32,000 nt of DNA from Candidatus Saccharimonadota bacterium (GTDB lineage: Bacteria; Bacteroidota; Bacteroidia; Flavobacteriales; Blattabacteriaceae). The notes under the pieces were generated by a model, which ran no database searches, was not told the DNA's origin, and saw only the letters and a program-made list of their open reading frames with translations. The translations under genes were made by a program, and so were the position numbers. The DNA lies in NCBI RefSeq assembly GCF_002243425.1, contig NZ_CP021172.1, positions 150,001 through 182,000 on the forward strand, in the 5' to 3' direction. Shown in pieces: positions 1 to 32,000 of this stretch. Each line of letters starts with the position of its first letter. Position 1 is the stretch's first letter.

Positions 1-390
1 TCACAATCTATTATTTTTGTTTTAAACAAACTAGGAATTAAATATATAGTGGCTTCAAGAAACCAATATACAAAATATTGTATATTTTATTCAGATATTT
101 CTATTAATATAATTAATAATTATAACACAATTATTAATTGTACGCCATTAGGAACATATCCAAATCTTAATATTTGTCCTAATATACCTTATATGAAGAT
201 TTCAAATCAATATTATCTATATGATTTAGTTTATAATCCTAAAGAAACTTTATTTCTGAAAATAGGAAAAAAAAAAGGATCCATTATTAATAATGGAATT
301 AATATGCTTTATTTACAAGCAAATATTTCTTGTAAAATATGGTATAAAATATTTTATTCATCAATTTATGAAAGAATATTACATATATAA
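1..390 (+). CDS. aroE: Shikimate 5-dehydrogenase, C-terminal part (5' end lies upstream of the window)
   Basis: Frame 1 is open from nt 1 to TAA 388-390, so the track ORF 49..390 is only the in-window remainder. The translation ...LYDLVYNPKETLFLKIGKKKGSIINNGINMLYLQA... matches the conserved AroE C-terminal block (YDxxYxPxxTxFLxxAxxxGxxxxxGxxMLxxQA). Confidence 0.6.
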   Translation, partial: SQSIIFVLNKLGIKYIVASRNQYTKYCIFYSDISINIINNYNTIINCTPLGTYPNLNICPNIPYMKISNQYYLYDLVYNPKETLFLKIGKKKGSIINNGINMLYLQANISCKIWYKIFYSSIYERILHI

Positions 391-1337
391 TATATTAATT
401 CATATAACCCTTCTTTAGAAAAAGAAGATATGAATATATATTTTTCAAATTTTGGTAATTCTTTTATTATTTCATATTTTAATTCTTGATCTAAAAGATC
501 AGATTTAGAAATTACTAACAAACGTTTTTTTTTTAAAATTTTTTTATCAAAAAAATTTAATTCATTTATAATTATATTATAATTTTTTTTATAATAAATA
601 ACTTCTGCAGAAATAATTAAAAAAATTATTTTATTACGTTGAATATGTTTAAGAAATTCAAATCCTAACCCTTTACCTTTTGAAGCACCTTTTATTATTC
701 CAGGAATATCTGCTATTACAATTTTTTTAAAATTTTTATAATTAAGAACTCCAATATTAGGATTTAATGTAGTAAATGGATAATTATCGATTTTTGGTTT
801 AGATGATGTAATCATAGATATTAAAGTGGATTTTCCGGAATTTGGTAATCCAATTAACCCGACATCAGCTAAAAGTTTTAATTCTAAAACAAAAATCAAT
901 TCTTTTCCAGATTCACCTTTTTCAGAAAAAAAAGGAGTTTTACATAAAGAATTTTTAAAATGACAATTTCCCTTTCCTCCTTTTCCTCCAAACAATAATA
1001 TTTTTTCTTCATTATTATTTAGTATTTCAATAATTATATTATTATATATATCTTTAACAATACTACCTATTGGTACTTCTATTATAGAATCTTTTCCATT
1101 AGAACCAGTTATTCTATTTCTACCACCATTTTTACCATTTTCAGCTATAATATGTTTTTTATATTTTAAATGAGAAATTGTAAATAATTTATTATTTCCT
1201 CTAATTAGAAGATTTCCTCCTTTTCCTCCATCTCCTCCATCCGGACCAAATTTTTCTTTTCTAAAATGTATTATTCCAGCCCCACCATCACCACTTTTAC
1301 AATAAAGTTTTATAAAATCTGTAAATTTATTTAACAT
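366..1337 (-). CDS. obg: GTPase Obg/CgtA
   Basis: It has the glycine-rich Obg fold (KSGDGGAG, GGDGGKGG, GGKGGKGN) and GTPase motifs: G1 GLPNSGKST, G3 DIPG, G4 SKSD. I place the start at ATG 1337 (MLNKFTDFIKLY...). The track's 10-codon extension to 1367 would overlap the lpdA 3' end. Confidence 0.9.
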   Translation of the reverse strand: MLNKFTDFIKLYCKSGDGGAGIIHFRKEKFGPDGGDGGKGGNLLIRGNNKLFTISHLKYKKHIIAENGKNGGRNRITGSNGKDSIIEVPIGSIVKDIYNNIIIEILNNNEEKILLFGGKGGKGNCHFKNSLCKTPFFSEKGESGKELIFVLELKLLADVGLIGLPNSGKSTLISMITSSKPKIDNYPFTTLNPNIGVLNYKNFKKIVIADIPGIIKGASKGKGLGFEFLKHIQRNKIIFLIISAEVIYYKKNYNIIINELNFFDKKILKKKRLLVISKSDLLDQELKYEIIKELPKFEKYIFISSFSKEGLYELIYYICNILS

Positions 1338-1338
1338 G

Positions 1339-2742
1339 TTAAATATGAATACATTTATTATAAGCATTAGTTATTGCTTCAACAATAGATTCACTAATTG
1401 TAGGATGTGGATGAATACATTTAAAAAATTCAAATGACGTTGTTTCTAATTGACGAGCTACTCCAATTTCAGAAATTAGTTCTGTCACTCCAGAACCTAT
1501 CATATGACATCCTAACAATTCTCCAGAATTATCATCAATAATAACTTTAATAAATCCATCTGTACTATCATTTAGTTTTGCTTTACCTAAAGCAGTAAAT
1601 GGAAATTTACCTATTTTTAATTTATATCCTTTATTGATAGCTTCTTTTTCAGAAAAACCTAAATATGAAATTTCAGGATTAGAATAAATACACATAGGAA
1701 CATTATTATAATCTAATGGGGGGGGGGTTAATCCAGTAATTTTTTCTACACAAATTATTCCTTCATAAGAAGCAACATGAGCTAAAGATATACTAGGGAT
1801 TACATCTCCTATAGCATAATATCCTTTTACATTTGTTGAATAATATTTATCTACACAAATATGTTTAGTACTATTTAAAGTAATTCCTATTTCTTCTAAC
1901 CCTAAATTTTCAGTATTTGGACAAATACCAATAGCAGAAATAATAATATCTACATATAGTATTTTATTAATATTTTTGTTAGTTTTTATAATAACTTTTG
2001 TGCATTTAATATAATCTAAATATTCAATACTTTTAATTATTGAAGATTTTAATATTATTATTCCATATTTTTTAAACGAATTTTCCAATTGTATAGAAAT
2101 ATCTATATCTGAAAATGGTAAAACATAAGGCCTTTTTTCTATTATAAATATTTTAGATCCTATACTATTATAAAAATAAGCAAATTCTAAACCAATAGCT
2201 CCAGATCCTATAATTAATATATTTTTAGGTATATATTTTAATAACATTGCTTCACGATAACCAATGATGGTTGATAATTTATTTTTTTTTACTGTATTCA
2301 AAATTTGATATTTAGCTCCTGTGGCAATAATTATATTTAAAGCATTATATTTTTTTTTATTCCCATATTTATCTATAACATAAACTATTTTGTTTTTACA
2401 AATTTTAGCTTCACCATATAAGATTTTTATCTTATTTTTTTTCATTAAAAATAAAACTCCTTTATTCATACTATCTGATAGATAACGACTACGTAAAATG
2501 ATTTTTTTAAAATCTAATTTTAGATTATTAGTAATCATTCCATATTTTGAAGCTTTTTTAAAACTATTAAAAATAGTTGCACTTTTTAATAATGATTTTG
2601 TAGGTATACACCCCCAATTAAGACATACACCTCCAAGATTTTCTTTTTCTACAATAGCAATTTTTAATCCTAATTGTGCTGCACGTATTGCAGCTACATA
2701 ACCTCCAGGACCACTTCCAATTATAATTAAGTCAAAATACAT
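1339..2742 (-). CDS. lpdA: Dihydrolipoyl dehydrogenase (E3 component of 2-oxoacid dehydrogenase complexes)
   Basis: FAD-binding GSGPGGY, redox-active disulfide GGVCLNWGCIPTK, and the C-terminal HPHPTISE interface motif; 467 aa. Confidence 0.92.
   Translation of the reverse strand: MYFDLIIIGSGPGGYVAAIRAAQLGLKIAIVEKENLGGVCLNWGCIPTKSLLKSATIFNSFKKASKYGMITNNLKLDFKKIILRSRYLSDSMNKGVLFLMKKNKIKILYGEAKICKNKIVYVIDKYGNKKKYNALNIIIATGAKYQILNTVKKNKLSTIIGYREAMLLKYIPKNILIIGSGAIGLEFAYFYNSIGSKIFIIEKRPYVLPFSDIDISIQLENSFKKYGIIILKSSIIKSIEYLDYIKCTKVIIKTNKNINKILYVDIIISAIGICPNTENLGLEEIGITLNSTKHICVDKYYSTNVKGYYAIGDVIPSISLAHVASYEGIICVEKITGLTPPPLDYNNVPMCIYSNPEISYLGFSEKEAINKGYKLKIGKFPFTALGKAKLNDSTDGFIKVIIDDNSGELLGCHMIGSGVTELISEIGVARQLETTSFEFFKCIHPHPTISESIVEAITNAYNKCIHI
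1718..1727. repeat. G10 (C10 on the coding strand) homopolymer inside lpdA
   Basis: I counted ten consecutive G directly. On the minus strand they read ACC CCC CCC CCA, the TPPP of ...GLTPPPLDY.... Confidence 0.95.
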
Positions 2743-2762
2743 AAAGAATTATTAGTTATTAG

Positions 2763-2849
2763 TACTCACGACTGGATTTGAACCAGCAAATCTTAATAAA
2801 AGATACTACCACCTCAAGATAGCGTGTATACCAATTTCACCACGTGAGT
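2763..2849 (-). tRNA. tRNA-Leu (anticodon GAG), class II with a long variable arm
   Basis: Hand-folded on the minus strand. Acceptor ACTCACG/CGTGAGT with discriminator A. Anticodon stem CTATC/GGTAG with loop TTGAGGT. Variable-arm stem ATCTT/AAGAT. T arm GCTGG-TTCAAAT-CCAGT. No CCA is encoded. Confidence 0.85.
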
Positions 2850-2859
2850 ATTTAAAAAT

Positions 2860-3237
2860 CTAAACTTTTGTTATATTTTTTAATTTTTTTATTCTATTTT
2901 TCCACCACATTTTAGATTTTTTTATTTCAGATTTGATAGCAAAATCTGTTATTTTAAGATAAACATTTTTTGTTAGATTATTTTTTTTAATAAAAAATTC
3001 AAAATAATATTTGTTATCAACATCTTGTTCCCATTTGTATCTTACATATTGATATGGTTTTTTTTTTATTAAAAAACATGTTTCATCATAATTATACCAA
3101 GTAAAAATATATCTATTTCCAATAGAAATAACATTGTCAGCAAACCATTCAGACAATTTTACAGGTGCAGTTATATAATTATATAATAATTCTGTTGAAG
3201 AATTCATTAAAAATGAATTTTTTTTTTTGTTTCGCAT
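2860..3237 (-). CDS. START-like / SRPBCC-superfamily protein of unknown function (flavobacterial conserved hypothetical)
   Basis: 125 aa. The segment ...ELLYNYITAPVKLSEWFADNV...YYFEF...ITDFA...KMWWKNRIKKLK resembles, from memory, the small flavobacterial 'START-like domain-containing protein' family (LYxYISTPSGLSEWFADNV ... YFEF ... ITDFA). No search was run. Confidence 0.55.
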   Translation of the reverse strand: MRNKKKNSFLMNSSTELLYNYITAPVKLSEWFADNVISIGNRYIFTWYNYDETCFLIKKKPYQYVRYKWEQDVDNKYYFEFFIKKNNLTKNVYLKITDFAIKSEIKKSKMWWKNRIKKLKNITKV

Positions 3238-3275
3238 GTTAAATTTTATTAATTTATTTATAATATATATACGTT

Positions 3276-3352
3276 GGTGTGATAGCTTATTTGGTTAGAG
3301 CGTCGGATTCATAACCCGAAGAATTGAGGTTCAATCCCTCTTCACACTACCA
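3276..3352 (+). tRNA. tRNA-Met (anticodon CAU); the anticodon and T arms resemble initiator tRNA-fMet; 3' CCA encoded
   Basis: Acceptor GGTGTGA/TCACACT (G1-U72 wobble), discriminator A, then CCA. D arm GCTT-ATTTGGTTA-GAGC. Anticodon arm TCGGA-TTCATAA-CCCGA. The stretch GTCGGATTCATAACCCGAAG is close to E. coli tRNA-fMet GUCGGGCUCAUAACCCGAAG. T loop TTCAATC. Confidence 0.85.
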
Positions 3353-3378
3353 TAGTAGTGGATTAAAATATATGATCT

Positions 3379-6087
3379 ATGGATAGATATTCTTTCCTAA
3401 ACACAATCAATCACCAACAAATAGAAATTTTATATAAAAAATACTTAGAAGATCCAGATTCAATAGAACATAGTTGGCGTGCTTTTTTTCAAGGATTTGA
3501 TTTCTATAAAGAAAAATATAATTACTTTTGTAAGTTTATAAAAAAATCAATAGATACTTTTAAAGAAATTAATGTTTTAAAATTAATTAATTTTTATAAA
3601 AAAGAAGGTCATTTATTTGCTAAAATAAATCCTATATCTGAAAAAAGATATTATCCGACATTAAATATAAACAATTTTTTTCTTGAGAAAGAGGATCTTG
3701 ATCAGATTTTTGTTTCTTCAAAAGAAATAGGATTGCCTCCATCTACTCTTAGAGAGATAATTTTTTTTTTAAAAAAAAAATATTGTGAATCAATTGGATT
3801 AGAATATATGTATTTATATAACCCAGAACAAATAAATTGGATTAATAACTGGATTAATAATAATAATATATTATATAATAATGAGAAATTTAAAATATTA
3901 ATAAATATAAATCAAGCAACAAAGTTTGAAAAATTTATTCATACTAAATTTGTTGGACAAAAAAGATTTTCAATAGAAGGTAATGAATCTATTTTACCAG
4001 CGATAAATTATATAATAGAATATTCTTCGATTAATTATTCTATCAAAGATTTTGTTATAGGTATGTCACATAGAGGACGTTTAAATATATTATGTAATAT
4101 ACTAAAAAAAAATTGTAAAAAAATTTTTAGTGAATTTTTTGGAAAAGAATATATTGAAAAAAAATTTTTAGGAGATGTTAAATATCATTTAGGAGATAAC
4201 ATTTATATAAAAAATAAAATAGGAAGAGAAATTCATATTATGAATGTTCCTAATTCATCTCATTTAGAATCTGTATATCCTATTGTAGAAGGAATTGTTC
4301 GTGCTAAAATTGATAATGATTATAATTGTAACTTGAATAAAGTTATTCCCATACTTATACATGGAGATGCAGCTTTTTCTGCTCAAGGAATAGTATATGA
4401 AGTTATACAAATGTCATTACTTGAAGGGTATAAGACTGGTGGAACTATACATATTATAGTAAATAATCAAATTGGATTTACTACAAATTGCTCAGATTCT
4501 CGTTCAAGTATTTATTGTACAGATTTAGCTAAAGTTATTCTTTCTCCAGTTATACATGTTAATTCAGATGATGTAGAATCAGTTATTTATTCTATTCGTT
4601 TTGCTATAGATTTTCGTATGTCATATAATCAAGATGTATTTGTAGATTTATTAGGTTATAGAAAATATGGACATAATGAAGGAGATGACCCCCGTTTTAC
4701 TCAATCAAATTTTTATAAAATTATTGATAATAATAAAAATATATATTTTATATATAAAAACAAACTTAAAAAAAATAAATTAATTTATAAAAATAAAATT
4801 AAATTTTATGAAAAAAAATATAAAAATTATCTCAATAATGGATTGATTAAATCTAAATTTGAAATAAAAACTAAGTTAGATAATTTTCTCATTTCTAAAG
4901 AAGAATTAAATTCTGCTAATTATAAAGTATTAATTAATGAAGTGAAAACTACTTTTAAGAAAAATATATTATTAAAAATAGGTAATAAAATTTATAATGT
5001 TCCTAAGAATAAAAAAATTTATAATAAAACTGTCAAATTTTTAAAAATAAAAAAAAAAAAACTTTTAAAAAAAGAAACTGTAGATTGGGGTATAGCTGAA
5101 TTACTTGCATATGGGTCTTTATTATATGAAGGTTATAATATTAGATTATCTGGAGAAGATGTAGAAAGAGGAACTTTTGCTCATAGACATATTGTCATTA
5201 TTTCAGAATTTGAAGAAAAGATATATTTATTAAATAATATCCGTAATGGACAAGGTCAATTATATGTTTATAATTCTTTATTATCAGAATATGGAGTTTT
5301 AGGTTTTGAATATGGATATTCAATGTTTAATACAAATACTTTAACATTATGGGAAGCTCAATTTGGTGATTTTAGTAATAATGCTCAAATTATAATAGAT
5401 CAATATTTATCTTCTGCAGAAACTAAATGGAAAATAAAAAATGGGATAGTTCTACTTTTACCTCATGGTGATGAAGGTCAAGGATCAGAACATTCTTCTT
5501 CAAGAATTGAAAGATATTTACAATTATGTGCAAACTATAACATGTTTATATGTAATTGTAGTACTCCATCAAATTTTTATCATCTTTTAAGAAGACAAAT
5601 AAAATTTTATTTTATAAAACCATTAATAATATTTACACCAAAAAGTTTATTGAGAAACATTCAATGTATTTCATTATTAAGTGAACTTTATAATGGAAAA
5701 TTTGAAGAATTTATAGATGATAAATATGTAATTAAAAATTATGTAGATACATTAGTATTTTGCTCTGGAAAAATTTATTATGATATTTTTAAAAAAAGAA
5801 AAATTCTTAATAAAAAAAATCTTGCAATTATAAGAATTGAACAATTATATCCAATAATAAATAATTTATTTGAAAAAATACTTATACAGTATACAAACAA
5901 AAGAAAAATTATTTGGGTACAAGAAGAACCAGAAAATATGGGAGTATGGCCTTATTTGTTTAGAAAATATAGTAAAATTCCATGGATCCTGATATCCCCC
6001 CCTGACAATTCAGCACCTTCTATTGGAAGAAATAATTTTTTTTTAAAAAACTATTTAAAATTAATAAATAAAGTTTTTAATACATAA
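3379..6087 (+). CDS. sucA: 2-oxoglutarate dehydrogenase E1 component
   Basis: 902 aa. The N-terminus [36 protein letters not shown] is typical of SucA. It also has the ThDP-region [10 protein letters not shown] and the [23 protein letters not shown] motif. Confidence 0.92.
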
Positions 6088-6091
6088 ATTA

Positions 6092-7195
6092 ATGTTATTA
6101 GAAATAACAATTCCTTCTCCAGGAGAATCAATAACAGAAGTTGAAATCTCATCTTGGTTAGTTAAAGATGGTGATTTTGTAAAAAAAAATCAAGTAATTG
6201 CAGAAATAGATTCAGATAAGGCAACTTTAGAAATACGTGCAGAAGAAAGTGGAATTTTAATTATAAAAGCTAAAAAAGGAGACATTTTAAAAGTAGGAGA
6301 AATCTTCTGTTTAATAGATACTTCTTTTAAGAAAGAACCAAAACAGAAGATTTCTCCATCAGCAAAAAAAATATTAAGTCAATATAAAATAGATAATAAA
6401 ATACCCCAAAAAAAACATGATGCTATTAAAGCAATTCCTCCTATGGGAACTAAAAGTTTAATTAATAGATCTTTTAACGTAAAAATATTATCTAAACTTA
6501 GACGTAAATTATCAGAAAGACTTGTTTCAGTAAAAAATGAAACAGCTATGCTGACTACTTTTAATGAAGTAGATATGAGTAATATTTTGTTTTTAAAAAA
6601 AAAATATAAAGATGTTTTTAAAGAAAAACATGGAGTTAATTTAGGGTTTATGCCTTTTTTTGTAAAATCTTGTATCAAGGCGTTAAAAGAATATCCTAAT
6701 CTTAATTCTATGATAGATAGGGAAAATCAAATTCATTTTAATTATTATGATGTAAGTATTGCAGTTTCTGGACCTAAAGGATTAATGGTGCCAGTTATTA
6801 GAAATGCAGATACTCTTTCTTTTAGAGGTATAGAAAAAACTATAAAAGATTTATCTAATCGTATAAAAAATTCAACCATATCTATAGATGATATGACTGG
6901 AGGTACTTTTACAATAACAAATGGGGGAATTTTTGGTTCTATGTTATCTACTCCTATAATAAATCCGCCCCAAAGTGCTATATTAGGTATGCATAATATA
7001 GTAGAAAGACCGGTAGTCATTTTAGGAAAAATCGAAATTAGACCAATTATGTATTTAGCATTATCTTATGATCATAGAATCATAGATGGTAAAGAAGCAG
7101 TGGGTTTTTTATTTTCAATAAAGAAATCAATAGAAAATCCTATAACTACTTTAATAGGTTCAGAAAACGAATTAAATAATTATTTTGAATTATAG
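6092..7195 (+). CDS. sucB: Dihydrolipoyllysine-residue succinyltransferase (E2 of the 2-oxoglutarate dehydrogenase complex)
   Basis: Lipoyl domain with [11 protein letters not shown], a short subunit-binding remnant ([15 protein letters not shown]), and a catalytic domain with [12 protein letters not shown]. It starts 4 nt after sucA. Confidence 0.9.
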
Positions 7196-7230
7196 AATTA
7201 CAAATTAAATAGTTTTATATTCTTAAAAAA

Positions 7231-7258
7231 TTAAATATAATCAATTCATTATATTTAA
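7231..7258. terminator. Possible bidirectional hairpin between convergent sucB and smpB
   Basis: A perfect 11-bp inverted repeat, ttaaatataat (7231-7241) and attatatttaa (7248-7258), with a 6-nt loop. The stem is all A/T, so it is weak and may occur by chance in this composition. Confidence 0.2.
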
Positions 7259-7329
7259 ATATAGTTGCATTTTTATTTATAATTCTGCATATTATAACTA
7301 CCTCATTGTATGAAATAAGTATATTAACT

Positions 7330-7779
7330 TCAATACTTTTTAATTAAAAAATCTTTTTTTTCTCTTTCAGAGTCTTTATTTTTTATTGATTGACGTTTAT
7401 CATAATTTTTTTTACTTTTAGCTAAAAAAAAAATTAATTTTATATATCCTCTCTCATTTAGAAAAATATTAGTAGGAATTATATTTAATTTTAATTCATT
7501 TATTTTATTATAAATAAAATTAATTTCTTTTCTTTTAAGAAGAAGTTTTTTAACCCTTTTAGGATTTATTCCAAGTAAATCATTTGATATATACATATCA
7601 AAAACATAAATATTATTTTTTATTAGTTTACAATAACTATTGTTTAAAGAAACGTTATTATTTTTTATTGATTTTACCTCACTTCCTAATAATTCTATAC
7701 CAGCTATAAATTTATATTTATTTATTAATTCATAGTCAAAATATGCTCTTCTATTATTAAGATTTAATTTCTTTACCAA
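7330..7779 (-). CDS. smpB: SsrA-binding protein SmpB
   Basis: 149 aa; NRRAYFDYELINKY...GIELLGSEVKSIK... is the canonical SmpB N-terminal signature. Confidence 0.9.
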   Translation of the reverse strand: MVKKLNLNNRRAYFDYELINKYKFIAGIELLGSEVKSIKNNNVSLNNSYCKLIKNNIYVFDMYISNDLLGINPKRVKKLLLKRKEINFIYNKINELKLNIIPTNIFLNERGYIKLIFFLAKSKKNYDKRQSIKNKDSEREKKDFLIKKY

Positions 7780-7822
7780 AATTTTGTTTTTAGTTACAAT
7801 GATGTTTTTATAATCAATTGAT

Positions 7823-8128
7823 ATGACTTTTTTTAAAAAAAAATATATTTATGAAATAATATCTGTATTAAAAGATATACATGATCCAGAAATATCAGTA
7901 AATATCTATGAATTAGGTTTTATATATGATATAAGAATATCAAATAATTTTTTTATAAAAATAATAATGACTCTTACTACCCCTAATTGTCCTGTAGCTG
8001 AAATTTTACCTTTAAAAGTAAAAAATAAAATTTTTAATATTAAAAATGTTAAAAATGTAGAAATAATACTTACATTTTATCCTAATTGGACGTATGATAT
8101 GATAAGTGAAGTAGCTCGTTTAGAATAA
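7823..8128 (+). CDS. DUF59 (MIP18/SufT-like) Fe-S cluster assembly-associated protein
   Basis: 101 aa. ...VLKDIHDPEISVNIYELGFIYDI...MTLTTPNCPVAE... matches the DUF59 pattern (V.DPE..vniv.LGliy.v...mTLT.p.CP...). Confidence 0.7.
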   Translation: MTFFKKKYIYEIISVLKDIHDPEISVNIYELGFIYDIRISNNFFIKIIMTLTTPNCPVAEILPLKVKNKIFNIKNVKNVEIILTFYPNWTYDMISEVARLE

Positions 8129-8167
8129 ATTTTGTTTTTATAAATAATTATATTATATTATAATATA

Positions 8168-8623
8168 ATGTTTAATTTAAACACTATGATATCTAAGTCT
8201 AAGGAAATAAAGGTAAAGGGATTAGTTAAAAAAATATTTGATGTTCAATATTTAAAAAATGGATTTAAAAAAAGAGAAATACTTCTATTAACAGAAGAGC
8301 AATATCCACAAAAATTAATAATTGAATTTATTCAAGAAAAAGTTAAATTATTAGATCCTATAGGAATAGGAGATAGAATAAAAGTTTTTCTAAATTTAAA
8401 AGGTAGAAAATGGATTTCCTCTAATGGAACAGAAAAATATTTTAATTCTACTCAAGGCTGGAAAATAGAAAAAAAAAGAAAACTTAAATCTTCAAATATA
8501 AGTGAATATGAATTTGAAGAAAAACCCTCAAGTCTAAATGAATTTGAAAAATCAGATAAAAAAAAAGTAAAGTATTCAAATATAAATGAATTAAATAATG
8601 AATTAGAAGATTTTCCTTTTTAA
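8168..8623 (+). CDS. DUF3127-like OB-fold protein with an SSB-type acidic C-terminal tail (...EDFPF)
   Basis: The N-terminal ~95 aa (KVKGLVKKIFDVQ...KKREILLLTEEQYPQKLIIEF...KVFLNLKGRKW...YFNSTQGWKIE) resemble the Bacteroidetes DUF3127 family as I recall it. A K/E/N/S-rich linker follows, ending in NNELEDFPF. The start may be ATG 8186 (MISKSKEIKV...) instead of 8168. Confidence 0.55.
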   Translation: MFNLNTMISKSKEIKVKGLVKKIFDVQYLKNGFKKREILLLTEEQYPQKLIIEFIQEKVKLLDPIGIGDRIKVFLNLKGRKWISSNGTEKYFNSTQGWKIEKKRKLKSSNISEYEFEEKPSSLNEFEKSDKKKVKYSNINELNNELEDFPF

Positions 8624-8847
8624 GAAAAGTAGATTTAAAATCGAAAATTAAGATACTTGAAGTAGATTTAAAATCTAAAATATAATTTAAAATAAAATAG
8701 AATCTAAATTTAAGAATAAAAGGTAAGTAAAAGTCAAGCCAAGCATTTAAAATCAATACAGGTGCCTAAAGCAAAATAAAGCAAAGGAAAGTAAAATAAA
8801 ACAAATAAAAGCTACTAAATTAAACATATAGGTTTTATGTTAAAAAT

Positions 8848-10488
<1,641 letters not shown>

Positions 10489-10767
10489 TTATATTATTGC
10501 AAGAATATCAGATTCACGCATTATCAAATAATCTTTTCCATTTAATCTAAGTTCTGTTCCAGAATATTTACCATATAATACTTTATTACCTGTTTTTACA
10601 GTTAAAGGTTCATTTTTTTTTCCTAATCCTACTGCTACTACTATTCCCTCTTGAGGTTTTTCTTTTGCTGTATCAGGTATAATTATACCTGAAGAAGTTT
10701 TAGTTTCTGCTGGAGAGGGTTCTATTACTACACGATCTGATAAAGGTTTAATTTTTAAATTTGCCAT
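10489..10767 (-). CDS. groES: Co-chaperonin GroES (10 kDa)
   Basis: 92 aa. ...[12 protein letters not shown]...[24 protein letters not shown]...; 12 nt upstream of groEL. Confidence 0.95.
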
Positions 10768-10954
10768 ATTAATATATTTTATTTATAATTAATTATAATA
10801 TTTGATATAATAATTAATATTATCAATATTAATGATAATATAAATGTAAGTTTTTCTAAAAAAAATTGTATTTTATTATTTACCATTACCAACTAAAAAC
10901 TAAATTCTAGAATTAGACGTTTGTATAAAAATATTAATAATAAAATAGATATAT

Positions 10955-11035
10955 CTAAAGTAGCCTCTCCTACTAAAGTAGCCTCTCCTACTAAAGTAGC
11001 CTCTCCTACTAAACTAATCTCCTACTAAAGTAGCC
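10955..11035. repeat. 18-bp tandem repeat (3 perfect copies, 1 degenerate 16-bp copy, 1 partial copy) spanning the miaB stop codon
   Basis: The unit ctaaagtagcctctccta occurs at 10955-10972, 10973-10990 and 10991-11008. A degenerate copy, ctaaactaatctccta (11009-11024), contains the miaB stop (cta, 11014-11016). A partial copy, ctaaagtagcc (11025-11035), lies inside the miaB coding sequence. Confidence 0.95.
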
Positions 11036-12366
11036 GATGTCAAATTATTAATTTTTACTTTTATAAAATCTCCTATTTTATAATTATTTTTAGTAAAAAT
11101 TACTATATCATTTACATAATTTCTTCCATAAAAAAAATTAATATTTTTTGTTGAAATTCCCTCGATTAAAATATCTTGAATACTACCAATCGATTTTCTA
11201 TTCCTATAATAGGAATGTGTTTTTTGTAAATTTATAATTTCTGTTAGTCGCCGTTTTTTTGTGGATAATGAGACATTGTCAATTAATTTTTTATAAGCAT
11301 AAGTACCTATTCTATGTGAATAGATAAACATATATGAAAAGTTATATTTTACATAATTCATTAAATTAAGTGTTTCATTATGATCATTTTCATTTTCATT
11401 ACAAAATCCAGTGATTATATCACAAGATAGAGAACAATTAGGTATAATATTTTTAATTTTATTTATAAGTAAAATGTAATCTTCACATGAATGTTTTCTA
11501 TTCATTAATGATAATATTCTATTACTTCCTGATTGAACTGGTAAATGAATATGTTTACATATATTTATATATTTTTTAATTACATTTAAAACATTAAATG
11601 ACATGTCATTAGGATTAGAAGTACAAAAACGTATTCTCATAAGAGGTACGGAAATAGCAACTAATTCTAATAATTTAGAAAAATTTATTATTTCTTCATT
11701 TTTTATTTCTTTTCTTTTAAAATTTTTTTTTAATCCTCCTCCATACCATAAATATGAATCTACATTTTGACCTAAAAGTATTATTTCTTTATATCCTTTT
11801 TTAAATAAAAATTTACATTCTTTTATAATACTATATGGATCACGACTTTTTTCACGACCTCTTGTAAAAGGAACTACACAAAAAGTACACATATTGTCAC
11901 ATCCCCGCATTATAGTAACAAATGCAGTTATTTTTTTTTCTTCCCTTTTAGGAAAAATATCTGCATAAGTTTCAGTTTTAGAAAATGAAGTACTTATATA
12001 TTCCCCTTTTTTTTTAAAAAAATTATTTATTAAATTTGGAATTTCTCTATAAGAGTCAGGCCCTACAACTAAATTAATTAGTTTTTTTTCTTTTATATTT
12101 TTAAATTTGTAAGCCATACACCCTAATAGACCAATTAAAATCTCATTATTTTTTTTTATAAAAAATTTTATTTGATTTATTCGTAAAAGAATTTTATTCT
12201 CAGATTTATCTCGAATAGAACATGTATTAATTAATATTATATTAGCTTCTTTTAAATTTTCAGTTTTAATGAATCCTTTATTATTTAAAATAGAAGATAC
12301 AATTTCACTATCAGAGATATTCATTTGACAACCATAATTTTCTATATAAAATTTTTTATTGATCAT
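11014..12366 (-). CDS. miaB: tRNA-2-methylthio-N6-dimethylallyladenosine synthase (radical SAM methylthiotransferase)
   Basis: 450 aa. N-terminal UPF0004 domain (YIENYGCQMN...NTCSIR), radical-SAM cluster motif CDNMCTFCVVP, and a C-terminal TRAM-like domain. Confidence 0.9.
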   Translation of the reverse strand: MINKKFYIENYGCQMNISDSEIVSSILNNKGFIKTENLKEANIILINTCSIRDKSENKILLRINQIKFFIKKNNEILIGLLGCMAYKFKNIKEKKLINLVVGPDSYREIPNLINNFFKKKGEYISTSFSKTETYADIFPKREEKKITAFVTIMRGCDNMCTFCVVPFTRGREKSRDPYSIIKECKFLFKKGYKEIILLGQNVDSYLWYGGGLKKNFKRKEIKNEEIINFSKLLELVAISVPLMRIRFCTSNPNDMSFNVLNVIKKYINICKHIHLPVQSGSNRILSLMNRKHSCEDYILLINKIKNIIPNCSLSCDIITGFCNENENDHNETLNLMNYVKYNFSYMFIYSHRIGTYAYKKLIDNVSLSTKKRRLTEIINLQKTHSYYRNRKSIGSIQDILIEGISTKNINFFYGRNYVNDIVIFTKNNYKIGDFIKVKINNLTSATLVGD

Positions 12367-12424
12367 AAAAAAATGATTTACATATTATATATATGCACAT
12401 GTTATTGTAATAAATTTATTAAAA

Positions 12425-13849
12425 ATGAGTAAAAAAAAAAATATAATATATAATTTTAATAATTATGATTATAAATATGGATTTTATACTAAGATAGAAT
12501 CAGAAAAAATTCCAAAAGGAATTAATGAAGATATTATAACTAAAATATCTAAAAAAAAAAATGAACCTTATTGGATGTTAAAAATAAGATTAAAATCATA
12601 TAAAATATGGAAAAACATGATTCATCCTAAATGGGGTAATATATCATATAAAATTCCTTATTTTAATAACATAAGTTATTATTCTGCTATAAAAAAAAAT
12701 AAATTTCTAAAAAAAGAAATCGATAATAAATTATTAGATACTTTTAAGAAATTAAATTTAAAATTAAAAAAATCAAAGATTGCATTAGACATAATTATGG
12801 ATTCGGTTTCTGTTACTACAACTTTTAAAAAAATTTTATCAGAAAAAGGAATAATATTTTGTACTATTAGTAAGGCAATAAAGAAATATCCTGATCTTAT
12901 AAAGAAATATATAGGTAAAATAGTTCCAATAAAAGATAATTTTTATTCAGCATTAAATTCAGCTGTTTTTTCTGATGGATCTTTTTGTTATATACCCAAA
13001 AATGTACGTTGTCCTGTAGAATTATCTACATATTTTCGTATAAATGAATCAGGAATAGGTCAATTTGAAAGAACACTTTTAATTGCTGATAAAAATTCAT
13101 ATGTTAGTTATCTAGAAGGATGCACTGCGCCTCAACGTAAAGAAAATCAATTACATGCTGCTGTTGTTGAATTAATAGCTTTAGAAGGTGCAGAAATTAA
13201 ATATTCTACTGTACAAAATTGGTATCCTGGAGATAAAAATGGAATAGGAGGAGTTTTAAATTTTGTAACTAAAAGAGGATTATGTGAAAATAAATCTAAA
13301 ATATCATGGACTCAAATAGAAACTGGATCAGCTATAACTTGGAAATATCCATCTTGTATTTTAAAAGGTAATGATTCAATAGGAGAATTTTATTCAGTAG
13401 CTTTTACAAAAAATTTTCAACAATCAGATACTGGTACAAAAATGATTCATTTAGGAAAAAATACTAAAAGTACTATTATTTCAAAAGGTATATCAGCTGG
13501 ATATTCTAAAAATAGTTATAGAGGATTAGTAAATCTTTCTTATAAAGCTACTAATTCGCGTAATTTTTCACAGTGTGATTCTTTATTAATAGGTAATACA
13601 TGTAGTGCACATACTTTTCCTTTCTTAAAAGTAAAAAATAATTCATCTAAAGTTGAACATGAAGCAACAACCTCTAAAATAGGAGAAGATCAAATATTTT
13701 ATTGTAATCAACGTGGAATTAATTTAGAAAAAGCTATTTCACTTATAGTAACTGGATTTAGTAAAGAAATTTTAGATAGATTACCTATGGAATTTGCAAT
13801 AGAAGCAAGAAAATTATTAGAAATAAAATTAGAAGGTTCAGTAGGATAA
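12425..13849 (+). CDS. sufB: Fe-S cluster assembly scaffold protein SufB
   Basis: 474 aa. ...[23 protein letters not shown]..., TVQNWYPGD, and [22 protein letters not shown]. It is the first gene of a sufBCDS row. Confidence 0.93.
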
Positions 13850-13868
13850 TAATAAAAATTTAAATTTA

Positions 13869-14627
13869 ATGTTAAAAATTAATAATTTATATGTTTCAGT
13901 AAAAAAAAAACAAATCTTAAAAGGTGTTAATCTAACAATTAATAAAGGAGAGATTCATGTAATAATGGGACCTAATGGATCTGGTAAAAGTACATTAGCT
14001 TCTATAATAGCTGGTAAAAAGGATTATAAAATAAATAAAGGTAATATTATATTTGAAAATATAAATTTAATTTTTTTTCCTCCAGAAGAAAGAGCACATT
14101 TAGGGATTTTTCTCTCTTTTCAAGATCCAATAGAAATACCTGGTATATCCATTCTGAATTTTATAAGAATTTCTATAAATTCTATAAGGAAAGCGAATGG
14201 AAAAAAAGAAATATCTTATAATGAATTTTTTCAAAAAGTAAAAATGGTATCTGATTTATTGAAAATCAATAGAACTTTTCTTTCAAGATATTTAAATGAA
14301 GGATTTTCAGGGGGGGAAAAAAAACGTAATGAAATATTTCAAATGTGTATGATTAATCCCAAATTATCTATATTAGATGAAATGGATTCTGGCTTGGATA
14401 TAGATGCTATTCGTACTATAGCTAGAGGAATTAATAAATTTAAAAAAAAGAATAATTCTATATTAATTATTACTCATTATCAAAGATTGTTAAATTATAT
14501 AATTCCTGATTATGTACATATTTTATATAAAGGTAAATTAGTTAAATCTGGAAATAAAGAATTAGCAATAAAAATTGAATCAGAAGGTTATGATTGGATC
14601 AAAAATGAAAAATTAAATGAATTTTAA
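13869..14627 (+). CDS. sufC: Fe-S cluster assembly ATPase SufC
   Basis: Walker A GPNGSGKST, ABC signature FSGGEKKR, Walker B LSILDEMDSGLD; 252 aa. Confidence 0.93.
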   Translation: MLKINNLYVSVKKKQILKGVNLTINKGEIHVIMGPNGSGKSTLASIIAGKKDYKINKGNIIFENINLIFFPPEERAHLGIFLSFQDPIEIPGISILNFIRISINSIRKANGKKEISYNEFFQKVKMVSDLLKINRTFLSRYLNEGFSGGEKKRNEIFQMCMINPKLSILDEMDSGLDIDAIRTIARGINKFKKKNNSILIITHYQRLLNYIIPDYVHILYKGKLVKSGNKELAIKIESEGYDWIKNEKLNEF

Positions 14628-15912
14628 AAAAAAAATTTCTTCTAATTCTAGAATAGAAATTAATAATAATATTAATTATTATATAAATATTATTCGTAAT
14701 AAATCAATAAAACTTTTTAATAAAAATTTTGAATTAAAATATTCAAATATTAAATCATCAATAATTGATTATGAATATTTATTTCCTGTTAAAGAAGCAG
14801 AAGATTATGATATAATCAATCAATTTATTTTAGATAAAAATGGAATGTATTTATTTTTTATAAATGGTTTTTATGTTTTTAATTTTTTTAAAAAAAATAA
14901 AAAATATTTATTATCAATAAATGATATTATAATCAATAATAAAAATTATTGTAATTCAAATATTGAAAAATATTATGGTAAATCCATATCCAATAATGAT
15001 ACTTTAAATTTATTTAATTTTTTCTTTTCAAAAGATGGCGCATACATCTTTATACCAGATAATATTTGTTTTAAACCAAATATATATATTATATATATAT
15101 ATAATATTAATTATGATTATTCAATCATAAATCCTAGAAATTTAATAATTATAGGAAATAATTCTAAAGCTAAAATTGTAGAAATACATGAATCATTAAC
15201 AAATAAAATTTGTTTTAGTAATTCAGTTACTGAAATTTATACTAGAAAAAATAGTAGTATAGATTATATTAAAATTCATAATAATTTATCTTTTTTCTAT
15301 TTAAGAGATAAAACTTTTTTGACACAAAAAAAAAATAGTACTTGTAGTATAAGTACTTTTTCATTTGAAGGAAGATTATTAATTAATAATCTTAAATTAA
15401 TTAATTTAGGAAATTATTCAAAATTTAATTTAAATGGACTTACAATCATAAGAAAAAAATCATTAAATAAATTAATTTATAATAAAACATTAATAGATCA
15501 TTTATATCCTAATTGTGAAAGTTATCAAACTTATAAATCTATTTTATACGGAAGATCAAAAGTATTTTTTTGGGGTAAAATTAAAATTCATAAAAAAGCA
15601 AATAATATAAATGCTTTACAAAAAGCTAATAATATTTTAATTAATAAAAATGCATTTGTTTATACAAAACCTGAATTAGAAATTTATACAGATAATGTTA
15701 AATGTTCACATGGATGTACTATAGGTAAAATAGATAAAAATAAGATTTTTTATCTATGTTCTAGAGGAGTTATAAAAACTGTAGCAAAATCAATACTTAT
15801 ATTTCTTTTTTCTAAAGAAATACTAAAAAAAATAAATATACAAAATATTAAATATTTAATAAAAAAAATTATTATTAATAATTTGGATAATAATTATATT
15901 AATTTAATGTAA
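14617..15912 (+). CDS. sufD: Fe-S cluster assembly protein SufD (highly diverged)
   Basis: It sits between sufC and sufS. The C-terminal SufB/D-family block PELEIYTDNVKCSHGCTIGKIDKNKIFYLCSRG is present, but the N-terminal half is N/I/K-rich and poorly conserved. It overlaps sufC by 11 nt. Confidence 0.8.
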   Translation: MNFKKKISSNSRIEINNNINYYINIIRNKSIKLFNKNFELKYSNIKSSIIDYEYLFPVKEAEDYDIINQFILDKNGMYLFFINGFYVFNFFKKNKKYLLSINDIIINNKNYCNSNIEKYYGKSISNNDTLNLFNFFFSKDGAYIFIPDNICFKPNIYIIYIYNINYDYSIINPRNLIIIGNNSKAKIVEIHESLTNKICFSNSVTEIYTRKNSSIDYIKIHNNLSFFYLRDKTFLTQKKNSTCSISTFSFEGRLLINNLKLINLGNYSKFNLNGLTIIRKKSLNKLIYNKTLIDHLYPNCESYQTYKSILYGRSKVFFWGKIKIHKKANNINALQKANNILINKNAFVYTKPELEIYTDNVKCSHGCTIGKIDKNKIFYLCSRGVIKTVAKSILIFLFSKEILKKINIQNIKYLIKKIIINNLDNNYINLM

Positions 15913-15920
15913 AAAATGTT

Positions 15921-17150
15921 ATGATGTTATCTAAAATAGATATAAAAAATATAAGAAAGGAATTTGCTATTTTTAATTCTATTCTTAATAAGAAAAAATT
16001 AATTTATTTAGATAATGCAGCCACTACTCAAAAACCTAATAAAGTAATAAACTCAATAAAAGAATATTATTCAAATCTAAATTCTAATGTCCATAGAGGA
16101 GCTTATTATTTAAGTAATAAAGCTACTGAAAAATTGGAATATAGTAGGATAAAAATAAAAAATTTTATAAATGCTAAATATTCACATGAAATTCTTTTTA
16201 CAAGTGGGGCAACAGAAAGTATTAATTTAATAGCTAATAGTATTTCTTCTTTAATAAAAGAAAAAGATGAAATTATAATTCCATATTCTGAACATCATTC
16301 TAATATAATACCATGGCAAATTCTTTGTAATAAAAAAAAAGCATTATTAAAAATAATCCCCATCGATTATGATGGAAATCTAAAATTAGATTATTTTAAA
16401 TCTATTATTTCAAATAAAACTAAATTAATATCTTTAAGTCATGTATCTAATGCATTAGGAGTTATTAACCCAATTAATGATATTATTTATGAAGCTAAAA
16501 AATATAATACGTTAGTATTAATAGATGGTTCACAAGCTATATCTCATATTCCGATAAATATACAAAATATTAATCCTGATTTTTATGTATTTTCAATACA
16601 TAAAATGTATGGCTCTACTGGAATAGGAGTTCTTTATGGAAAAGAGGAGATTTTAAATCTAATACCACCATATAAATATGGTGGTGAAATGATAGATAAA
16701 GTTTCATTTGAAGAAACAACATATTCAAATTTACCATTTAAATTTGAAGCCGGAACTCCAAATATAGGAGGAATTATATCTACAATAGATGCAATAGCAT
16801 TTATAGAAAAATATAATATTAAAAATATTAAAAATTATGAAGATAAAATTATTAATTATGCAATAAAATTATTTACTTCTATAGAAGGAATTAAGATCTA
16901 TGGAGAAGAGAAAAACCGTTCTAGTATTATATCATTTAATATAAAAAAAATACATCCATTTGATGTAGGTAAAATATTAGATAATTTTGGTGTAGCAGTA
17001 AGAACTGGAAATCATTGTGCACAACCTATAATGGATTTTTTTTCTATTCCTGGAACTATAAGAATAAGTTTTGCTATATATAATACATTTGAGGAAATAG
17101 ATTATTTATATAAAATAATAATAAAAATTATCAATTTAATTGATAGGTAA
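15921..17150 (+). CDS. sufS: Cysteine desulfurase SufS (class V aminotransferase, group II)
   Basis: 409 aa. It has YLDNAATTQKP, the PLP-lysine region FSIHKMYGSTGIGVLYG, and the catalytic-Cys region RTGNHCAQP. Confidence 0.9.
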   Translation: MMLSKIDIKNIRKEFAIFNSILNKKKLIYLDNAATTQKPNKVINSIKEYYSNLNSNVHRGAYYLSNKATEKLEYSRIKIKNFINAKYSHEILFTSGATESINLIANSISSLIKEKDEIIIPYSEHHSNIIPWQILCNKKKALLKIIPIDYDGNLKLDYFKSIISNKTKLISLSHVSNALGVINPINDIIYEAKKYNTLVLIDGSQAISHIPINIQNINPDFYVFSIHKMYGSTGIGVLYGKEEILNLIPPYKYGGEMIDKVSFEETTYSNLPFKFEAGTPNIGGIISTIDAIAFIEKYNIKNIKNYEDKIINYAIKLFTSIEGIKIYGEEKNRSSIISFNIKKIHPFDVGKILDNFGVAVRTGNHCAQPIMDFFSIPGTIRISFAIYNTFEEIDYLYKIIIKIINLIDR

Positions 17151-17218
17151 TACGTTTAATTTTAAACAAAAAATATTATATATACATATATAAATATGTA
17201 AATTTAAACATTATGAAT

Positions 17219-17233
17219 AAAAAAAAAAAAAAA
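17219..17233 (+). repeat. A15 homopolymer between an out-of-frame ATG (17213) and the infB reading frame
   Basis: I counted 15 consecutive A directly, from 17219 to 17233. Confidence 0.95.
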
Positions 17234-17322
17234 GATTTATATCTAGAAAAACAGATCTATCAACAGAAAACAAAAAAATAATTAAAGTTTTAGAATTTAC
17301 TACTGTTAATGAATTAGCATCA

Positions 17323-18999
17323 ATGATGAATATTAGTTCAATAAAAATTATAAAAAGTTGTATTTCATTAGGAATAATGGTAACTCGTAATCAACGATTA
17401 GATGCAGAAACTTTAACTTTAGTGGCAGATGAATTTGGTTATTCTGTAGAATTTGTTGGTACAGATTTAGAAAAAGCAATACAAGGAGAAAAAGATTTTG
17501 AAAAAGATCTTAAACCAAGATCTCCTGTTGTTACTATCATGGGGCACGTAGATCATGGAAAAACCTCTTTATTAGATTATATAAGAAAAACTAATATTAT
17601 AGCTGGAGAATGTGGAGGTATTACACAACATGTTGGAGCATATAATGTTAAATTTAAAAAAGGTAATAGTATTACTTTTTTAGATACGCCAGGTCATGAA
17701 GCATTTACTTCTATGAGAGCTAGAGGAACTAAAATAACAGATATAGTAGTTATAGTAATAGCTACAGATGATGATGTAATGCCTCAAACTAAAGAAGCTA
17801 TTAGCCATGCACAATTAGCTGGTGTACCTATAATATTTGCATTAAATAAAATTGATAAAATTAATTCAAACCCTGATAAAATACGAAGACAATTATCTGA
17901 TATGAATTTTTTATTAGAAGAATGGGGTGGAAAATATCAATCTCAAGAGATATCTGCTAAACTTGGTAAAGGAATAGATAAATTATTAGAAAAAATTTTC
18001 TTAGAAGCAGAAATTTTAAATTTAAAAGCGAATCCTAATAAACCTGCTGTGGGAACAGTAATAGAAGCTTTTTTAGATAAAGGGCGAGGGTATTGTTGGA
18101 CAATACTTATCCAAGGAGGAACTTTAAAGTTAGGAGATTATGTAGTAGCGGGTACTTTTCATGGAAAAGTAAAAGTTATTTTAGATGAAATAGGAAATAA
18201 TCTTAAAAAAGTATTACCTTCAAAACCTGTCAAAATTTTAGTATTAAATGGAGCTCCTAATTCTGGTGAAAGATTTAAAGTTTTTAAAAATGAAAAAGAA
18301 GCTAAACAATTAGCCTCAAGAATGAGTAAATTAAAAAAAGAACAGAATATACGTTCTAAAAAAACTATTACATTAGAGGAAATAGGAAGACGTATAGCAA
18401 TAGGAGATTTTAAAGAATTAAAATTAATAATTAAAGGAGATATGTATGGATCAGTAGAAGCTATAACAGATTCATTAGAAAAATTATCTACAGATACTAG
18501 AATAATTAATATTATATATAAAAACATTGGTTTGATAACAGAATCAGATGTTTTATTAGCAAAAGCGTCTAATGCAATTATTGTTGGTTTTAATGTTAAA
18601 TGCACATTAAAGGCTAAAATTATTGCCAATAAAAATAACTTAGAAATAAGATTATACAATATAATATATGATATAATAAATGACTTTAAAAAAGCATTAT
18701 ATGGAATGAATATAAAGGTAAAAAAAGTGACTGTAATAGGAAATGCTGAAATCATAAATTTCTTTAAAAGAAAGCAAATAGGAACTATTGCAGGATGTTT
18801 AATTATAAATGGAAAAATAATACGTAATTCTAAGATACGTTTAATTAGAGACGGAGTAGTTATTTATACTGGCGAATTAAATTCTTTAAAAAGATTTCAA
18901 GATGATGTAAAAGAAGTAAATAAAGGATATGAATGTGGAATAATTATTAAAGATTATAATGATTTTAAAATTGGAGATATAATTGAATGTTATATTTAA
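17323..18999 (+). CDS. infB: Translation initiation factor IF-2 (strongly N-terminally reduced; true start uncertain, see finding)
   Basis: IF2-N region ...SLGIMVTRNQRLDAETLTLVADEFGYSVEF, G domain GHVDHGKTSLLD / DTPGHEAF / NKID, and the C-terminal domains. 17323 is the first in-frame ATG, but the frame is open and looks conserved from 17221. Confidence 0.9.
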   Translation: MMNISSIKIIKSCISLGIMVTRNQRLDAETLTLVADEFGYSVEFVGTDLEKAIQGEKDFEKDLKPRSPVVTIMGHVDHGKTSLLDYIRKTNIIAGECGGITQHVGAYNVKFKKGNSITFLDTPGHEAFTSMRARGTKITDIVVIVIATDDDVMPQTKEAISHAQLAGVPIIFALNKIDKINSNPDKIRRQLSDMNFLLEEWGGKYQSQEISAKLGKGIDKLLEKIFLEAEILNLKANPNKPAVGTVIEAFLDKGRGYCWTILIQGGTLKLGDYVVAGTFHGKVKVILDEIGNNLKKVLPSKPVKILVLNGAPNSGERFKVFKNEKEAKQLASRMSKLKKEQNIRSKKTITLEEIGRRIAIGDFKELKLIIKGDMYGSVEAITDSLEKLSTDTRIINIIYKNIGLITESDVLLAKASNAIIVGFNVKCTLKAKIIANKNNLEIRLYNIIYDIINDFKKALYGMNIKVKKVTVIGNAEIINFFKRKQIGTIAGCLIINGKIIRNSKIRLIRDGVVIYTGELNSLKRFQDDVKEVNKGYECGIIIKDYNDFKIGDIIECYI

Positions 19000-20057
19000 T
19001 TATTAATAATTTTATTTTGTATATTTATTGATTCTTTATGAATTTCTTTAAATATATTTTCTATAAATTTTTCTGATAAACATAATTTATGTCCTAATAT
19101 TTTATACTCTTCTATTAAAGATTTCCATCTTTTAGGTTGAAAAACTAATAAATTGTTTATTTTTTTTATTATTGCTACTTTTTCAGATGATTCCATTCTC
19201 TCAGATAATAAATATATCAAATTTTGATCTAATTCAGATATAAGAACTCTTATATGTTCTAATTCAATTTCATTTTTATAATTGTTTTTTTTAAACAAAT
19301 CGTTTTTTAAAAATTCTAAAAATTGTTCCGGTATTATTTGTTGTTGAGAATCACTTAATGCTTTATCAGGATTACAATGTGTTTCTACTATGAATCCTTC
19401 ATATTTAAAACTCATTGCTTGTTTAATTACTTCAAATAAACATTCTCTATTTCCACAAATATGTGATGGATCACATAACATAGGTATATTTGGATATAAT
19501 TTTTTAAATTTTAATGCTAATCCCCAATTAGGTATATTACGATATTTTATACTTTTATAAGTGTAAAAACCACGATGGATAACTCCTATCTTTTTAATTC
19601 CTTGATTAATTAATCTTTCTAAAGCTCCAATCCATAAATCAATATCAGGATTTATAGGATTTTTAACTAATATAATTTTATTTGTATTTTTTAATGCTTC
19701 TGATATTTCTTGTACAGTAAATGGATTAACTGTACTTCTAGCTCCAATCCAGATTATATCTATATTATATTTTAATGCTAGTTCTACATGAGTGGAATTA
19801 GCAACTTCTGTTGCTGTTAAAAGACCTGTTTCTTTTTTTACTTTATTTAGCCATTTTAAACCAATCTGGCCTATACCTTCAAAAAAATTTGGTCTAGTTC
19901 TTGGTTTCCATATTCCTGCTCTAAAAACTTGTATATAATTTTTATCTAATTTTTTAGCTGTTTCTAGTACTTGATTTTCAGTTTCTGCACTACATGGACC
20001 TGATATAATCAGAGGCTTTTTAAAGCTATTTATCCAATTTTGTTCTATATTTTTCAT
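18996..20057 (-). CDS. aroG: Bifunctional 3-deoxy-7-phosphoheptulonate (DAHP) synthase, type I-beta / chorismate mutase
   Basis: The N-terminal ~260 aa are KDO8PS-like DAHPS (ISGPCSAE, RAGIWKPRTRP, IGARST, LCDPSH). The C-terminal ~90 aa are AroQ chorismate mutase-like (IRVLISELDQNLIYLLSERMESSEKVAIIKK). This architecture is typical of Bacteroidetes. Confidence 0.85.
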   Translation of the reverse strand: MKNIEQNWINSFKKPLIISGPCSAETENQVLETAKKLDKNYIQVFRAGIWKPRTRPNFFEGIGQIGLKWLNKVKKETGLLTATEVANSTHVELALKYNIDIIWIGARSTVNPFTVQEISEALKNTNKIILVKNPINPDIDLWIGALERLINQGIKKIGVIHRGFYTYKSIKYRNIPNWGLALKFKKLYPNIPMLCDPSHICGNRECLFEVIKQAMSFKYEGFIVETHCNPDKALSDSQQQIIPEQFLEFLKNDLFKKNNYKNEIELEHIRVLISELDQNLIYLLSERMESSEKVAIIKKINNLLVFQPKRWKSLIEEYKILGHKLCLSEKFIENIFKEIHKESINIQNKIINN

Positions 20058-20082
20058 TTTTTTATATTTTATACAAATAAAT

Positions 20083-20904
20083 TTAATTTTTATATTCTCC
20101 TATTACGTAAAAATAATTATTGATTTTATTTATTTCTTTTTTCATAAAAAAATAATTATTAATATTAAAAAATTTTATATCTATAAAAAATAGATATTCC
20201 CATGGTTTTTTTTTAATTGGAAAAGTTTGAATACTTGTAATATTTATATCATAATATGATATTATATTTAATAATTTAGATAATTCTCCTATTAGATTTT
20301 TTAATCTAAAATAGAAAGAAGCTTTCTCAAAAAGAGAAATTTTTTTATATTTATGATTATTCTTGATAATAAGAAACCTTGTAAAATTTTTATTAACAGT
20401 TTGTATATTTTTATCTACAATTTTTAAATTATACGCAGTAGCAGCCTCTGAAGAAGCTATAGCTCCTATATAATAATTTTTATTTTTAAATATAAAAGAA
20501 GCTGCTTCTGCTGTATCTACAGATTCAGATATTTTTATATTTCTATATTTAGATAGATAATTTTTACATTGTAATATAGCCATAGGATGAGATATAATTT
20601 TTTTTATATTTTTAATATTACTATTTTTTAGTATTAATAAATTATGATTAATAGGTAAATATATTTCTCTACTTATTTTAAGATTATATAATTTTATTAA
20701 AAAAAAATTATATATTAACACACCTGCAATAGAATTTTCTATTGCTAGAACTCCTAGATCTGCTGTAAATTTTGATACAAAATGTGTTAATTCATTAAAT
20801 GTTTTACATTCGATAATATCATAATCGATTTTAGAGAAAAGTTTTTTAGTAGCAATTTCATGAAAACAACCTTTTCTACCTTGAATAGCAATTTTTTTTT
20901 TCAT
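20083..20904 (-). CDS. pheA: Prephenate dehydratase
   Basis: 273 aa. PDT domain (IAIQGRKGCFHEIA..., NFTRFLII) followed by an ACT-like C-terminal region. It is adjacent to aroG/CM. Confidence 0.85.
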   Translation of the reverse strand: MKKKIAIQGRKGCFHEIATKKLFSKIDYDIIECKTFNELTHFVSKFTADLGVLAIENSIAGVLIYNFFLIKLYNLKISREIYLPINHNLLILKNSNIKNIKKIISHPMAILQCKNYLSKYRNIKISESVDTAEAASFIFKNKNYYIGAIASSEAATAYNLKIVDKNIQTVNKNFTRFLIIKNNHKYKKISLFEKASFYFRLKNLIGELSKLLNIISYYDINITSIQTFPIKKKPWEYLFFIDIKFFNINNYFFMKKEINKINNYFYVIGEYKN

Positions 20905-20920
20905 AAAAATGTTTTACATT

Positions 20921-21910
20921 TTAAACAAAATTATTATGAATTAAATATTCTAATATTTGAACTGCATTTGTTGCAGATCCTTTACGTAAATTATCAGAAA
21001 CTATCCACATGTTTATAGATTTTGTTTTAGACATATCTCTTCTAATCCTTCCAACAAATACATTATCGTTTCCTTCACAAAGAATAGGCATAGGATATAT
21101 ATTATTTTTAATATTATCCATTAATATTAATCCATTTGTATTTGATAAAATCTTACGTAAATCATTTATCTCAAAATCATTTTTGAATGTTAAATTAACA
21201 CTTTCAGAATGACCACCTACTACAGGAATACGTACAGTCGTAGCGGTAATTCTTAGATTTTTATCATTAAAAATTTTTTTTGTTTCATTTATTAATTTTA
21301 ATTCTTCTTTAGAATAACCAGAAAAATCAAAGATATCACAATGAGGAATAGCATTTTGATTTATTTGAAAATTATAATTTTTTTTAAAATTTAAAAAATT
21401 TTCCTCATTTATTAGTTGATCTAATCCTTTTTTTCCTGATCCTGTAACCGATTGATAAGTAGATATTACTATACGTTTTATTTTATATTTTTTATGTAAT
21501 GGGTGTAAAACCATAACTAATTGTATTGTAGAACAATTAGGATTTGCAATTATCTTATCTTTTTTTTTAATAATATTTCCATTTATTTCAGGTACTATAA
21601 GTTTTTTATATTTATCCATACGCCAGGCATAGGAATTATCTATTAATATAGTTCCTCTATTTGTAAATTTTATAGCCCATTTTTTTGAAATTTCTGCACC
21701 AGCAGAAAAAATAGCTATATCAGGTTTTAAAGAAATTACTTCTTCTATACTTAGAATTTTATATTTTTTTTTTCTAAAAAAAATATTTTTTCCAATTGAT
21801 TTATTAGAAGCTACAGGGTATAATTTATTTATATAAATATTTCTTTCTTCTAAAATATTTAAAATAACACGTCCTACCATTCCTGTTACTCCTACTATAG
21901 CTAAATTCAT
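20921..21910 (-). CDS. asd: Aspartate-semialdehyde dehydrogenase
   Basis: 329 aa. NAD(P)-binding IVGVTGMVGR, active-site Cys in IANPNCSTIQ, and the C-terminal SDNLRKGSATNAVQI. Confidence 0.9.
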   Translation of the reverse strand: MNLAIVGVTGMVGRVILNILEERNIYINKLYPVASNKSIGKNIFFRKKKYKILSIEEVISLKPDIAIFSAGAEISKKWAIKFTNRGTILIDNSYAWRMDKYKKLIVPEINGNIIKKKDKIIANPNCSTIQLVMVLHPLHKKYKIKRIVISTYQSVTGSGKKGLDQLINEENFLNFKKNYNFQINQNAIPHCDIFDFSGYSKEELKLINETKKIFNDKNLRITATTVRIPVVGGHSESVNLTFKNDFEINDLRKILSNTNGLILMDNIKNNIYPMPILCEGNDNVFVGRIRRDMSKTKSINMWIVSDNLRKGSATNAVQILEYLIHNNFV

Positions 21911-21970
21911 ATTTTTTCTAATTATAGAGATAATAACTTTGAAATTGAAAAAGTATAACTTAAAATTTAA

Positions 21971-22216
21971 CTAGTTAATTAATTTTACTAATTTACTTTT
22001 AATTCTATTAGATTTCTTTTTATGAATAATTTTTTTTTTTGCTAATTTATCTATCATAGATAATATCTTAGGAAAAGCATTTAAAACTTTTTTTTTTTTA
22101 TATTCTAATTTTAATTTCTTTATTGCTGTTTTAGTAGATTTTAAAAACAATTTATTTTGTAATCTTTTTAAATTGTTTTTACGTATTTGTTTTAAGGCGG
22201 ATTTAGTATTTGCCAT
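21971..22216 (-). CDS. rpsT: 30S ribosomal protein S20
   Basis: 81 aa, very basic. MANTKSALKQIRKN... is the S20 N-terminal signature. Confidence 0.85.
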   Translation of the reverse strand: MANTKSALKQIRKNNLKRLQNKLFLKSTKTAIKKLKLEYKKKKVLNAFPKILSMIDKLAKKKIIHKKKSNRIKSKLVKLIN

Positions 22217-22233
22217 ATTAATTTATCATTAAG

Positions 22234-22305
22234 TAGCCCATAGGGGAATCGAACCCCTCTTTTCAGAATGAAAATCTGATGTCCTTACCAATAGACGAAA
22301 AGGCC
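22234..22305 (-). tRNA. tRNA-Glu (anticodon UUC)
   Basis: The minus strand reads GGCCTTT-TC-GTCTATTGGTAAGGAC-A-TCAGA-TTTTCAT-TCTGA-AAAG-AGGGG-TTCGATT-CCCCT-ATGGGCT-A. This aligns closely with E. coli tRNA-Glu (GUCCCCUUCGUCUAG...GGGGUUCGAAUCCCCU). There is one T-T mismatch in the acceptor stem, and no CCA is encoded. Confidence 0.85.
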
Positions 22306-22317
22306 AAGCCATAATTA

Positions 22318-23559
22318 TTATATTTTGTTTTTTTTAAAAAAAAAACCTAGAGATTTTAAATCAACCCAAAAATTAGGATAAGATTTAGATACTACATTAT
22401 AATTTAATATTGAGATAGGATATATAATCCCTAATGTAGAAAATGACATTGCCATCCTATGATCATCATAAGTAGAAATATAAATTTCTTTTTTTTTCAT
22501 TTCATTAAAATGAAGTAATTCTATACTAGAATTAGTTATAATACTTTTTACCCCTAATTTAGATAATTCATTTTTTAATGCATTTAATCTATCGGTTTCT
22601 TTAATTTTTAGAGTTTCTAATCCTCTTAAAACACATTTAATTTTTAATCCAGTACAAGTTACTACTATAGTTTGTGCTATATCTGGAGTTGAATTCAAAT
22701 CAATATCTATTGAATTCAAATCAATATCTATTAATTTTTTTAAATGAATTTCATTATTCTTAAATAAAGTTTTTACATTAAAAAAATGTTTATATATATT
22801 TGATATGATACTATCACCTTGAATATTTTTTTTATTAAAAAATTTTAAATTTAAATCAGCTGTTTTAGAAAGAGCTACTAAAGAATAATAATATGAAGCT
22901 GAACTCCAATCAGATTCTATTATTATTTTAATTTTTTTTTTAAATTTTATGTTTTTAATATAAATCATATTTTTATTCCACAATACATTTATTCCTAGTT
23001 TTTTTAAAACTTTCAATGTCATCTTAATATAAGAGATAGAAGTAATTTTATTTGATAAATATATTTTTAATCCATTTTCAAATTTTGATGCTATTAACAT
23101 AAGAGCACTTATATATTGACTACTTATATTTGCATCTATATTAATTTCCCCCCCTAATAATTTTTTACCTATTATTCTCAATGGAGGATATCCATTTTTT
23201 TTTTCATAAAAAATATTTCCTCCTAATTTTTTTATAGTTTCTACTAAAATAGAAATAGGTCTTTCTTGCATTCTATATGATCCAGTTAATATAACTTCTC
23301 TATTTTCTTTTATAGAAAAAAATGCTGTTAAAAATCGCATAGCAGTTCCAGAATGTTTTATGTTAATTAACTTTTTTTTAGAAAATAAAGCTTTTTTTAA
23401 GATAAAAGTATCGTCAGAATTTGAAATATTTTCTAACTCAATTATATCAGGATATAATGCTTTTAATATCAAAAATCTATTTGATTCACTTTTAGATCCA
23501 GTAATATTAACATTACCATTTATATCAAAATTATTTTTATATATTTTAATATAATACAT
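22318..23559 (-). CDS. aroA: 3-phosphoshikimate 1-carboxyvinyltransferase (EPSP synthase)
   Basis: 413 aa. Motifs KSESNR, SGTAMRFL, RMQERPI, KIKETDRL and DDHRMAMSF are present. It contains a 21-bp in-frame tandem duplication (see the repeat feature). Confidence 0.9.
   Translation of the reverse strand: MYYIKIYKNNFDINGNVNITGSKSESNRFLILKALYPDIIELENISNSDDTFILKKALFSKKKLINIKHSGTAMRFLTAFFSIKENREVILTGSYRMQERPISILVETIKKLGGNIFYEKKNGYPPLRIIGKKLLGGEINIDANISSQYISALMLIASKFENGLKIYLSNKITSISYIKMTLKVLKKLGINVLWNKNMIYIKNIKFKKKIKIIIESDWSSASYYYSLVALSKTADLNLKFFNKKNIQGDSIISNIYKHFFNVKTLFKNNEIHLKKLIDIDLNSIDIDLNSTPDIAQTIVVTCTGLKIKCVLRGLETLKIKETDRLNALKNELSKLGVKSIITNSSIELLHFNEMKKKEIYISTYDDHRMAMSFSTLGIIYPISILNYNVVSKSYPNFWVDLKSLGFFFKKNKI
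22690..22731. repeat. Perfect 21-bp x2 tandem duplication inside aroA (encodes IDIDLNS twice)
   Basis: tgaattcaaatcaatatctat occurs at 22690-22710 and again at 22711-22731. The protein reads ...LIDIDLNSIDIDLNSTPDIAQT.... Confidence 0.95.
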
Positions 23560-23570
23560 ATATAATTGAA

Positions 23571-23921
23571 TTAAATATTATGTAATATAATTTTTTTTTC
23601 TTTCCAAGCTTTTAATTTTTGCTCTATCTCTGATTTAGAAATATTTACTTTTTTTACTCCAGATAAAAGATATTTTTTATAATAAATTCCCTCTTTTAAA
23701 AAAAAAGATTTTACAGTACATGTAGGTTGTGCTCCTTTAATTAACCAATTAACTGCTTTATCAACATTAATTGATATAGTATATGGATTAGTGTTAGGAT
23801 TATAAAAACCAATTTTTTCTAGAAATTTTCCATTTCTAGGAGAACAAGAGTTAGAAACTACAATAGTATAAAAAGCTTTTTTTTTTCTACCTTTTCTTTG
23901 TAGCCGAATTTTTATTGACAT
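23571..23921 (-). CDS. rpsP: 30S ribosomal protein S16
   Basis: MSIKIRLQRKGRKKKAFYTIVV... is the S16 signature. I place the start at ATG 23921, because the track's 27-codon extension to 24002 runs through tRNA-Gln. Confidence 0.9.
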   Translation of the reverse strand: MSIKIRLQRKGRKKKAFYTIVVSNSCSPRNGKFLEKIGFYNPNTNPYTISINVDKAVNWLIKGAQPTCTVKSFFLKEGIYYKKYLLSGVKKVNISKSEIEQKLKAWKEKKIILHNI

Positions 23922-23945
23922 ATTTTTAAAAAAAAATTGATTTTG

Positions 23946-24016
23946 CAGACCCGTAGGGATTTGAACCCCAACTAACAGAACCAAAATCTGCTGTGCTACC
24001 ATTACACAACGAGTCT
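23946..24016 (-). tRNA. tRNA-Gln (anticodon UUG)
   Basis: The minus strand reads AGACTCG-TT-GTGTAATGGTAGCAC-A-GCAGA-TTTTGGT-TCTGT-TAGT-TGGGG-TTCAAAT-CCCTA-CGGGTCT-G. No CCA is encoded. Confidence 0.85.
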
Positions 24017-24028
24017 TACTTTGAATAA

Positions 24029-26002
24029 TTAATTATCTATCTTAGCAAAAAGAGCATTTGTTTCTATAAATTGTTTTCTAGGTAAAACATTTTCTCCCAT
24101 AAGCATAGAAAATATTTTATTGGCAATATTTATATTATGAATAGTTACTTTACGTAAAGTTCTCCTTATAGGATTCATAGTTGTTTCCCATAATTGTTCA
24201 GCATTCATTTCTCCTAACCCTTTATAACGTTGAATACTTATTCCTTTTAGGAAAGAATTTAATTTTAAAATTTTTTCTCTCTCTTTAGAAGTCCAGGCAT
24301 AAATTTTTTTTTTATAATTTTTTATTAAAAATAAAGGAGGTGTTGCTATATATATATATCCTTTTTCGATTAAAATTCTCATATATCTAAAGAAAAAAGT
24401 TAATACTAATGTAGATATATGGCTTCCATCTATATCAGCATCTGTCATAATTATTATTTTTTTATAACGTATTTTATTAATATTCAATTTTATTATATTT
24501 TTTTTTTTAAAAAAAAACACACCTAAAGCTAAAAAAATATTTTTTATTTCCTCATTTTCAAAAATTTTATTTTTAATTGATTTTTCAACATTTAAAATTT
24601 TACCCCTTAATGGCAATACAGCTTGAAATTTTCGTTCTCTTCCCTGTTTAGCTGTTCCACCTGCAGAATCACCTTCTACTAAATATAATTCACATAAATT
24701 AGGGTTTTTAGAAGAACAATCTGCTAATTTGATAGGTAAATTCTTTTTTTTTGAAGTTTTAATTAATTCACGAACCCTCTTATAAGCTTGACATGCTTTT
24801 GCAGATAAAAATACTTTATTTAAAATCTTTTTTAGATATAAAGGATTTTTTTCAAGAAAAGAATTAAATTTTGTTTTTACAATCTTTTCAACTAAACCAA
24901 TTATTTCATAATTTACAAGTTTGTTCTTAGTTTGTCCCTCAAATTTAGGATTAATAATTTTTATTGTTAATATTGCTGTAAGACCTTCTATAAAATATCC
25001 CCCCGAAATTTTTAATTTTTTAAACCTTCTATTTTTAGAAAAATATTTTTTAAAAGTTTTTGTTAATGCTTTTTTAAATCCAGATATATGAGTTCCTCCT
25101 TCAGAAGTCTTAATATTATTAACGTAAGAAAAAATTTTTTCTTTATAAGAAGAATTATATCTCATTACTAATTCTAAATTTAGTTTTTTTTTCTTTTTTT
25201 TTAGATAAAAAAAATCTTTTATTCTAGATTTTTTAGATTTATAATTTTCTATTATAGATTCTTTATTTTTTTCTATAAACATTAGAAATTCTTTTATACC
25301 TTTTTTTGAAAAAAAATGATTTTTTTTAAAAAATCCAGTTTTATAAATTTTTCTTTCATCTAATAAAGAAATTGATAATCCTTTATTAAGAAATGATAAT
25401 TCTCTTAATTTATTTTTTAAAATAGAATAATTATATGAAATGTTTTTAAATATCAATTTATCTGCTTTAAAAGTTATTTGAGTACCTCTTTGATTTTTAC
25501 TATCACCAATAATTTCTAGTTTAGAAATTGGTATTCCTCTCGAATATTTTTGTACATATATTTTTCCATTACGAAAAATCTTAGCAATAAGTTTACTTGA
25601 TAATGCATTTACGCAAGAAATTCCTACACCATGTAGACCTCCAGAAAATTTATAAGAATTATTATCAAATTTTCCTCCTGCTCCTATTTTAGTCATTACT
25701 AATTCAAGAGCTGATATTCCTTCTTTTTCATGTAATTCTACTGGAATTCCTCTTCCATTATCTAAAACAGTAATTGAGTTATCTTTATGTATTGTTACAT
25801 AGATTTTATCACAAAAACCAGATAAGGATTCATCTATTGAATTATTTATTACCTCATAAACCATATGATGTAATCCTTTAATTCCAATATCTCCAATATA
25901 CATTGATGGTCTTAATCTTACATGCTCAATTCCATCTAAAAATTTTATATTTTTAGAAGTATAATTCTCATTACTTTTTTTAATAGAATTATGTTTTTTC
26001 AT
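24029..26002 (-). CDS. gyrB: DNA gyrase subunit B
   Basis: 657 aa. GHKL ATPase motifs (HHMVYEVINNSIDE, GGLHGVG), the Toprim motifs EGDSAGG and MTDADIDGSHI, and PLRGKILNVE. Confidence 0.95.
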   Translation of the reverse strand: MKKHNSIKKSNENYTSKNIKFLDGIEHVRLRPSMYIGDIGIKGLHHMVYEVINNSIDESLSGFCDKIYVTIHKDNSITVLDNGRGIPVELHEKEGISALELVMTKIGAGGKFDNNSYKFSGGLHGVGISCVNALSSKLIAKIFRNGKIYVQKYSRGIPISKLEIIGDSKNQRGTQITFKADKLIFKNISYNYSILKNKLRELSFLNKGLSISLLDERKIYKTGFFKKNHFFSKKGIKEFLMFIEKNKESIIENYKSKKSRIKDFFYLKKKKKKLNLELVMRYNSSYKEKIFSYVNNIKTSEGGTHISGFKKALTKTFKKYFSKNRRFKKLKISGGYFIEGLTAILTIKIINPKFEGQTKNKLVNYEIIGLVEKIVKTKFNSFLEKNPLYLKKILNKVFLSAKACQAYKRVRELIKTSKKKNLPIKLADCSSKNPNLCELYLVEGDSAGGTAKQGRERKFQAVLPLRGKILNVEKSIKNKIFENEEIKNIFLALGVFFFKKKNIIKLNINKIRYKKIIIMTDADIDGSHISTLVLTFFFRYMRILIEKGYIYIATPPLFLIKNYKKKIYAWTSKEREKILKLNSFLKGISIQRYKGLGEMNAEQLWETTMNPIRRTLRKVTIHNINIANKIFSMLMGENVLPRKQFIETNALFAKIDN

Positions 26003-26016
26003 ATAATTTTTTTCTA

Positions 26017-26637
26017 TTAAATAATAGGAATATAAATAATTTTTTTTTTAAAAAAAAATTTTTCTTTAAAAATATTATATAGATTATAATCTATATATAG
26101 ATACTGATTATTCTTTTCATTTTCAAACTCCCCCCCTTTTAGATATAAAATACCATTATTAATTTGATTTTTAAATAAAAAATTTTTTTTAACTAATCTA
26201 ATAAAATTTGGCAATTTTGTAACTGCTCTTCCTATAATAAAATTACATTTCTTATGGAAATTTTCTATTCGTGTACATTTTACAGACACATTTTTTAAAT
26301 GTAATTCTTTAATTATTAAATTAATTATTTTAATTTTTTTCTCTATTGAATCAATTAATATAAATTTTGTTTTATTAAACAATAAAGCTAAAGGAATTCC
26401 AGGAAATCCACCTCCAGTACCAACATCAATAATAATTGATTTATTTAAAAAATAACAAATTTTATAAACACATAAAGAATGTAAAATATGTCTTTCATAA
26501 AAAAAATTTAAACTATTATTAGAAATAATATTTATTTTTTTATTAAAAAATTTATGAATTTTATATAATTTAATAAATTTTTTTATTATAGATTTATCTA
26601 ATTCAGGAAAATATTTATTAAATATTCTTTCTTTCAA
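26017..26637 (-). CDS. rsmG: 16S rRNA (guanine527-N7)-methyltransferase RsmG (GidB)
   Basis: 206 aa. SAM-binding IIDVGTGGGFPGIPLALLF and overall GidB length and organisation. Confidence 0.85.
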   Translation of the reverse strand: MKERIFNKYFPELDKSIIKKFIKLYKIHKFFNKKINIISNNSLNFFYERHILHSLCVYKICYFLNKSIIIDVGTGGGFPGIPLALLFNKTKFILIDSIEKKIKIINLIIKELHLKNVSVKCTRIENFHKKCNFIIGRAVTKLPNFIRLVKKNFLFKNQINNGILYLKGGEFENEKNNQYLYIDYNLYNIFKEKFFFKKKIIYIPII

Positions 26638-26681
26638 AGAAAATTAAATTATATTGCAATATATATTAAATAAATAAAATT

Positions 26682-27863
26682 ATGTTATCAGATAGGATTC
26701 TTAATATGGGATATTCTAAAACATTAGAAATGACTTCTAAAGCAAGAAAATTAAAAGAATTAGGATATAATGTAATAAATTTAAGTGTAGGGGAACCTAA
26801 TTTTTATCCTCCATCTTTTATTTTAGATGCAGCTAAAAAAGCTATAGATGAAGGATATCATTATTATACTCCTATATCAGGAATTTTAGATCTTAAAAAA
26901 AAAATATGTAATAAATTTAAACGTGATAATAATCTTAATTATAATATCTCACAAATAGTCATAAGTAATGGAGTGAAACAATCAATTATAAATTTATTTT
27001 TATCATTATTAAATAAAAATGATGAAGTTATAATACCTTCTCCTTATTGGGTAAGTTATTATGAAATGGTAAAATTTTGTCAAGCTAAACCTATTATTAT
27101 ACCAACTACAATAGAATATGATTTTAAAATTACTTCTAAACAATTAGAAACTGTAATTAGTTCTAAAACTAAAATATTTATATTTAATTCTCCATGTAAT
27201 CCTACAGGAAGTGTTTACTCTAAAAAAGAATTAAAAAATATAGTAAATATATTATCTAAATATTCTAAGATTATTATTATTTCTGATGAAATATATGAGT
27301 ATATCATTTATGATAAAAAACATATAAGTATTGCTTCTTTTCCTGAAATTTATAATCAAACAGTTACATTAAATGGTCTTTCTAAATCATTCGCTATGAC
27401 CGGCTGGAGAGTCGGATATATGGGAGCTCCAGAGTGGATAGCTAAAGCTTGTGATAAAATACAAGGTCAAACCACATCATGTGTAAATACTATAGCACAA
27501 CGTGCTTCTATTATAGCATTAACATATAATCCTAAATTATTATTAAGTAATCTTATATCTGAATTTAAATTTCGAAGAGATTTAGTAATCAATATTATAA
27601 ATAATATTCCTCAATTTAAATTTAAAATTCCAGAAGGAGCTTTTTATATCTTTCTAGATATTTCTCCTTTATTAGAAGATAAAAAATATAATTCATATAT
27701 TAAATCATCAAATGATTTTGCAATGTATTTACTTAATAAATGTCATATAGCTACAGTTTCAGGAGAGTCTTTTGGGTATAAAAATGGCCTTAGGATATCA
27801 TATGCTAATTCTAAAGAGAATCTTATTGAAGCTTTTAATAGAATTAAAAAATTATTAAAATAA
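26682..27863 (+). CDS. aspC: PLP-dependent aminotransferase, class I (aspartate/aromatic aminotransferase family)
   Basis: 393 aa. It has NLSVGEP, NSPCNPTG, and the PLP-lysine motif LSKSFAMTGWRVGY. Substrate specificity cannot be read from the sequence. Confidence 0.8.
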   Translation: MLSDRILNMGYSKTLEMTSKARKLKELGYNVINLSVGEPNFYPPSFILDAAKKAIDEGYHYYTPISGILDLKKKICNKFKRDNNLNYNISQIVISNGVKQSIINLFLSLLNKNDEVIIPSPYWVSYYEMVKFCQAKPIIIPTTIEYDFKITSKQLETVISSKTKIFIFNSPCNPTGSVYSKKELKNIVNILSKYSKIIIISDEIYEYIIYDKKHISIASFPEIYNQTVTLNGLSKSFAMTGWRVGYMGAPEWIAKACDKIQGQTTSCVNTIAQRASIIALTYNPKLLLSNLISEFKFRRDLVINIINNIPQFKFKIPEGAFYIFLDISPLLEDKKYNSYIKSSNDFAMYLLNKCHIATVSGESFGYKNGLRISYANSKENLIEAFNRIKKLLK

Positions 27864-27907
27864 TATATATATTAAGTAAGTAAGAATAATTTTTTAATTC
27901 TATTAAA

Positions 27908-28183
27908 ATGGCACACCCTAAAAGGAAACAATCTAAATCTAGAAAGAAGAAAAGAAGAACTTATTACACTATTTATAGTCCAAAATTAGGAATAGATATA
28001 AAAACTAAACAGTTCCATCTCTATCATAGAGCACATTGGTATGAAAAAAATTTATTTTATAAAGGCAAATTATTATTTAATAAAAATAAATACATTTTTT
28101 TTTTAAGTAAATCATTAATTATAAATTATAAATATTTTAATTTATTTAAATATTTATTAATAAATAAATATGATTTTTTTTAA
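27908..28183 (+). CDS. rpmF: 50S ribosomal protein L32 with a ~30-aa non-conserved C-terminal extension
   Basis: MAHPKRKQSKSRKKKRR...HLYHRAHWYEKNLFYKGK matches flavobacterial L32, which is about 60-65 aa from memory. This ORF is 91 aa, and its tail YIFFLSKSLIINYKYFNLFKYLLINKYDFF is low-complexity. Confidence 0.8.
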   Translation: MAHPKRKQSKSRKKKRRTYYTIYSPKLGIDIKTKQFHLYHRAHWYEKNLFYKGKLLFNKNKYIFFLSKSLIINYKYFNLFKYLLINKYDFF

Positions 28184-29157
28184 ATATATAACATTTTTTT
28201 TATATATAAAATAATATCATTTTTATTAGGATACCAATTTTTTATTAAATTATTAGCATAAGGTGCAGGGGTATCTTGTACTGTTATTCTTTTAATTGGA
28301 GCATCTAAATAATCAAAAGCTTCTTGTTGAATAACATAAGCTATTTCAGAAGAAATAGCAGCAAATGGCCAAGATTCTTCTAATAAAAGTAATCTATTGG
28401 TTTTTTTTATAGAATTAATAATAGTATTATAATCTAACGGACGTATAGTCCGTAAATCTAGAATTTCTACACTTATATTTGTTTTTTCAAGTTCTAAAGC
28501 AACCTCTAAAGCTATTTTTATTATTTTACCAAAAGTAACGATTGTTACATCATTGCCTTTTTTTGTTACATTAGCTACCCCTAATGGTATAGTATATTCT
28601 TCAATTGGAATAATCATTTTATCTCCATACATTTGTTCAGATTCCATAAAAATGACTACATCATTATCACGTATTGATGATTTTAAAAGACCTTTGGCAT
28701 CATAAGGATTAGAAGGAATAACTACTTTTAAACCTGGACAATTAGCATACCAACTTTCAAAAGATTGAGAATGTGTAGAACCTAATTGTCCGGCAAAACC
28801 TGTTGGTCCTCTAAAAACTATCGGAAGATTCCATTGTCCTCCACTCATTTGCCTTATTTTAGCAGCATTATTAATTATTTGATCCATAGCTACTAATGAA
28901 AAATTAAAAGTCATAAATTCAATAATAGGACGACACCCATTCAGAGCTGATCCAATCCCTATACCAGAAAATCCTAATTCAGATATTGGAGTATCAATGA
29001 TTCTTTTGGAACCAAATTCTTTTAGCATTCCTTTAGAGGCTTTATATGCTCCATTATATTCTGCTACTTCTTCTCCCATTAGATATATGGTTTCATCTAT
29101 TCTCATTTCTTCACTCATAGCAGCAGCTATAACTTCTCTAAAAGTCATTTCTTTCAT
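28180..29157 (-). CDS. pdhB: Pyruvate (2-oxoacid) dehydrogenase E1 component, beta subunit
   Basis: 325 aa. MTFREVIAAAMSEEM..., EEVAEYNGAYKASKG, IDTPISE, and the C-terminal transketolase-like domain. Confidence 0.9.
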   Translation of the reverse strand: MKEMTFREVIAAAMSEEMRIDETIYLMGEEVAEYNGAYKASKGMLKEFGSKRIIDTPISELGFSGIGIGSALNGCRPIIEFMTFNFSLVAMDQIINNAAKIRQMSGGQWNLPIVFRGPTGFAGQLGSTHSQSFESWYANCPGLKVVIPSNPYDAKGLLKSSIRDNDVVIFMESEQMYGDKMIIPIEEYTIPLGVANVTKKGNDVTIVTFGKIIKIALEVALELEKTNISVEILDLRTIRPLDYNTIINSIKKTNRLLLLEESWPFAAISSEIAYVIQQEAFDYLDAPIKRITVQDTPAPYANNLIKNWYPNKNDIILYIKKMLYI

Positions 29158-29264
29158 AAAAGAAAAATTTGGTTTTTTTTAAAAAAAAAACTATTTAAAA
29201 AAAAAACTATATTTTATTTATAGTATAATTAATCTTTAAAATATTGATTGTTAAGAGATTTGAA

Positions 29265-29420
29265 ATAAGATTTATATTTAGATTATTATTTTTATTATTT
29301 AGATTTAAATTATTATTTATATTATTTATATTTAAATTATTATTTAGATTATTTAGATTTCTATTTAGATTTCTATTTAGATTTATATTTAGATTTATAT
29401 TTAGATTTATATTTAAATTA
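29265..29420. repeat. Degenerate A/T-rich tandem-repeat block; the core is five 12-bp units at 29352-29411
   Basis: The core reads tttagatttcta x2 (29352-29375) then tttagatttata x3 (29376-29411). It is flanked on the left by related degenerate units (tttaga at 29277, 29298, 29343). It lies in the 322-bp rpoD-pdhB spacer. Confidence 0.9.
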
Positions 29421-29479
29421 ACGAAATATATTTTATATAAATTATTTTTAAAATAACCAAGAAGTAATACAATCATATA

Positions 29480-30451
29480 TTATGTATGTAAGTATGATAG
29501 TAATATTTCTTTACGAGAAGATTTTTTTAATCTTTTAATTGCATGCATTTCTATTTGTCTGCAACGTTCTCTAGTTAATCTTAATAGATATGCTATTTTT
29601 TCTAAATTCATAGAAAAACATCCTAATCCATAATGTAATGTAATGATTTGAGATTCTCTTTCTGAAAGAGTTTCTAATAACATTTTTATATCTTGTTGAA
29701 GAGATTCTTTTTCTAAAGAGTGATCAGTTTTAGGTGATTCATAAATTTTTATCACATCATATAAATTAGAATTATCTCCATCACCAATAGGGGCATCTAA
29801 AGATGTATGTTTAATTGAATTTATCAGAGCTTCCTCAACATCTTTTTCACTTACATTTAAATAGTCACTAATATATTTTATTGATGGAGGCATTTTAAGT
29901 TTTTGTTCTAATTTAGAATATGTTTTATTAACTTTATTATAAAAAGCTAGTTTGTTTGTAGGATAACGTACACAACGAGCTTTATCCGATATAGCTTGTA
30001 ATATAGATTGTCTTATCCACCAGACACAATAAGAAATACATTTAAATCCTTTTCTTTCATCAAAACGATTTATACCTTTTATGAGACCAAAATTTCCTTC
30101 ATTAATTAAATCAGAGAAACTTAATCCTTGATTTTGATATTGTTTTGCTACAGAAATTACAAATCTTAAATTAGCTTTAACTAAATTATCAATTGCGTAT
30201 TTTTTTATTCCCTTTTTAGAAAATTTTTTGATTAATACTGCGGTTAATTTTTTTATTTTTACTATAACTATACTTTTTTTTTTGAATATTGATTCTATTT
30301 CAGAATTATAAATAGATCCTAATCGAGCTAATTTAGCCCAAAAAAATTCTTCTTCTTGACTTAATAATGGTATATTACTTATTTCAAGTAAAAATTTATC
30401 TAAATACTCAGATTCACCATTAGGAATAGTTATAAGGTTTTGTTTTTTCAT
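29480..30451 (-). CDS. rpoD: RNA polymerase primary sigma factor (sigma-70 family, Bacteroidetes sigma-A type)
   Basis: Region 2: LRFVISVAKQYQNQGLSFSDLINEGNFGLIKGINRFD and YCVWWIRQSI. Region 3: SLDAPIGDGDNSNLYDVI. Region 4: LTRERCRQIEMHAIKRLK. It is 323 aa and includes an insertion of about 39 aa after region 1.2. Confidence 0.92.
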   Translation of the reverse strand: MKKQNLITIPNGESEYLDKFLLEISNIPLLSQEEEFFWAKLARLGSIYNSEIESIFKKKSIVIVKIKKLTAVLIKKFSKKGIKKYAIDNLVKANLRFVISVAKQYQNQGLSFSDLINEGNFGLIKGINRFDERKGFKCISYCVWWIRQSILQAISDKARCVRYPTNKLAFYNKVNKTYSKLEQKLKMPPSIKYISDYLNVSEKDVEEALINSIKHTSLDAPIGDGDNSNLYDVIKIYESPKTDHSLEKESLQQDIKMLLETLSERESQIITLHYGLGCFSMNLEKIAYLLRLTRERCRQIEMHAIKRLKKSSRKEILLSYLHT

Positions 30452-30478
30452 ATTAAAAAAGGGTTTGAAGTTTTCATT

Positions 30479-32000
30479 TTAAATATATTTAAAAATAAAA
30501 TTATAATTACGAGAAAAAATCATTTTATGAGATAATTTAATTTTTACAAATTTCTTATTTTTTCCCAAATATTTTACAGAGATTATATCTCCTATTCTTA
30601 TAAAACTTTCTACTTTAGTTAATCTTTTCCAAGAAATTTCAGATATATGTAATAACCCTTCTACAGATTTAGATATTTCAACAAAAACACCAAATTTTTT
30701 TCTATTTTTAACTTTAGCTTTATAAATTTTTCCGACTTTAGGAACAAAAGTAATGTTTTTTATTTTTAAAATTGCTATTTTTAGTTTTGTTTCATTTTTT
30801 CCTAAAATTTCAATTACACCTAAACCACTTTTTTCTTTTATTTTAATATTAGTTTCTGTAGAAAATTGTATTTCTTGTATTATTTTTCCTCCAGAACCAA
30901 TTACAGCTCCTATCAATTTTTTTTGTATATAAAAAGTATAAATTTTAGGAGCTGTAATCTTCAGTGATTTTCTAGGACAACTTAAAGTTGTAAGCATCTT
31001 TTTTATTATAAATAATAACCCTTTTTTGGCTTTAAAAATTGTATTTGATAATACATCATAAGTAATTCCAGATATTTTAATATCCATTTGACATGCTGTA
31101 ATACCATATTCAGTACCTGTCATTTTAAAATCCATATCCCCTATATAGTCTTCATCTCCTAATATATCTGAAAGAATTATGGCTTCACCTGTTAAATAAT
31201 TCATAATTAACCCCATAGAGATTCCTGAAACAGGTCTTTTCACAGTAATCCCTGCATCCATTAATGCTAATGTACTAGCACATACAGTAGCCATAGAAGA
31301 AGATCCATTTGATTCTAATACATCTGATACTACTCTTATAGTATAAGGAGTTACAAAAGGTATTATATTTTTTAAAGCACGTTGAGCTAAATTTCCATGT
31401 CCAATTTCCCGTCTGGATACTCCTTTTATTAATTTAATTTCTCCAGTTGAAAAAGGAGGGAAATTATAATGTAAGTAAAATCTTTGTTTAGCTCGCAAAA
31501 TAGCATTATCAATTTTATTAACATCTAATGATGAACCTAAAGTAACTGTAGATAATGCTTGTGTTTCTCCTCTTGTAAAAATTGCAGATCCATGTACACC
31601 AGGCAAACAATCTACTTTACTCCAAATATTTCTAATATCATCTAATGATCTACCATCTATACGAAGATTTTCTTTAAAAAGAAGATTTTTTATTATTTCT
31701 TTTTTGATTTCATCAAAGATAATATCTATTTCAATATTATTAATTACAATGCTTTCATTATAAAAATGAAATTTGATTTTTTTAAAAATATTATCAATTT
31801 GTTTTGAACGTTTTTGTTTAAATAAACAACTTTTATAGATATAATAAATATCTTCATAATATAAAAATTTGATTTTTTCTTTTATATAAAAAACGTTTAA
31901 ATTAAAATTAATATATTTATAATAATAATTATACAGATTAGACAATCTTGAATTGTATAATTTTTTATTTTTAGTAATTAAACTAATTTGAGCTTCAATT
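30479..32000 (-). CDS. pnp: Polyribonucleotide nucleotidyltransferase (PNPase), C-terminal ~500 aa; the 5' end lies beyond the window
   Basis: Second RNase PH domain (RIDGRSLDDIR, TRGETQALS, SNGSSSMA), KH domain (LIGAVIGSGGK) and S1 domain (GVFVEISKSVEGLLHISEIS). The frame stays open from the track's TTG (31945) to nt 32000, so the gene continues off-window. Confidence 0.9.
   Translation of the reverse strand, partial: IEAQISLITKNKKLYNSRLSNLYNYYYKYINFNLNVFYIKEKIKFLYYEDIYYIYKSCLFKQKRSKQIDNIFKKIKFHFYNESIVINNIEIDIIFDEIKKEIIKNLLFKENLRIDGRSLDDIRNIWSKVDCLPGVHGSAIFTRGETQALSTVTLGSSLDVNKIDNAILRAKQRFYLHYNFPPFSTGEIKLIKGVSRREIGHGNLAQRALKNIIPFVTPYTIRVVSDVLESNGSSSMATVCASTLALMDAGITVKRPVSGISMGLIMNYLTGEAIILSDILGDEDYIGDMDFKMTGTEYGITACQMDIKISGITYDVLSNTIFKAKKGLLFIIKKMLTTLSCPRKSLKITAPKIYTFYIQKKLIGAVIGSGGKIIQEIQFSTETNIKIKEKSGLGVIEILGKNETKLKIAILKIKNITFVPKVGKIYKAKVKNRKKFGVFVEISKSVEGLLHISEISWKRLTKVESFIRIGDIISVKYLGKNKKFVKIKLSHKMIFSRNYNFIFKYI

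Follow-up and report, generated by a model that had tools for sequence, protein, structure and literature searches.

The infB locus of Sulcia-ENCA

The analyzed DNA, a stretch of 32,000 nucleotides that we refer to as the window, belongs to Candidatus (Karel)sulcia muelleri ENCA, the symbiont of the treehopper Entylia carinata, and has a G+C content of about 22%. It contains infB, the gene for translation initiation factor IF-2, whose product matches NCBI proteins from Candidatus Karelsulcia (Sulcia) muelleri with 100% identity. The gene is annotated on the forward strand at 17323..18999, with a start at 17323 in GenBank (ASS46948.1, 558 aa) and at 17326 in RefSeq (WP_237985481.1, 557 aa). The infB reading frame itself is open from 17221, downstream of a TAA codon (17218..17220, forward strand, inside ATGAATAAA) that closes it on the 5' side, and positions 17221-18999 are translated as KKKKRFISRKTDLSTENKKIIKVLEFTTVNELASMMNISS.... 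According to the ORF listing, the first ATG, GTG or TTG codon of this frame is at 17323; upstream of this position the frame would encode residues such as VLEFTTVNELAS. The infB ORF has no stop codon over 1.7 kb, and between the poly(A) tract described below and the P-loop codons there are 9 and 15 stops in the other two frames.

The sole ATG located 5' of the ORF (17213..17215, forward strand), which we regard as the putative true (ancestral) infB start, is followed by AAT (17216-17218) and by a run of 15 adenines (17219..17233, forward strand), the locus reading ...cattATGAAT-A15-GATTTATATCTAG.... This run, the proposed slippage site, would need one more A to bring ATG 17213 and the infB frame into register. 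In its own frame the ATG opens a short ORF of 22 codons (MNKKKKKDLYLEKQIYQQKTKK*, 17213..17281, forward strand), the product expected without frame correction, and the TAA stop of this ORF (17279-17281) overlaps the ATA (17278) and ATT (17281) codons of the infB frame. The distance between 17213 and 17323 is 110 nt, or 2 modulo 3, so that one added nucleotide joins the two frames; with one extra A (the A16 model) the fused ORF encodes an IF-2 of 595 aa in which Met38 corresponds to 17323. The run is read as AAA lysine codons in both frames and contains overlapping A-AAA-AAA heptamers; in the frame of ATG 17213 it makes up five AAA codons (17219-17233), which provide the slippery heptamers typical of -1 frameshifting. 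These features had been described in an earlier interpretation made from the letters of the window (the sequence-only reading), and on re-checking we found all its coordinates to be correct for the opening of the infB frame and its first start codon, as well as for the out-of-frame ATG behind A15, the stop of the short ORF, and the fusion of both frames by one extra A.

The A15 run is the longest homopolymer in the window. With A making up 0.381 of the bases, 32 kb should contain about 0.01 runs of at least 15 A, and a chance origin of the tract is unlikely. Long A/T runs are, however, common throughout this genome: altogether the window includes 31 A or T runs of at least 10 nt, 28 of which are in frame inside open ORFs, and A15 is the only one of the 31 that separates a start codon from its gene.

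Coding sequence upstream of the annotated start

Downstream of the tract, the infB frame encodes a variable Lys/Thr/Glu-rich linker (RFISRKTDLSTENKKI, 17233..17280, forward strand) that joins the tract to the conserved domain, and then 14 conserved codons (IKVLEFTTVNELAS, 17281..17322, forward strand) that form the start of the IF-2 G1/IF2_N subdomain, a segment covered by the alignments with PF04760, TIGR00487 and 3jcj_f. The IF2_N domain (PF04760) matches positions 17293..17442 on the forward strand, or residues 28-77 of the fused protein (E = 3.6e-13; profile positions 2-52 of 53), and thus begins 10 residues N-terminal to Met17323 (Met38). The TIGR00487 match covers fused residues 22-594 with a score of 731 bits, against a curated cut-off of 424.4, and begins 16 residues before Met17323. 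Among the IF-2 proteins of known structures, the E. coli factor (3jcj_f) aligns from fused residue 25, 13 residues before Met17323, and the Pseudomonas factor (7uiu_x) from residue 24. Since all these matches begin upstream of Met17323, a protein initiated at 17323 or 17326 would lack the initial strand and helix of a conserved subdomain. The remaining Pfam domains of the infB product are GTP_EFTU, EF-G_D2, IF-2, and GTP_EFTU_D2, and with the expected domains and a TIGR00487 score above the cut-off the fused product qualifies as a full-length IF-2.

In a multiple alignment, EFTTVNELASMM is identical in Blattabacterium, as is EFTTVNELAS(MM); the aligned stretch reads KIIKVLEFTTVNELASMM in the window versus KLLKVAEFTTVNELASMM in Blattabacterium, and the motif is kept in the other flavobacterial IF-2 proteins that were aligned. 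The sequence-only reading had named such a flavobacterial motif and suggested that a start at 17323 would clip a conserved domain. This suggestion holds, and the alignment that was proposed along with it, of the translation from 17221 onward to other IF-2 proteins, places the beginning of homology upstream of Met17323.

The conservation of DNA in this region was assessed by its identity in comparison with the flanking non-coding DNA, as the 0-3 substitutions found in 45 nt are too few for dN/dS. The 45 nt between ATT 17281 and ATG 17326 have 93-100% identity to seven other Sulcia strains, including the CARI-like clade, whose IF-2 proteins are only 79% identical. By comparison, identity in the 60 nt located 5' of ATG 17213 falls to about 64% in distant clades. 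Of the eight strains in the comparison, five (L081, L082, L084, L088, and L089) have ATA in place of the Met17323 codon. These comparisons show that the codons upstream of Met17323 are real coding sequence.

The ATG codon and the poly(A) tract in other Sulcia strains

Related Sulcia DNA was collected through contigs that encode matched proteins and by one metagenome scan; a scan of genome contigs with the whole IF-2 protein retrieved generic Bacteroidota only (L001-L080) and no Sulcia. The resulting set of 19 infB 5' regions, that is, the window and 18 others from NCBI genomes, Logan assemblies of SRA runs, and JGI metagenomes, represents roughly six clades, and the loci are not phylogenetically independent. 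The host range of the Sulcia records includes treehopper, sharpshooter, and aster-leafhopper, and the strain names CARI and PSPU presumably refer to spittlebug hosts.

All 19 loci have the same organization, in which an ATG is followed by AAT, AT or nothing and then by a tract of 12-16 adenines directly heading the infB frame. In 14 of them, which originate from different laboratories and read sets, the ATG is out of frame, while infB is intact in all. One additional A is needed in 12 loci, with tracts of A15 (the window, L081, L088, L090, L091, and L092), A13 (L083), A16 (L084 and L089; ATGAT-A16-TTAAAG), A14 (L085 and L086), and A12 (L087, which is CP008986). Removal of one A is needed in two loci with A14 from two different metagenomes (L082 and L099). 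In the five remaining loci the ATG is in frame; these are the GWSS-type strains with A13 (L093-96, comprising CP000770 and three further assemblies) and L097 with ATG-A12, where the equivalent ATG directly starts the protein as MNKKKKIIKVLE... or MKKKKVLEE.... The GWSS tract (A13, in frame) and that of CP008986 (A12, out of frame) have identical sequence on both flanks and differ by one A, and the in-frame A13 of the GWSS type is reproduced by Logan assemblies. In Sulcia-ALF-type strains, the homologous site reads ATGAAT-A14-GTTTTAG. The comparison of tract length with related strains, as proposed in the sequence-only reading, has thus revealed a recurrent out-of-frame ATG with poly(A). An origin of ATG 17213 by chance was rejected, as this codon is kept in 19 of 19 loci and serves as the in-frame start in the GWSS-type strains. 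The possibility that infB is a decaying pseudogene was likewise rejected, as every strain has an uninterrupted ORF of 1.7 kb.

In the ENCA clade, A15 is shared by six assemblies, though they differ from each other by SNPs (AGA to ATA, ATA to CTA) and, in the linker located 3' of the tract, by indels of 12 or 24 nt. The linker unit (ACAGAAAACAAA) is present one to three times depending on the strain, GATCTATCAACA being found in the window and L090, and wherever the linker is present, the infB frame runs through it without a stop. From the tract to the P-loop codons, the infB frame is free of stops at all loci. For the other two frames, the numbers of stops in this interval are 7-19 in the clades that keep IF2_N and 1-3 in those where it is deleted. 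The zero-frame peptides of the other out-of-frame strains are 6-26 codons long.

The public protein records reflect this organization. In the ENCA cluster, 8 of 8 proteins start at MMNISS or MNISS or are partial; in the cluster with CARI and PSPU, five of six other sequences start at MNIN, and for NJJ98710.1 (L089) PGAP chose an ATT as the start ('MKVVEF'). From the 190-kb genomes (the cluster of P0016), twelve sequences start at MGHVDHGK. We also looked for ten hypothetical frame-corrected fused proteins (n+1 or n-2) as exact sequences among approximately 15 billion catalogued proteins, and none was present, which is a useful but weak negative result.

The 190-kb strains are the most restrictive with respect to possible starts. 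The infB frame of L085 and L086 encodes KKKKVLEEKDLKPRCPVVTI between the tract and the ATG-GGG-CAC codons of MGHVDHGKT (TAA-(AAA)4-GTT TTA GAA GAA AAA GAT CTT AAA CCA AGA TGT CCT GTT GTT ACT ATA ATG GGG CAC...), and before the P-loop ATG it has no ATG, GTG, TTG, CTG, ATT or ATC; the sole ATA adjoins the ATG of MGHVDHGKT. The annotated start in these strains would delete PVVTI, a region that is covered by the alignment with 3jcj_f. In the translational GTPase fold, this position corresponds to strand beta1 preceding the P-loop. The first ATG of CP008986 would likewise delete beta1 of the G domain. Since the infB ORF is intact and conserved in all 190-kb genomes and there is no alternative start before the P-loop, the frame in these strains must be corrected in the tract.

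The G1/IF2_N subdomain is deleted outright in the IF-2 of GWSS-type and 190-kb-type Sulcia, suggesting that a clipped domain might be tolerated. The infB gene is also dispensable in some symbionts, having been lost from Sulcia-RANSCY and from Nasuia-ALF, whose host upregulates its mitochondrial IF2. These losses in some co-symbionts and in one Sulcia lineage suggest that the IF-2 dosage requirement may be low.

Proposed initiation and restoration of the reading frame

On the basis of these comparisons, infB of Sulcia-ENCA appears to be best explained as a functional gene with a genuine one-nucleotide frame offset at the 5' end of its DNA. We consider it probable that translation starts at 17213 and that the frame is restored by RNA-polymerase slippage, by ribosomal -1 slippage, or by both; a start at the conserved ATG, with the frame then restored within the tract, is the simplest single account for every clade. 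Translation would begin at ATG 17213 (Met-Asn-Lys...) and reading through the tract would yield the residues RFISRKTDLSTENK, the frame being restored inside A15 to give the 595-aa IF-2 (MNKKKKKRFISRK...IIKVLEFTTVNELASMMNISS...), whose G1/IF2_N subdomain would be complete. Slippage of RNA polymerase on the T15 template, producing some A16 transcripts, would be the most likely route. A second route at the same site would be -1 slippage of tRNA-Lys on the iterated A-AAA-AAA codons, in which the required shift is exactly one nucleotide backward. Both slippage itself and the choice between the polymerase and the ribosome step are what we infer from the sequences, and the excess of loci that are one A short fits insertion-biased polymerase slippage and -1 ribosomal shifting equally. 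Uncorrected events would produce only a 22-residue peptide at a small cost. With the tract at codons 3-7, failed events cost only 6-26 residues, and this may be why the lesion is tolerated or persists. The sequence-only reading had offered a slippage-dependent gene as one of three options, and this option is now the best supported, by the recurrence of the out-of-frame ATG with poly(A) in 14 of 19 loci, by A15 in all six ENCA-clade assemblies, and by the 190-kb strains.

AUU is a known bacterial start codon, used in infC. An initiation of infB at AUU 17281 (or AUA 17278), perhaps coupled to the stop of the short ORF and with poly(A) acting as an unstructured A-rich leader, is unlikely in our view, though it agrees with several observations. 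The ATT-AAA-GTT codons are conserved wherever a clade has kept the IF2_N subdomain, a start at ATT 17281 would preserve the whole Pfam domain, the UAA of the short ORF (17279-81) overlaps the ATA and ATT codons (A-UAA-UU), and PGAP annotated the equivalent ATT as the start of NJJ98710.1. Such a start would resemble that of E. coli infC (IF-3), which is also a translation-initiation-factor gene. However, this near-cognate ATT is absent from the out-of-frame strains L085 and L086 with A14, in which no ATT, ATA, GTG or TTG precedes the P-loop except for the ATG-adjacent ATA, and an AUU start of the infC type cannot explain the 190-kb strains. Initiation at AUU or AUA also leaves unaccounted for an infB frame that is open through a strain-specific linker of 36-60 nt with indels in multiples of 12, and an ATG that is retained at every locus despite diverged flanking intergenic DNA. 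Moreover, the zero-frame stop in the CARI-like clade is 9 nt past the ATT, and the overlap of stop and start is not conserved.

Use of the annotated ATG at 17323 or 17326 we consider improbable. Under this interpretation, the G1 subdomain is already being lost and the upstream codons are a relic that has not yet decayed, as might be expected from the very slow evolution of Sulcia; both GenBank and RefSeq annotate such a start, and the absence of the whole subdomain from GWSS-type and 190-kb-type IF-2 makes it non-essential in the genus. In contrast, the upstream 45 nt are as conserved as the downstream ORF or more so, compared with about 64% identity for intergenic DNA, and Met17323 is replaced by ATA in most of the strains compared. 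Nor does the same logic work for the 190-kb strains and CP008986, in which a start at the first ATG would cost the protein beta1.

The Sulcia-ENCA genome was sequenced on Illumina MiSeq with 2x300 reads and assembled by SPAdes (PMC5533117), and a homopolymer-length error, with a real genome of A16 (or A13) and an intact gene, has to be considered for the longest homopolymer of the window, given that error rates climb with run length. Homopolymer errors are a recognized problem in AT-rich symbiont genomes (PMC13345377; PMC4758232). Nevertheless, we find this explanation quite improbable in view of the 952x coverage (PMC5533117) and of the A15 calls in six assemblies from different SRA runs with nearby SNPs and indels. 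The calls of A16 in L084 and L089 and of in-frame A13 in four GWSS assemblies indicate no uniform under-calling; the frame offset is also seen with tracts of only A12-A13 (L087 and L083), the 28 other runs of at least 10 nt are in frame in open ORFs of the window, and no in-frame version of these proteins occurs in the 15-billion-protein collection.

Sulcia cells are polyploid, and the least probable of the explanations, which we regard as very unlikely, is a correction at the DNA level, where replication slippage keeps minority A16 copies that supply IF-2 while the consensus remains A15. Tract length does vary between close relatives (A12 vs A13; A12 vs A14), and single-base indels in homopolymers and short tandem repeats make up most of the intrahost variation reported for Karelsulcia (PMC13345377), but the reported indel variants are rare and A15 is fixed across the six diverged ENCA-clade assemblies. 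Such heterogeneity could contribute to the rescue and is not exclusive of slippage at the RNA level.

The proposed initiation at ATG 17213 with restoration of the frame in the tract has parallels in other insect endosymbionts. Transcriptional slippage is reported to rescue genes with frameshifts in poly(A) in Buchnera aphidicola and Blochmannia (Tamas et al. 2008, PNAS; Wernegreen et al. 2010, MBE). Similar to these systems, infB of Sulcia is located in an AT-rich reduced endosymbiont genome and combines a long tract (A15, against a minimum of about 9-10 nt for the class) with a single-nucleotide offset exactly within the A run, an otherwise intact and conserved gene, and the retention of the frameshift across strains and lineages. 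The fraction of frame-corrected transcripts of such genes is 12-50% in Buchnera and Blochmannia (PMC5009743; PMC3017870), and those affected in Blochmannia vafer include dnaX, dnaG, and pth, which also serve information processing (PMC3017870). Unlike these gammaproteobacteria, Sulcia belongs to the Bacteroidota; its tract occupies codons 3-7 directly after the start, the offset recurs with tracts of A12-A16, and slippage is proposed from sequence. The position of the tract immediately after the start codon and its recurrence across Sulcia clades with different tract lengths are the distinctive features of this case.

Bacterial RNA polymerase slips efficiently on runs of at least 9 A or T (PMC5009743). 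In Thermus thermophilus dnaX, slippage produces mRNAs that carry one or more extra A, longer insertions being progressively less frequent (PMC5009743), which matches the predominant state in Sulcia, where one additional A is needed. Like infB, T. thermophilus dnaX and the IS transposases (PMC5009743) contain a homopolymer of at least 9 nt, and A residues added in the mRNA give a product that is trans-frame to the DNA. These genes encode two useful products each, whereas the unshifted product of infB would be a 22-residue peptide with no obvious function.

Ribosomes also slip and slide on iterated AAA lysine codons (PMC4363877). As in E. coli dnaX, where -1 frameshifting occurs on A-AAA-AAG/A, the infB tract contains slippery heptamers, here several of them, and -1 is the usual direction. 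In contrast to programmed -1 frameshifting of the E. coli dnaX or IS3 type, infB has no conserved stimulator: neither a conserved upstream SD-like element nor a downstream structured one was found, and the clades differ in the sequence that follows the tract. The search for a stimulatory RNA structure 3' of the tract was negative, the region 17205-17330 folding at -7.2 kcal/mol with a z-score of 0.23 relative to shuffled sequences. A classical stimulated -1 programmed frameshift as the sole mechanism was therefore rejected.

We regard as rather unlikely the further view that the tract is a selected recoding site, in which the state of one A short has been kept through the Sulcia radiation and the efficiency of slippage sets or regulates the IF-2 dosage. 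A site of this kind could couple the synthesis of IF-2 to the supply of ATP or lysyl-tRNA, or it could keep IF-2 low in a slow-growing polyploid symbiont. It would be supported by the skew toward one additional A across tracts of A12-A16 and by A15 being fixed in six strains of the ENCA clade although the tract is mutable.

If frame restoration in the tract is confirmed, a core translation factor in one of the oldest and best-studied insect symbionts would be expressed only via error-prone copying or decoding of a homopolymer, and the 'rescue by infidelity' known from Buchnera and Blochmannia would extend to the Bacteroidota and to lineages that have co-diverged with their insect hosts. Our literature searches on Sulcia or Karelsulcia slippage, homopolymers, frameshifts, and infB found no description of this locus, and the ENCA genome paper (PMC5533117) does not mention an offset of the infB frame.

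There are also direct consequences for annotation. With the tract directly behind the start codon, annotation pipelines raise no frameshift flag and silently call a shortened IF-2. In the window, the annotated IF-2 loses 37 residues, including the start of the conserved subdomain, and in at least 12 190-kb genomes and CP008986 the annotated protein starts at MGHVDHGK, inside the GTPase fold. These shortened infB records need re-annotation. The locus offers a compact and testable case of slippage, and bacteriome RNA-seq of a suitable kind exists for Sulcia-ALF (PMC6294904).

Domain-level reduction of IF-2 and its annotated starts

Sequence comparison of the related Sulcia infB loci shows that the G1/IF2_N subdomain has been wholly deleted in the GWSS strains (L093-L096), in CP008986 (L087) and in the 190-kb strains (L085, L086 and L097), while it is still encoded in infB of the window (compare 17281-17500). 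In the Sulcia lineages with this deletion, the IF-2 N-terminus reads MNKKKKIIKVLEC..., MKKKKVLEE... or MNKKVLEE..., and is followed directly by ...KDLKPR(S/C)PVVTIMGHVDHGKT. In several Sulcia lineages an essential factor, IF-2, is eroded at the domain level inside a single symbiont genus.

In public records, the infB start is placed at MGHVDHGK, giving proteins of 476 or 484 aa, in the IF-2 protein cluster P0016 (12 sequences from 190-kb genomes, for example CP093906/CP093905, corresponding to L085/L086) and in P0011 (CP008986, corresponding to L087). This start falls within the GTPase fold, beyond strand beta1. These MGHVDHGK starts are almost certainly wrong calls, and almost certainly arose because these genes have the same out-of-frame ATG and poly(A) tract. 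For NJJ98710.1 (locus L089, 573 aa), PGAP chose an ATT start instead.

Length variation in the linker and beside the tract

The linker contains a 12-nt unit, ACAGAAAACAAA, encoding Thr-Glu-Asn-Lys, and the repeat region lies at 17251-17274 in the window, at 1436-1447 in L081 and after the tract in L091 and L092. Within the ENCA clade, there is one copy each in L081 and L088, two in L091 and three in L092; in the window and L090, one unit is replaced by a different 12 nt, GATCTATCAACA (17254-17265 in the window). The infB frame is kept through all of these 12-nt-unit length differences in the six loci. In L086 (1127-1152), an additional AAAAAT separates ATGAAT from the A14 tract (ATG AAT AAA AAT A14); this 6-nt insertion preserves the ATG frame and leaves the one-nucleotide offset to infB unchanged.

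Other homopolymers and neighboring genes in the window

Next in length after A15 are A13 (5049-5061), in frame within the open ORF 3379..6087, and T12 (22088-22099), in frame within the open minus-strand ORF 21971..22216. If RNA polymerase slips on A15, both ORFs should also give some frameshifted transcripts. Separately, adjoining T(n)A(n) tracts, which form perfect or near-perfect AT palindromes, occur at five sites, four within ORFs and one intergenic: T10A10 (3761-3780), T8A10 (22328-22345), T11A9 (24498-24517), T10A9 (26040-26058) and T8A10 (29173-29190).

At its stop codon, infB shares 4 nt (18996-18999) with the end of the convergent minus-strand ORF 18996..20057, which corresponds, by synteny, to the DAHP synthase/chorismate mutase gene of the related loci. 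Among the mechanically listed ORFs, minus-strand ORF 23571..24002 runs at its 5' end into the tRNA-Gln gene (23945-24016). The true start of the gene in this ORF is probably further downstream.
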